Below are positions 1 through 64,000 of a DNA stretch of 64,000 nucleotides, one piece after another. Location of the stretch: positions 235,966 to 299,965 of the forward strand of contig VRVR01000033.1 in assembly GCA_009859145.1 (NCBI GenBank), given 5' to 3'. The position numbers and the translations under genes are program-made. How positions within the stretch are numbered: the stretch's first letter is position 1; each line of letters begins with the position of its first letter. Source of the stretch: Andalucia godoyi And28 (taxonomy: Eukaryota > Protista > Jakobida). A model generated the notes under the pieces. The model was not told the DNA's origin, did no database searches, and saw only the letters and a program-made list of their open reading frames with translations.

Positions 1-3000
1 TTGACGATGTCTTTCTGGTCTCGCAAAAGAGAGTATGCGAGACACGCAATGAGAACAGCATCTGGATTTTCTCTAGAAATAAGCAGCAGCAAAAAGCAAA
101 GCAGCGGACTGGTGTGATACCGAAAGTGATGGAACCCAGTAGAAATCGCTCGAGAGAAGGAATTGCATTTGGACAAAAACAAGACCTCAAAGAACGTCCC
201 CCACTCCGCGCTCAGTTTCCTTGCAGCGGCAAACCGATGCCGGCGAGAGAAGTACAGGATGAGATCCTCCTGTGGCAAGCCAAGCATCGACAGCGGCGCG
301 AGTCCGTTTTCAAAGACATCAAAATGAGGCGGAAGAAACTGGGGAAAATACGGAGATATCATCTTGAGGAAGAGGAATTTGACCTGGTCCGGAAGAACGG
401 CAGCAGTGGTCTTGATCACAGGTATCCACAGCAAAAGGCTGGGATTCGCTGCGTGAAATCGAGCAAAGCACTTGTGCGCTTTTGGAAAGTTCTTCATATG
501 ACAAGAATAGACAGCCTGCGCGTACCACAGAAAGACACCGCAGTCGACATACCGTACCATCGATACTGCATCAAACGCACTCTCCGCAGTCTTGAAGGCA
601 TCAGGAACGACGATGTCCTCAGCACGAACAGGTGGCGCTTTCAGCTCTTCTTGTGCACAAGAAGGAGCATACAATTTTGTCAAATCCATGCCCGGAATAT
701 TCGCAAGCACATAAACTCCACCAACTGAGCACGGCAGATCCTGCATTCTCGGGGGATTTCCGAGGATGTGCGTGAAAAATGCCAACTGCAGTGCTGAATT
801 GATGTCATTATTGCCGCTGCTCAGCATGACCTGCTCATCCTGATTCCTAAACACAGCATCCAAGTAATTCCACTGTAGCCTTGAACCAGACAGAATTTCT
901 CCAGAGCGCAAAATGGATGCCCAGACAGACTGAGTATCTGCAGACAGCGCACGCACAGGAGGGATCGTCGAGGAGTCGGAGGAAGAATAGAAACGAATGC
1001 AAAATGGGGACGCAGAGACATCTTCCAATTTCAAGAAGCAGTTTTGCACAGAGTCGCCCGAGAAATAGCATTCAAGAGCAGGAATCAGAAATTCGATGAT
1101 GTTGGACAGTTCGGCAAACTTCAAGAGCCTGAGATGCAACGAGTAGTCGCGAGAATTTGCAAGAATCGAAAACAAAACCTTTGCAATTAATCGGTAGGAG
1201 ACAATCGAACAGTCATCAAGAAGGGGAACCTGAATTCGGAAAGCATTTTCTTTGCAGAAGGTCCACAAATCCGTACCATCGGCATTGCCAAATACAAGAA
1301 GTTCAAATGGAATCAACAATCCAGGTACCTCCGGCAACTTCAAAGCGGCATCCGAGTGTGCCATCAAAAACTGGGGCAACGCATTCTCTGCACGAGGCGC
1401 CGATGCGTAGGGGATCCATAGCTCATCTGCTGTCGACAAAAACAAGGATGCAACAGGATGGTCGCCAAGGACCGAAACCGCAGAACGGAGCCACTCTTCC
1501 CAGCCGTTCGTAGAGAATAGGAAGCGAATTGAACTCGGCAAGGCTGCATCCCTTGCACAACCAATGAGATCAAACTGCTGCATGTACTGAACACAGTCTC
1601 GGAACCGTCGATGGTCCGATAAAACATGCAGCGCCGCAATGTGCAACTGCGAGAGCTGGCCTCGTGGAAACACCTCTCTCATTCTTGTCAAAACTTCCTC
1701 CGTTGCACGAACACACAAATCCCAGATAGAACTATCACTCACCCAGCGTTGCGCAAACACGTGGGGTTCCGCGGTAAGTCGGTGAAACTCGCATGGCAGC
1801 ACGACCTTCCTTTTCCAGAAACAGAGAGCAAAATCCAAATAAAATGGCGCTGCTAATTGCGAGCCTACAATCGAGTCTAAATCAACCAGCTGCCAATCCT
1901 TTGCTCCAGTACCAAGCGTCAACTGATTCGCAACATATTCTAAAAGCTCTCCTCCTCGCTGCAAGATGCAGCGAAGAACGGCGGCACCAAACAATGTGCA
2001 TGCCCTCCATTCGTACTCTTCCCGGAACGGCATATGCAGAATGGAGAGTATTTCCGAGGTAGAAGAGGACATCAGAATCTCGAGGACCAGAGACGAGAAC
2101 TCCGAGTCACGCAACACCATCGGCAAGCTGGCTCGCGTCCGAAGAGCTTTCCACATTCCGAGCGCTTCAGTGTCTGACATTTTCACGAATTCCTTGGAAG
2201 ACGGTCGATCGGCTTTTGTCAATAGCAGCAGTGGAGCGTTGCGAATGGTGGAGAGTAAATCAGGATGAATAACGGAATGAACGAGTTCTGGTGACATCAA
2301 AATCAAGCGCAAAAGAGTCTGATAGGAAAAGCCCCATTGGGCAGAAAGTTCCAAAGCCAGCCGGAGATCAATAGACCCGGCGATAATCTCTCGGACAAGC
2401 CCAGACACATGGGTCGACTGAGCATCTCCAAATATTGGAGCCTCCACAATCGGAACTTCCAGGCGGGGGACACCAGGCATTTCACTCCACGTGACCTTCC
2501 CTGACACAGCATCTGGAATCTTGCGAGACACTTCTACACAGTAACGAATGATACTCTGCGCAATCCGCGGGAATTCACACAAGGGAGCAATCCACCTGTC
2601 CAGCTTCCGGCGCTCCTTTGCCGCGACCGCGAGCAGCTCACGCAACATTCCCTCATCTTTTTCCGTAACGGCTTGCTGGATCAAAGCATCAAACTCCTCG
2701 TCGGAAAGCGCCAACGCGTCAAGCGGAATGTACGTCGCAAGAAGGTGCCGAGGAATTTTCGACAAGCTGTCGCTCTGTGCGAAAGTAAACACGTGTCCGA
2801 CTTCCGGGAAGCACACAACAACAGATCCTGCAGTCGCCGGGGGAACATACTCGAGGGGATTTTGACGAATCGTGGCTCCGCAAAAGGGAAAGTACAGGCA
2901 GTCTGAATTGGAAATGCTGAAGGCAGACACAACATCAAGCGGCACTGCAGTCGTGTCCGACCCGCAAAATGTGAAACAATCCGAAGAAAACTTCCGTCGT

Positions 3001-3731
3001 GCGGAAGGGAGACGAACGATCGACGCCATGGCACTTTTGGATTCCGTTCCCATATGTCTCATGGCGAGAAGAAGCTGATTCGAGAAACAGAAGATGGATT
3101 CGCACGCTTGAATCCTGCAGACGCTGGTGAACTCGACCGTCGCAGAATCGAACACGCAGAGCGATTGGTCTTCCAATAGCACATACAGCTCCTCATTGCA
3201 GAATGAAGCAACCGACTTGACGATTTTCGACAGCGTAACAAGCTGTCGTGAAACCATTTCCGTGCCAAGTACCTTCATAATTGTGCACTGCCTGCCGATG
3301 AACACAAATATGTACTGCGACGCTGTAGCCACAAACACATTTTCAGTGCTGGACGTCGCGCTGAGCCGTGTTCCTCCACACAGTTCGTCGTATTGAAAGC
3401 GCCTTGCAAAGCAGTCTGCATAAACCTCATGTGCAGAGCCCGACACGAACGACAAGATCGACTCCTCAGCAACCATCTTCCTTTGCAAAAAGCTGCCTCT
3501 CACAAAGCACGTTGTGATGGACCGGTCTTCGTGCAGCATAACGAGCATCGAGCCTGCAAAGTTGTGGAGCATGCACAGCTGCACACACTGCACGCCCGAG
3601 TTACACAGCGAGATAGGCGAAGAAGTGAAAGGCAAAATACGAACGCAGCGCGACTCGTCGACGCCAAACGCGATCCTCTTCGATCGGAGAACATATATAC
3701 ATTTGCACGCACCATCGAGCAGCCTGCTCAT
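1..3731 (-). CDS. Large (>1240 aa) protein, 3'-truncated by the window edge; probable N-terminal beta-rich region followed by alpha-solenoid; weak resemblance to spatacsin/SPG11
   Basis: Manual translation from ATG 3731 (MSRLLDGACKCIYVLRSK...) stays open to the window edge (...YSLLRDQKDIV). The ORF track lists no ORF in this frame, consistent with an unterminated ORF. The segment YFSRRHRFAAARKL...FLSKCN loosely recalls SPG11; the product call is low confidence. Confidence 0.75.
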   Translation of the reverse strand, partial: MSRLLDGACKCIYVLRSKRIAFGVDESRCVRILPFTSSPISLCNSGVQCVQLCMLHNFAGSMLVMLHEDRSITTCFVRGSFLQRKMVAEESILSFVSGSAHEVYADCFARRFQYDELCGGTRLSATSSTENVFVATASQYIFVFIGRQCTIMKVLGTEMVSRQLVTLSKIVKSVASFCNEELYVLLEDQSLCVFDSATVEFTSVCRIQACESIFCFSNQLLLAMRHMGTESKSAMASIVRLPSARRKFSSDCFTFCGSDTTAVPLDVVSAFSISNSDCLYFPFCGATIRQNPLEYVPPATAGSVVVCFPEVGHVFTFAQSDSLSKIPRHLLATYIPLDALALSDEEFDALIQQAVTEKDEGMLRELLAVAAKERRKLDRWIAPLCEFPRIAQSIIRYCVEVSRKIPDAVSGKVTWSEMPGVPRLEVPIVEAPIFGDAQSTHVSGLVREIIAGSIDLRLALELSAQWGFSYQTLLRLILMSPELVHSVIHPDLLSTIRNAPLLLLTKADRPSSKEFVKMSDTEALGMWKALRTRASLPMVLRDSEFSSLVLEILMSSSTSEILSILHMPFREEYEWRACTLFGAAVLRCILQRGGELLEYVANQLTLGTGAKDWQLVDLDSIVGSQLAAPFYLDFALCFWKRKVVLPCEFHRLTAEPHVFAQRWVSDSSIWDLCVRATEEVLTRMREVFPRGQLSQLHIAALHVLSDHRRFRDCVQYMQQFDLIGCARDAALPSSIRFLFSTNGWEEWLRSAVSVLGDHPVASLFLSTADELWIPYASAPRAENALPQFLMAHSDAALKLPEVPGLLIPFELLVFGNADGTDLWTFCKENAFRIQVPLLDDCSIVSYRLIAKVLFSILANSRDYSLHLRLLKFAELSNIIEFLIPALECYFSGDSVQNCFLKLEDVSASPFCIRFYSSSDSSTIPPVRALSADTQSVWASILRSGEILSGSRLQWNYLDAVFRNQDEQVMLSSGNNDINSALQLAFFTHILGNPPRMQDLPCSVGGVYVLANIPGMDLTKLYAPSCAQEELKAPPVRAEDIVVPDAFKTAESAFDAVSMVRYVDCGVFLWYAQAVYSCHMKNFPKAHKCFARFHAANPSLLLWIPVIKTTAAVLPDQVKFLFLKMISPYFPQFLPPHFDVFENGLAPLSMLGLPQEDLILYFSRRHRFAAARKLSAEWGTFFEVLFLSKCNSFSRAISTGFHHFRYHTSPLLCFLLLLISRENPDAVLIACLAYSLLRDQKDIV

Positions 3732-3819
3732 TTCTCAACCAATTCTCTTGAGACGCGGAAACCCTTCAGTGCGATCAGTGCGGTTTCGGATAGCAGTAGT
3801 GTTCTGTATATAAAAATAC

Positions 3820-3857
<38 letters not shown>

Positions 3858-4042
3858 GCAATAACAATAACAATAACACAATAATTTTAATTTTAAAAAA
3901 CACTGCGGAATGAAAAAGATGCTTTGGGGTTTTGACCGCATTTCACAGCGGACTACGACTGCCAGTGCTCACTATGGGCAGGAACGTGCATGGACTGTTC
4001 CCTTTCGGAAAGCGTGGGACGGGTGAAAAGCCGGAAGCGCGT

Positions 4043-5851
4043 TTACAGCTTGATGACGGAGCCAGATCCGCTGGCTCCGTTATAAATGAAGGTGTTGCAC
4101 AAGGGGATTCGCTGGAAAGTAACAATTTTGAGAAATTCCTGGGATGCGACGCCGCCCATGACAGCAGCGATGTTGTGGATTTCGGAAGTAGCGCCGCGAC
4201 AACACTCCTTGACAAGATCGAGCGGAACTTCAGCGATGTCCGGAAACATCTGGTGGATCAACACGAGAACCTCCGCTGCATCTCCTTCCATGTCCGAGGG
4301 AAACACGCCATGTTTCTCATGAAATGCCTCAAACGCTCGGAATATAGGATAAAAGACGCCGCAGTGGCCGCTTTCGAGCTGCTGCAGCGCCGCAATCACC
4401 TCGGACGTTGCCGGCTTCTCATACTCCTCACGCAGAGTTCTGCAATGAACGAGTCTGAGAGCCGTGGCATTGGAGACAACCTGCTCAATTAGATCTATCG
4501 GGATGCCGGCAACAGATTGGTCGTCTTGATCTGCAGACGAGCCGCCGAGATTTTGTGCCAGTATACTCTGAATGTGTGCGAGATCAGACTTTTGCTTTGC
4601 TCGATATGCTTCCTGCAGTGCAACATACTGCAGTGTATCAGCAGTCATATCTGGGACTTTCCCCAGAAGCGGCAACGAGCGCGTTTCCTTTACAAACTCG
4701 GAAATCGCTGCGACAACCGCCCATATCTGAGCCCGCTCCTTGTCGACCGCGGAAATTGCCTTCCCTGACGACCCTGTCGGACTCGAAAACGGCAAAGATC
4801 CTGAAGCCGTGGAAGTCGGATTACTGACGCCCGCAGTCGACTGCGAGGAACTGGACAAATTCATGGATAGCTTTGCATCCAAGGCCGTTCCAATCGAGCC
4901 TATCCTGCCGAAGCTTCTCGATCCACCACTGGCACTTGTAAGACCTTGCGACATCATCGTTGAAAACGCAGACGTGCATTCCGAGTACGAGACCAGTGTT
5001 TGAAAATTCGGATCTCGCAGCACAGCATCTGCAGTGAAGAAGGCTGCGTGTGCAAACCTCTCTGCTTCTTCAAAATTCGCTTCATCGTGCGACCGTCGCA
5101 GCGCCCGCACAAACATTTCTTTGAACTCTGTCTTTTCCGAATAGGTAGCGGGAGGCTTGTCTGTCTGCTTCTCAGCTTTCCAGTTTGCGAGCGCAATTGC
5201 CAGGATAACAGGATATGGAATATGCGCGTGCTGCTCGCTGTCCATTTGCGCAATGGAGTCTGCAACTGCCCCAACAAGAGCATTGAGCTGTGGAAACCCG
5301 TCTGCGATTCTCAAGTGCTCTATCTGCTTTTCTGTTCGCGATTCGACTACAAGATGCCCTTGCGCAACAATGCGCAGCGACGAAAAGACCCCGAACGACC
5401 GGATGATGAGCAGCGGTATTCGAAGCGCAGACAGCTGCTGATCCAGAGACAGAAGCGCGGTCTTGGAGAGAAACGTCGCGACAACGACAGCCGAGAACTG
5501 CGAAAGCACATCACAGAGGTCGCATCGAGACAAGAAGTCCGAGAGCGGCGCATGGACGTATGATCCCTTTACAGACGGATTCAGTTCTCGCAGCAGCTTC
5601 GTCACAATCTCCGCTCGTGGCTGCCCGATCGAATCAACTGTCACGAAAAAGTTGTTGCCGCAATCCCGCTCCGTGATCAACGACCCGTCTACCACTGTAA
5701 AACTCCCAATGTTCGGCAACACTAGATTCTTCAAAAACTCGGTTCCGACCGCCGTCGCGCCCAACACTAGCACACTCGAGCGCTCCAGCCGACTCTGGCC
5801 ATGATCACCCCACAGGCGCAGCTGCCGATCATACTTTTGCGTACTGCTCAT
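4043..5851 (-). CDS. NAE1: NEDD8-activating enzyme E1 regulatory subunit (APPBP1/Ula1)
   Basis: N-terminus KYDRQLRLWGDHGQ..LE.S.VLVLGATAVGTEFLKNLVLPNIGSFTVVDG and C-terminal EIHNIAAVMGGVASQEFLKIVTFQRIPLCNTFIYNG are diagnostic. Confidence 0.95.
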   Translation of the reverse strand: MSSTQKYDRQLRLWGDHGQSRLERSSVLVLGATAVGTEFLKNLVLPNIGSFTVVDGSLITERDCGNNFFVTVDSIGQPRAEIVTKLLRELNPSVKGSYVHAPLSDFLSRCDLCDVLSQFSAVVVATFLSKTALLSLDQQLSALRIPLLIIRSFGVFSSLRIVAQGHLVVESRTEKQIEHLRIADGFPQLNALVGAVADSIAQMDSEQHAHIPYPVILAIALANWKAEKQTDKPPATYSEKTEFKEMFVRALRRSHDEANFEEAERFAHAAFFTADAVLRDPNFQTLVSYSECTSAFSTMMSQGLTSASGGSRSFGRIGSIGTALDAKLSMNLSSSSQSTAGVSNPTSTASGSLPFSSPTGSSGKAISAVDKERAQIWAVVAAISEFVKETRSLPLLGKVPDMTADTLQYVALQEAYRAKQKSDLAHIQSILAQNLGGSSADQDDQSVAGIPIDLIEQVVSNATALRLVHCRTLREEYEKPATSEVIAALQQLESGHCGVFYPIFRAFEAFHEKHGVFPSDMEGDAAEVLVLIHQMFPDIAEVPLDLVKECCRGATSEIHNIAAVMGGVASQEFLKIVTFQRIPLCNTFIYNGASGSGSVIKL

Positions 5852-5879
5852 CCCTCTCTCTATCTCTCCCTCTCTCTCC

Positions 5880-5911
<32 letters not shown>

Positions 5912-5949
5912 TGCGGTGTGCGGTGACTACGTGTGTGTTCAGGGGAGAG

Positions 5950-6222
5950 CGCGCACATGGTGTTTACAATGCACACTGTGAAAAAGATCCGGCGACCGAC
6001 CGACGGTCACCAAGCAAACCGTCGTACGGCACGCATACACAACCCCTGGCACGTCTGGATCGAGACTGGAGTAGTGCGCGCGACATCTGCTTTGAAGAAC
6101 GCTTGGGCGTATTCGAGCCTGCCCCCCATTTCTGTATTGAATTCACATCCCCGTTCGAATGCAAGACTGAGTATGGACAGGTCAGCAACGACTCGCCTTT
6201 TGCTTCGTGGACAACGTAGACA
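5950..6222 (+). mobile_element. Diverged Fanzor2/TnpB-derived non-autonomous element relic (subfamily R)
   Basis: 6055-6100 encodes LDRDWSSARDIC and aligns at DNA level with 44328-44373. TGCAAGACTGAGTATG at 6160 matches 44419. The end GTGGACAACGTAGACA matches GTGTACAATGTAGGCG (7844-7859) at 12/16. Left boundary uncertain. Confidence 0.6.
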
Positions 6223-6383
6223 TCTGCTGTAACATGAACCTCTCTTGCTTTGTGTTTTGTATTCTGCTGCTCAAAACCCTAACCCTAAGGCAGTCCTTTT
6301 TCTGTTTTCCTCAACAGGGAATTCCCGTGTTTCCTCTCTATTATATATGCAGTTTCCGCATGAGACAGAGAGAGAGAGAGAGA

Positions 6384-6415
<32 letters not shown>

Positions 6416-6551
6416 AAGAGTTTGTGCGAATAAGCGAGTGTTCTTCCGTGTGTGTGTGCGTGTGAGTGGTTTGAATTGTGAAAAAAAGAAAAAAAAGAAA
6501 GGGTGTGACGAGTGACGAGGAAGGATAAGAAGAACAGAAAGAAGAAGAAAA

Positions 6552-7472
6552 ATGAAGAAAAAGGTTCTGTTGATGGGAAAGTCGAACGCGGGAAAGACGT
6601 CGATGCGGTCGATTATTTTTGCGAATTATGTTGCGCGAGACACGATGCGGCTTGGAGCGACGATTGATGTGGAGCATTCACATGTGAAGTTTCTTGGAAA
6701 CCTGGTGCTGAACATCTGGGATTGTGGTGGCCAGGACACGTTTATGGAGAATTATTTGCAGAGTCAGCGCGATCATATTTTCCGGAATGTCGAAGTCTTG
6801 ATTTATCTGTTTGATATCGAGTCCCGCGAATACGTCAAGGATCTGCAGTACTACAAGTCCATTGTGGAGGCGCTGAAGGAGCACTCGGAAAACGCGCAGA
6901 TTTTCTGTCTGATCCACAAGATGGATCTTGTTGCAGAGGAGCAGCGAGAAATTGTGTTTGCGCAAAAGGAGGCAGAGCTGAAGAAGGCATCACAGCCGTT
7001 CAACATCCGCTGCTACAAGACGTCGATCTGGGATGAAACGCTGTATGCCGCATGGTCTGCAATCGTGAATGCGCTGATTCCGAACGTCAACACCCTTGCG
7101 CGGCACCTCGAGCACTTCGCGTCGGTGTGCGACGCTGACGAAGTCGTGTTGTTTGAGAGAGCGACGTTCTTGGTCATTGCCTCGGCGACGATCAAGCAGC
7201 AGCAGGACGTTCACAGGTTCGAGAAAATCTCAAACATCATCAAGCAGTTCAAGCTCTCAAGCTCAAAGCTGCAGGGTGCGCAGTTTGCGTCGCTGGAAGT
7301 GCGGAACAACTCTTTTGCGGCCTTCATGGAAGCATTTACCTCCAATACGTACATTATGATTGTTTCTTCGGACGTCTCCATCCAGTCCGCAAGTATCCAT
7401 ATGAATGTGTCTGTGGCGAGACAGCACTTTGAAAAACTCCAGTCCAGCTCACAGGCGGCAAACGTGCTCTAG
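6552..7472 (+). CDS. RRAGA: Rag GTPase A/B (Gtr1)
   Basis: [65 protein letters not shown] motifs. Confidence 0.97.
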
Positions 7473-7612
7473 AAGATTTTGTTCCATCCATAATTCCATC
7501 CTGTCCCACCCATCCATACCCTGGCTCTGCTCTGAACTGCGTGTGCCTGCGTGCATGTATGCGTGTCCTACATGTGTTAAAGAATTAATTAAAAAAAAAA
7601 AGATAATTCAAT

Positions 7613-7859
7613 CACCGTTGCCGCTTATTGCGATATGATGAAGCCATCTGAAGCGCACCAAAACAGGAACACTGCCATGCGCCATGCGTCTGTTATCTTA
7701 GCAACTCCGTCATACGATGCCCGATTCGTTTCGCCCCATTTTGATCATGAAATCCCTATGTAAATACGCCACCGCGTTGCATTGTGCATGTTGCTGGGTT
7801 GCAGCATTGATTATGGGTGATCGGCGATGATTATCCGTGGTTAGTGTACAATGTAGGCG
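7613..7859 (+). mobile_element. Repeat family A copy 1: short non-autonomous element with a Fanzor-type right end
   Basis: Near-identical inverted copy at 55194-55449; its last ~60 nt are homologous to the right end of the family B elements. Confidence 0.75.
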
Positions 7860-8117
7860 AAGAACTGAAAGTCCCTGCGGCTCTGGGAGCGCCTTCGCAA
7901 ATAGAACGGAAACGAACTCGAGAGGCTGTGCGGGGTGTTGTCTTTTTACTATTTAGAAAAAGGGCACAAGGAAGAAGAAGATGAAGGACAAGGAGAAGAT
8001 CAATAAACACACACATACACACGCACACACAAAACAAAAAAAAGAAAAAGAAAAAAGAAAAGGAAAGGAAAGGAAAGGAAAGGAAAGAAGGACTGGCTGT
8101 TGTTTTTCCTTGATTGT

Positions 8118-9542
8118 CTAGTAGCGGAGCATGTAAGTGAGTCTACGGAAACGGTTCAGGTCCGGAAGCGACTCGGTCGGTCCAATGGCGGCAAGCGACA
8201 CCTCCTGATCATACACGTACTTCATCATGGTCTCTCGCAGCACCTTTGCATCGACATTGTCGATTAGCGCAAACATTTCCGCGGGAGAAATACGTCTTCC
8301 GTACGCCAAAACCTCTCTTCCAATGTCGTCACAGACTGCTGCATTGTCATCCAAAGCCATCATTGCCTGAGCCTTGAGCTGGGCCTTTGCACGCTCAACG
8401 TCCTCCTCAGTAGTCTTCATGCACATGCGAGTGAGTTCGTGCATGACCTCGTATGCAACGTCGTCCAAACGACCAGGCTTTCCGACAACATACACTCCGA
8501 ACAAACCGGTGTCCTTGTAGCAAGTGTTGAAGGCCGAAACATGACTGACAAGATCATCCGCTACGAGTGCCTGGACAAGCTTTGATCCCATATTTGCACC
8601 TGCTGCGCCTGACGCACGGGACCAGGAGCCAAGCATTGTCTGTGCAACCATCAGCGGCACACTATCCGGGTTCACCCACGACGCGCCCTCGAATCCGATT
8701 GCAACATGTGCCTCGTGCATTTCGTCATTGCGAACACGCACGTCTGCACCGACAAATCGAACCTTCCCTGCGCTGGCATGTCCACTGGCGTCCAGCAACG
8801 GTCCGGAGCCCACAGTCGGGACCTTTTCAAATGCACGCGACACCAACTCGACAATCTTCTCGTGCTGGATGTTTCCGGCAGCAGCAACAACCATTCGCGG
8901 AGCAGTGTAGAACGCATTGACGTAGTTGACGATGTCATCGCGCTTCATGTTGCGAATGTTCTTTTCGTTGCCGAGAATGTTGCGTGCAAGTGACGATCCC
9001 TGGAACGCTACGGCATGCAGATGGTCAAAGACCGCTTCATAATGGTTATTCTCAACTTCTTGTTTTTCCCTCAGAATAACCTGACGCTCTGCATCGACAG
9101 CCGCCTCCGAGATTGCCGAGCGCTGCAAGATATCCGCAATGATGTCGACTGCTTTCGGCACGTCGTTTGCGAATGCACGGGCATAGAACGCCGTCATTTC
9201 GCGTGACGTATACGCATTCAGATGTGCACCAAGCGATTCAATCTCGAGCTCGAGTGCAGCTTGCGGCCGCGAAGCAGTTCCTTTGAACAGAACGTGCTCG
9301 AGGAAATGCGCCACCCCATTGTTATTCGCATTCTCAAACCGCGACCCAGTGTCAATCCACACCCCAAGAGACGCTGTGTTTCCATGGCGCTCCTGCGTCG
9401 CAACACGCAGTCCAGACGGAAGAGTCGTCATCTTCGTTGACGGATAACGAAGAATGTGCGAAGGAAGATTCGCACTCGACATGCGCCGGAGGCCGCTCGC
9501 CATCGTCATCACACGCGTCGAAAACAGCATCTTTCTCAACAA
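8118..9542 (-). CDS. PMPCB: Mitochondrial processing peptidase beta subunit (M16 peptidase)
   Basis: Arg-rich presequence, GVAHFLEHVLFKGT (HXXEH), LNAYTSRE, FNTCYKDTGLFGVY, GPTESLPDLNRFRR. Confidence 0.95.
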   Translation of the reverse strand: MLRKMLFSTRVMTMASGLRRMSSANLPSHILRYPSTKMTTLPSGLRVATQERHGNTASLGVWIDTGSRFENANNNGVAHFLEHVLFKGTASRPQAALELEIESLGAHLNAYTSREMTAFYARAFANDVPKAVDIIADILQRSAISEAAVDAERQVILREKQEVENNHYEAVFDHLHAVAFQGSSLARNILGNEKNIRNMKRDDIVNYVNAFYTAPRMVVAAAGNIQHEKIVELVSRAFEKVPTVGSGPLLDASGHASAGKVRFVGADVRVRNDEMHEAHVAIGFEGASWVNPDSVPLMVAQTMLGSWSRASGAAGANMGSKLVQALVADDLVSHVSAFNTCYKDTGLFGVYVVGKPGRLDDVAYEVMHELTRMCMKTTEEDVERAKAQLKAQAMMALDDNAAVCDDIGREVLAYGRRISPAEMFALIDNVDAKVLRETMMKYVYDQEVSLAAIGPTESLPDLNRFRRLTYMLRY

Positions 9543-10068
9543 ATATATAACAATATTATTCTTATTATTATTATTATTATTATTATTATATCAGATTCTT
9601 CTTCTCCTTGGTTCCCGTGGACTACGCCTCCCCCCTCTGAGTATCTGTATCTGTATCTGTATAGCTGTTTGTAAACAACAAAAGAACCAAACAAAAAACA
9701 AAAAACAAAAAGGAAAAGAGAAAGAGAAAGAGAAAGAGAAAGAGAAAGGAAAACAAGAAAACTCAACAGACGCACACCAGACGAACGAGGGTTATTGGTA
9801 CTGCACTGAGTGGACCGAGCAGGGCAGAACGAGAGAGGGTTAAAAATATGTGGGGGCACAATACAAAATGCTCGGGGAAGTGGTTTAGCATCAAGTCGAC
9901 TTGATGCTTGTCTACGATCGGATGAATTGACCCGCAAGGATGAGAAACGTGCTGCAGGCGCTTGCTGGAGGGTGGTAGAGAACAAAGGGTAGAGGGTAGA
10001 GGGTAGAGGATAGAGGATAGAGGATAGAGGATAGAGGGTGGGAGCTGAGGAAAGGATTTAGGGAGGCG

Positions 10069-11049
10069 ATGGACTTGCATGAAGTGTATCCACGACTGTT
10101 TATCTCGTCGCTGCGCGAAGCAGAGGATGTGTCTTTGCTGAAGGCGCACAAGATTGCACTTGTGATTAATGTTGCACACCGAATCGACTCTGCGTATCAT
10201 CCTCAACATTTCCAGTATCTCACGCTGTCGCTGTCGGACGATGTCCACCAGGACCTTCTCTCTGCGTTTCCGGTTATTTTCCCGGCAATCCAGAACATTC
10301 TTCGATTCGATGTCATTGAGCGCGGAACAGTGCTTATTCACTGTCTTGCGGGCCGATCGCGCTCTGCATCCGTCGCACTGGGATTCATTCTCTATGATCT
10401 CATGTGCAGAATAAAAGAAGATCGGCTGGAAGAAGGATACTCGGCGTTTCCATGCTCCATGCAAAACTGGGTCAAACACATGTTCCCGGTCTGCACGTCT
10501 CCTTCTCTTCCTGCAGCTGCCGCAACATCCATTCCGTCCTTTGCGGGATATTCGCGTTCTCCAGCGGCTTTTGCCAGCCCAATGCCGGTAGCCGTACAAC
10601 ACCAACACAGCACTAGCGGTAGCACTCCCAGTAACAGCATTGGGACTGATAATCTGCTTGACCAGGAGTTGGCAACGAAAATCCCAAATTCCCTAGAGTT
10701 CCTGAAAAAGGCACTGGCGAGGTTCTCTGCCCTGCATCCGCCGACTCGGATCAACGAAAACTTTTTCTGCCAGCTGCGGCTGTTTGTCTCCAAGCAGTGT
10801 TCGTTGGAGTTTTGTGCTTCCAGGAGGAACCAGAAACTGGCTGCACAGAGCATCAGGAATCGTGAGCAGATCAAGGAGTTGTCGGATCTTGGAATCATGA
10901 CGCCCGCACGAACACCCAGGAGTGATACTCGCACATCGATGCTCAGCGCAAGCACAAGCAGCAGCACAGGTATGCTTTCGAGCGACGGTGCATTTACTGT
11001 GAGTGCTGCGGACGGTCACCCGAGCAGCGCGGGAACTGCCAACCACTGA
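10069..11049 (+). CDS. Dual-specificity protein phosphatase
   Basis: EVYPRLFISS, LSDDVHQDL (catalytic Asp loop), VLIHCLAGRSRSAS (HCxxGxxRS), INENFFCQLRLF; a Ser/Pro-rich insertion follows the P-loop. Confidence 0.88.
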   Translation: MDLHEVYPRLFISSLREAEDVSLLKAHKIALVINVAHRIDSAYHPQHFQYLTLSLSDDVHQDLLSAFPVIFPAIQNILRFDVIERGTVLIHCLAGRSRSASVALGFILYDLMCRIKEDRLEEGYSAFPCSMQNWVKHMFPVCTSPSLPAAAATSIPSFAGYSRSPAAFASPMPVAVQHQHSTSGSTPSNSIGTDNLLDQELATKIPNSLEFLKKALARFSALHPPTRINENFFCQLRLFVSKQCSLEFCASRRNQKLAAQSIRNREQIKELSDLGIMTPARTPRSDTRTSMLSASTSSSTGMLSSDGAFTVSAADGHPSSAGTANH

Positions 11050-11200
11050 CTCGTTCCGAGAGTCCATTTTTTTAATTTTATTAATATATATACATATTTG
11101 TTTTATATTTTCGTATCATGTTGTACAGCATCATGTAATGTAATATATAGTGTATTAGCATGCTGTTCTGTTGGATGCCGGTGGTGCCGGTGTGCCTTTC

Positions 11201-12262
11201 TCACTTTTTGTGAAAGTGTCGTCTGTCAGAGGACAGGTTCGCTGGCGAGCTGGACAGTGGCTGCATCTGGCTCCGGGAGCTTGCAAACGAATTGAAAGTG
11301 GAGTCGCGTACGCTGACGGACTGTCGTCCAACTCCAGTGTATGAAGCGGAATGTTGCGACCACTGTTGCTGCTGCTGCTGCGACGGTTTTGTGACCGATG
11401 ACTGCTGGAGATTCCCAATGACAGTATGCTTCCTTCGAATGTCTTCTTGTAAATGGGCTACTCGTTGCTCCAGCAAGCTGTTCGCTTCTTTCAGGATCCG
11501 GCATTCCTCGGACATTCTGACGTTCTCCACACTGTCCATCTTGTTCAAGCTGCTTCGTGGATTCATCATTTCCTTGCTGCGAGCCGCCGCCGTCTTTAGT
11601 TCCCGATTTTCTCTCTCCAGCGCGTCGAGCTTCTTGCTTGTCTTTTCGGACCACGATTCCCATACGATTTTCAAGGTGCGCAGCAGTTCCATGTCCGTCT
11701 TCATTTGCTCGACGTCCTTTTTCTGAGCCTCATACTTTCCCTGCAAGGTCGTCATGTTGACATGAATTCGACGGAGGTATTCGGCAGCAGCCGCATGGCC
11801 CTGCAAACTCGGGATGAGTTGCAGCTTCGTTTGGTCAAGCTCGGCTGTCAGCCGCTGCACAAGCGATGAGAGAATCGCTACTTCATCCGCAGCATCGGGC
11901 TGCCCCAGGACACGCGAACTGGCTTCTGAAGCACCCTGTGTCGGTGTTCGTTTGGCCATCTTTGCTGCTTTCGGGAACTGAGGCAAGTTCTCCTAGATTC
12001 AGTTTTTTTTTTTTTTTTTGGTTTCAAAAACGAAGAACAAACGAAAACGACGAGACGTTTAAAAAGCAGAGTAAGCAAACCCTTCGTGTTATCACACATG
12101 GAAAATTAAGAATGATGGGGTTTCCCGGGCTGTTCATACGAGTTTTTGTGTAGTATTAATGCCAGTGCTTTGTGCAGTCGCAGTCACAGTCGAAGCTGCA
12201 GTCAATGGCCTTGCGGCGAGGCCTGAAACGGATTTTTCGTCCACAATGCGGTCTGCATCCAT
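11201..12262 (-). CDS. Coiled-coil protein of unknown function, two exons (12262-12140, 11992-11201)
   Basis: Exon 1 MDADRIVDEK...TQKL ends at a GTATGA donor (12139). The acceptor ...CTGAATCTAG (11993) joins in phase 0 to the 261-aa ORF, which has heptad patterns. Confidence 0.7.
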
Positions 12263-12668
12263 AACCAGTAAGCACGTGTTTTGTACATGAGTGAAATTCC
12301 ACCGAGCCCGCAGGTCTTTTCTCAGGTCACGCAAAAAAGAAAAAGAAAAAAGACAAGATGGATGAAAGAAAATCGAGAGACAAACAACAATGGAGTCACA
12401 TACCGAGTTCCGCTTCGAGCGCGTCGTCAAACTGCTCTGGAATGCTTTCGGCCATACGAGTAACGCACCTTACGCCCCCTTCTTCCCAAAGGGTATCTGC
12501 AAACAAGCAAAAAAGAAGAAGAGTACTGCAAACCGACGAGAAAAACGAAAGCATTAATCAGTCCGGGATGTGCAGAGTGGAGGAGACACGACTTTTCTGG
12601 AATTTTCGGACCAAGTGATGCTCCGACTTGATACTTACTAGAGCGCAGTTTGAATTATTATTAGTCAT

Positions 12669-13096
12669 CGCCTGCATCACACACTGAACATGACGAATAG
12701 ACATGCATATTCAATTTTGCATGGAAGGGGATAGGCCCCAACACGCCTCACAGCGCTCTTCAGATAAATGTTCCGCGCTCCGTTTCCCAATCTCGATCAA
12801 TCGGTGAGCCACCTTCTCAGCGTGACACGTTGTTTCTGAGAAGGGTGCATTTTTTTGATTCCGACGGCCCTAGCAGCAGGCGCTTTCGTGTCCTCAGTTG
12901 CAGCGATTGATGCAACTGGAGCTACGAGAGGAAGAGGCGGTAGGCGTAGTGACACGTGGTCTCTTAGGAGGTCTGCGGGACCTAGGAGGCCCTGTATCAC
13001 GAATTCCTGTGAAACAAGCGTGCTAGTGTCGGCCAGTATTGACCGTGTCTGTTTATGTACACTTCCTTCCGTATGCATGACAATGACGTGTTATTA
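12669..13096 (-). mobile_element. Repeat family B copy 1: internally deleted Fanzor2 (IS607/TnpB-like) element
   Basis: Inverted homologue of 43891-44480. Encodes ARAVGIKKMHPSQKQRVTLRRWL joined to DRDW(+2 nt)NGARNIYLK. Right end ...GATGCAGGCG at 12669. A 12-bp direct repeat TTATTAGTCATC lies at 12658-12669 and 13091-13102. Confidence 0.8.
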
Positions 13097-13605
13097 GTCA
13101 TCAGCTGAGCTGTCACCAAAGACAGATCCAAGCCACATGTTTTTATTATAGTTGGGGAGGACATCACCAATTCCATGCAGTCAAAAGGATCATCGCAACC
13201 GGCATATTTCCCATACGATTCAACATTCAAAAATTGAAATGTTGAAATGTTGGAGGAAACAGAATGTGGCCGGCGGCGCTGCACATCGCATCCGCAATTC
13301 TCACGTGCGCATCGTGTGGCTGATTTTCAATACGGTGTGACACATCGATCACATCCTCGTGATATGATCATCCGCAGTTTGATCAACAAGGTGCGGCGAG
13401 AGGGAATCAACCGGTTTCTTGGTTCTCGGTATCCTCGGGCATGGTCGGTTTGCGTTTGCAGAGAAGATTCCTCTCTGGAGCCGTGGGTGTTTTGTCCCTT
13501 GATGAAAGGTGCCGCTGGAGGGTTCGATTACAAAAGACAAAGCAAACAGAAGGAACAACAGAGAGAGAACGAAAAGTGGACTTGACTACGGTAAGACAAT
13601 CGCGT
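13097..13605. repeat. Repeat family C copy 1 (unclassified ~500-bp dispersed repeat)
   Basis: Direct, largely near-identical copy at 55499-55998; internal palindrome TTCAACATTCAAAAATTGAAATGTTGAA at 13219-13246. Confidence 0.85.
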
Positions 13606-13915
13606 CTCCTTAGGGTTAGATACGTAAAAGTCAAGCTTCTGCTATAAGTGTGTTTGCTTGATGTTCAATGTTGACACGCAAAAACGGTAAACCGTTTGTA
13701 AAACACTCTGGGCGCGGCGGGCAACACAAGTTTTCTCTTTGCAACTCTTGTTGTCTGTGTTCTATTTTTTCTTCTTCTTCGCTAATACACACTCGACTGG
13801 GTTCGTTTGGGTTGCTTTCCGAGGCCGCTCAAGTCTAGTTGTTATTGTTTATTGTTTATTGTTTATTGTTATTGTTATTGTTATTATTTTTGGGAGGCGC
13901 GAGAGTTGGAAAGCG

Positions 13916-15646
13916 ATGGCCACGATTACCGATGAGCTGATCAAGCGATTGGTGAAGGAACAGGAGTTGTTTCGAACGTACGAACTGAATGATATACTGT
14001 ATCTGCATTTCAAAGGCCTGATGCGAATTTCCAACTTGGACAAGTGGACGGGGCTGAAGGCGCTGTGGCTTGAAGGCAACTCCATTACGACGATTGAGAA
14101 TCTTGGGCATCTTCAGAAGCTGAAGTGCTTGTATCTGCATCAGAATCTGATTGAGGAGATCGGCGGGCTGGAGGAGCTCACCGAGCTGGATCAGCTGAAT
14201 CTGTCCGATAATTCTATATCAAGGATTGAGAATCTGGGACATTGCTCCAAGCTCACTTCGCTCTATCTTGCAAACAACAAAATTCAGACGGTTGATGACG
14301 TGCGACAAGTGCTGGAGGTGCCGTCTCTGTCTTGCCTGGATCTTTCAAAAAATAAGATCGAAGACCCCGCAGTTGTTTTCGAGGTGCTGGTGCACATGCC
14401 GAATTTAAAGGTCTTGAAGTTGGATGGAAATCCCGTTGTCCGCAAGGTCCCTTCGTATCGAAAGTCCGTGATCGCGGCTATCAAGACGCTTACGTATCTG
14501 GATGATCGACCAGTGTTTGACGACGAGCGGCGGTGCGTAAGTGCCTGGGAGGCCGGTGGAATCGAGGCAGAGCGCAGAGAAAAGGAGTTCATCAAGCAGG
14601 AGGAAATCGAAAAGAACAAGGCAAATATGCGGGCGTTTGACGAAATGGTTGAGAGAGCACGTGCCTCGCGTCCGGCCGTCACCGAGAGTGTGGAGATCCT
14701 TCATCGACCCAGCCCTGCTGCGCTGAATGACAATGACTTGCGAAGTTCCGCAACCGCAGTAGATGCGCATCCCGGCGTGCGCATTCTGTATCCATCGGAT
14801 CGAGATGTGCCCGTTCGCGCGTCCCAGGGCCCCGTTCGTATTTACGAAGTTCCTGTCACGCAAGACGATGTGCATGCAGATGCAGGGGCAAATGCGAAGA
14901 ACGCTGCGGCCTCTCTGCTTGCTTCGTTTGGCGGCGACGACGACGACGGCGACATGCAATTGAAAGTGGGAGAGGACGAGGAAATGGCTGGGCAAACAAG
15001 GGACGAGGTTCCGCCTGCTCTTGAAACTGCAACCGGAGAGATTGTTTCCGAGTCGAGTAGTTCGCAGCCGTCTGCTGGAAGTCAGTTGGCTACTGCGGAT
15101 GCGACGGCTTCTTCGACGTTCTTGACGCAGCAGGATCCTGTGATTGCAGAAGACACCCTGGAAAATGGTCATCTTCCCGTTCTGCGTTCGCCTTCGCCTC
15201 CCCCTCCCCCTCCTGCTCCTGCAGCCGCGCCCCACGCAGCCGAACAGACGGTTGGCGAAGGTGACGAACGGCCACTGCAGGATGAAGAGGACTCTGCAGA
15301 AGGAGCACATTCTTCTCCTCCGCGGTTTCCGTTTCCTAAAGCCAATTACGGCTCGCCTTCTCTGTGGGGCACTCCGACGTACAAACAACTGTGGCAGGCG
15401 GCGCAGATGCTTCCCGAGGAACCAGAGGCAGCGGATGCTGCTGACAGTGGTGCTGCCGACTCTCCAGAGAGCCGAGATGCAATTGCGCCGTCGTCTGTCG
15501 ATGTGGGCGAACTGCCGTCGGTTGCACATGCCGATAACCAGGAGATCGTTCCGTCCTACATGGAGGGTCTTGTGTTAGACGACCCGCAAACGCCCCGAGA
15601 TGACAGTAGCGACACTCTTGATAAATCGATGGAACATATGGACTAG
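13916..15646 (+). CDS. DNAAF1: Dynein axonemal assembly factor 1 (LRRC50/ODA7), LRR protein
   Basis: LNDILYLHFKG..RISNLDKWTGLKALWLEGN, SDS22-like LRRs, YRKSVIAAIKTLTYLDDRPVFDDERR; ATG 13916 chosen after a low-complexity upstream tract. Confidence 0.9.
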   Translation: MATITDELIKRLVKEQELFRTYELNDILYLHFKGLMRISNLDKWTGLKALWLEGNSITTIENLGHLQKLKCLYLHQNLIEEIGGLEELTELDQLNLSDNSISRIENLGHCSKLTSLYLANNKIQTVDDVRQVLEVPSLSCLDLSKNKIEDPAVVFEVLVHMPNLKVLKLDGNPVVRKVPSYRKSVIAAIKTLTYLDDRPVFDDERRCVSAWEAGGIEAERREKEFIKQEEIEKNKANMRAFDEMVERARASRPAVTESVEILHRPSPAALNDNDLRSSATAVDAHPGVRILYPSDRDVPVRASQGPVRIYEVPVTQDDVHADAGANAKNAAASLLASFGGDDDDGDMQLKVGEDEEMAGQTRDEVPPALETATGEIVSESSSSQPSAGSQLATADATASSTFLTQQDPVIAEDTLENGHLPVLRSPSPPPPPPAPAAAPHAAEQTVGEGDERPLQDEEDSAEGAHSSPPRFPFPKANYGSPSLWGTPTYKQLWQAAQMLPEEPEAADAADSGAADSPESRDAIAPSSVDVGELPSVAHADNQEIVPSYMEGLVLDDPQTPRDDSSDTLDKSMEHMD

Positions 15647-15766
15647 CGAGCGTAAACTGCGCATCACACGGTAAAATATCAAAGGTATCAGAAAACGATT
15701 GTTTTATCGGTCTTTATTTCGTACAAACACACGGACACACAAACACACAAACAAAGCTAACGCTCG

Positions 15767-15797
<31 letters not shown>

Positions 15798-15982
15798 CGA
15801 CCCACACACACGCACACACTTTTTAGAAAAAAGCATACAAATCTTTAATCTCGTCATTATCTGAGATTCTTCAAAAAGGGAACTTTCTTGATCTTTTCCC
15901 TCTCCTTCTCATTCATTTGAAAAGGAGAGAAAGAGAGAGAGAGAGAGAGAGAAAAAAAAAGACAACGGCATCTAAAAAGATC

Positions 15983-17302
15983 TTACATGCCAAACGGACG
16001 CTGCTGCTGGACGCCAGGATATGCCATCATAGCAGGGTTCGGCTGCATCATTCCGGGGGCGACACCCATCTGCACAGGTCTCATAGCGCCCATCTGCATC
16101 ATCTGCATCTGTTGAATCATGATCATCTGCTGTTGAGGATTCATCATTCCCATTTGCTGCGCATTCATCATCTGAGGAGCACCGAAGCCTGGGGCCATCT
16201 GGACAGGGGCGACACCAAACCCGAAGCCGCCTCCCATTTGCTGCACACCGCCGAATCCGCCCATTTGATTCCCGTTGCCGTTCATCATCATATTGCCGGC
16301 ATTGCTATTGTGATTTGCGGCTTGCTGGGGCTGCATCATGCTCACCGGGTTGAACGCGGCCATGATGTCATCCTTGGCACCACCAGCAGGAAGCACTCCA
16401 TTCGAACCACCCATGATCAAGTCATCTCCCAGCAGAAGCGAATCTGCCCCTCCCTTCTTTGCCTGGTTGCCGCTATTCTGCTGCTGGTTCGGCAGCGGAG
16501 ACTGCTTCTGCGCAAAAGGATCATTCGCAGATGTCGATCCAAAGAGTCCATTTGCATTCGACTGTTGCTTGCTGTTCTTCTGGGTGTTCCCGTTTGCACT
16601 GTGCATGTTGCTGTTATTGGACGAAGCAGTAAACGAGTTCACAAACGATGAAAAATCGTCGTTGGACGTGCTTGGCGCATCCATCATGAGCAATGCAGGT
16701 TCGGAAGCTGCATGATGGACTCTAGATCGTGCGTTTTCGGCCTCATCTTCGTCCTCTTCGCCCGGCACCAAGCTCTTTGACGATGCCTTTCTCTTCTTCA
16801 TTGCACTGCTTGTTGCCGATGATGCCGCCGCTCCCGACGATGATGACTTTTTCGGAGTCATTGCCACGCCTTCTTCCTGTGCATCTCCTCCAGCACCACC
16901 AGCAGCCGTTGCATCGAACCACTTCTTATTTGCATACTTGTCCTTGATGAAGGTTTCCTGAGCCCGAGTGTCATTTTCCTGTGGCTTGCGGACCGTGGAC
17001 GGCAGTCTGGCCTCCCAGACTGCATTGACCCGCGCGTTTCCATTGCGCTTCATCACCTCGACCCAGTCAGATTGCCACGCATCGAGGGTGACCGATCGCA
17101 CCTTGGAGATGTGGACGCCGAGATTACGGTGGATTCCCGCACATTGCACACAGATGAAGCACCCGATGTTGATCGACGCCCACCGAGGACCCCGAGAAGT
17201 GCAGTCCGCACACACCTTGTTTGCATCCTGCTTCAACAACTCCTCCAGCGAACGCAGATTGCGCACTCGCTCTTCTTCCGTCGGCTTTCGAGACACTGAC
17301 AT
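15983..17302 (-). CDS. ArfGAP of the SMAP/AGD5 type
   Basis: CADCTSRGPRWASINIGCFICVQCAGIHRNLGVHISKVRSVTLD zinc finger; Met/Gln/Gly-rich tail. Confidence 0.93.
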   Translation of the reverse strand: MSVSRKPTEEERVRNLRSLEELLKQDANKVCADCTSRGPRWASINIGCFICVQCAGIHRNLGVHISKVRSVTLDAWQSDWVEVMKRNGNARVNAVWEARLPSTVRKPQENDTRAQETFIKDKYANKKWFDATAAGGAGGDAQEEGVAMTPKKSSSSGAAASSATSSAMKKRKASSKSLVPGEEDEDEAENARSRVHHAASEPALLMMDAPSTSNDDFSSFVNSFTASSNNSNMHSANGNTQKNSKQQSNANGLFGSTSANDPFAQKQSPLPNQQQNSGNQAKKGGADSLLLGDDLIMGGSNGVLPAGGAKDDIMAAFNPVSMMQPQQAANHNSNAGNMMMNGNGNQMGGFGGVQQMGGGFGFGVAPVQMAPGFGAPQMMNAQQMGMMNPQQQMIMIQQMQMMQMGAMRPVQMGVAPGMMQPNPAMMAYPGVQQQRPFGM

Positions 17303-17780
17303 GACAACAACAACAACAACAACACGAACAAGAAAGCGAGAAAGCTAAAAACCGAGAAAAATAACTTTACCAAAAGAAAAATAATAATAATAATTAAAAA
17401 AATTATACATATATAGAAAACAAGAAAAACAAGAAAAACAAGAAAAACAAGAAAGGATCGAAGAAGGAAACGATGAAAAAGGCTCCAACTGATGCTTCAA
17501 CATCGGAGAAAGATTGAGTAGCTCGTTTTTTCTTTTTCTCCGGCCCTTTTTCTTTTTCCTGTCTTTTTAAAAATCGGTTTTTCAGTTGGAAAGCATCAAG
17601 CGAAAAAGGAATCTTGCATCAATCTCGAGTTCTGTCGACTTGTATGCATTAAGTCGGTCATTGTTGTCCTTTCTTTTTGCTTTCTGCTGTGTTTTTCTTT
17701 TCTTGTTTTTCTTTTCTGCTTTGGCTGATTCTGGATACCGAACGTCATAGAGTGTCGCGAATAGAATAGGATACACGACA

Positions 17781-17819
<39 letters not shown>

Positions 17820-17880
17820 GAAAAAAAACAAAAAAAACAACAACAACAACAACACATAAACAAAACAACTTGCAGAAACC

Positions 17881-18424
17881 ATGATTCTCGCGCTCTCTGA
17901 TCTTGTAATAGGACTGTATGCACATTGTGTGTTTTCCCTTTTCTCTTTTCCTTTTTGTTGTTTGGTGTTTGTCGGGTGTCCTCTGTGTCTAATGTGCCTT
18001 TTTGTTGTGGTGGGTGGTTCATTGTTTATTGATGATCTCATTTTTTTTAAAAAAAATTTATCTGATCTTTTTCTGTTTCTTCTTCTTGTATTGTGGAATG
18101 TGTGCGTGTGTGTGGTTCAGGACGCTGATGGTCAATGCTGCTGCGATTGTAGATCTCGGTTCAAATGATACAAAGCCCACGCATGTGCCGTCGTCATTGC
18201 CGCCGTCGACTGCCGCGGACGTCGAGGACTTTCCAGATGCTGCCAGTGCCGAGCCGAGCGATTCAGCTCCGTTGCTGGGCGGCGCCATCCCAAGCATTCC
18301 GTCCGGAGCAAGCCACTCGGAAAAGATTTCCATGGTTGTGCGAAGCATTCAGGTCTTTCGACTCGTCATTGCCTTTTGGAACCTCTTTGTCCTTGCTTGC
18401 ATGGTCATCTTCTTTTCCTCGTAG
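17881..18424 (+). CDS. SMIM7: Small integral membrane protein 7 homologue, two exons (17881-17915, 18121-18424)
   Basis: GTATGC donor and TTCAG acceptor join in phase 2 to give ...IGLTLMVNAAAIVDL...IQVFRLVIAFWNLFVLACMVIFFSS, matching the SMIM7 pattern (GTLLMNAGAVL...[24 protein letters not shown]). Confidence 0.8.
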
Positions 18425-18607
18425 AAATGCAAAGCCCAGCATCAGTGAAAAAAGAATGCAGGAGCGACTGTAATAAAATGATGCCGAAAAAATCCCACCG
18501 AGTCGTGTGGATTCTGACAGAAAAAAAGACATGCAAGAAGAAGAAGCACAAGAAGAGGAAGCACAAGAAGAGGAAGCACAAGAAGAGGAAGAAGCTTGAG
18601 GAACGGA

Positions 18608-19633
18608 ATGAGTGACGTTGAACAAGGTGGAGAGAGTGAGCCGGAGCGGGTGATTATTCTTGGAGGCGGCGTCGCTGCGTACACTGCGGGGATCTATGCG
18701 GGGCGTGCGCAGCTCCGACCGCTGATTCTCGAGTCATCGTACTCGGCAGCGACGATTCCCGGCGGTCAGCTCATGACGACGACGGACGTAGAGAACTTTC
18801 CTGGATTTCCATCCGGCATCAATGGCCCCGAGCTCGTAGGTCGCATGCGCGAACAAGCCGAGCATTGCGGCGCAGTTATTCTGTCCGAGTCATGCGTCTC
18901 TGTTTCTGTTGACGCTGAGACTGGTGTCGGTGGCGACGGAAATGGTCATGGGAAGGTGTTTCGGGTGAAGAGCGATGCGGGAAAAGAGTATGTGGCATAT
19001 GCACTGATTGTTGCGACGGGTGCGATGGCCAAGCGGCTGAATGTGCCTGGAGAAGCGACGTACTGGAACAACGGGATCTCGGCGTGTGCTGTGTGCGATG
19101 GAGCGCTGCCTCTGTTTCGCAAGCAAGTTGTCGTGTGTGTGGGAGGTGGTGACACGGCGATGGAAGAAGCGCTGTTTCTGTCCAAATACGCGTCTCAGGT
19201 GATACTTGTGCACCGGCGCGACGTCTTCCGTGCGTCGCAGGTGATGCAACGCAGGGTGCTTGCCGCACACCCAAAGATCACCGTGCTGTGGGACTCAGAG
19301 GTTGTCGAGGCGCATGGTGACGGGTCGCTGCTGACAGCAGTGTCCATTCGCAATGTCAAGACCCACGCGGTCCAAACTGTAGAAGCAAAAGGTTTGTTCT
19401 ATGCAATTGGACACTCCCCGAACGCAGGGTTCGTGCAGCACTTGGTCCGTGTGGACGACGCAGGATACATCGTCACCGAGCGCGGATCAACCCGAACCAG
19501 CTTTCCAGGCGTGTTTGCTGCGGGCGATGTCCAGGACAAGACGTTCCGTCAGGCAGTCGTCGCAGCCGGCTCAGGCTGCATGGCCGCAATGGAGACCGAG
19601 CACTACCTTGTCGAAATCGGTCACTCTTCCTAA
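18608..19633 (+). CDS. TRR1: Low-molecular-weight NADPH thioredoxin reductase
   Basis: GGQLMTTTDVENFPGFP, ISACAVCDG (CxxC), VGGGDTAMEEA, GVFAAGDVQD. Confidence 0.96.
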   Translation: MSDVEQGGESEPERVIILGGGVAAYTAGIYAGRAQLRPLILESSYSAATIPGGQLMTTTDVENFPGFPSGINGPELVGRMREQAEHCGAVILSESCVSVSVDAETGVGGDGNGHGKVFRVKSDAGKEYVAYALIVATGAMAKRLNVPGEATYWNNGISACAVCDGALPLFRKQVVVCVGGGDTAMEEALFLSKYASQVILVHRRDVFRASQVMQRRVLAAHPKITVLWDSEVVEAHGDGSLLTAVSIRNVKTHAVQTVEAKGLFYAIGHSPNAGFVQHLVRVDDAGYIVTERGSTRTSFPGVFAAGDVQDKTFRQAVVAAGSGCMAAMETEHYLVEIGHSS

Positions 19634-20148
19634 CCACCGGTCAAAAGAAAAAAGCCTTCCCCTGTCGCCCACCCGCTCTCTTTTAGGTAGGCAGGAATTA
19701 TCACCGCATTCCGAGCTTCTCCAACGACCGTAATCATAAACGTAATTTAAAAAAAAATGAAAAGACTTATCCACCGTAAGGCAGCGGACTCCTTGTTTGC
19801 TTGTATCGAAGTAACGCAAGCAAACGCACACAAGCCAAATTCGGTGTTGAGTGAGTGCAGAAGGGACACCGCATGTGTTTTCCTTTAAGCACTACTGTAC
19901 ATCAAACAAATAGAAAGAGGAAATCCAACGACCGTTTTCGAATGTTGGATTCTTTTAATTAGTTAATTTTATTAATTATTATCATTTATAATAATTATAA
20001 TAATAATAATAATTTTTTGGTTAATTATGTTTGTTTCGTTCTCCTTCTTCGTCCTTTCCTTTCTGGTTTGATTTGTCAAGCAGCATTTTATTATCAAATC
20101 CGCTTCCTCTTTTGACTTGGACCCCAGGGCAGGTTTCGCTGCAGTAAG

Positions 20149-21654
20149 ATGACGACACCTCGAGTGCAATCGGTTCCGCAATTGTCATCAGTGTCGGTGC
20201 CGGGTGTATCGCGCTCCGAGGCGTGTATTGCGGACAAGATGCTTGCGCCGACGCCGCGTCCGCATCCGAATGTCCTTCGGCGGAAAGAAGACCGCGAGTC
20301 CGAGAGTCTGCGAACCGCGCGCCGGCGATCGGAGATTGCGGACACGCTCCAGTCGATGAACGACTTTGAACACACTCATGGGCTCCGAGCCTCTTCTGGT
20401 CATCCTCTTCCCAGAGATCCAGCGTCATTTTCATTTCCGTCGTCCTCAGGAGCTACGACTGCGAACCGAGCGGCGCGAGATAAGGTGTCCGTGTCTCCAC
20501 TGCGCTTGCCAGTTCGACATCATTCAGAACCTGGGCCTGGGCCTGGGCCAAGTGCAGGTGCAGGTGCAGGTGCAGGTGCAGGTGTTGGAACAGGTGTTGG
20601 GGCAGGAGTATCGGTGAGGGATCTTCATGCGACTGCGCTGCAGTCCGAGCGGTCCTTTCTGATGGCCACCGAGCGGTCGACGTCTTCCCGATCGAATCTG
20701 TCGTCGCAGGCCAATGGCTACTTTGGATCGGCGGCGATCGGCACAGCAGCTCTGGATCCGAATCGGTTGGAGCGTACAGTGCGAAAAGCATTCCGGGATG
20801 ATCCGGAAAAGGTTCTCAGACCACTGCTGATGGAAAACGGTCCCTCGGCCTCCCGCAGGGTGTCGCTTGCTTCGGTTTCCGCAGGGGCTGTGGCTCCGGC
20901 TGCAGCCTCAGGAACAGGATCAGATACAGTATCTCGAAGACGGTCGCTTGTTTCGACAGCACCAACAGTCCCATGGACAGGGACAGCCTCGCCGTTCCCG
21001 AATCCTTCGCCGCTGGTGCAGGCGTACGCGGCCGAGGCGCAGGTGAGGAAGGAAAAGGAACCGGCAAATTTTGTGCGGTATTTCCGCCGGACACGAGAGT
21101 TCAAGCCCGAGGATCCGAAACGGGATGCGCTCGACAATGCAATTGCATGCGACGAGCTGCTGCACAAAGTGTCCGTGGTCACCGAGCAAGAGCGACTCCG
21201 ATTGGAAGCCGCGCTGGAACGGCAGGAGAAGGAACGGTCAAAGCTCATTGAAAAGAGCAGCGAAAGATTCGAATTGGCTCTGCAACGAAGAGAGCCGTTT
21301 GCAGTGGCAAGATTTGGAGAGTTGCAGCGGCGGTTTTCGCGGTTCTCAGACATGGAAAACGAAGCGGAAAAAGAAGAAAGGATCCGAAAAGAGCTTGGTT
21401 TGCGACCCACTGTCTCGTCTGCTGCCGAGTCGTCGTATTCGTCGTGTTCTGCATCGCCCCATATCCGCGAGTCGCCGTTCTTGGCACGGTCCGAGACAAA
21501 ACAGATGCCTTTTAGTGCACGTGGTCATCCAAAAGAGAAGAAGCAGTGTGTGCGGTCGTCGACACCACCGCACATGGATGAACAAGAAGACATCAAGGAA
21601 GCAATGAGAAACCTGGAACTCTTCGATCTCAAAGTCCGAGGGTTTATGGGTTAA
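20149..21654 (+). CDS. Hypothetical protein (Ser/Arg-rich, GA-repeat, C-terminal coiled coil)
   Basis: 501-aa ATG-initiated ORF between AT-rich spacers; no family recognised. Confidence 0.7.
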   Translation: MTTPRVQSVPQLSSVSVPGVSRSEACIADKMLAPTPRPHPNVLRRKEDRESESLRTARRRSEIADTLQSMNDFEHTHGLRASSGHPLPRDPASFSFPSSSGATTANRAARDKVSVSPLRLPVRHHSEPGPGPGPSAGAGAGAGAGVGTGVGAGVSVRDLHATALQSERSFLMATERSTSSRSNLSSQANGYFGSAAIGTAALDPNRLERTVRKAFRDDPEKVLRPLLMENGPSASRRVSLASVSAGAVAPAAASGTGSDTVSRRRSLVSTAPTVPWTGTASPFPNPSPLVQAYAAEAQVRKEKEPANFVRYFRRTREFKPEDPKRDALDNAIACDELLHKVSVVTEQERLRLEAALERQEKERSKLIEKSSERFELALQRREPFAVARFGELQRRFSRFSDMENEAEKEERIRKELGLRPTVSSAAESSYSSCSASPHIRESPFLARSETKQMPFSARGHPKEKKQCVRSSTPPHMDEQEDIKEAMRNLELFDLKVRGFMG

Positions 21655-21813
21655 TCGGCGTCCGATCGCCCAGCTCCATCCCAGCTCCATCCCAGCTCCA
21701 TCCCAGCTCCATCCAGACCAATCCAAACCACGCAGACCTCGCAGACCTCGCTCAAAAGGGCAAAAGAAAGAAGAAAAGAAACAAAAAAAAAACAAAAAAA
21801 CACGCAAAGCATG

Positions 21814-21889
<76 letters not shown>

Positions 21890-22090
21890 GAGAGAGAGAG
21901 CCCACGTCCCCTTGCAAGATGACAAGCATTGTACACAGATTCCAAGCTTTTGGAGGTAAACGAAGTTACTCGTATCTTCACCAATCATCGTTGTTCGTTC
22001 TGTGAATATTGCTGCGATCAATAATATCAAGGAAGCATGAGAAGGCATGCGAGAGAAAAAAGAAAAGGGAAAAGCATTCATCAGCGTATT

Positions 22091-25000
22091 TTATGCGCTG
22101 TTGAAGAACGAGTCGAACACGAACGGGGGAAGCTGGTTCTCAACAAGTTTTCTTTCAACATTTGCGAGCTTGCAGAATTTTTCGAGGAAGTGGAGCACAG
22201 CACTAACATCCGCTGGAAGCTCCACGACGGCTTCGTTCAGGCCTGGCTTCTTGGCTGGATTGAGAGACGAAATGCTTCCAACAACATCGACAACCATCAA
22301 GTTTACGAAGCGGATACGGTATTCAGAATGCATCTGCTTCAGCACCGTCGCAAGTCCCAGCGCAAACGGAACACCATCCAGGGCAACCTCATCCTTCTTC
22401 TTTGTCAGTACTCGATCCATTGTGTCGAGAGCATTGTCATATGCGATCTTGGATAGCACCAGCTTTGTGATCGCATGCAACTGGAATGCAGCATTTTCGA
22501 TAGGGTCGCTCGTAACATAAATCTTCGTCAAAGGATCTGACATTCCCGATGATTCGAGGAACTCCGAGAGCGTGGCGAGCAAACTCGAGTCCTCAGAAGG
22601 ATACGGCTTCTTCTCGGGATTGCGGTAGTGCGCCTCAATGTCCGCCAATATTGACTTGTTAAGCGTATCCAGTGCAGATGCCAGCACGTTTGCATGGACT
22701 CGACATGCAAAGCACAATTCATTGGAAATGTGACGTCTCAACAACTGTTTTTGTCCAATGCGACTGATCAACTCGGCGAGCTGCAACTGGAGAGCAGCAT
22801 TTTTCCGCAGCAGCTCAACGTCCGTCAATGCAGCGGATCGCTTCAAAAAGTCCTGCAAATCCTTCACGATCAGCACACAGATCAGACGGTCGATTCCCGC
22901 AAGGCCAACAACACCAATGGCCGCTCGCAGCAACGAAAACGTCGTCACGCCAATGACTTCTCGGCGTTCTCCATCGACCCATGCAGCAGCAGCATCTACA
23001 TACGTTGTTCTCGACAGCGATGTTTGGTTGAGCAATTCCTGCATCAATCGGCCAAATGCACCGAGAGGGATCATTTCTTCGCCAGACATGATGGACAGCA
23101 TCCGAGATCGATGCGGATTCACTTCATGCTGCACTTGTGCGCGGACAACTCGCGAAAATTCGTCTTGCCAGACTTTGAGGCCATAGACATTGACATAGTC
23201 CTGAATATACTCCAGCGACCGTTGCATGCCGCTCATAACGTTTGCCAACTGGAGCAAGCGCGGTTCGAACTCGCCAACGCCAGATTTTGCATCCTTCGAA
23301 GACGTCGAGCCCGGTGTGGAGAAACTGAGCAAATCGTTAAAGCCGGAGCCGATCCGTCTTCGCACCTCCAGGCGGATTCCGTCCTCCAACAGTTGCTGCG
23401 GATCAATTTGAATAATACCCATGAGAGTCTTTTCCATGGCCATGATGCCGATTGTGTACTTACTGACGTCGAACGTGAGCCGAGCAAGTGAGTATCGCTC
23501 GTCCAACTGCGCATACTCCTTTAGCTCGATACGATTGAGTCGTGTAGGAAGCGCACGGAATCCCTTCGTCTGCAAGTCGATGATCTGCTGCAAAATCGCA
23601 AACATGCTTTGCGGAATGATCGCCATGACATACTTGACGAACAGAACAAGCTCGGCAGAGTAGTACTCCGAGACGGATACCAAGTCCGCCGAGTTTGCTT
23701 GGGTGATGCGCACAAGAGGCAGCTCGAGAATAGATGCCAGTTTCAGGAATGTTGAGCGCAACTTGATAATCAGCGACGGTTCCTTTCGGATGTGTGTCTG
23801 CATCAGCTGCACATAGTCCGAGATAACCTCCCAGGCGTACGACATGTCTCCAACCTGACCAAACGTGATGAGCACTTCTTCACGGATGTTGATGGTGCGG
23901 ATCATGCGATGAAGAAGTTCGCGCGAGTTTGCCAAGAACTGCTTGACTTGCAACGACGACTCAATTTGATGAAACTGCTCTACTCCCTCCAGAGCCGACA
24001 CCATGTTTTGAATCTTCCGACCTGCCAGAGTAGAGTCTTCGTAGTCCAGTTCCGAAATCTTGCCCGCCATCTGCGCAAACCAGGTTTTGAGTTGCTCGTC
24101 CTTGATCTTTTCCGTCAACATCACCTCGCCTGAGAAGTAAGCAGACAACTCGAGCAGACGGTTCTTCACAACGCTCTTTGCATATTCCCACTTTGATCGC
24201 TTTTCGCCAAGCAGGCGTTCGAACATGTCCTTCAGCGCATATTCGAACTGCGCAGTATCGAGCAACAACAAGAGCAGCTCTTCGGTAGGAATGCTGATCA
24301 AGAACGGCTTCAGTTTCTTGTCCGTGGTCTGCGCGGCATGATGGAGCATCAGCCACCGGATGGTGACGTTCGCAACGCGGAGGACATCCGTTAAATGTGC
24401 CGTTCGTTCCAGCGCTTCCGTTTCACTCAAGTTACCTTCGACAAGGTAAAACTGCACGGCTTTTCTGGAATGCGAAAGCATTCCGACATACTTGGCATAA
24501 AGTTTCTTGACATTCTCCGGGAGCAGCGTGTTCTTCAATGCATCGCTGGCGGCTTTGTAGTTCATCCAGCAATCGCTGAGATCCACTTTGATTCCCATGT
24601 AATAGGTAATGACCCAGTTGTCTGGGAAAAACTTGTCGACGATTTCTCTCATGATTGTGGTCTCCTTGTGCAGAACGTTCGGCACAAAGTACAAGAGGAC
24701 AAACAGCATGGACGCCTGATTTGCGAGGGCTGTCGAGCGGTGATCTGGGTCCGGATAGTACGACATTTGTTGATAGATATCGTCTGACCTCATGCGCCCA
24801 ATGATCATCAGGACCATGTTCTGCGGAATTGTGTACCGGGCAAAAAAGTCGTCCGGATACGACTTGCTCTTTTTGTCACCCGTAGCTTTGCACAACTTGC
24901 ATGTCTCTTCCAAGAACTCGATATCGACGGTGCCCACATAGCGAAAGTATGCCATGAGCATGCGTTCTCGTACGGCACCATCAATGCGAGCATCCATGAT

Positions 25001-25453
25001 CAAGAGCATGACTCCGTACAAGTACAGTGCCTCGGCCAGCAGCTGCTTCCCCTGCGGGTCGACAAGCACTGACGGAAATGTCTGCTGGATAAACACTCCT
25101 TCTTCAAGATCTTGCAAAAACCTCTTATAATCGTGAATGTACCTGTAAATGGACTCAAAAAGCTTGAAGAATCGCTCAAGCACTGGCAAGTACGTCTCGC
25201 GAAATTGCTGATCGAGATCCACAAGCTCTGGCCTCGATTCAATCTTGTGGTCAATAAGCTCAAACTGGTTCAGAAACCGAAAATCAAACATGAGCGGAGC
25301 ATGCTCGGCCTTCGGATCGTCAATCGCAAAAGCAGGCGGAATGTACTTGGACAGGCGAAGAAGCTCTGCGATGATCGCAGAACCTCGAGACACAAGCCTC
25401 AGAAGCTGCTGGCCACATATGTTGGTTTCAGAAAGAAACGAATAGTCAGACAT
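22091..25453 (-). CDS. WASHC5: WASH complex subunit 5 (strumpellin)
   Basis: FLSETNICGQQLLRLVSRGSAIIAELLRLS, YPDPDHRSTALANQASML, IREIVDKFFPDNWVITYYMG, FSEYYSAEL-like and LLEDGIR motifs; 1120 aa. Confidence 0.96.
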   Translation of the reverse strand: MSDYSFLSETNICGQQLLRLVSRGSAIIAELLRLSKYIPPAFAIDDPKAEHAPLMFDFRFLNQFELIDHKIESRPELVDLDQQFRETYLPVLERFFKLFESIYRYIHDYKRFLQDLEEGVFIQQTFPSVLVDPQGKQLLAEALYLYGVMLLIMDARIDGAVRERMLMAYFRYVGTVDIEFLEETCKLCKATGDKKSKSYPDDFFARYTIPQNMVLMIIGRMRSDDIYQQMSYYPDPDHRSTALANQASMLFVLLYFVPNVLHKETTIMREIVDKFFPDNWVITYYMGIKVDLSDCWMNYKAASDALKNTLLPENVKKLYAKYVGMLSHSRKAVQFYLVEGNLSETEALERTAHLTDVLRVANVTIRWLMLHHAAQTTDKKLKPFLISIPTEELLLLLLDTAQFEYALKDMFERLLGEKRSKWEYAKSVVKNRLLELSAYFSGEVMLTEKIKDEQLKTWFAQMAGKISELDYEDSTLAGRKIQNMVSALEGVEQFHQIESSLQVKQFLANSRELLHRMIRTINIREEVLITFGQVGDMSYAWEVISDYVQLMQTHIRKEPSLIIKLRSTFLKLASILELPLVRITQANSADLVSVSEYYSAELVLFVKYVMAIIPQSMFAILQQIIDLQTKGFRALPTRLNRIELKEYAQLDERYSLARLTFDVSKYTIGIMAMEKTLMGIIQIDPQQLLEDGIRLEVRRRIGSGFNDLLSFSTPGSTSSKDAKSGVGEFEPRLLQLANVMSGMQRSLEYIQDYVNVYGLKVWQDEFSRVVRAQVQHEVNPHRSRMLSIMSGEEMIPLGAFGRLMQELLNQTSLSRTTYVDAAAAWVDGERREVIGVTTFSLLRAAIGVVGLAGIDRLICVLIVKDLQDFLKRSAALTDVELLRKNAALQLQLAELISRIGQKQLLRRHISNELCFACRVHANVLASALDTLNKSILADIEAHYRNPEKKPYPSEDSSLLATLSEFLESSGMSDPLTKIYVTSDPIENAAFQLHAITKLVLSKIAYDNALDTMDRVLTKKKDEVALDGVPFALGLATVLKQMHSEYRIRFVNLMVVDVVGSISSLNPAKKPGLNEAVVELPADVSAVLHFLEKFCKLANVERKLVENQLPPFVFDSFFNSA

Positions 25454-25769
25454 TCACCACCAAGTACGAGTGCCGTCTGCAAACAAAAAGCACGACGAAA
25501 GTAAAAGTTAAAGTCAAAAAAGAAAAATTTATAGGGAAGAAGCAAAGGCAAATTGGTCACAGACTTCAAAATGACTGCCACAGCCAAGGCTCCGCTCTTG
25601 ATGCCAGAAAGCCAGGGTCAAGGGCAGCCCCAGAGGCCTTTCTGAAACAGGACACAACAAGGCATTCAGGCTGTGAACTACGGAGGTTTGCAAGGCGAGA
25701 AACCAAAAAATTGTATGACGGAGGGGGAGCGCCTGCCACACACGGAATCTTTCCATCTTTGTGTTTAAC

Positions 25770-25811
<42 letters not shown>

Positions 25812-25831
25812 TCTTCAAATTTGTAGATGCG

Positions 25832-25897
25832 GGGAGGATGCGTAATAGTCCGCTTGTCGGGGGAGGATGCGTAATAGTCCGCTTGTCGGGGGGAGGA
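25832..25897. repeat. 29-bp tandem duplication (GGGAGGATGCGTAATAGTCCGCTTGTCGG x2 plus partial) next to a (TA)n tract at 25773-25809
   Basis: Read directly; no spacer between the units. Confidence 0.9.
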
Positions 25898-27109
25898 GGT
25901 ACGCGCGGTTTTCCCCACCTTTCTTCTTCCGCGAAATGAGCAGATATGAAAGCGCAAATCTGGTGAACTTCAACGCGGAAAATCCGGAACTTCCAGGAGC
26001 AATTTTTGTATAAAACACCCCCCACTTCTTTATTTGGCTGGATCCCGGCGTCATCCGCCAACCGGAATCAAAAGACGAAGTGCCCGACGTGCGAGAGAAA
26101 AATAAAATTAACTGTGAAAAAATCAAAGCATCGCCTTTTAATGCCGAATTCCAATCCAGAAGGAACTTCTTCTTAACAATGAAATAACGAGAGTGAATGA
26201 CGATTTTTGAATTCCGCCAGATCGCGAACATGCTGTCCCTCTTTGATCTTCACATGTCGATGCGAATGACGTATAACGCATGAGGTAATGGGCGCGTTGC
26301 AACAGTCAACGCTCACATACCAGCTTGTCGCGAGGCATATGAAGAGACAACAAAAAACAAACAAACAAACGCAGCAATCACATCATTCATTCTTCGGTAG
26401 ACAACGCCTCACCGCCTCTGAAAACAAAAGGCAGTTTTGATTTTCATCTCCCACCCCCCGATCCAAAAAATAAAACAAAGAATAACTCGGAACATGAGCT
26501 TCGAAACAGCGAAAATGCGAACCACGTGAATTGCGAGACGGAAATGCGATGGTCGAAAAGGCAGAATCAAGAAACAAACTGATCGGAAAAACGACGATCA
26601 AGGCCGAGATCTCGCAAGTCGTGGAAATGACTGGTGCGGACATCCGATTTTGGAGGACTCTCGAATGGACTTCGCAGGCGCCGTGCACAGAGAGACAGCG
26701 TCGCTGCCGCGGGCAAGTGCATCCATGCAAACAGCAAGACTGTGAATCGTAAAACCGAGCGATCCGGCAGGGAAAATACAGTTCTCCAATGCCAAAGGGG
26801 ATAGAGAGCGAGACGGAAAGAGAGAAACAGAAACAAATAGAGAGAGAGAGAGAGAGAGCAAAAAAGGAAAGCCAATGCGAAAGCGGAGGTTGCGAAGCAG
26901 AATAGTGAGCTGAGCAACACAAACGAGAAAAAAAATGACTTCAACACGCGTTCTGCAACTGCCCTGTATTCAAGCGTCCTTCACAAACTGGAAAAAAAAA
27001 TTGTTAAAAATACTTATCCGAGTTCGTTCAATTATCCGTTATCTTTCCCCCACATCTCCTGAAGAAGCAATCTTAATTACTTTTTGCTCAATGCATACTA
27101 TGCGAGTCT

Positions 27110-28033
27110 ATGAAGCCTACAGGAAACAGCGCCAACCCACGTGAGCAGCAATATTCAAGAGGAATCTACACACCTCGCTTCGGTTCATCCACTCCGATTC
27201 CTCCATCTCCGGCGGCGCAAACGCATTATGCACCAGGTGCATCAGCAACGATCCAATATCCTGACAATCCCGGATCCTCGCAATTCGGCGAATATGTCCA
27301 TCACTACCATCGTGTTCCTCCGCAATCACGTTCTTCCATGTCTCCTCACTCTTCTTATCTAAGCCCGAGCGCTTGGCAGTTTGGAACACCGCCGCTGCAA
27401 TCAACAATAGGATCTTCTCACCCACTTCCGAGACCATCTGTGCACCAGGGCACAGGTAGCGAGTTTCATCCAATGCATCACTCGTATCATCCAACATTAT
27501 CATCCTCATTCCCGGTTCCTCCACCGGCGTCGCAATTGTACAGCTCTGCACACCCTGCACGAACCGTTGTCTCGGATTTATCCACACACTTACAGCATGG
27601 ATATGCAGAATCGTGGGGTGATCAGGGCTCTTCAGCGCCAAACCAAATGCACCATGGAGCACAACATCACGTCCCGACAACGGTGCTTGCTGAACATACT
27701 GCGGCGTCCGACGAAAGTATGAAGAAGTGGTATCAGCTGTTTTCATGCGAACGGTGTCGTCTGATGCACAAACGATGTGGAAGAGAGGGGCCACCGTGTC
27801 TTCGTTGTGCCGAGACTGGAGAGAAGTGCGAGTACGCAGGAAAGCCTCCTGGCCGGCCTACTCGACTGGTCAGCGACTTTCAAGACCAGCGAAATGACTG
27901 GATGGTGAAAGGGTGGCGCGGCCCAGGGACGGCAGATCCTCAAGCGATATTGAGCGACATGCCCACTGCAGCCGAGCCGCCTGTTCCCTCAGTTTGGCAT
28001 CGAAGCGACGCAAACCAAGTGAGCAATGTCGTT

Positions 28034-28071
<38 letters not shown>

Positions 28072-28654
28072 TAATGACAACGACGACGATGACGATGTTG
28101 ACAAGGTCGAAGATGATGAGGAAAGCATTCTTTTGCAACGAGCCGCTGCGGATGACGACTTGCCCGCCAAAGCAACGAGGACGGCGAGTCGCCGCGAGAA
28201 AGAGCCTCGGCTAAGTCCAGGAGAAAAGCGAGGATGGTCCAGTGTGCAGGATTCTGCACCGAGATCTGAGCGATTACCAGACAACTGGCACCACTCGGAT
28301 CCGGGTGCCACGAACGCATACAACCCGGCTGATCGCGATGCTGGAAAGAGCTCCAACGATGCTGCCGACAGGTTCAACCGAGGCCATGGGCTCCACCATC
28401 TGGAACCCGCTTTTTCGCCTGCTGTGGTCCACCATGAACCTCGTTTGCCTTCTACCGCAGACGTCCTGGTCGGCATCTCCCGGCCAATCCAACGACTGTC
28501 GGAACGCTCTGACCGCGCAACTGACTTTTTGTCTGTGCTGGAGCGCTTGTCTGTCGCCTGCTTTCCCATAACGGTGCTGTCCGAGGCGTCTGCGAGCCTG
28601 TTGCTGGCTCAGTTGAACCAGATATGCGACACCGTCGAGCAGGGTAAATTGTAA
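27110..28654 (+). CDS. Zn(II)2Cys6 binuclear-cluster transcription factor
   Basis: SCERCRLMHKRCGREGPPCLRCAETGEKCEY fits CX2CX6CX6CX2CX6C; flanks are low-complexity, with a (DH)n tract. Confidence 0.85.
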
Positions 28655-29458
28655 GGACGGATCAGCGGAGTGGAGTGGGCGTCAAAAGGAATCGTGGACG
28701 TGAATAAAGGGCGGCTCTCCCGCTCAGGACGTACCTTTATATACCAAAAAGAGGCCGCCTTCTTGAGGCAGTTTCACGGAGGGTCTCTCATCGAGCCACC
28801 TCCACCAGGACCGATGGTCCATCAGTGGAGCATGCCATCTGCGCATTCGTCCGTGCCCCGAGATCAAAACAAACGCAAACGCGAACCTTCACTGCAAGTG
28901 AGATTGTAAGAATGAACCGAGAAAGCCCCAAGGGAGAATCGACAAATGTCTGGTCGACCTGTCACAGGTATCCTTGGTCATTCCGCATTCAGCAGTATTT
29001 GCGATAATCCGCCTATGCTTGCCCCACCGTCACCTTGCATACCGATGGCTTTCTCGTCTTACGGCTCACTGCCCCACAGCCGTGGCCTCCTATGGCCTTC
29101 CTATGGCCTTCTCACTGCTCTCCTCCTTCCCTACCTCCCTCCCTCCCTCACGTCTGCTTCCGTTCTCTTCTTCAACAGCCAATCCCTTTCGCAGGTGGCG
29201 GCGGTGTCAGGGAGAAAATCCGAATTCATGCTGCCCGCGGATTATTCCAGTCGAACGGACTTTCCCTTCTGTTTAATTGCACCCTCCTCTGCGCTTTTTA
29301 TCTTGTATCGCTCATCCTGTACAAAAACTTAAAAGAAGAAAATTTGCCACAAAAAAAAAAAAGAAAAATCGAAGTCGTCGTAATATCCACATTGTGTGAT
29401 TTATTGTTCACATACATTACAAAAAAAGCCGGCATCGCCATCCAATGTTGAGCGCACG

Positions 29459-29981
29459 CTAGTCGTCAGGTAGAAATCGCTTTCGGTCAAGGCACGGCCC
29501 AGATGCGCCATGACCAGCTCTGCGGACTTCATGGGGCACGTGTCTGTCTGTTTGGCGCGGCTCTGCGAAACTCCAATCGTCACTGCTACCAGGGTTGCGT
29601 CGGTCTGTCCCTCTGCATCTCGCGGAGTCCTCCCGAGGCCCTATCATCATGCTTCGATTGTTCGAAACGGGATTATTGCTGGGGCCGCACTCATGATGAA
29701 CGCCCGCCGCTTTGGGTACAACAGACATCTGCTGGAGCTCCTGTCGAAGACGCTTGATCTCTGCATCCTTTCGGTCGATTTCCTCCCGCGCTGTCTTGAA
29801 CAAGCAGGAAATGTTGTTTAGAAGAATCTTGTTTACGCTCGCGAGCTTTGCGTTTTGCTTCTGCAACTGGCTGTTTCGTTCCTTCAGCTCAGATATAAGC
29901 TCTATTTGTGAGGCGAAAGCATTCTGGATAGATCGCCGCAATCTGTCAGTACGCCCACCAGAAAAAAGAGAAAAAGGAAGC

Positions 29982-30026
<45 letters not shown>

Positions 30027-30233
30027 AGAAGAAGAAGAAGAAGAAGAAGAAGAAGAAGAAGAAGAAGAAGAAGAAGAAGAAGAAGCAGAAGAAGAAGCAG
30101 AAGCAGGAGGAGGAGGAGGAGGAGGAGGAGAACAAGATAAGCGACGTCATACGGGAGCTGGAAAGTCAAGATCCGCGTACAGATCCACTTGCGGTGGTTC
30201 GCTCTTCGAGAACCCGGGATTGCCTGTATCCAT
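29459..30233 (-). CDS. Short FLASH/CASP8AP2-N-terminus-like protein (182 aa), two exons (30233-30153, 29923-29459)
   Basis: Exon 1 MDTGNPGFSKSEPPQVDLYADLDFPAP ends at GTATGA. The intron has a TACTGAC branch-like site and a CCAG acceptor in phase 0. Exon 2 contains NKILLNNISCLFKTAREEIDRKDAEIKRL (cf. FLASH [29 protein letters not shown]). Confidence 0.72.
29983..30130. repeat. Compound trinucleotide microsatellite (GCA)n(GAA)n(GGA)n inside the intron of the FLASH-like gene
   Basis: Read directly; it produces the spurious poly-Leu, poly-Arg and poly-Phe ORFs. Confidence 0.95.
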
Positions 30234-30833
30234 CAAACCGGAATCCGCAACTTGATGTAAATCACCCGAAGGAAAAAGAGAGAGACAGAAGGCAATCCGA
30301 GTGCAAATGAACCCTCTTTTTTGGTGCTGCGACGTTTTTGTTTTGCCGGAGGGGCGGTTTCAGAACATCGGGGCGAGTCAAGTCGAAAAACCAGCGGTCC
30401 TCAAAGCGATGAACGCGCAATAAAAAACTCCCGCTCCGTACGACCAGACGAGTCCACTGAATCCACAGAGGGAGCGGGGGCCGCGAGGTTCACACTTTTT
30501 TAACAGCCTCGCAAGTTGCCAAGCCCGCGGAGGAGAAGTGCTTCCATAAGCAGGAAACCAATTTCCGAATGGTGGAGAATAAACAAGAAAATACAATTTT
30601 ATCTTGTCGATTTGCCGGCAGTCCGGGTGGGGGTTTGGCGACTCGGGAGATCCCTTGTCCAGCTGAAAGTCCTCAGCTGCTGTAATCAAACAAACCAACA
30701 AAAAAGGCCTCTATTTTACCAATTGTATTTAGCTTGCAGCAAAGATTGAAAGAAAAAATAAAATTACATTTAGCGAGTGCGAGTGAGGGTGAGAGCGTGT
30801 GAGTGGCAAAGCGAGAAGCAAAAAAAAAAAAAA

Positions 30834-30865
<32 letters not shown>

Positions 30866-30873
30866 TGAGGAAA

Positions 30874-31557
30874 ATGATGGTGCAGCGTATGGTGGGAGGA
30901 TCGTTGAGGATCACTAGCTTTCGGTGTTTTTCGAGCGTGTCAGAGATTCACGGAACGACGGTGCTTTGTGTGCGTCGAGGAAGGGATCTTGTGATGGCTG
31001 CGGATGGGCAAGTGACGATGGGGAGTGTAGTGTTGAAGCCGAATGCCCGCAAGATCCGGACGATGGGCGAGCGTGGAGAGGTGCTTGTTGGGTTTGCTGG
31101 ATCCACCGCGGATGCAATGACGTTGTACGAGCGTCTGGAGGAGAAGCTGAATGAGCACCCAGGTCAGTTGCAGAGATCCTGTGTGGAACTTGCAAAGCTT
31201 TGGCGGACAGATAAGTTTCTTCGCAAACTGGAGGCGTTGATGATTGTCGCGGACAAGCAAGTCACGCTCACTATCACCGGGAATGGAGACGTGTTTGAAC
31301 CGGTCGACGGCGTCATGGCGATCGGATCGGGAGGCTCGTTTGCATTGGCTGCAGCACGCGCCATGGTGGACGTCGCTCCGCCGTCAATGACTGCCGAGGA
31401 CATCGCTCGCAAGGCCATCTCCATCGCAGCAGACATGTGCATTTACACCAACCATGAAATTACCCTCAAGAAAATCGAATCAGCACTCGGCGACGTCTCC
31501 TCCACGAGCCCCACACCCGGCCAACCACTACAACCTGGTCGCAGCGACTCCCTATAG
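30874..31557 (+). CDS. hslV: Mitochondrial HslV/ClpQ threonine protease
   Basis: Presequence ending IHG, then mature TTVLCVRRG; [59 protein letters not shown]. Confidence 0.95.
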
Positions 31558-31924
31558 AATACGTAAACGGTAACATGCACAAAAAATAAAATAAATAAAT
31601 AAATTAATTAAGAAAGAAAGAAAGAGGACACTTCGGTTGGCCGTCGTAGATGCATGGTACGAAGATACATGCACGTGGCAACTGCGAATACTTTCCTTTG
31701 TAGTTTGTTGCATCATTGACGAGCTACGACGATCAAATCGGGAAAACACACACGAAGTTCGGACAGTGTGCCCTTTCAGTCTTCTTGATGACGAATCTTC
31801 ATTTCATTGTTTCCCGAGTCTAGAGTCTGGAGTCTCGACACCCCACGAAATATTGAAGATCGGCGTGCATCTCCTTTTCTTCTTTATTTTTGTTCAATGA
31901 CCATGCGCTTCTGACTGGTGAGCA

Positions 31925-34564
31925 ATGAGGTGTTCCTTGGGGCTTTGCATTTTTGCTGTTTTTGCACTCTCATTCGCACTCGCGACGTCTGCGCGACCTT
32001 CGCGAATATCGCAGTCTGCGACGGACTCCTCGTCTTCGGAGCCGGTTTCGTTGCCGTCCGCTCCCTCTCGCGTTGTGTCATCCCTGTTCCTTGCACACAC
32101 TCTGGATGGATACTTGCATGGAATTGATGCGTTTGCGGGAACCGTCCTTTGGTCCACGTCGCTTGGGTCGTCGATAGTTGGCTTTCACTATCACGAGGAG
32201 TTTATCAACGATGCAAACGACGTCGTGGTCCCGTCAACGGACGGCAATCTCTTCGTGTATGACAACCACGGCACGCTGCGGCGGTCAGCCGTCTCTGTGG
32301 AAGACGCAGTTTCACGATCCCCGTTCCTGAACAATGATGGCACTTTGTTTCTGGGTTCCAAGAACTCGTCCATTGCGTTTGTCGACGCGTCAACGGGAGA
32401 CATTTCCTATGGTCCTTCGAAGGGGTTTATTCCAGTTGGCCACGCTTCGTATACAATCAAGGGATTGGATGCCGACTCGAAGCGAGAAAAATTCCATTTA
32501 ACGTATTCGAAGCTCTCCACAGTCGCGTCATGTCCGCTCCCCTTTGAATCCAGCTGGTTTTTCCAGAGCTTTCATTCCAAAGCGTTAGGCGGCGGTGGCG
32601 GTGGCGGTGGTGCCGGACAAGTTCCGGCTGCACTGGCGACACTCAGCGGAAGACTTCGATTTTACTTGCATGTCGGGGATGGACGAAAGCCACTGCCGGA
32701 TGTGCACCTGCATTCTCCCGTTGTGTCTCTGTTTCATGTGGACTCGACTGCAGCAGAAGACGTTGCACTGGTTCCGGTTTCACTCTCAACCCTCGCTTCC
32801 GTACCACAAGACGTTCTTGAGCAAGTTTCGCAGTTCGTGACAGCAGGCCAATCTACCCTTGTTTTGGTCAATGAAATTGATGGAACAAGAGTCGCTTTCG
32901 AGCGCCCCATGGCGTTGCCGTTCGGTGCAACAGACTCCGCCTTGTCCATTGTCTCTTCCAGCTTTCCAGGTTTGGCAACCTTTGAGTATCCGTCTTCCGC
33001 AGAAATCCATGCCGTGGAACTGCCAGCACCGAAACGTGGTGTAGCTGCGGAGACGGTTCTGAACGACTCGGCGAGGACCGCGCTGCCGTATGGTGAGATG
33101 GAGGAATCGCGTGCTGCATTTCCGAGGGAGTGGATCCTTGTGACGTGGTTCCTCCTCTTGATCGTCTCGTTGATTGCAGTGGTTATTCTTATGAGCAGAA
33201 GACGAGTGAAACGGTCTCATAAGATGATGGAGTCGACGCTTGTGACCAAGCATGAGGCTTCTGTCGCAACGGAGTTCGCCGATGCGGTGGCCGAGAAGGA
33301 GAAGTCGCCAAGTCTGGACCCCTCGAATGGATCAAGAATATGGCTGGAAGACGGCGCCGTTCAGGTTGGCAGGCTGCGTGTCTCCTCAAAGGTTCTGGGG
33401 CTTGGAAGCCACGGGACAATTGTTTTCGAAGGGTTTTGGGAAGGTCGCACAGTGGCAGTGAAGAGACTCTTGAAAATGTTTTTCCACACTGCAGATCGCG
33501 AAATCAGCGCCCTTATTTCTGCGGATGATCACCCGAATGTCATCCGTTATTACGCTCGAGAAGAAGACCACGAGTTTGTCTACCTTGCCGTGGAGAAATG
33601 CTCCCAGTCCCTTGTTGATTTCGTTTCCTCCACCAGTAAGAGTGACCTGTTGTCTCGTCCTCGACTCCGTGCGCATCTGCAGATGATTGCAGTGGACATT
33701 GTGCGTGGCGTTGCACATCTTCACTCTTTGAATATTGTTCATCGAGATCTGAAGCCGCACAACGTTCTGCTGGATGCCTCCGGCAGAGCAAAGATATCCG
33801 ACATGGGTCTTGCAAAGAAGCTCGACGGAAATCAGCTCAGCTTTGTGTCCGCGTCCACGCACGCCGTTGGCACCCAAGGTTGGCAAGCACCAGAAGTTCT
33901 GAAATCCGAGAAGCAGACGGTCGCAGTCGATCTCTTCTCTCTAGGGTGCTTGGTGTACTATGTGCTGAGCGGAGGAGATCATCCTTTTGGATCGGAGCGT
34001 ACGGACCGGGACCACAATATCCTGAATAACCACTTGCAGCTGCCTCCTCCGCAGTCGAGCCGCTTCTGCGACCCGTTTCTGCGAGACCTTGTCACTCGAT
34101 TGTGCGATCCAGTATATTCCAACCGGCCGTCGCTGGTGACGGTCAAGGCGCATCCTGTGTTTTGGGACACTGAACAGCGGATGCAATTTTTATCCGACGT
34201 TTCCGATCAGATTGCAAAGGAGCGCGAGGCCAATCCTATATACAGTATTCTTGAATCGTTTGCTGCCGAAATTTTTCGTGGGTCTCGTACGTGGGACATC
34301 TATCTCGACGAATCCGTTCGCACTGCAGCGTTTTCATTTAAGCGCTACGACGCCACTCTGGTCCGTGAGCTGCTCCGTGTCATTCGTAATATGAAGGCTC
34401 ATTATCGCGAGTATCCAGACCGAGTGCAACGGATCCTGCACGCGCCGTCAGGGATTCTCGACTACTTTGTCGAGGAGCGCCGCTTCCCGTCTTTGCTGTG
34501 GCGCGTGTGGAAACTTGCAGAGATTTACTTCAAGGATCGAGAAGCCATCAAACGGTACTACTGA
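31925..34564 (+). CDS. IRE1: IRE1 kinase/endoribonuclease (UPR sensor)
   Basis: Signal peptide, luminal TLDGYLHGID..W domain, TM helix, kinase LGLGSHGTIVFEG / VAVKRLL / HRDLKPHN / ISDMGLAKKL, KEN domain LLRVIRNMKAHY. Confidence 0.95.
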   Translation: MRCSLGLCIFAVFALSFALATSARPSRISQSATDSSSSEPVSLPSAPSRVVSSLFLAHTLDGYLHGIDAFAGTVLWSTSLGSSIVGFHYHEEFINDANDVVVPSTDGNLFVYDNHGTLRRSAVSVEDAVSRSPFLNNDGTLFLGSKNSSIAFVDASTGDISYGPSKGFIPVGHASYTIKGLDADSKREKFHLTYSKLSTVASCPLPFESSWFFQSFHSKALGGGGGGGGAGQVPAALATLSGRLRFYLHVGDGRKPLPDVHLHSPVVSLFHVDSTAAEDVALVPVSLSTLASVPQDVLEQVSQFVTAGQSTLVLVNEIDGTRVAFERPMALPFGATDSALSIVSSSFPGLATFEYPSSAEIHAVELPAPKRGVAAETVLNDSARTALPYGEMEESRAAFPREWILVTWFLLLIVSLIAVVILMSRRRVKRSHKMMESTLVTKHEASVATEFADAVAEKEKSPSLDPSNGSRIWLEDGAVQVGRLRVSSKVLGLGSHGTIVFEGFWEGRTVAVKRLLKMFFHTADREISALISADDHPNVIRYYAREEDHEFVYLAVEKCSQSLVDFVSSTSKSDLLSRPRLRAHLQMIAVDIVRGVAHLHSLNIVHRDLKPHNVLLDASGRAKISDMGLAKKLDGNQLSFVSASTHAVGTQGWQAPEVLKSEKQTVAVDLFSLGCLVYYVLSGGDHPFGSERTDRDHNILNNHLQLPPPQSSRFCDPFLRDLVTRLCDPVYSNRPSLVTVKAHPVFWDTEQRMQFLSDVSDQIAKEREANPIYSILESFAAEIFRGSRTWDIYLDESVRTAAFSFKRYDATLVRELLRVIRNMKAHYREYPDRVQRILHAPSGILDYFVEERRFPSLLWRVWKLAEIYFKDREAIKRYY

Positions 34565-34677
34565 TTTTCCAGTGTGATTTCTCCAATTTTTTATTTGGCT
34601 CGTGAAAACCCGATTTACTATTTATTGTTTAGCGATTTCTAACAAGGCTGATTCCTGATGCGATGGGGCCACGGAGA

Positions 34678-35058
34678 TCATTGGATCTGTTGCATCAGCT
34701 GCATTTGTTGGGCCGCTTGTTCCTGCGCATCATTACAATGAAATTTTTGTAAATATCATCATCAAAAAGTGAAAACAACAACAAACTGTGTCAGCAGAAT
34801 CGCTCTTTTTCGATCAATCACGCAGCGAAAAACAAGGATAACCATAATATACAAAAGAAGGGCACACAGAGAAGAAAGGCGGCATACCTGGACCATTTTA
34901 GCAAGCTCTTCAGCGGGCGGAGGAAGAAAGAAGTCGCCGTAGTTCTTGATGACGACAATCGCTCCAACAACAATTCCGATGTTTCTCAGGAAACGCAGCG
35001 TCTTGGATCGCTTCTCAGGAATTGCAAACTCGGACTTGATAGCGTCAATAATCGTCAT
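34678..35058 (-). CDS. 71-aa single-TM protein resembling plant TOM5, two exons (35058-34888, 34722-34678)
   Basis: GTATGC donor and GCAG acceptor, phase 0. FLRNIGIVVGAIVVIKNYGDFF resembles plant TOM5 LLRALGMFAGGVVLMRSYGDLM. Gln-rich tail. Confidence 0.6.
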
Positions 35059-35482
35059 TTTTATTAATCTCCTGCTCGGCTAGCCGCGGCTCAACAAGAT
35101 GACGGAGAGAGAATAAGACGAAAACGTCAATGCCAGCGAAGAAGTTTTTGCTTTTCGATTCAGAAACTTTTTTAGATATGCAGTTCGCTCTCTGGCATCA
35201 AGGCACGCTGCATCAAATCCTCAGTTTCGGAACCCGAAGAACGAATGCTCTGGCTTCTGACCATTCCCCCCCGCTTCAAAACGACTTGGGAGGGGTTCTT
35301 CCTCTGTTGTTATTTTATTTTTTAATGGTGTTACTTACTAATTTTATTATCATTTTATAATTATAGTTATCATTTCATATTTACATTTGTAGCTGTTATT
35401 TTTTTGCGTGTACTACCGCTTCAATTTTTCCAATAGTGTTTTTCTCCCGTTTTCCCTTTCTTCTCTCTCCATCGAAAGACAA

Positions 35483-38400
35483 ATGTCAGGAAGGCCGGCG
35501 TCTGCGGTTTCGTCGCGGTCGGATGCTCCGATCGTCCCGTCTGCGGACGTATCGTTTGGCGAGCCTTCGCGATCCATGTTTGCTCTGGGTTCGGTGTTTC
35601 TCGACGAGACGTCGCACATCAATTTCGTTCCTGGAGAGCCTCTCAAGCCCCACATCACCAAGCTTGTGAATTGCATCTATGATGGAGACCTCGCGTCGCA
35701 GCGAGATTCGCTGTTTCTGATTGGTAAGGCCATTTCGCAGCCGTCTGCTGCGGAGAATGCAGATGTTGTCAATGTTCTAAAATCCATGGGGATTTGCGAG
35801 CCTGTTCTGCAGTGTCTAGAGAGCGATGCATCGTCGGATCTGCGAAGAGCCTCCCTGCGTCTGCTTTGCAATCTGTCCTCGGCTGATGACTCCGTCTCTG
35901 TGGAGATTCGACAGTTGGGCGGGTTGTCGCGCGTGTTGGACTGTCTGGTCCCGGATCCCGAACTCGAATCGTTGGAGACAGTAAGAGCGGCTTTAAGAAC
36001 AATCTGCAACCTGTCGATTAATGATCAAAACAAGGTCGAGATCCGGCTGCTTGGAGGACTGCCGAAGCTGGTGTCAGCACTCGAGCTGGAAGACTCGCGG
36101 ACGAAGCTGGATGCTCTTCGCGCTGTATGCAATCTTTCGATTGATCCGTCGAATCGTGTAGCTCTCGGGATTCTTGGAGTCTGTCCATTCGTGATCAACG
36201 CGCTGCAAGAACACATTGATGACGAAGAATGTACCCGCTATTCTCTTGCTGCTCTGATCAACCTGTCTTCTGATTCCGTTAATGCCTCGCAGTTCATCCC
36301 TGCGGTTCCAGTCCTGGCCGACATCTTGCTCAACCCACGGTCGAATGGCATCCTCTTGTTTGCGACTCGAGCGCTGTGCACGCTTGCGTATGCTCTTCCG
36401 CTGGATGCTTCTGTGGTGGATGCTTCTGGGCATGTAATGGATTCCTGCGCTCTCTTTGAACCATGCTATGTCCCATTGCTGGGGCTGTCGAAACCAAGGG
36501 AGTCCACTGCGGATGACATTGCTTGCTACGCACTTACCACTGTGACCGCCCTGGTTCGCAATCCTGCGATTGCACATCGCCTCTGGAATGCCTTTGGGCT
36601 GCCGGACATTATTCTCTCGCAGCTTGGGTCCAAGAACACAGAGATTCGAAGATACGCGATTTCATTGACAACGGCCGTGTCTTGCTTGTATTCCGAATTC
36701 CTTTCAGACTTGGATTGCAGAGATTCAAAAATGCTGGCCGTGATGGCAAAGAATGTGCTCTCCAGAGACAGCAAGACCAAAAGAGCCGTTTTGCAATGCC
36801 TGCGTGCGTTTGCTGTATCCGTCGATAAGGTCAGGGTGTGCAGAGTGCTGAATGATTTGGGGGCATTTCGTGTTTTGGTGGATATCGCAGGCTCCGAGGC
36901 TCGACTGCCCGTTTCAGAGGAGACGCATGACGGTTTTGTTCCATCCTTACAAGATACATGGTCGTACTTAATTCCCGTAGCGTCTTTGCAGCTTTTAGCA
37001 ATTGCGTATGACTCGGAAAGCGTGTCGGCGTCGTCTCTGCCTCCAGCGATTCTTTCTCTCGTGGAGCAGCCGGATCAGATTGCCGCTATTGTTGCCAGGG
37101 AAACCGAAAGAGTCAATGATTTTGTTCTTCAGAAGCGTGGCCAACTGGAGGATATGCGGAAGAGTGTTCGGCAGTCGGCCCCCTTGGGTGTTGCAACGCC
37201 GGGGCAATCCAAAAAGGCTACGTATGCCGAACTGGAAGCCGAAAATTACCGGCTGCGTACCCAGCTGTCTGAATGCTCCGCAGCCGGCACTACCCGTGTC
37301 GACGATCTCGATATGACGCCACAGGAACTACGGGAATATGTGAGTGAGCTCGAATTGCGGAATCGCGCGCTGATTCGTCAAGCAGAGAGCTGGGCGGCCT
37401 TCAAGTCGGAACTGGAGAGTGCGCGATCACGTTCATTAACTGATCATCCCGATTCGAGGAACAGCGAAATCTCAATGTTGCAGAGCCAAATCAAACAGTT
37501 GGAAACAGATCTCGAGGATTCTGCCAGCAAGGAGCATTATGCAAATCAGAGAGTGGACGTTTTGGAGCGGGAGCTTGCGCAGGTCGTCGCAAGTCATGCT
37601 TCCAGTAATACGGTCGATGGGTCGCGTCATTTATCGAGCGAATCGTCTTCGCAGACTGCTGCACTTTCAGCAAGTTCTAATGGATATCCGTCGACGGAGG
37701 TGCTTAAACTGGAAGCGGAGAATGCAGACCTGGCACGGAGGATCGTGGAGTACGACGAACGGGTGCTCCTTCTTGAGAGTGAAATCGAGCGACACCGGTC
37801 TGTAGTGTCGAATGAAATTGTTCCAGGAGAGGCTCCCAGATCAGATGTCACTGACACGCCCGCATCTGCTGCGTCGTCTCATATGTTGGTGAGTTCCCAA
37901 TCGTCACAGGACGCGGAGGCCGAAATTCGACGCCTGCGTTTGGAACTCGATCGTGTTCGATCTATGCGTTCTGCGGAGTCTGTGGCCGCACACGAGAAAA
38001 TTTCGACTCTCGAACGCGAATTGTCACTCGCATTTGCACAGCCCGGACCAGCTGCTGTGGCGCCGGCTTCCGAGCCCTTGAAGCCGAATGTGTCGCATTC
38101 GAGTGCGCAGACACCATCGACACAGGCGCATGAACGTACCCTCGTTAGAGATCACTCCGAAACACTGGTCGACGCACATGCTCGTATCCAGTCGCTGGAG
38201 ACGGAGCTGCAGTCACAATCGCTTTTCTACGACAGTCAGAGGCTGAAAATGGAGAATACAATTACAACTTTGCAGGCCGAATTGCAGTTGGCACAGGCTC
38301 CTGAACAGGCTGTTTCGTCGGAGCCTCCATTGGCTGCGGTAGTTCCATTGCCTCAATCAGGTCACTCTTTCGAGGATACAGTCCGATCTCTTGAGAAAGA

Positions 38401-41400
38401 GCTTAGTCTGCAGATGGAAGCGTTTCTTGCGGAAAAGCGCGCATGGAAAGAGGAAGAGAAGGGTTTCGAAAGTCAAATTGAAGAACTGCAAGGACGTCTT
38501 TTTGCACTCGAAAGCCGGTGGCGAGGAGAGTTCCTCCAGGAGCACGAGAAAGTCGGGGAATTCGGGTCCACAGTTCTCGGATTGAGAGAAGAGCTCAAAG
38601 CGGCGGGGGATAAGATCTCTTCCTTGGAATTTGAGATTTCTCGTCTGACGGCGCATTTTTCAGAATTGCTGGCGTCGAAAGATGCAGAAATCGCAGCAAT
38701 TTCCAAGGAGACTAGTGCAGTTGCAGCTGCAGCTGCCGTTGCACCCGTTGTGCAGAGAGTGGTCGCTCAACAAGCAGATCAACGGAAGAGTGTGGATCTT
38801 CGAGAGGCCGAGCGGAAAATCGAGGAATTGCGTTCCGAACTGGAGGCATATCAACATGCAGATGACGCCACTCGGCGATCTCTGCTGATCTCAATGAAGG
38901 GAAAGGAAGACTTTGTATCTGCAATTGCGCCGATTGTGGAAGATATTCGATCATTTTTATGCATGCACGAGGAAGAGCCTGTGCAGTTCGTTCTTGTGTC
39001 AGCGAGATCCTCTCTTGCTTCTCAGCGAGAAATGATTGGTGACCTCAAACGGGAATTGGAATCTGTCGTTTTGCAGAGAAATGCAATCGAGGAGAAAGTT
39101 CTTTTGTTGGAACGGGAGCTGAAGAACCAGATTCGTTTCACCGATGACAACAGCAATTCTTTGAAGGCGCGCATCGAGGATCTTGAGCAGCAGTACAAGG
39201 CCGCGACTGCGGATGCGCGCTCTGTGGTGCTTAGGGAGATGCAATCCCAATTAGATGACCTGGAGTCGGATCGCCATTCCTTGGAATTGAGAAAGGAGGA
39301 AATCGTGGGCGATCTTAAACGGAGCAATGCAGAGCGAGAGCGGTTGGCACAACTTCTCAACTCGGAGCGGGATCTCCGCCAAGCCGCAGAAGAAAGAGTT
39401 CAGTTGTTGGATCGCGAATGGGGCCTGCAGCGCGAGACGTACGAAAAGCAGCTGCGAGCCCAGCACTCTAAACAAACCAACCATGTCGAGGGGAGAATGC
39501 ATCATGCGCAGCCTGCGCAGCCTGCGCTAACTGTGCAGCATGCGCAAGTGCAGACGGAGATGGATGATAGTGCGATACGCGAGTCGGCATATGTGGACCG
39601 GATTAAGATGCTTCAGGACGAACTTGACAAGCAATCATCTCACTTTTCTCGCAGCCACCATGATCATGTTCGTGAATTGCAAGCACAAATCGCTTCTCTG
39701 CAAGCATCTGTACCCGCTGTGCCTACGCCGGAATCCGAAACTGTGGTTAAAGAAGATGGGTCTTCTCCGTCTTCTTCCGCATCTTCCCGTGAGGAATTGG
39801 TGGATGCACGACGACTGACAGAGAAACTGAAGCTTGATGTTTCTGTGTTTCTTGCCAGCTCAGTGGATGATCTTGCCGTGCGGAAGAATGTGCGCTCTTT
39901 GATGGAAGGAGTGTCGAAAGATCCGAGCATCACTGGTGTGTGCAGGTCTTGTGGAGTTCCGCGCATTTTGTTCGATTTACTGTCATTGAAAGATGGCCGC
40001 TTGTCTGCCGAGTCTCGCAGGTTTTTATGCCAGTTGATGTCTTCTCTCATGGCAAAGGAAGCGAATCGCGATGCAACACTCGCGTCTGTCATGGATATTG
40101 TCTCGGTTGCGCCTTCCTTGACGACTCCCACGTCTTGTGTTCTAGCATCCGTTTCGGCTTCCAGTTTGTTCTTGCACGTTCTGCATGTGCTTCTGGATCT
40201 GATTTCATCCGCAGATTTGTCACTGGTGTCCCATGGATTGTCGGTATTCCGCATGCTGGTCTCCCATGAAGACAGTGCCAAGCGATTGCTGGAACTGCCG
40301 GTGGAACGGGAGAAGTGCTTCCGCCGCCTTGTGGATCTGGTTTCAAACCCGCTTGATGACATTACCCGCCGAAATGCGGTGAGATCCATCAAATCCTTGG
40401 CGTCATCTGCTTGGTCGTCGGAGCAAAAGACACTGCTGCGAAACGGGGATTTGATTGCTGCTCTCTTGCAATGCATCCGAACGACGAATGCAAAGTCAGA
40501 GATGGCCGAGGACCTTGTCCGCCAGTCCATGCGAGCACTCATGATTATGTGTGTTATTCCAGAAGTCAGAGTCGAAATTCGAATGCAGAATGGGATTTCT
40601 CCCATTGTTGCGTTGCTGGATGCGAGGACATCATCCCCAGAAACCAGGAAAGCAGCTGCGGGAGCCTTGATCAATTTGTCTGTCAATGGCAAAAACAAGG
40701 AAGAGATCCGCGCTTGCCACGGAGTTCCGTTGCTGATTAAGCTGACTCAACGAATCGGATTGTCCTCTGTTCAGATACTCGACAAGGAGGAAAAGCTGGA
40801 TGCAGAGGGCCGGTCGACGTTTTCCTTTGGTCTTGAGGGACCAGAGGATCACGCCGAGGAAGACCAGGAGACGAGACGTTTTTCAATTCGAACGATCTCG
40901 AATCTGGTGTTGAATGATGCTGCTTGCGAGGAAGCAGTAGATCGCGGTCTGATACCTGCTCTCGCGCGGAACATAGCGCTAGGGGACGGCATATCGACGC
41001 GGTTTGCGTTAAGGAGTCTTGTGCACATTGCGAGTTCGGACCGGGTAGCAGGACGACTCGTGGAGGTCTTTTCTAGTTCTCGACCATTGCTGCGTTTTGT
41101 TGTTGCAACTGTTGGTCACAAGGATCTTGAAGTGGCCACCGAGTGTGTTCGTTTGCTCCACCGTCTTATGCTTCGTGAGAACATGTCCAAGTTTGGTCGA
41201 TTGCTTTCTATGACGTGTGTCCACATGGGGGTGCCCTCCCGATTCTGTAAGCTGCTGTCATTTCCGTTCGGTTCTCCTGAAAGATGCGCAATTCGGTGTG
41301 TCATTCCCGACATGCTGGAACTGTGCCTGGAAATGGCAGTACTCTCGGAGGAGTCCCGTGCCCAGTTTGTGAAACATGGACTCATCAAGTTCCTTGTTGA

Positions 41401-43807
41401 GGCTGTTCTGTTGCGGCCATTGCCTGTCCGTGGATCCGAGGATGTCTTTGATTTCTTCGCTGGCGAACCGGTTTCGGCGGCACTAGTTGACCAGTTTGAC
41501 ACGGATGGTTTGGAGTACTTGCCTCCCATGGAGTCGCCTGCATTCTGGAATTCTGTCTTCCTTCCCACGTTTTCATCTACTGTGGATATGGTTTGCTGGA
41601 TGAGTAATCAGTATCCTTTACGAAGAAGCGCTCTTCGACTGCTGTTTTTGCTGCTCTCCATGGAGGAGGGCAGGGTGGTTTTCAAGGGTCTTCCGCTTTC
41701 GACGAAGAGCCTTGTTCGGGTGATCCGTGAGTTCAATGCGCTTGTTCAGGTGGCTACCAGTAAGCGCCCGTCTGCGAGTGTTCCGTACCTGTCATTTGCC
41801 AATGTGCTCAGTAGTTTTCAGGAGTTGTCCGCCGGCTCTCCGATTGCAGAGTCCTTGACGGACGCATTCGATCATCCTGTAGTTACTGCAATTGATGCGA
41901 TACGCGTTCTGGTCCAAGCGTGCACGTTGGAGTCTATCATTTCAAGTTTTTCGCAGCAACTGTCACCATCTGATTGGCAGTCGCTCGTGGGGGCTCTTAC
42001 TGTATCCCGGGTGCACAACGAGCATGCACTGACACGTTCTGTGTTGCGACTCATGCACATGCTGACGGCGGAGGACAAGAACGAATCGGAGCTGTTTACG
42101 GACGGGTCTTCGCTTTGGGATGTGCTGGTTGAGATATCTGGATTTGACAGCAGCAGCGCAGCCAGTGCGCCGTCTCGCTCTGCGACGTCGTCTGAGAACC
42201 ACGAGATCTTTGATTCGCGCAATTACACGTCAGCAGTGGACGACGTCGAGTTGCAGCGTCTCGGAATGGGCATCTTATGCAACGTTTCTGTCAAGGATGA
42301 GCACAAGGCGATGCTTGGCTTGGATCATTCGGGCATCAAAATGATTTTGTCTGTCATCCAGTCGAACGGCGATAAAAAGGTTGTCCGAGACGGTTTACGT
42401 GTGCTGCGCAATCTGTCGTATGACAGCGAGTGCCGCAAGGAGATTAACAGTCGTGGTGTGCCGCTGCATGTTTGCCGATTGTTGTGCGGCATCATTCTTC
42501 CAGTCCTCCAGTCGTCGTCTCCTGGGTCTTCCGTTTTCACTTCTCGAGACTCGGATGATTCTCTTTCCGTGCGGTTTGCCGTCCGAATACTCTGCATTCT
42601 GTCCATGGACCAGGACAACCGTGTTTTGATTGTCGACGATCGGGACTGTCTGGCGTGTGTTATTGCCGTCCTTGGCAGATCTGCAGATTTCGAAGCTCGG
42701 CGAGCATCGGCCGGCGCGCTGATTAATCTGTCCGTTCACAAGAATCACAAGCCGAAGGTGAGGGCAGCAGGAGCGGTCCCTGTACTTGTTCAGAGCTTGG
42801 AGCCAAATATTGCCGGGGAGTTTGCTTCGTTTGACGCTGAGTCTGCCAAGTACTCGCTTAGGGCGCTGTACAATTTGAGCATTCGAGATGACGTGAAGGC
42901 TGATCTCGTGACTCTTGGTGCATCTGTTCTTCTTCTCGATTGCATGCGAACGTCTCTTCGAAAGCGCCCATCCGAAGTCTCCCCATGGGATGCAGACTCT
43001 AGATTCTTCGCGGTGTCGATTCTCCTTCATTTGTCTCAGATTGCCGGAGGCCGTCAAGACATTCGAAAGCGCGGCGGAATCCACGATCTAGTGGATGGCG
43101 CAAACAAGGAAACGGATCGCCGAGTGAAGGCAACCATCTGGCAATGTTTGTTGAACCTTGCGAGCATGTCCTCCACGGAAGAGGTTTCACTGTCAGACGA
43201 GGGATCCTTGGGACACGTTCGGTCGTCCTCGTCGTTCAGTTCTCTCAATTCGCTGTCTTCTCTGCTCAATCTGAATGTCCGGCCGTCTCCGGATCTTGCG
43301 CAATGCCATGCACAAATTCGGTCGGCGGGAGGGCTGTTGCTCATTCGGTTTACTCTGGCGCACTTTTTGTTCAACATTTCTGTCGCTGTCGGATGCCCTG
43401 CGAACCAAGCACGATCGTCTATCTTGCACAGCGTTCCTTCTCTCGGGGGTACAACATATGATGTTCTGATCCAAGACAAGGAGTCATGGGAGGTGTTTTT
43501 CATGGCGACAAGACTGCTCAAACTGTTAGCGTACGACGCACGATTTGAGTTGCGCGATCTGGGCTGCCTTCCGCTTATTGTCGAGTTGTTCCGTATTCCT
43601 CAGGGTGCCGTGACGGATGCTTGCAGCAATACCTCACAGTCCCTCGTGCCGCTGCCTGCGGAACTACCCGTGAAGCGGTTGATGGACAGGATTGTGGACG
43701 AGCTGGAGCAAGATCCCAGCACACGAGCGGAATTGCAGCGCCTGCAGTCTGTTCCTCGCGTGGTGTCCATGACCGATCCCAAGGCTCCGAAGGGTAAGAA
43801 GGTCTAG
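35483..43807 (+). CDS. Giant (2774 aa) armadillo-repeat / coiled-coil / armadillo-repeat protein
   Basis: Single ORF; ARM motifs (AALRTICNLSINDQNKVEIRLLGGLPKLV; AAAGALINLSVNGKNKEEIRACHGVPLLI; ASAGALINLSVHKNHKPKVRAAGAVPVLV) flank a long heptad region. Confidence 0.85.
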   Translation: MSGRPASAVSSRSDAPIVPSADVSFGEPSRSMFALGSVFLDETSHINFVPGEPLKPHITKLVNCIYDGDLASQRDSLFLIGKAISQPSAAENADVVNVLKSMGICEPVLQCLESDASSDLRRASLRLLCNLSSADDSVSVEIRQLGGLSRVLDCLVPDPELESLETVRAALRTICNLSINDQNKVEIRLLGGLPKLVSALELEDSRTKLDALRAVCNLSIDPSNRVALGILGVCPFVINALQEHIDDEECTRYSLAALINLSSDSVNASQFIPAVPVLADILLNPRSNGILLFATRALCTLAYALPLDASVVDASGHVMDSCALFEPCYVPLLGLSKPRESTADDIACYALTTVTALVRNPAIAHRLWNAFGLPDIILSQLGSKNTEIRRYAISLTTAVSCLYSEFLSDLDCRDSKMLAVMAKNVLSRDSKTKRAVLQCLRAFAVSVDKVRVCRVLNDLGAFRVLVDIAGSEARLPVSEETHDGFVPSLQDTWSYLIPVASLQLLAIAYDSESVSASSLPPAILSLVEQPDQIAAIVARETERVNDFVLQKRGQLEDMRKSVRQSAPLGVATPGQSKKATYAELEAENYRLRTQLSECSAAGTTRVDDLDMTPQELREYVSELELRNRALIRQAESWAAFKSELESARSRSLTDHPDSRNSEISMLQSQIKQLETDLEDSASKEHYANQRVDVLERELAQVVASHASSNTVDGSRHLSSESSSQTAALSASSNGYPSTEVLKLEAENADLARRIVEYDERVLLLESEIERHRSVVSNEIVPGEAPRSDVTDTPASAASSHMLVSSQSSQDAEAEIRRLRLELDRVRSMRSAESVAAHEKISTLERELSLAFAQPGPAAVAPASEPLKPNVSHSSAQTPSTQAHERTLVRDHSETLVDAHARIQSLETELQSQSLFYDSQRLKMENTITTLQAELQLAQAPEQAVSSEPPLAAVVPLPQSGHSFEDTVRSLEKELSLQMEAFLAEKRAWKEEEKGFESQIEELQGRLFALESRWRGEFLQEHEKVGEFGSTVLGLREELKAAGDKISSLEFEISRLTAHFSELLASKDAEIAAISKETSAVAAAAAVAPVVQRVVAQQADQRKSVDLREAERKIEELRSELEAYQHADDATRRSLLISMKGKEDFVSAIAPIVEDIRSFLCMHEEEPVQFVLVSARSSLASQREMIGDLKRELESVVLQRNAIEEKVLLLERELKNQIRFTDDNSNSLKARIEDLEQQYKAATADARSVVLREMQSQLDDLESDRHSLELRKEEIVGDLKRSNAERERLAQLLNSERDLRQAAEERVQLLDREWGLQRETYEKQLRAQHSKQTNHVEGRMHHAQPAQPALTVQHAQVQTEMDDSAIRESAYVDRIKMLQDELDKQSSHFSRSHHDHVRELQAQIASLQASVPAVPTPESETVVKEDGSSPSSSASSREELVDARRLTEKLKLDVSVFLASSVDDLAVRKNVRSLMEGVSKDPSITGVCRSCGVPRILFDLLSLKDGRLSAESRRFLCQLMSSLMAKEANRDATLASVMDIVSVAPSLTTPTSCVLASVSASSLFLHVLHVLLDLISSADLSLVSHGLSVFRMLVSHEDSAKRLLELPVEREKCFRRLVDLVSNPLDDITRRNAVRSIKSLASSAWSSEQKTLLRNGDLIAALLQCIRTTNAKSEMAEDLVRQSMRALMIMCVIPEVRVEIRMQNGISPIVALLDARTSSPETRKAAAGALINLSVNGKNKEEIRACHGVPLLIKLTQRIGLSSVQILDKEEKLDAEGRSTFSFGLEGPEDHAEEDQETRRFSIRTISNLVLNDAACEEAVDRGLIPALARNIALGDGISTRFALRSLVHIASSDRVAGRLVEVFSSSRPLLRFVVATVGHKDLEVATECVRLLHRLMLRENMSKFGRLLSMTCVHMGVPSRFCKLLSFPFGSPERCAIRCVIPDMLELCLEMAVLSEESRAQFVKHGLIKFLVEAVLLRPLPVRGSEDVFDFFAGEPVSAALVDQFDTDGLEYLPPMESPAFWNSVFLPTFSSTVDMVCWMSNQYPLRRSALRLLFLLLSMEEGRVVFKGLPLSTKSLVRVIREFNALVQVATSKRPSASVPYLSFANVLSSFQELSAGSPIAESLTDAFDHPVVTAIDAIRVLVQACTLESIISSFSQQLSPSDWQSLVGALTVSRVHNEHALTRSVLRLMHMLTAEDKNESELFTDGSSLWDVLVEISGFDSSSAASAPSRSATSSENHEIFDSRNYTSAVDDVELQRLGMGILCNVSVKDEHKAMLGLDHSGIKMILSVIQSNGDKKVVRDGLRVLRNLSYDSECRKEINSRGVPLHVCRLLCGIILPVLQSSSPGSSVFTSRDSDDSLSVRFAVRILCILSMDQDNRVLIVDDRDCLACVIAVLGRSADFEARRASAGALINLSVHKNHKPKVRAAGAVPVLVQSLEPNIAGEFASFDAESAKYSLRALYNLSIRDDVKADLVTLGASVLLLDCMRTSLRKRPSEVSPWDADSRFFAVSILLHLSQIAGGRQDIRKRGGIHDLVDGANKETDRRVKATIWQCLLNLASMSSTEEVSLSDEGSLGHVRSSSSFSSLNSLSSLLNLNVRPSPDLAQCHAQIRSAGGLLLIRFTLAHFLFNISVAVGCPANQARSSILHSVPSLGGTTYDVLIQDKESWEVFFMATRLLKLLAYDARFELRDLGCLPLIVELFRIPQGAVTDACSNTSQSLVPLPAELPVKRLMDRIVDELEQDPSTRAELQRLQSVPRVVSMTDPKAPKGKKV

Positions 43808-43890
43808 TTCTTGCTATATTCTTCTTCTTCTTCATGCTCCTTTCCTTCTTTATTTCCTTCTTTCCTTGTTTGTTTCAGTGTACCGTTGAA

Positions 43891-44480
43891 TAATAACACG
43901 TCATTGTCATGCATACGGAAGTACACATAAACAGACACGGTCAATATCGGCCGACACTAGCACGTTTGTTTCACAGGGAATTCGTGCTTACGCGTAGTCA
44001 TCTATTCTATCATTCGTTCAGCGCACTGCCAAGAGGCGAACTTCCAAGACACGATCTCCAATCCCCAGCACGCAGGGTAGCCAACCCCAAGCAGAAGCCT
44101 CAGGGACCGTCTCTTGCAGAACTCTTGGTTTTCTGCTACGATGCACCAGGCGCAGTCGCAGTCGCAGTCGCAAAACCCCACCGTCTTCCTACTGCCTCTT
44201 CCTCTCGTATCTCCAGGTGCATCAATCGCTGCAACTGAGGACACGAAAGTGCCTGCTGCAAGGGCCGTCAGAATCCAAATGCACCCTTCTCAGGAACAAC
44301 GTGTCACGCTGAGAAAGTGGCTCACCGATTGATCGAGATTGGGAACGGAGCGCGGAACATCTATCTGAAGAACGCCGAGAGTCGTGTTGGGGGGCCTATC
44401 CCCTTCGCGGCAACGGGATGCAAGACTGAATATGCATGTCTATTCGTATACATATGCATGTTCAGTGTATGATGCAGGCG
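43891..44480 (+). mobile_element. Repeat family B copy 2: internally deleted Fanzor2 (IS607/TnpB-like) element with predicted omegaRNA right end
   Basis: 44114-44332 encodes QNSWFSAT...ARAVRIQMHPSQEQRVTLRKWL; 44328-44373 encodes IDRDW(+1 nt)NGARNIYLKN; terminal stem-loop 44419-44476; ends ...GATGCAGGCG. Confidence 0.82.
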
Positions 44481-44622
44481 TAAAAAATGTTGTATGCCAT
44501 ATGTCCAGCGCCGATGCGTGCGGATACAAGACATCTTTCCCATTTTTTATCTGTGTTTTTTATTTTTTAATTTTTTATTATCATAAAAAAATCTTTAATT
44601 ATTATTCATCATGCACGGAGCT

Positions 44623-45063
44623 CTAGTATCTTTTCGGGGGTTTGCCCACTTCTGGTCGCGCAGTGTACGGGATGAAGGCAAGGAAGCGTGCTCTCTTGAT
44701 TGCCGTGGCTAGTTCTCTCTGCTTTTTGGAGACCACGCCCGACAATCTCTTCGGCATCAATTTTCCCGTTTCCGACACGAATTTCGACAGGAGCTTCACG
44801 TTCTTAAAGTCGATTTCTGGAGCGCCTTGTGCAGACAGTGGGCAAGAAAGATCTCGTTTCGGTTGGATGAACCGTTTCTTCGAGGTCTCTGGGTTAAGCT
44901 CATCAGGCTCATAAAACTGACCAGGATAAAATGGTCGAATTGCATTCAGTCGCTCTGGCTGCTCCGGTGTAAATCCCGTCGATGGGGTCCCAGAGGCAAA
45001 GCAGCGCAAGCCAGCAAATCCAACGGACCGGGTCGCAGAGCGGAGCACACCAGTCAATAGCAT
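44623..45063 (-). CDS. MRPS18: Mitochondrial ribosomal protein S18 (bS18m), nucleus-encoded
   Basis: Presequence; [50 protein letters not shown]. Confidence 0.92.
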
Positions 45064-45512
45064 GATGCGCAAACCAGTCCTTTACTCTATTACAGAGACA
45101 AGACAAGACGAAACAAAACAAAACAAAAACTGGATAGCCGAAGAAAAATAATAATCGTGAAAACGGGTGAGAACGATTTTAAAAGGAATGAAAGAGAAAC
45201 AAGAAGAGGGCGTTTCGTCGCCCTTTTCTGATCGTCTTGTGTCCAGTCTCAACTCTCAACCCAAAGAGCAGGATTTGTTTTTGGTTTTTTTTTTACGACC
45301 GGTTGAACTACAGAAGCTCGAGGAACTCGTCTTTCTTTCGAGACCAGACGAACACCTGTGATTTCCTGGAAATTTCCCATGTTGTGATTTCGTTCATTTT
45401 CATTCTTCTTTCTACTCCATAGAATAACTCTAATTGTTACGTAGGCATTGCTCCTGTTTGTCGATGCGTCTCTTTTATTTTATTTAAACTTTTTAATTCT
45501 ATTGGCAGCAGC

Positions 45513-46271
45513 ATGGCGGATGTTCTCGCGGATATATTTGGAACAGAGAAAGACAAGGTAAACTGTACGTTCTACTACAAGATTGGAGCCTGTCGACATG
45601 GCGAATCGTGTGCCCGCGTGCACTTGAAACCCTCCTTTTCGGAAACCATATTGTTTCCACACCTGTATCCGGATCCGATCGCGTTTGATGCCAACCAGGA
45701 TGCGTCGAAGTTCAGTCCGTCGTTTGTCCGTGAGCACTATGAGCTGTTCTTTGAGGATATTTGGAGAGAGTGCATGAAGTACGGGGAAATAGACGAACTT
45801 CATGTATGCGAAAATCTGGCAGAGCATTTAAGAGGAAACGTGTATGTACGCTACTATGACGAGGATGCTGCGGCTGCTGCATTGAAAAGCATGAATGGGA
45901 GACTCTACTCGGGGTACGCTCTCCGGGGCGAGTTTTCTCCGGTGAATGATTTTCGGGAAGCACGGTGTCGCCAGCAAGGAAGTGGAAAGTGCGATCGAGG
46001 CGGATTCTGCAACTTTCTGCATGTCAAGGAGATTGATCGAGAGCTTGTGCGCTATCTGCGGGGGGAGCAGGAGAGGTTGCATGGACGCGATCGCAGTCGC
46101 AGTCGCAGCGATGGCGGCGGCAGCACCAGCGCCCGGCGTTCGCGCAGTCATCGTGACAGCCACGATGTAAGAGAAGATCGAGATGACCGTGATTCTCGTG
46201 ATGGTCGGAGCTACCGAGATAGCCAAGATCGCCCGTACAGCCCAAAGAGAAGGTTCGAGCAACGACGCTAG
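45513..46271 (+). CDS. U2AF1: Splicing factor U2AF small subunit (U2AF35)
   Basis: IFGTEKDKVNCTFYYKIGACRHGESCARVH, UHM domain, second CCCH finger, RS-like tail. Confidence 0.96.
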   Translation: MADVLADIFGTEKDKVNCTFYYKIGACRHGESCARVHLKPSFSETILFPHLYPDPIAFDANQDASKFSPSFVREHYELFFEDIWRECMKYGEIDELHVCENLAEHLRGNVYVRYYDEDAAAAALKSMNGRLYSGYALRGEFSPVNDFREARCRQQGSGKCDRGGFCNFLHVKEIDRELVRYLRGEQERLHGRDRSRSRSDGGGSTSARRSRSHRDSHDVREDRDDRDSRDGRSYRDSQDRPYSPKRRFEQRR

Positions 46272-46347
46272 AACATACCTGCACGCACACGCCCATATAA
46301 AAGTATACAGGAAATGAAACGTGAGAGGAAGGAATTGCCATATTCGT

Positions 46348-48744
46348 TTACTTCTTGGAATAGCGTTTTTGGATCTTGCGACCCTTTTCACGACGCACAT
46401 CATTGGCCTGTTTTCGCTTCTTCTCGACATCTGCCTGCTTCTTCTCTTCCTTGCGCTGCTTGCGTATCTGGTCCGCGCTCTTCAGTTCCGATTTGAATCC
46501 CTTGGATTTGGACGAAGACGCAGCAGCGGCGTCAGATGGAGACGGATGCCAGATTCCCTTCCGTCGCGGACCCATTCTCTTGATCATTTGGCGCGCATTG
46601 TCGACATCCTGCCCTTCCTTCTCACCAACCTGAGGAATTCGCATATGGTGCTTCTCTCTCCAGTCATTGTATGTGTTTTTCGGTTTCTTGTCATGCTCCT
46701 TCCGTCGTTTCCCTAAGGGGTCCACCACGGACTCTGCGCTGCCAAATACCTTCACGTAATTCTTCTTCTTTGCGTCCCAGACAAAGGTAGCCTTCTTCTT
46801 GACCAACGAGTCCTGGTCCTCTCCCTCCATGTCCATCACCATGTCTTCAAGACGGTAATTCGTTGTGCGATCCTTAATCGCCAGTGCCTGCTCATCCGCG
46901 ACGTGTTGTTGAGTGTACGGAATAAAGAACTTCTCATCACGCCAACTCTCTGACGCTTTCTTTGTTTTTTTCGCTGGCCGAAGGTCATCAGAGGCCGCGG
47001 CAGGCCTCTTCCGGGGTAACGCAGCATCATTTTTGTCCGCTCCTCCACGTTCCTCTTCTTCTTCCTGCTCTTCGTTTTCGAACTCGTCATCTTCTGCATC
47101 TCCGTCGTCGTCGGCATCGTGGTCCTCCAGCATTTCTGCGCCATGTTCATCAGCAGAAGGATCATAAAACTCGACCTTGATTTGCACGGTGTCCGTGACC
47201 TTGGACTGATCGGATTTCCTCTTCGCCTGCATCATTGCCGCCTCTTTGCTCAGCGGATCCTGTTCGAACGTCGTTGTTTTCGGACGGAACGTCTTGATCT
47301 TTTGCATCATGTCCAGAGAGTCCAAGACGATCTTGCCGCTGTCCGCAGACAGTTTGGAAACAATGTTTGGATGGATCGCATCGGTCTTCATAGATTTTGA
47401 AACGAAGACGCCCTTTTTCGACGGAGCAGAGCGAGTTTTGAAGTACATCTTGTACGCGTTGTCCATCGAGCGCTTCAGAACTGCCCATCCGTCTGATCGA
47501 GTGCAGAGCGTTCGTACCGAATCATCCAAGTCGTCCACAATATACTGGGGAATTCGTCCGTAGACAGAGTTCTCCTTTCGCGGCCTTGCGACGTCTTCCA
47601 AACGGCAGCTGAGAGAACGATGTAGGAACATGTGCAAATCCAAAACATATGGCATCTCATCCGCCGAGAACAGTGAATACGCAGTTCCCGAGCGTCCAGC
47701 TCGAGCCGCTCGTCCCGCTCGATGAATGAAAAGCTTGGGCCGAGAGGGAAAGTCAAAATTAATTACGTTGTTGAGCAGCGGGATGTCGATGCCACGAGCA
47801 GCTACGTCCGTGACCACAAGAACCTTTGCCTCTCCTGAACGGAAGCGGTTGACATGATAAACGCGGCTCGTCTGCTCCATGGTTCCGTACACCATGGAAA
47901 CCGCGAGACCGAAGTGCTTCAATGTTTCCGACACAAACTCGACATGATGGCGCGTGGCAACAAACACAATCGTCATGTCATTCTCGGGAATGACGTTTCG
48001 CAGCAAAAAGATCAGCGCTCCCAGCTTGCTTTCCGAATTCACGACGAAAAACTCAAGAGCCAGGTCATCGGAAATCTTTGTTTCCGTGTCCAATCGAACG
48101 ATAGCAGGTCTCTTCAATCCCGCCTTTGTGAAGTCCATGAGCATGGACGGCATCGTCGCGGAAAACAAGAGCGTTTGCCGCTGTTCAGCAGGAATCCTGG
48201 ACATGATGCTTGAGATCTGCGCTGCAAACCCCATTTCAAAAAGTCTATCTGCTTCATCAAACACCACCATTTGCACGAGCTTGAGCGACATATCTGTCTC
48301 ATCAAGATGATGCATTAATCGACCTGGAGTGGCGATCAGAACATCCGGATTGGAAGCGAGAGCCAAATACTGTTCTTCCATGGAGTCTCCTCCTACAATG
48401 CATGAAAAGCGCAAGTCTGTGTGTTTTGCGATCGCTTTGGCAAAAACCAGTGTTTGAACAGCAAGCTCTCGAGTGGGAGACAAAATCACTGCACGCACTC
48501 CCACGATATCCGAGTGTTTCTCGAGCTTATTCAGCACAGGAATGAGAAACGCAGCGGTTTTACCCGATCCCGTTCGTGCCATTGCCACCAGATCACGGCC
48601 AGAAAGCGCAATCGGAATCGTCTTCCTCTGAATGGGAGTCGGAACCTTGTAGCCTTTGTGTAAAACACCCTTCAAAATAGGCTGATGCAGGGCCATTCCC
48701 TGGAACGACCCCGCTTTCTTTGTCGCTTCTCCATGCTCTGTCAT
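46348..48744 (-). CDS. DDX54: DEAD-box RNA helicase DDX54/Dbp10
   Basis: GYKVPTPIQRKTIP, MARTGSGKTAAFLIP, DEADRLFEMGF, HRAGRAARAG, C-terminal WDAKKKNYV Dbp10C motif; first ATG at 48744. Confidence 0.95.
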   Translation of the reverse strand: MTEHGEATKKAGSFQGMALHQPILKGVLHKGYKVPTPIQRKTIPIALSGRDLVAMARTGSGKTAAFLIPVLNKLEKHSDIVGVRAVILSPTRELAVQTLVFAKAIAKHTDLRFSCIVGGDSMEEQYLALASNPDVLIATPGRLMHHLDETDMSLKLVQMVVFDEADRLFEMGFAAQISSIMSRIPAEQRQTLLFSATMPSMLMDFTKAGLKRPAIVRLDTETKISDDLALEFFVVNSESKLGALIFLLRNVIPENDMTIVFVATRHHVEFVSETLKHFGLAVSMVYGTMEQTSRVYHVNRFRSGEAKVLVVTDVAARGIDIPLLNNVINFDFPSRPKLFIHRAGRAARAGRSGTAYSLFSADEMPYVLDLHMFLHRSLSCRLEDVARPRKENSVYGRIPQYIVDDLDDSVRTLCTRSDGWAVLKRSMDNAYKMYFKTRSAPSKKGVFVSKSMKTDAIHPNIVSKLSADSGKIVLDSLDMMQKIKTFRPKTTTFEQDPLSKEAAMMQAKRKSDQSKVTDTVQIKVEFYDPSADEHGAEMLEDHDADDDGDAEDDEFENEEQEEEEERGGADKNDAALPRKRPAAASDDLRPAKKTKKASESWRDEKFFIPYTQQHVADEQALAIKDRTTNYRLEDMVMDMEGEDQDSLVKKKATFVWDAKKKNYVKVFGSAESVVDPLGKRRKEHDKKPKNTYNDWREKHHMRIPQVGEKEGQDVDNARQMIKRMGPRRKGIWHPSPSDAAAASSSKSKGFKSELKSADQIRKQRKEEKKQADVEKKRKQANDVRREKGRKIQKRYSKK

Positions 48745-49262
48745 GTCCACTTAAAGAACCTGAAACAGAAAAAGAAAAAAGAAAAAGAAGGAACCCCAAT
48801 GAAATATACGTATCCACTCTATGCAGCGTCCGTGTAAAAGCTCAAAAAAAAACAACAACAAAAAATCACAAACAAACAGAAAATCAAAAATAATCAATGA
48901 TTCTGTTTTGTTGTTACTGTTTTGTTGTTGCTTTTGTTGTTGTTGTTGCTGTTGTTGTTGTTGTTGTTGTTGGGTTGTTTTGGCACGAACTCCTTTGTCG
49001 TCGGAGAAATCATAAAGGCGAAACTCTGCTTCTTATCAGACAAAGAAAGAGAAGGCAAGTTCTTTTTGACGACTGTAAAATTGAAATCGTCAAAACATGC
49101 TTCTGAGTCCTTGACTCAATTCGTTCGAAAAGTGGCCGTTGCTGTCTCTTCGATGATTTCGAAACCACCCTTTTTTCCGTTTCTCTTTCTCGTCTGCTGT
49201 TTTCTTCTTCTTTTCTTTCTGTTGAGAGTGACTGAGTGACTGAGTGACTGCTGGGATTTGTG

Positions 49263-49303
<41 letters not shown>

Positions 49304-49340
49304 TAATTTTTTCTGCATTTTCACCTGAGATCTATTTTCG

Positions 49341-51401
49341 ATGTCGGGAGCTGCTCAGGCGTCTTCACAAGGAGCCTCCTCCCTTCCTGCCCTGGATCCC
49401 AACTTGTCCAAGGACGACCGCATCTCGAAGCGACGAGATCGTGTTGAGACTGCTATTTCGGCGAAGCGCGAAGCAGCAGGAGAAGCAGATCGTCGGAACA
49501 AAAGAGAAGCTGAAGATGCACTGAAGCTGACGAGAGGCGAGACACAAGTTCTCGAGTCCGAAGAGAGACTAAACGAAACCGTCGAATCAGGATTGAGTGC
49601 AATTACGCTTATTCGCTTGCAGGGCGATCACGGCGAGAATGAGCGCCGCTTGAATGAAGAGATGAAGAATGAATCGCGGCAGCAAAAACTGATGGAAGAG
49701 GCTTCCAACGCTGCGAAACGCAATGCAGCCATTTCAATGAAATGGTCTACGCTGTATGATGTTGCGGTTCCCCAGGATCTCCAGCAGGAGCTGGACACCC
49801 AGAAAGAAGCTTGTGATCGGGTTGTGGCGTCCAAGGACAGGCTCATCGCCGAGTTCAGGACCGAGTTAAGAGCCAAGGACCAAGAGTATGTGAACGCTCT
49901 TCGGAAACAAGCCGACGACATTGACACGATGATCCACAAAATGCATTCTCACACACGGGAGATGATGGAGTCCTTTGAACAAGAATTGAAGGAGATTGAA
50001 CAGGCGTTCCTGCAAGAGAGAAAAGAACTGTTGGATGCGAATCGAGAAAAACTAGATCAGATGTATGAGCAGCGCCGTCAGCTGGAAAAGGTTCTTCTGG
50101 AGAAGAGACTTCGAAGGGCAGAAGAGCAGAGCGAGGAACTTGACAAGATGCGAGAAAGCGATGCACAGAACTATAGCAGGTTGAAAATCGATCTCCAAAA
50201 GGACATTCAAGAACTCGAACAGGAAGCAGAAGAAATTCGGGCACGGTATCTTCTCAACTCCGAGAAGCTGGATTACAATTTTCAAGTCCTCTCCGAGCGT
50301 GTGGTGGAAAACAAGTTGACCATCACGCAGCACAAGCGGAAGCTAGCGCGACTTCAGGACAACTTGTCTGTAGTGATGGTGAAATGCCAGAAAGCCGAAA
50401 AACAGTACAAGGCCGAAAACAACGAGCTGACAGAGCAGTACAATCGTGTGACGAAGCAATTCAAAGATTTGCAGCTCAAGTTCAAACAGTTTGAGAAGCA
50501 GGATCTCGAGAGGTTCCGAGAAGTGTGGCAAATGAACGAGGAGATTGCATTCGGGCTTATCGAGAAGCTCATGAGCGCGGACAGAGTCATCTCGGAACAG
50601 CAATTGGGGGTGGACTGGAATCCGCCTGCGGATGACCTTTTTGTGTCTGAATTTTCCAAGATGTCACATGATGGAGCGGATGCGAGCCGTCCAGAAGCAA
50701 TGTCCGCATCCTCGGGAACAGGAAGTTCAAAGCTGGCGTCTCGCGCCGGCCGAACAGGAACCGGTATCAATACGCCGGGCCGACCATTGTCGGATAACGT
50801 TCGCAAGATGTTGGAGATGCTGTGTGATGAAGCAGGGTTCTTGGTCGAAGATCGCGTGACTCAGCTGACGCAGAGTCTTCCGGAAGACGAACGGAAGATG
50901 ATTCGCGTAGATTCCATCCTGAAGTCATTAGGCGTTGAGTCGCAACAGGAGGTGGAGTCGATGCTGCCGTACTTTGTGAAGGCTGCGTATGGCGAGGACC
51001 CCAATCGAGCACAGATTATTTCGCGAGAGGATGTTGTTCGAGCTGTCCGCGCTTTTGTCGAAGATCAGCAACGACAGGCGGCTCGGATGGCGTCGACAGT
51101 GACTGTGAGTCTGGAAGAAAAGGCGGAGAAGAAGCGACGAGATCGCGAGAGGAGTTTCTGGGAACGGCTATCCACTGCGATTCCTGAAAATCGTCTTCGG
51201 CTTTGGAATGCTCTTGAGTCCGGGTTAGAGCAGTACAATCAGGTGTTGACGGTGCGCTCGAATTTGCTGGACGACACGGAAACCCTCCGAATGCAAAACC
51301 AAGAGCTACGCTCGTTGCTCAATCAGTACCTACATGCGAAGATTAATGAGGAACTGTACGTACCCCCAGTCCTTGGGGGACAGCAATTGTACAGAAATTA
51401 A
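49341..51401 (+). CDS. DRC1: Dynein regulatory complex protein 1 (CCDC164)
   Basis: QKEACDRVVASKDRLIAEFRTELRAKDQEYV, NSEKLDYNFQVL, C-terminal LWNALESGLEQYNQVL...QNQELRSLLNQYL...ELYVPP. Confidence 0.92.
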   Translation: MSGAAQASSQGASSLPALDPNLSKDDRISKRRDRVETAISAKREAAGEADRRNKREAEDALKLTRGETQVLESEERLNETVESGLSAITLIRLQGDHGENERRLNEEMKNESRQQKLMEEASNAAKRNAAISMKWSTLYDVAVPQDLQQELDTQKEACDRVVASKDRLIAEFRTELRAKDQEYVNALRKQADDIDTMIHKMHSHTREMMESFEQELKEIEQAFLQERKELLDANREKLDQMYEQRRQLEKVLLEKRLRRAEEQSEELDKMRESDAQNYSRLKIDLQKDIQELEQEAEEIRARYLLNSEKLDYNFQVLSERVVENKLTITQHKRKLARLQDNLSVVMVKCQKAEKQYKAENNELTEQYNRVTKQFKDLQLKFKQFEKQDLERFREVWQMNEEIAFGLIEKLMSADRVISEQQLGVDWNPPADDLFVSEFSKMSHDGADASRPEAMSASSGTGSSKLASRAGRTGTGINTPGRPLSDNVRKMLEMLCDEAGFLVEDRVTQLTQSLPEDERKMIRVDSILKSLGVESQQEVESMLPYFVKAAYGEDPNRAQIISREDVVRAVRAFVEDQQRQAARMASTVTVSLEEKAEKKRRDRERSFWERLSTAIPENRLRLWNALESGLEQYNQVLTVRSNLLDDTETLRMQNQELRSLLNQYLHAKINEELYVPPVLGGQQLYRN

Positions 51402-51423
51402 ATTAGTGCACAACATTTTTAAC

Positions 51424-52335
51424 TTACACATTCTTCTTGCGCTTTCCGGCGACTGCTCGCAGAACACGATTTCCTAGCAAAGCCAAGGGAATGGCAACCA
51501 TGCCCAAATGCCGCAAGGTTGTGAAGAAATCGACTTCAATCCAGAAGCGGTACAGGATGTACACGACAACTGCCGACAAAAAGTGAAACGCCAGTGCAAG
51601 AACACCGCCCAACCCCGAAGGAAAAAGACCGAAATCGGGGCGCAGTGCGAGAATTCCGATCATCAGCACTGCGGCAGGAACGAACGAGACCATCGTGAAC
51701 AAATACGCGAGGTACGTGTTCGGACGGGCAGCCTTTGGCCGAAACTCGTGTTGGATATACGGCTTCTCGTCGTAGTAGTTGGCGGTATCCACCGGTTCCG
51801 TCGGGAACGGAAAGTGGTGCTGGAATCGTGGAGGTGAAACCGGAGCGGGGATGTTACCCTCGAAAGCAACCTTGAGAATCTTCTCCCAGACAACGGCCTT
51901 CTTCAAGTTCTTGTCCGCAAGAATAACGTAGACGTCGTAATTGGAGCCATAAATGCCAGATTTCTTTCTCCCGGACACCGTGTTCTTGAACGAAAACGTA
52001 TACTTCCGACCACCTGACGGCTTCAAATCAAACGACACAAACTTGAGACTGTCGGCTGGATCGACGAATCGGATTTGGGCCTGAGAAAGCGTTGACAAGG
52101 TCGCGGAGTCCTTTGCAGACACCGATACGCTAACGTGGAAGAACTCGTTGGGTCCGACAGATTCCACTACAGAAACAGACTTCGGAAATGAAATCGCCCG
52201 TACTGCTGAAACCGCGTCATCGACGGAATTGATGTCCGATGCGGCAAATCGAGCTTCAACACCCGAAAGCTCAATGTTTGCAAACGACAACGCAACGAAA
52301 CTCAGAATTGCACAGAGTGCCAATGCCCGCTTCAT
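51424..52335 (-). CDS. RPN2: Oligosaccharyltransferase subunit ribophorin II / Swp1 (short form)
   Basis: Signal peptide; KPYIQHEFRPKAARP followed by three TM helices ending FFTTL...LGNRVLR. Confidence 0.85.
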   Translation of the reverse strand: MKRALALCAILSFVALSFANIELSGVEARFAASDINSVDDAVSAVRAISFPKSVSVVESVGPNEFFHVSVSVSAKDSATLSTLSQAQIRFVDPADSLKFVSFDLKPSGGRKYTFSFKNTVSGRKKSGIYGSNYDVYVILADKNLKKAVVWEKILKVAFEGNIPAPVSPPRFQHHFPFPTEPVDTANYYDEKPYIQHEFRPKAARPNTYLAYLFTMVSFVPAAVLMIGILALRPDFGLFPSGLGGVLALAFHFLSAVVVYILYRFWIEVDFFTTLRHLGMVAIPLALLGNRVLRAVAGKRKKNV

Positions 52336-52821
52336 TGGTTACCTTGCTTGCTCTTCTACCGTGTTGACAGGAACCTTTTCCACCTAACTTTTCCCTTGGT
52401 AGTTTTTTGTGGGGCAGTAACGAATATACACTTAACTATGCATCCCACACGCATTCTGCTTTTGGAATGCAGAGAAGTGTCTTTGGGGAAAGACCAGCGT
52501 GAAGCGCAGCATCAAGCACGAGGCTCGTACACTACAGCCGTTTTCTGAAAACTTCCACAAAAAATAAAAATAAATAAATAAATAAAATAAACTGAATAAG
52601 ACAGCCAAAAAGCTCGGCGAAGACGTGAAGACTGGAGTGCACACCCAGCACACGTCAGGTAGGTTTGGATGATTCACGCCGTTGGAATGACTTTACTTGG
52701 ATGCACCTGTTTTCTTTGTTTTTGTTTTTGCTCGAGTATGCAAAGAGGGACCATTGCGTTCTCGGTCTGCCAGTGTTTGGGTGTCAAGTCTTTTTTACAT
52801 TCTCGGAACAGCAGAGCTTTC

Positions 52822-54912
52822 CTAGGACGGATTAAACGTAGTCTTTCGCATGAGCAGTGCTCCTCGAGACAGCAGCTGGCGCTCCAATTTCTCCAGTTTT
52901 TCCTTTTCTTGTGATAACGAGTCGTAAGCGTCATGGTGGGCCGCCGAACTGGGTGAAACCGCGGAGACACCGCCGTTTCGAGACCGGGGTGCCCTGGTAC
53001 GACTCGGTTTGTCTGCTACGCGCGATTGTGAAATGGAAGGAGACGGACACTGCGCCTCTGGCCGCACAACATGCCGGTGATACGAGGAAGGTGCAGAAAA
53101 TTGGTGCGGACTGCGTCGCTGAATGGCTGGAGACAAGTCTGCGTCCGGCTCTCGAAATCTTTGCGATTGGCCGAGAGAGCCCGTGAACTGCTCTGCGAGA
53201 GGTGGCGGACGAAAAGAATGTTCCGGAGAGTGGGAGTGTGCTTCCTGACGGTTGAGGTACCTCGAAGCTAGTTCCAGTCCTCGTTTCTCCTCGTCTACGA
53301 GCTCTTGTTCGGCCTCAAGACGCACTTGCCAATCGGAGAGAGAATTCTCAAAATCAATCAGTGAATCACTCCTGTCGTTCAGCCTTGATTCCTCCAGCTC
53401 AAGATAGCCAAGACGACGCCGTAAGTTTGTACAAGAGCGAACGAGCATGACAACGACACTGCTGATTCCGGACAGAAGCGAAACCGTTTCTGCCCTCGAA
53501 ATGTTCTCCGTGTTGTCTTTCATTTCAAGAATTGCAATCCCCTTTTGCAGTTCTTGCAGTGATGAATGAACTTGATTAATCGCCGCGTTGTCATCGTCGA
53601 CCCCCTGCTCTTCAGTTGGCGAGCACACATATTCTCTTGGCTGTGCACTTTCAGTGTTCGAAACGGACATCTCCATTGAAGACTTGGCACGTATTGTAGC
53701 CAGCGGAGATCTTTGGGGGGAGGAATCCGACAGAGTTGAAGAAGTCGTGGCTGCTGAATTTGACACGACGGAGGATCTGGAAAACCGCGGACGTGCAGCA
53801 GCAGTTCTTGGACGATTGCGAGCAGCAGCAGCTGGAGAACGAGGAGACCGCGGGGATCGAGAAGATCCAGAAGCATCTAGGAACTGTGGAAATGTACAGA
53901 GCAACGGTGGCATCCCCTGAATCGACGATATACTCATCAACAAGAACCGTCCATCTTCTCCACGAATGAAGTTCATCTTTGATCCAGTTGGAGAAAAAAA
54001 GAACGTGGCTTCAACGTGTCGATGAACGTCCAAGACAAGATTTTTCAGTTCACTGACAAAAATCTCGGGAACCGTCGAAGATGGCTCACGAGGCCTCGAA
54101 GGGGCCTCCTCCGGGGACGCTTGAACTCCAGCACCGACGACACTTTCCGAGTCATCATCGTACACAAACGTGGCAATTTCATCATCTTCCGTGGACTGCG
54201 ATGACACTGGTGAGGACGCAATCGGCTGCAGCGGCTGGGATGCAACAGGAGTCTGAGAACGTGCAGCATCGAGAATCCCCACGCTAGCTCTACCACTGCG
54301 AGGTTTGGCACTCGGAATTGCACTGCTACTTGTGCGATGTGAAATCCAGTGTCCCCGTTTCTCCGATTGCACTTCAAAAACAATATCTACTTCCGATTTT
54401 GAGCCTTCCGGACCCAACAACGCAGGCCTTTCTCGACGGCGGTGGGATGCAGTATAGACAAGATCGTCCGCAGAAGGCGCATACATTTGGAGGACAAAGC
54501 TCGCGTACATTTCATCAGAGGCAGACGGGGCTGATTTTGAAGCATATGCACCTAGCTTGTCCACCAGTATCATGAAGTCCTTCTCGGACAAAATGCGGGA
54601 CCCGGGCTTGCGAAACTCTGTCGCAACTCGAGTCAAGGGTGCTTTCGTGTTGCTCGGAAATTGCGCATTGCTGTAGGAGACGCTTTCCTGGGAAAATGCA
54701 TCCTGAGCATGTCGGAGAAACCTGCGATGAACATTCTTCAATGTATACAATGATGGATCTCGGGAAGCCAATTTTCCGTCATCTGCAGTGTATATCCAAC
54801 TTGTGATTTTCCCTTTCTGAAATAGCACGGTTTCCGGAATGCGGATCCGCGGTCGGTGAGCACTGTGCGAACAGAGAACGGAAAACAAAAGCGATTTCTC
54901 ATCACCTATCAT
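52822..54912 (-). CDS. Hypothetical protein (globular N-terminus, Ser-rich linker, coiled coil)
   Basis: 696-aa ATG-initiated ORF; IRIPETVLFQKGKITSWIYT start suggests a folded domain, family not recognised. Confidence 0.75.
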   Translation of the reverse strand: MIGDEKSLLFSVLCSHSAHRPRIRIPETVLFQKGKITSWIYTADDGKLASRDPSLYTLKNVHRRFLRHAQDAFSQESVSYSNAQFPSNTKAPLTRVATEFRKPGSRILSEKDFMILVDKLGAYASKSAPSASDEMYASFVLQMYAPSADDLVYTASHRRRERPALLGPEGSKSEVDIVFEVQSEKRGHWISHRTSSSAIPSAKPRSGRASVGILDAARSQTPVASQPLQPIASSPVSSQSTEDDEIATFVYDDDSESVVGAGVQASPEEAPSRPREPSSTVPEIFVSELKNLVLDVHRHVEATFFFSPTGSKMNFIRGEDGRFLLMSISSIQGMPPLLCTFPQFLDASGSSRSPRSPRSPAAAARNRPRTAAARPRFSRSSVVSNSAATTSSTLSDSSPQRSPLATIRAKSSMEMSVSNTESAQPREYVCSPTEEQGVDDDNAAINQVHSSLQELQKGIAILEMKDNTENISRAETVSLLSGISSVVVMLVRSCTNLRRRLGYLELEESRLNDRSDSLIDFENSLSDWQVRLEAEQELVDEEKRGLELASRYLNRQEAHSHSPEHSFRPPPLAEQFTGSLGQSQRFREPDADLSPAIQRRSPHQFSAPSSYHRHVVRPEAQCPSPSISQSRVADKPSRTRAPRSRNGGVSAVSPSSAAHHDAYDSLSQEKEKLEKLERQLLSRGALLMRKTTFNPS

Positions 54913-55193
54913 GTCTGGACGCGAGGTCGATAGAGAGCACGATTGGGGGGCAGTATATTTTAGTGAATTTCTTCTTTTTTTCTTTTTTCTGGTGTAACTC
55001 TAACAGTCTTTGGAAAGAAAAAAGAAGAACCAAAAGAAAATAAAGAATAAATAAAGAATTAATAAGAATGCTATCGCAAACGTCTGGCGGGTTTCTTTTC
55101 TTTTCTGTTCGTGAATCGTTTGTGCCTCAAAATGGAAAAGTACGACATTTTACGACGGCTTGAGAAACAGCAGGATCATATTCGACATGTGCA

Positions 55194-55449
55194 CGCCTAC
55201 ATTGGACACTAACCACGGATAATCATCGCCGATCACCCATAATCAATGCTGCAACCCAGCAACATGCATAATGCAACGCGGTGGCGTATTTACATAGGGA
55301 TTTCATGATCAAAATGGGGCGAAACGAATCGGGCATCGTATGACGGAGTTGCTAAGATAACAGACGCATGGCGCATGGCGCGTGGCAGTGTTCCTGTTTT
55401 GGTGCGCTTCAGATGGCTTCATCATATCGAAAAAAGAGGCAGCGGTACC
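55194..55449 (-). mobile_element. Repeat family A copy 2
   Basis: Reverse complement of 7613-7859 with few substitutions and a 7-bp internal duplication; right end ...AATGTAGGCG at 55194. Confidence 0.75.
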
Positions 55450-55498
55450 GCGCTGCCCCGTGCATGTCTCGTTATTTCTGCCGTCGCTTGCCAAAACA

Positions 55499-55998
55499 TG
55501 AATCATCATTGATCATCGGCTCAGCTGTGATCGAGGACAGACCCAATCCATGTGCCTTTTGTTTTTACTCTACATCAAAGAGTCATCGCAGCCAACATAT
55601 TCCCCCCATACGATTCAACATTCAAAAATTGAAATGTTGAAATGTTGGAGGAAACAGAATGTGGCCGGCGGCGCTGCACATCGCATCCGCAATTCTCACG
55701 TGCGCATCGTGTGGCTGATTTTCAATACGGTGTGACACATCGATCACATCCTCGTGATATGATCATCCGCAGTTTGATCAACAAGGTGCGGCGAGAGGGA
55801 ATCAACCGGTTTCTTGGTTCTCGGTATCCTCGGGCATGGTCGGTTTGCGTTTGCAGAGAAGATTCCTCTCTGGAGCCATGGGTGTTTGTCCTTGATGAAA
55901 GGTGCCGCTTGAGGGTTCGATTACAAAAGACAAAACAAACAGAAGGAACATCAGAGAGAGAACGAAAAGTGGACTTGACTACGGTAAGAGAATCGCGT
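55499..55998. repeat. Repeat family C copy 2
   Basis: Direct copy of 13097-13605. Confidence 0.85.
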
Positions 55999-56132
55999 TC
56001 GGCGGGGGGTTGGGTTTAGGTGTAAAAAAAAACTTTTGGTTTGATGTTGTTCAATGATGATACACAAAAAAGGGTCAATCGTGCGTGCGCATTGCCTCCT
56101 TGTATGCCGTGTGTGTTTTGCGCAAGAAAAAG

Positions 56133-58037
56133 ATGGAACGGTCTGTGCCTTGTGGAGCCTATATTTTTCTTTTGTTGCTGTTGCTGATGTGTTTGACCGT
56201 GATTCACGGTCTGGCCTCAGCATCTGTACGAGAGGTGATCTCGGCGCTGCATTCGAGGGTTTCGGAAGCCCGCTTCAAGCGCGATACACAAGCAATTTTC
56301 CCTGTTCAGTGGCTGGAGATGAAAGGACTCTATCCGTCCTTTGTCCATTTCAACTTTGCCGGAAATGATGTAGATGCTTCGATGCTGCGACGGGACTTCA
56401 AGATTCTTGATAACAACGCGTTTGTCGCATCGTTTGTGCTTGATGCATTGCTTCAGGCACATGCCCTTGGCACCATCACTCTGCAGGAAGAAGAAGAAGT
56501 ACTGCCGACCATACAGAGTATCCTTTCTTTTAAAGACAAGAACATGCCGAATCCGAATGTTCCCCTCTTTTCATTCTGGCCACAGAAGCTGCAAACATCT
56601 GGCAACAAAACCGCATTTGCTCCGTGGGCTACTAACTTGGCGATCGGTTTCCAAGAGGAGGGATCCATTTCAGGCGCAGTGCATAAAGTACTGATTGCTA
56701 TGGGGGCCGCAAATCTATGGGAAAAGTATTTTGAACCGCTGCAGGAGAGCATGGAGAGCATGCGAGACGCGTTTGCGATTCCTGCCGATGCAGATGACTC
56801 GGGATGCAATCTGGCCCTTGGCTCAAGAATCTATGCCTTGGGCAAGGCTTTCCCTTCCTCATCTGCGCTTTGGAGGAGTAATACGAAGGATTGGGCGCAG
56901 ATGCTCCAGAAGATTACGGACGTCGCATGGATCCCGCAATCGTCAAAAATTGATCCTCGATCTTACTTCTTGTATGCAAAGTACCTATCCGAGGATCCCG
57001 ATACAAGGAGATCGTGCAGGTATGTCTCAACCTGGGCGATGTCGTTTGCAGAGGACGCTGCTCTTCATCCCGTACTCTCTATGCCTTTCCAAGTGAACAA
57101 CGTTGATCTGGCTGTGACATCCAACTTTCTGTTTGGTTCCATTTCAAGGATCCTCGATGAAGACGGCTGGGTCGATGTCACTAACGACACATTGCACATG
57201 ATTGGCTGTTCTTTTGACTTGGTATCGTGGGCTGTTCTGAACAAGGTCCCCTTGGAGCGCCCCGATTTGGCACTGGTATACTATCCGTCGCTCTTTGATT
57301 TTTACTATTTTCTCGGTCGTCTTGTCCGTTTAGTATCCACGAATCCTTTGTTTTTAAAGGCACCGAGCTCCGTCAAGTCCGCTGCGTATGCATTTGCCGA
57401 TGTTGCGCGCTCCGTCATTGCAGATCAGCTTGCGGATTCTCGAAAGACCCCGTCCGAAGGCTTCGCATGCTGGGATGACTTTTTGGGGAATGCAGACACA
57501 CCGATTCCCCACTATGATGATCGGTTGTTCTCCTCTGCACTTGCGCTAAGTGCGCTGATCGATTCGTGGGCAGTGTCGGACGCTTCTTTGCGCTCCGATA
57601 CACCAGAAGTTGTGGTGCAGATGATCAATCAGTCGGCATTCTTTATACAAGAATCCGTCCTCTCCGGATCATTAAAACTCGAAAATGCGTTCTTTTCAGG
57701 GTCCGCAAAGGGTATGAGCTCACTGCCGTTTTGGTATCCAATGACGTATTCGGCATATTTGAACGGAACGCACATATCCCCCGAGGACATCTCCAGCATC
57801 ACAGACGAGTTGGTGTGTGCAGTGGATTCTTTCGTGTCGTGGACCGATTATTCGGCGCTTCTCTCCAAGGAGTGGTTTGGTCAGCCTGTTCCATCGGCCT
57901 TTCCTGGTTACAACAGCGATTCCTTTCCTTTCTGGTCTTCCCCTGTGCTGACAGAGGCAATTTCACTGATGGCGCTCAGCAAGTACGCCGTGCTCGTCGA
58001 CTCGCACCACAGCACTTCCCTTCTGCGTCAGGAATAA
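56133..58037 (+). CDS. Secreted/membrane-anchored protein with a DxDD motif; possible (alpha/alpha)6 class II terpene-cyclase/prenyltransferase-like fold
   Basis: Hydrophobic N-terminal signal; IPADADDSG, NNVDLAVTSNFL, YYPSLFDFYYFLGRL motifs; fold assignment is inference. Confidence 0.7.
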   Translation: MERSVPCGAYIFLLLLLLMCLTVIHGLASASVREVISALHSRVSEARFKRDTQAIFPVQWLEMKGLYPSFVHFNFAGNDVDASMLRRDFKILDNNAFVASFVLDALLQAHALGTITLQEEEEVLPTIQSILSFKDKNMPNPNVPLFSFWPQKLQTSGNKTAFAPWATNLAIGFQEEGSISGAVHKVLIAMGAANLWEKYFEPLQESMESMRDAFAIPADADDSGCNLALGSRIYALGKAFPSSSALWRSNTKDWAQMLQKITDVAWIPQSSKIDPRSYFLYAKYLSEDPDTRRSCRYVSTWAMSFAEDAALHPVLSMPFQVNNVDLAVTSNFLFGSISRILDEDGWVDVTNDTLHMIGCSFDLVSWAVLNKVPLERPDLALVYYPSLFDFYYFLGRLVRLVSTNPLFLKAPSSVKSAAYAFADVARSVIADQLADSRKTPSEGFACWDDFLGNADTPIPHYDDRLFSSALALSALIDSWAVSDASLRSDTPEVVVQMINQSAFFIQESVLSGSLKLENAFFSGSAKGMSSLPFWYPMTYSAYLNGTHISPEDISSITDELVCAVDSFVSWTDYSALLSKEWFGQPVPSAFPGYNSDSFPFWSSPVLTEAISLMALSKYAVLVDSHHSTSLLRQE

Positions 58038-58700
58038 AAGAGGCTGGTTCATTCAATACCCGAATACGGGATTCATAAAAAAATGTCATCTTGTTGTTGC
58101 TGTTGTTGCCGTCGCTGTCGACTCGTCGTCGGCGATCATGCGAGGGGCCCCGAGGGCTTTTTTCGGAAGGAGCGGGGCCGGGCAAACACGAGCATGTGCA
58201 TCGCAGATTTTCTCAATGAAACTGCTTCTTTTGTGATTTGTGCGAGCAAAAACAGCCTGCGTCTCAAGAAGGGCCACGCAGAATGTCGGCACATTCTTGA
58301 TGACGCTGGACATAGTCAAAAGCCACCATAGCGCTGACAGTTCGTTGCAAACCGGGTGCACGTGCATGCAAAATATACAATAGCGTGCGCACGGATCCGC
58401 ATGCTGACAAGCAAAATGACTTGTCAAGTTGAAATTGCATGCGATCAAATCGAACCGAATGCGTGATCGGGTTCACGGTTCAACCTTCGGCAAGTCTTTG
58501 TGCCTCGTCTCGAAAAATGAAAAGTTCACGGGACTTTCCCGCAGGATCACAATTCAAAAAGGGTTTCTTTTCGTTTTGGTTTACTTTTCCAGTCGACAAT
58601 CCATATTTGATAACTCTGCAAGCACGTTCTATTTTTCTTTTTCTTTCTTTTTAATTTTTTTTTTTGGGCGAGCGGATCTCCGACGTTTAAGCTTGCATAA

Positions 58701-61700
58701 ATGAGCACAATGAGCGGTCCTCACGGGAGCAGCGGCGGCACTTGTCCGTTCGCGAGCATGGGTGCTGCGTTTTCCAACTCAAATGTGCCGTTGTTTTCCT
58801 CTCTGGGATCAATGGACTTCAAGAGCAAGATTCCTTCGCCTGGAAGTAGGCAGGCCCAGACCTGTACGTCTCCAACTCCTTCTGCTGGAGAAATTCATGT
58901 CGCGGAAGACTTGGGCTCCGGGTTTCTCACCGTATTTCACGCTGTTCCTTGCCCTGTCTTGCTTATCTACAACAATGTCGTCGAAGACAACCGCGAGATT
59001 GTTCTCGCCAATAGGTTTGCAGAACAAGTTTTTGAATCTCGTCGCGGTTGTCTGGACCCTTCTGAGCGCGCCGCCAGTCTCGTCGGACACCGTCTCAAAG
59101 ATGTTATTTCAGTTCTGAACCCGTCCAGCCATGCGGAAGACCAGAAGCTTTCTTTTGTCTCCATTCCTCCAGATGCAAAGTACATGATCGTCACAATTCC
59201 CGACGAAACGTGGAGGCTGCGTGCAGAAGAGGATTTCCAGTTGGCGGTGGAAGCTGCACCGAATGCAATGATCATGGTCGATCACGAAGGTCGCATATTG
59301 CTGGTAAACTCGCAAACGGAAAAGGTCTTTGGTTGGCTTCGCGATGAGCTGCTTGGGAATTCGATTGAAATGCTCATCCCAGTGCGATTCCGCGGGGATC
59401 ACCCGTCGTTCCGGCAGCAGTTTATGAAGCATCCATCGACCAGGGCCATGGGAGCAACCAGGGATCTCAGTGGCTTGCACAAGGATGGCCGAGAGATTCC
59501 AGTTGAAGTTGGGCTAAATCCGATTTTTCCTCACGACGGATCTCGAGATGGAGTTCGTGTGCTCGCTTCCGTTATCGACATCACCGAGAGAAAACGCGTC
59601 GAACAGGAAGAAGCCCGTGCACGCAAGGCGGCTCTCGAAGCAGAGCTTGCGAACGCAAGAGAAAAGACGCACGCAGAGTTTCTTGCTCGCATGAGTCATG
59701 AAATCCGCACCCCGTTGAACGCGGTGATCGGCCTTACGGAGTTCCTCTTGTATCACACAGAATTGTCCGCTGAGCAAAAGGAGTACGCGGAAACGGTACG
59801 CGGAGCTGGAGCAGCGTTGCTGTCCACAGTCAATGACATTCTGGATTTTTCGAAGCTTGAAGCTGGTAGCTGTGGAATCGAGATTGTCGATTTTGATGTT
59901 GCGGCTGTTATTCAGAACGCTCTGGGCTTGATTGCCGGTCGCGCCCATATCAAGCATTTAGGTCTTGTCCAAATAATAGATGCGCGAGTTCCAGTTCGTG
60001 TTCGTGGAGATCCGTCGCGTCTCCTCCAGATCATTTTGAATCTCGTCGGAAATGCATGCAAATTCACCGACCAAGGTGGCGTGACAGTGACGATCATGCG
60101 AGATGTCCATCCGGAGGACAATTTCCATGCGCCGTTGAATCTCCGGCAAGAAGATGACGAGAAGGTTGATCCCGCAGACGTCGTAAGCTCGATTTTCCAA
60201 GACCCCTCTTCTGTTATTTGGCTTACGTTTACTGTAACCGATACGGGAATTGGAATTCCAGGTGATCGTCGTCAGTTCCTCTTTAAGCCATTCTCTCAAG
60301 CAGATGTTTCTACCACAAGAAGGTACGGTGGTACTGGTCTCGGGCTAGCGATTGTGAAGCGCATCGTGGACGCATTCCACGGAACCGTTGATGTGGAAAC
60401 TCCCAGTGGTCCCGGTACCTCGTTTGTTGTCCGTCTTCCGTTTCTTTCTGCGGGCGCTTCCTCGGACGCCCCCGCCTCCGATTTTCCCAATGATAATGCC
60501 CGCTGGTTCATGGATGGTGAGCTTTCTTGGGAAAAAGCGATCTCGCCTGCCAGGACTCTCCGTCTGTTCGTGGCGGATGATTGTGAAATCGATCGTATCG
60601 GTCTCGTTGCTCAGCTTTCGAAGCACTGGAAAATCAATACGGATTCTCGTGGGGACCTGAGGTCCGATTTGCAAGGAACACTGGAGTATTTATTAGCGAG
60701 GGCGACTGCGTACGATGTCATCATCATAAGCCCCCCAGCACTTGATTTGCAATCCCCCAAAAACGACGGTTCTGCATCTCCGGAGGCGGAAGACGGCGTG
60801 AAGCACACCACATTGCCTGGGAATTTTGGAAGCGTTGACGTGGACTGGAATGGGTTCCGTGCGAGTCTGAAAGCGGTTAATGGATCTTGTATTGTTGCGT
60901 GGCTTACCAGTCTGTCTGATCCCTCTCTGTGGGTCCCGCTGAATGAGGAAATGGGCGATCGAGTGTTTACCAAGCCGCTGCAGCCAGAGGCGTTGGCTAC
61001 GTTCCTCGTCGGAGTTGCTAGGAACGCTGCGCACCACCCTGAGCGTGGAACACCGAGGATTCACCATCATAGTGGAAAAGGAGATGCCCAGGAAGAGAAA
61101 GCTTTACAGACGACCATTCCTTGTCGTCGAGGAAGAATACTTCTGGTGGAAGACAATCCTGTCAATCAAAAGGTTGCGCTGCTTATGCTCAAACGCATCG
61201 GATATGTGGGCGACGACCATATCATTGTCGCCGAAAACGGGGAAGAAGCGATTTCCAAATTGCGACAGGAAAGTTCTACGTTTGCTTTCGACGTAATTCT
61301 TATGGATTGCCAGATGCCTGTCATGGACGGCTTCGCTGCAACGCGGGAGATTCGTCTTTTCGAAAGGCGGCATGGTCCTTTTTCCTTGGCCAGCGACGAA
61401 AACGTGACAATTGGGGTGCCAATCATTGCGATGACTGCACATGCTCTGAAAGGTGATCGTGAGCGTTGTTTGACGGCGGGCATGGACGATTATCTGTCGA
61501 AGCCTGTGGACGCAAAGAAACTGGAGTGCTTGCTCAAAAAATACGACACTGCGCTTCGAGAATCTCTGGTCGAATACATCAAGAATGTGATCTTGGATGG
61601 AGATGTGGATGCTTTTGAGGAGGTTGTGACGTCGTTTTTGAACAGCACTCCTGCAATTATGGACCAGCTTCGCAAAGACATTGCCGATCGATCTGCAGGA

Positions 61701-61946
61701 GATGCGCCGAGAGGGCAGAGTATATTTTCAAGCGTTCACTACATGAAAGGCTGCACATTGTACGTCGGGGCTTGCAGATTGCATGCGTTGTGCGCTCGAG
61801 CATGCTCGCTGATGAGGAAGAGTGTTTCAGACAATGACAGTGCTTTTGAAGTTCCTGAAGCTATGTTTCAGCTGTGCACGCAGATCTGTTTGGAGTACGA
61901 CATTGTATTTCGAGCAGTTATGGAGCTTCAAGGAGAATCAAGCTAG
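58701..61946 (+). CDS. Cytoplasmic hybrid histidine kinase: PAS-HisKA-HATPase-pseudoREC-REC-HPt
   Basis: PAS (EAAPNAMIMVDHEGRILLVN...GLHKDGREIPVEV), H-box FLARMSHEIRTPLN, N-box NLVGNACKFT, G1 DTGIGI, G2 GGTGLGL, REC LVEDN / LMDCQMPVMDG / YLSKP, HPt VHYMKG. Confidence 0.93.
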   Translation: MSTMSGPHGSSGGTCPFASMGAAFSNSNVPLFSSLGSMDFKSKIPSPGSRQAQTCTSPTPSAGEIHVAEDLGSGFLTVFHAVPCPVLLIYNNVVEDNREIVLANRFAEQVFESRRGCLDPSERAASLVGHRLKDVISVLNPSSHAEDQKLSFVSIPPDAKYMIVTIPDETWRLRAEEDFQLAVEAAPNAMIMVDHEGRILLVNSQTEKVFGWLRDELLGNSIEMLIPVRFRGDHPSFRQQFMKHPSTRAMGATRDLSGLHKDGREIPVEVGLNPIFPHDGSRDGVRVLASVIDITERKRVEQEEARARKAALEAELANAREKTHAEFLARMSHEIRTPLNAVIGLTEFLLYHTELSAEQKEYAETVRGAGAALLSTVNDILDFSKLEAGSCGIEIVDFDVAAVIQNALGLIAGRAHIKHLGLVQIIDARVPVRVRGDPSRLLQIILNLVGNACKFTDQGGVTVTIMRDVHPEDNFHAPLNLRQEDDEKVDPADVVSSIFQDPSSVIWLTFTVTDTGIGIPGDRRQFLFKPFSQADVSTTRRYGGTGLGLAIVKRIVDAFHGTVDVETPSGPGTSFVVRLPFLSAGASSDAPASDFPNDNARWFMDGELSWEKAISPARTLRLFVADDCEIDRIGLVAQLSKHWKINTDSRGDLRSDLQGTLEYLLARATAYDVIIISPPALDLQSPKNDGSASPEAEDGVKHTTLPGNFGSVDVDWNGFRASLKAVNGSCIVAWLTSLSDPSLWVPLNEEMGDRVFTKPLQPEALATFLVGVARNAAHHPERGTPRIHHHSGKGDAQEEKALQTTIPCRRGRILLVEDNPVNQKVALLMLKRIGYVGDDHIIVAENGEEAISKLRQESSTFAFDVILMDCQMPVMDGFAATREIRLFERRHGPFSLASDENVTIGVPIIAMTAHALKGDRERCLTAGMDDYLSKPVDAKKLECLLKKYDTALRESLVEYIKNVILDGDVDAFEEVVTSFLNSTPAIMDQLRKDIADRSAGDAPRGQSIFSSVHYMKGCTLYVGACRLHALCARACSLMRKSVSDNDSAFEVPEAMFQLCTQICLEYDIVFRAVMELQGESS

Positions 61947-62344
61947 TACTGTCCAAATTTTCATCGCGATGGATTCGTTCGCGACAGTATATCGCAGGCG
62001 AAACTCATTGCGGGAAGACTATTCCTCTGTTTCCGAAGAATCTGCGATTTTGCTTGTTCCTGAACATGTAGCCGCTTGCATACAACTCGACAATTCATCA
62101 TCTGCAGTCAATGGTTTCATCTTCAATGCTTGTTTTGTTGTTTTCTTCCTGTTCTTTTTTTTGTTAATTCTCATCGATTGCATTCTGCCAATCCCCGAGT
62201 ATTCTAATATACCGGAAAAGGATGCTGCTTCAGCGAAGCATCATCACTTGACGTCCACTCTCCCTCCGTCCCGTCACACAGTAAAATGTGCGCGTGCCGA
62301 AGTTATTTTTATTATTCTATTTTATTATTATTTTTTTGCTTCGC

Positions 62345-62540
62345 GTTTTCGAAGACCATGTTTGCCTTTCGGATGTCCCAATGCGCCCAACCCTCCTGGT
62401 GCAGACGATCCAGCTGTTTAATGACGCTCATAACCTGCGATACAGCCCGGGGGAAGTGGGCGCACTGTGGCTTGCCAAGGAATCGATACGCCAAGAAACC
62501 CGCAAGAGCGCGTTTCCCTCCCCGACGCTGCACCGGGTGG
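62345..62540 (-). pseudogene. Kinase catalytic-loop fragment (Crinkler/CR-effector-like atypical kinase)
   Basis: LAYRFLG...QVMSVIKQLDRLHQEGWAHWDIRKANMVF resembles LH..G.VHGDIR..N; it runs into an A-rich tract and has no complete ORF. Confidence 0.5.
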
Positions 62541-62914
62541 TCGACATGATCTGGACCTCTGGGGGTACCGACTCGGCATCGCGCAGCGCACGGAAGAAGG
62601 AGCCGTGTTCATGTGCTTCAAATCTCCGCACACCAACCTCCTGGCGGACATCCCAAGCAACGCACAGGCGCCAGTGGGATCCACGCTCTTCGAAAGCACA
62701 TGCTCGATCGTCTGTCGATACCGCTCCGCATCTTTCGGGCGATGAAGAATGCATCGGAAGGGCTCTTTTACATTAAGCCTATCGGCCGTTGGCTAGCGGG
62801 CTATCGATCGACGATCGACACCGGTACTCTCACTCTGCGCGAATGTTAACCGCTGTGGGTCTTTGGTCGGTTAGAATCGCAGTATTCTTGTATAGCATTC
62901 GACTGCCCTATTAA

Positions 62915-63199
62915 ATGAGATGGAAAATGTGCAGGAATGAAACGAAAGATGGCTGGTTGATTGACTTTGACTTTGCAGCTCCGATATCTGCAGGCCCAGT
63001 GTATCCGGTCGGCTATGCATCCTCTCCGAAGTTCATTCCGGAGAGACATCAGAATGCCGTTGCGCAGCCAGCAATATGCGTGGAGCACGATGTCATTCCT
63101 TGGTGCATCTTGTGCGAGGGTTTTTCGAGTTTGAGCAAGCGCTTGTGCTACCCGAAGGATTTGCTGACGAGGGTAGGACCCGCTCCAGAAAGGGCTTGA
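62915..63199 (+). pseudogene. Kinase C-lobe fragment of the same atypical family
   Basis: AGA TGG (-1) AAT GTG suggests a frameshifted RWxNV; then GWLIDFDFAAP...YPVGY...PERH...EHD. Confidence 0.5.
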
Positions 63200-64000
63200 C
63201 CCCCTTGAGTTCTGCGATACCGACAGCTCAGGCCCACCTGAAGGGTGATGTTTTTCTCCACCAGATTCTGCATCCTCTGCACATGAGCAGTGCAACGGGG
63301 GAGCCTTGAGTCGAGAGATACTCCTCCAATCGACGATAGTGTCTCTCTCTCTCTTTCTCCCTCTTTCGCGCGTTCCGATGCACGGTTTAACAAGTGTTGG
63401 ATGCGCACACGCCCGTTTCAGCAGGAGCGTTGGAGCACTCCTCAGCAAGAAAAAGCGTCCTGTATGCAGCTCCGCTTCTGATCCCACAGCGACCCGTAAT
63501 ATAGTGCTCACCAAAGCAAAGCAAAATTCGCTTTCTGCAGCGCACGGCCCCATCGCATTTTAGGAGCTGCGGATACGCCGGAATGGACCCGGAGTAGTGA
63601 ATGCAGCAACCGGTTGTTCATTCCCCAGATTGAGACGAATCGTCATATGCCCAAGCATGGAGAAAATAGCATAAAGCCAGCGTCCTCATGCCGATTGCAG
63701 CGATACACGAGGGAAGCACCACTGGACATCCCCATTGCACCGCATCCGTGACGCGGTCGTCTCGTTTCCATGAGAATCGCACAGTGTCTCTCGAGGCAGC
63801 CGGATGCTTCCTCAGAGTTCCATGCAGATCAGCTTTCAGAGTGCTTTTCTACATCCTCGACAGCCGATTGAATCGACAGCGACTGACCGTGCCCACTGAG
63901 CCCAGCCGAACAGAATGCAGGGAGTGGTGGCAGGAGGGGTTTCTTTTGTCGCTGCAGGCAGCTCCTTTGACCGTCCGCTCCCCCACCAACGCGTGGTGAT

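Follow-up and report, generated by a model that had tools for sequence, protein, structure and literature searches.

The nuclear genome of the jakobid Andalucia godoyi holds probable relics of an internally deleted IS607-type Fanzor2 transposon

What is the 590-bp segment at positions 43891–44480 (plus strand; copy A) of a 64,000-nucleotide stretch of Andalucia godoyi DNA, hereafter the window, and can any part of it still function? A. godoyi belongs to the Jakobida, deep-branching protists known for their bacteria-like mitochondrial genomes. A preliminary description, made from the letters alone, took the segment for an internally deleted Fanzor2 transposon, non-autonomous and amplified, and pointed to a second copy on the minus strand (12669–13096; copy B). 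Both copies are found at these places and have a common junction. They are blastn repeats of each other, with 89% identity over 104 bp in the first part (E=1e-33) and 85.5% over 297 bp in the last part (E=4e-96). Copy B, which is read from 13096 to 12669 with the element proper at 12669–13090, has ~55 bp where A has ~210 bp (roughly 43987–44187); the codons of the SWFS segment considered below are absent from it, and no stop interrupts its C-terminal frame before the TGA that also ends the frame of A. On one side of copy A, 84 bp away, is the stop of an ORF of 2,799 codons; on the other, 143 bp away, is that of the minus-strand gene for mitochondrial ribosomal protein S18 (mS18; 44623–45072). 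For mS18 one contig only is on record, VRVR01000033.1 of assembly GCA_009859145.1, an accession of the A. godoyi draft nuclear genome (PMC7050145). The window as a whole looks eukaryotic, at about 50% G+C, with many microsatellites, long intron-poor ORFs and short spacers.

The flanks of A and B are unrelated to each other, and the similarity begins and ends sharply at identical bases (TAATAA/CACG... and ...GGCG/, the slash marking the boundary). Four copies, namely A, B and two further ones (D and E) described below, have a sharp right boundary; all of them end ATG(C/T)AGGCG and have unrelated flanks. The left end of A (CACGTCATTGTCATGCATACGG..., 43897–43986) is 89% identical to 13090–12998 of B, and a search of the window with a left-end profile returned A and B as its sole matches. 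A left-end-like sequence picked out by eye upstream of D was unsupported by this profile. The left boundary is set only by the agreement of A with B from TAATAA/CACGTCATTG... onward. No counterpart of the left end was detectable in relatives, so the earlier claim that both ends were kept depends only on that agreement. Exact-pattern scans of metagenomes for the left end and of viral contigs for the right end returned nothing. Judging from the two sequences, the TAATAA that stands directly 5' of both left ends (43891–43896 in A, 13096–13091 in B) could be a motif of the target or TAM-like kind, or else the opening bases of the element.

We find no terminal inverted repeats at the ends of A, and at most TAA on both sides as a target-site duplication. 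Such a structure, without inverted repeats and without target duplication beyond the possible TAA, fits Fanzor2/IS607 elements as described. Copy B, however, is flanked by an 11-bp direct repeat, ATGACTAATAA (13101–13091 and 12668–12658), which counts against this assignment; a serine recombinase should not make one, and we cannot explain it. The lack of a consistent target-site pattern across the copies, the presence of two copies only and a 424-bp repeat (X) beside B would suit an origin of A and B by duplication of a host segment holding one old relic, rather than by mobilisation. Sharp shared boundaries between unrelated flanks, and a right boundary that is the right-end terminus of relatives, make such a segmental duplication very improbable. 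Repeat X contains an ORF resembling the RuvC-II helix, at E=0.15 only with the Fanzor profile. Since A and B have their junction in common, the deleted form was copied at least once; since there are only two copies, the proposed amplification stands as at least one copying event and no more.

The coding remnants were identified with a Fanzor profile of 499 positions, for which 120 homologues of the Torulaspora delbrueckii Fanzor were fetched and 89 used. All 2,172 stop-to-stop six-frame ORFs of the window were searched with it (hmmsearch, filters off). The N-terminal frame of A came out at the top (E=9e-10, positions 58–131) and that of B second (E=0.087), with the C-terminal frames of B and A within the top eight matches. 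When joined with a one-base correction, the A peptide matched at E=3e-14 in two collinear pieces (positions 60–131 and 468–486). The first includes the WED/HTH start K-I-R-x-Y-P-x-x-x-Q-x-x-x-L-x-x-W, which is AVRIQMHPSQEQRVTLRKWL in A (profile positions 112–131), and the second, which reaches E=5e-5 alone, is the RuvC-III motif. The readings of the N-terminal fragment as a TnpB/Fanzor WED start and of DRDxNxARNI as RuvC-III, both proposed earlier, are thus upheld. By BLASTP, the N-terminal fragment of A gave 1e-5 against the T. delbrueckii Fanzor and 6e-6 against NlovFz2. These two proteins read ...NSDSWFSVIKHPQ...RARKIRIYPTNSQKETLKKWFG and ...GWFNFS...KIRLYPNEQERTTLNQWMG, respectively, in Saito et al. 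2023 (PMC10432273; Supplementary Table 5), where Fanzor proteins are tabulated with their omegaRNAs.

The profile support that the preliminary description called for came from this custom Fanzor profile (E=3e-14) and not from Pfam, where the fragments stayed below threshold (PF07282 E=0.086 only, PF12323 no hit). An NCBIfam scan of the fragments and a phmmer search of PDB sequences with them returned nothing. The joined peptide found nothing in a word-indexed search of 5.8 billion protein clusters, and an 83-aa ORF of the window, compared exhaustively with 1.84 billion representatives, had 0 matches at E<=1e-3; no near-identical full-length protein, and no protein with these termini, is on record in these two collections. 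A peptide-pattern scan of metagenomes yielded a single locus, L016, a GC-rich bacterial-type ORF that contains TDIDRDWNGQR by chance. Given short motifs, a Pfam score of this order, empty single-sequence searches of the PDB and the databases, and a pattern-based match that was itself coincidental, one might take A and B for an unrelated MITE-like repeat in which both peptide motifs are accidental. We find this scarcely credible. The two profile matches are collinear and in the right order, the N-terminal fragment ranks first of 2,172 ORFs, and the 3' DNA resembles that of a full-length element down to the position of the stop codon, the pseudoknot motif and the GGCG terminus, as set out below.

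What lies between the two matches has been lost. Profile positions 132–467, with the RuvC-I Asp, the RuvC-II Glu and the C4 zinc finger, have no counterpart in A or B, which are therefore relics of a gene and not a Fanzor2 gene; the loss of the nuclease core had been recognised in the preliminary description. The N-terminal remnant of A (44102–44323, plus strand; profile positions 58–131) extends from NSWFS of the N-terminal extension through ARAVRIQMHPSQEQRVTLRKWL of the WED start. It is followed by the deletion junction (44324–44332) and by the RuvC-III remnant, IDRDW(+1 G at 44343)NGARNIYLK, at 44328–44370 (profile positions 468–486). About 336 profile positions are missing between the motifs. 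They correspond to about 960 bp, encoding REC, RuvC-I, RuvC-II and the zinc finger, in L002, a metagenomic IS607-like element (JGI Ga0654431_0000660) that encodes the protein P0020. The nhmmer similarity between A and L002 starts at about 44328–44332, which is the junction.

Read in detail, the N-terminal frame of A (44114–44332) gives LQNSWFSATMHQ...ARAVRIQMHPSQEQRVTLRKWLTD and then the stop TGA at 44330–44332, inside the junction. The codons ATT GAT CGA GAT TGG (IDRDW; 44328–44342) are one base out of this frame. They are followed by an extra G at 44343, which had been bracketed in the earlier reading and is a real one-base frameshift, and from 44344 by AAC GGA GCG CGG AAC ATC TAT CTG AAG (NGARNIYLK). 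The C-terminal frame after 44343 reads NGARNIYLKNAESRVGGPIPFAATGCKTEYACLFVYICMFSV and is open to the TGA at 44470–44472. The junction region of A uses three frames, and its uncorrected reading is LIEIGNGARNIYLK. In B the junction is the same (...GGTGGCTCACCGATTGATCGAGATTGGGAAACGG...), as is the final stop, but two extra bases are present and not one; RuvC-III reads through only after removal of one base in A (a +1 frameshift) or two in B (+2). Over the N-terminal fragment A and B are 82.6% identical in amino acids, with DNA identity of ~92% over part of the same region, and on this comparison of the two sequences the divergence looks roughly like that of unconstrained, neutral drift. Because their coding remnants are frameshifted, A and B are most likely dead non-autonomous relics, and because they encode no nuclease, RNA-guided DNA cleavage is impossible for the relic alone.

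To which kind of Fanzor did the ancestor belong? The profile that matches the relics gives 3.5e-120 for NlovFz2, 4e-34 for MmeFz2, 1e-32 for BaFz2 and 0.05 for SpuFz1. When a 20-sequence family alignment was used, the best solved structure was that of mimivirus L79 (ApmFz2, 9b0l; 2e-63), with bacterial TnpBs at ~1e-18. The family is, by these comparisons, of Fanzor2 type and not Fanzor1, and the label given to it earlier is right in view of the scores of NlovFz2 and SpuFz1 and of the best-matching structure. The NSWFS of A (44120–44134) aligns to 'nsWfs' in the profile, and when the family alignment is set against 9b0l the corresponding 'sWfs' aligns with N82-S83-W84-Y85 of ApmFz2. Residues 65–91 of ApmFz2 form a Fanzor2-specific RuvC-R subdomain, in which N82 and S83 contact the omegaRNA pseudoknot (PMC11832414). 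This bears out the preliminary description, in which SWFS was likened to the Fanzor2 N-terminal extension. The Torulaspora protein is listed as 'Fanzor1' in the Saito table (PMC10432273) and groups with Fanzor2 in our profile and structure tests.

The best single matches of the joined peptide are P0020 (the best, 7.5e-10), P0022 and P0017. In the loci of all three there is an open frame for a TnpA with a MerR-HTH and a serine recombinase (YARVSS...KDRLCRFGFEL...VELVVLNQ). It overlaps, in a different reading frame, the 5' portion of the called Fanzor ORF; the stretch of L002 that encodes VELVVLNQ of tnpA gives WNSWFS of the Fanzor when read one frame over. For P0026 a resolvase is called as a separate gene. 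The guess that a full-length copy might come with a serine-recombinase tnpA therefore proved sound for the closest full-length relatives (P0020, P0017, P0022 and P0026). A TnpA profile built from L002, L003 and L005 found nothing in the six frames of the window (best E=4.8, away from A and B), including the 5' body of A (43987–44101), where there is no detectable coding remnant. A supposed trace of tnpA in the 5' portion of the two copies, in which MHTEV...YRPTLARLF was likened to MH..YISPxxL and AELLVF to VELVVL, was not significant by profile or by BLASTP. Any tnpA of the ancestor has been lost without detectable trace, and the 64-kb window holds no full-length or tnpA-bearing copy.

At the 3' end the likeness to relatives extends to the DNA. 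As a DNA query, the 3' 183 nt of L002 matched the window best at A (44332–44461, E=6.5e-4) and next best at B (E=0.018). The stop codon occupies the same position relative to the end (TATGATGCAGGCG in A, TATGATCTAGGTG in L002), and A finishes ...CATGTTCAGTGTATGATGCAGGCG where L002 finishes ...CATGATGTTCATTTATGATCTAGGTG. Four NlovFz2 omegaRNAs determined from RNPs end ...AAATAAAGGCG and run on into locus-specific guides (PMC10432273). The predicted omegaRNA scaffold of A occupies 44372–44480, with the right end ...GGCG at 44480 and the ancestral stop TGA at 44470–44472, and includes a long terminal hairpin (about 44419–44476) that is common to D and E. Judged from the 5' end of the NlovFz2 omegaRNA, the deletion endpoint is ~45 nt upstream of the predicted omegaRNA start, so the derivative would have retained the guide-RNA module in full. 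The pseudoknot motif and the terminus that are found there also favour the proposal that the retained 3' end of the ORF overlaps the omegaRNA.

We compared the pseudoknot in seven independent loci (L002, L003, Lipomyces L008, L011, L015, NlovFz2 and T. delbrueckii). All seven have a motif, often encoding LGPSP (TTGRGGCCTAGCYCC), whose complement is found in the final bases of the right end, and its variable bases covary between loci (CCUAG/CUAGG, CCUAU/AUAGG, CCUUU/AAAGG, CCCGG/CCGGG). With A and B included, 90.7% of cells in the helix GGCCUAG/CUAGGC are paired, as compared to 75.3% in shuffles and 30–52% in slid registers. Four of the six pairs have compensatory changes on both sides and the covariation score is 0.43, against 0.13 in shuffles; none of 500 shuffles reached either the observed paired fraction or the observed covariation score. 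The strands in A are GGCCTAT (5', 44393–44399) and GCAGGC (3', 44474–44479). In both A and B the two strands are rightly placed and would pair as G-C, C-G, C-G, U-A, A.C and U.G, with one mismatch (A.C) and one G.U pair. The helix matches the ApmFz2 pseudoknot, in which positions −4 to 0 pair with the 5' scaffold; this pseudoknot has been described for ApmFz2 and TnpB and is absent from Fanzor1 (PMC11832414). The 109-nt scaffold of A folds with z=−4.95 (0 of 200 shuffles as stable), while that of B, at z=−1.06, is no better than shuffles. The omegaRNA sequences of NlovFz2 and T. delbrueckii, used as nhmmer queries, gave nothing significant in the window (E about 5 for Nlov). Rfam searches gave no family at the gathering score and only noise in E-value mode, and no tRNAs were found.

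The window contains further relics. Relic C (6046–6177, plus strand) is a 3' fragment, older and diverged, in which LDRDWSSARDI... can be read without a frameshift (tblastn E=0.003). Its local DNA alignment to A scores 34 as compared to 18 ± 2.2 in shuffles, none of 300 of which scored as high; upstream of the junction its similarity to A is no higher than in shuffles. Copies E (7614–7859, plus strand) and D (55194–55446, minus strand) are 95% identical and form a second ghost family, which has no coding remnant. Copy E ends AATGTAGGCG, and homology to the right end of A and B extends over its final ~60 nt. Like A and B, this family ends in GGCG and has the terminal hairpin, in which three pairs are compensatory. 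Two families (A and B; D and E) have kept the element end and the omegaRNA region in the absence of the nuclease ORF, and all five sequences, A to E, are in intergenic spacers. A 283-bp stretch adjoining B and D is 100% identical between both loci, indicating that some repeat turnover is recent.

Very probably, A and B are the non-autonomous and now decaying descendants of an IS607-type Fanzor2 transposon that inhabited this jakobid's nuclear genome. In an ancestral copy a deletion of about 1 kb would have fallen between the codons for ...LRKW(L/F) and those for xDRDxN. It would have spared a left end, some 70 codons of the N-terminus and the final ~150 bp, which encode RuvC-III and the C-terminal tail as well as the omegaRNA scaffold and right end. 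Any tnpA could have been lost separately from the core deletion or simultaneously with it. In what we infer to be the order of events, the deleted form would then have been copied to at least one further site, presumably by mobilisation in trans. Since it makes neither nuclease nor transposase, its movement would need proteins in trans; these might be a serine-recombinase TnpA, or a Fanzor2 that triggers break repair in which the element is copied, in either case from a full-length element. Later drift would account for the 11–15% divergence, the frameshifts, further deletions and the mismatch in the pseudoknot. At present A and B are most likely inert DNA in intergenic spacers.

Of all parts of the relics, the omegaRNA module has been preserved best, and its hairpin and GGCG terminus are common to two families and four copies. 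This raises the possibility that A and B are live guide loci, transcribed and with their omegaRNAs loaded by a functional Fanzor2 encoded elsewhere, and maintained or mobilised in the manner of ghost Spu-1 of Spizellomyces punctatus. The stable fold of the A scaffold and the recent repeat turnover at B and D would agree with this, as would, by analogy, the finding that ghost omegaRNAs work with SpuFz1 (PMC10432273). The gene for the protein might lie, for example, in the several short subtelomeric scaffolds, mainly transposon- or viral-like, that the A. godoyi genome paper set aside from the main assembly (PMC7050145). However, A and B differ by 11–15% and several indels, the A.C mismatch lies in the pseudoknot of both copies, the B scaffold folds no better than shuffles, and a Fanzor2 protein with these termini is absent from the 5.8 billion clusters and the 1.84 billion representatives. 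We therefore regard live guide loci as unlikely and retain inert relics as the preferred reading. It is likewise doubtful that A. godoyi still runs a Fanzor2 from an intact gene in the unassembled subtelomeric scaffolds, with at least two ghost families supplying extra guides. If it did, a functional RNA-guided nuclease would be at work in jakobids, and the ghost flanks would reveal its targets. By analogy with TnpB and Fanzor biology (PMC10432273), the would-be guide of A, were an omegaRNA made, would be the flank at 44481–44500 (plus strand), TAAAAAATGTTGTATGCCAT.

Several known systems resemble the relics in part. The ApmFz2 system of mimivirus (L79; ISvMimi; Bao & Jurka 2013, PMC3627910; 9b0l, PMC11832414) has the same N-terminal extension with NSW(F/Y), the WED start KIRxYPxxxQxxxLxxW and the RuvC-III motif DRDxNxAxNI, and no terminal inverted repeats; its pseudoknot engages the final bases ahead of the guide, as is predicted for A and B. 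A and B differ from it in lacking the core (REC, RuvC-I, RuvC-II and zinc finger) and tnpA, in being frameshifted, and in their host, which is a jakobid and not a giant virus or amoeba. NlovFz2, from Naegleria lovaniensis, also has a host among the Discoba, and its omegaRNA has GTTGGGTCCTTTCCCC and an AAAGGCG end before the guide (Saito et al. 2023, PMC10432273), which parallel GTTGGGGGGCCTATCCCC and ...GCAGGCG in A. These Naegleria loci are intact, and their activity has been shown both in vitro and in human cells, with CCG as the TAM (PMC10432273), whereas A and B stand after TAATAA and have no nuclease. L002 has the N-terminus ...WNSWFSIKMEHSQTQT... and the C-terminus ...DRDVNAARNIYLRATQRVVLGPSPG...; it differs from A and B in being full length, with tnpA and a 607-codon ORF, and only about 40–45% of the residues retained in A and B are identical.

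A further parallel is ghost Spu-1, which like A and B has kept its ends and omegaRNA region and is without the Fanzor ORF (PMC10432273). Ghost Spu-1 is present at 134 loci, is of Fanzor1 type with 30-nt inverted repeats, and coexists with 19 full-length genes; its omegaRNAs work with SpuFz1 (PMC10432273). A and B, in contrast, are Fanzor2-type, have no inverted repeats, retain ORF stubs on either side of the deletion and have no known full-length partner. Thus Fanzor2, like Fanzor1 in Spizellomyces, leaves derivatives that retain the guide-RNA module.

Fanzors have been reported from thousands of eukaryotic and viral assemblies. In the Fanzor literature that we searched, which took in part of the supplementary data, we found no mention of Andalucia. 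What is new here is the host group of a known kind of element, and not a new kind of element: the Jakobida are added to the hosts that have carried Fanzor2/IS607 elements. The covarying pair GGCCUAG/CUAGGC(G) and the terminal GGCG together mark the right end and pseudoknot across distant Fanzor2 loci, and may help to find other ghosts and to define right ends. In annotation, sequences of the A and B type should be masked as transposon relics and not called as small ORFs.

In full-length relatives of the relic copies A and B, the codons for the N-terminal extension of Fanzor2 overlap those of the IS607 tnpA in a different frame (L002, 6430-6480; also L003, L005 and L011). The Fanzor WNSWFS is the tnpA VELVVLNQ read one frame over, and the long ORFs of 565-607 aa called 'Fanzor' in these relatives cover, in their own frame, the greater part of the tnpA sequence.

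At the 3' part, which encodes the omegaRNA, the motif TTGRGGCCTAGCYCC is kept regardless of whether it falls within the ORF, where it codes for LGPSP, or 3' of the stop codon. We compared it among five loci (L002, L003, L008, L011 and L015) and the published NlovFz2 and T. delbrueckii omegaRNAs, and in all of these it covaries with the final 6-7 nt of the right end. Since it is both conserved and covarying with this end, TTGRGGCCTAGCYCC offers a convenient way to recognise the omegaRNA pseudoknot of Fanzor2 elements and their right-end boundary. In the yeast Eremothecium sinecaudum copy (L010, 2560-2583) the RuvC-III codons (...KYLGEVE*) are followed immediately by CTAGGCG; most of the omegaRNA region looks to have been deleted here.

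The window also holds a second family of ghost elements, of about 250 bp and without any coding remnant (7614-7859, plus strand, and 55194-55446, minus strand; 95% alike). Over their last ~60 nt, comprising a hairpin and AATGTAGGCG, these elements share homology with the right end of copies A and B.

Copy B (12669-13096, minus strand) is bordered by an 11-bp direct repeat, ATGACTAATAA (12658-12668 and 13091-13101), which one would not expect of a serine-recombinase element; nothing resembling this flanking repeat was found at copy A (43891-44480, plus strand). A 2,799-codon open frame (35408-43807, plus strand) ends 84 bp upstream of copy A, which could therefore be transcribed as part of the 3' UTR of this frame.

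A 424 bp repeat, here called repeat X, occurs at two sites (13184-13605 and 55577-55998), lying 84 and 130 bp 5' of copy B and of the second-family element at 55194-55446, respectively, in the same orientation. The two copies of repeat X are 96.5% identical overall and 100% identical along a 283 bp stretch. Within the repeat, a 46-codon ORF bears a weak likeness to the Fanzor2 RuvC-II helix (positions 356-386 of the 499-position family profile, E=0.15). Repeat X may be another, more recent relic, or else a composite partner.

The A. godoyi genome paper describes subtelomeric scaffolds with transposon/viral-like sequence (PMC7050145). In the window, short repeats resembling telomeric sequence, either CCCTAA x2 or a degenerate version of it, adjoin an older, diverged 3' fragment (relic C, 6046-6177, plus strand; telomere-like repeat at about 6277-6292) and both repeat X copies (telomere-like repeats near 13620 and 56010).
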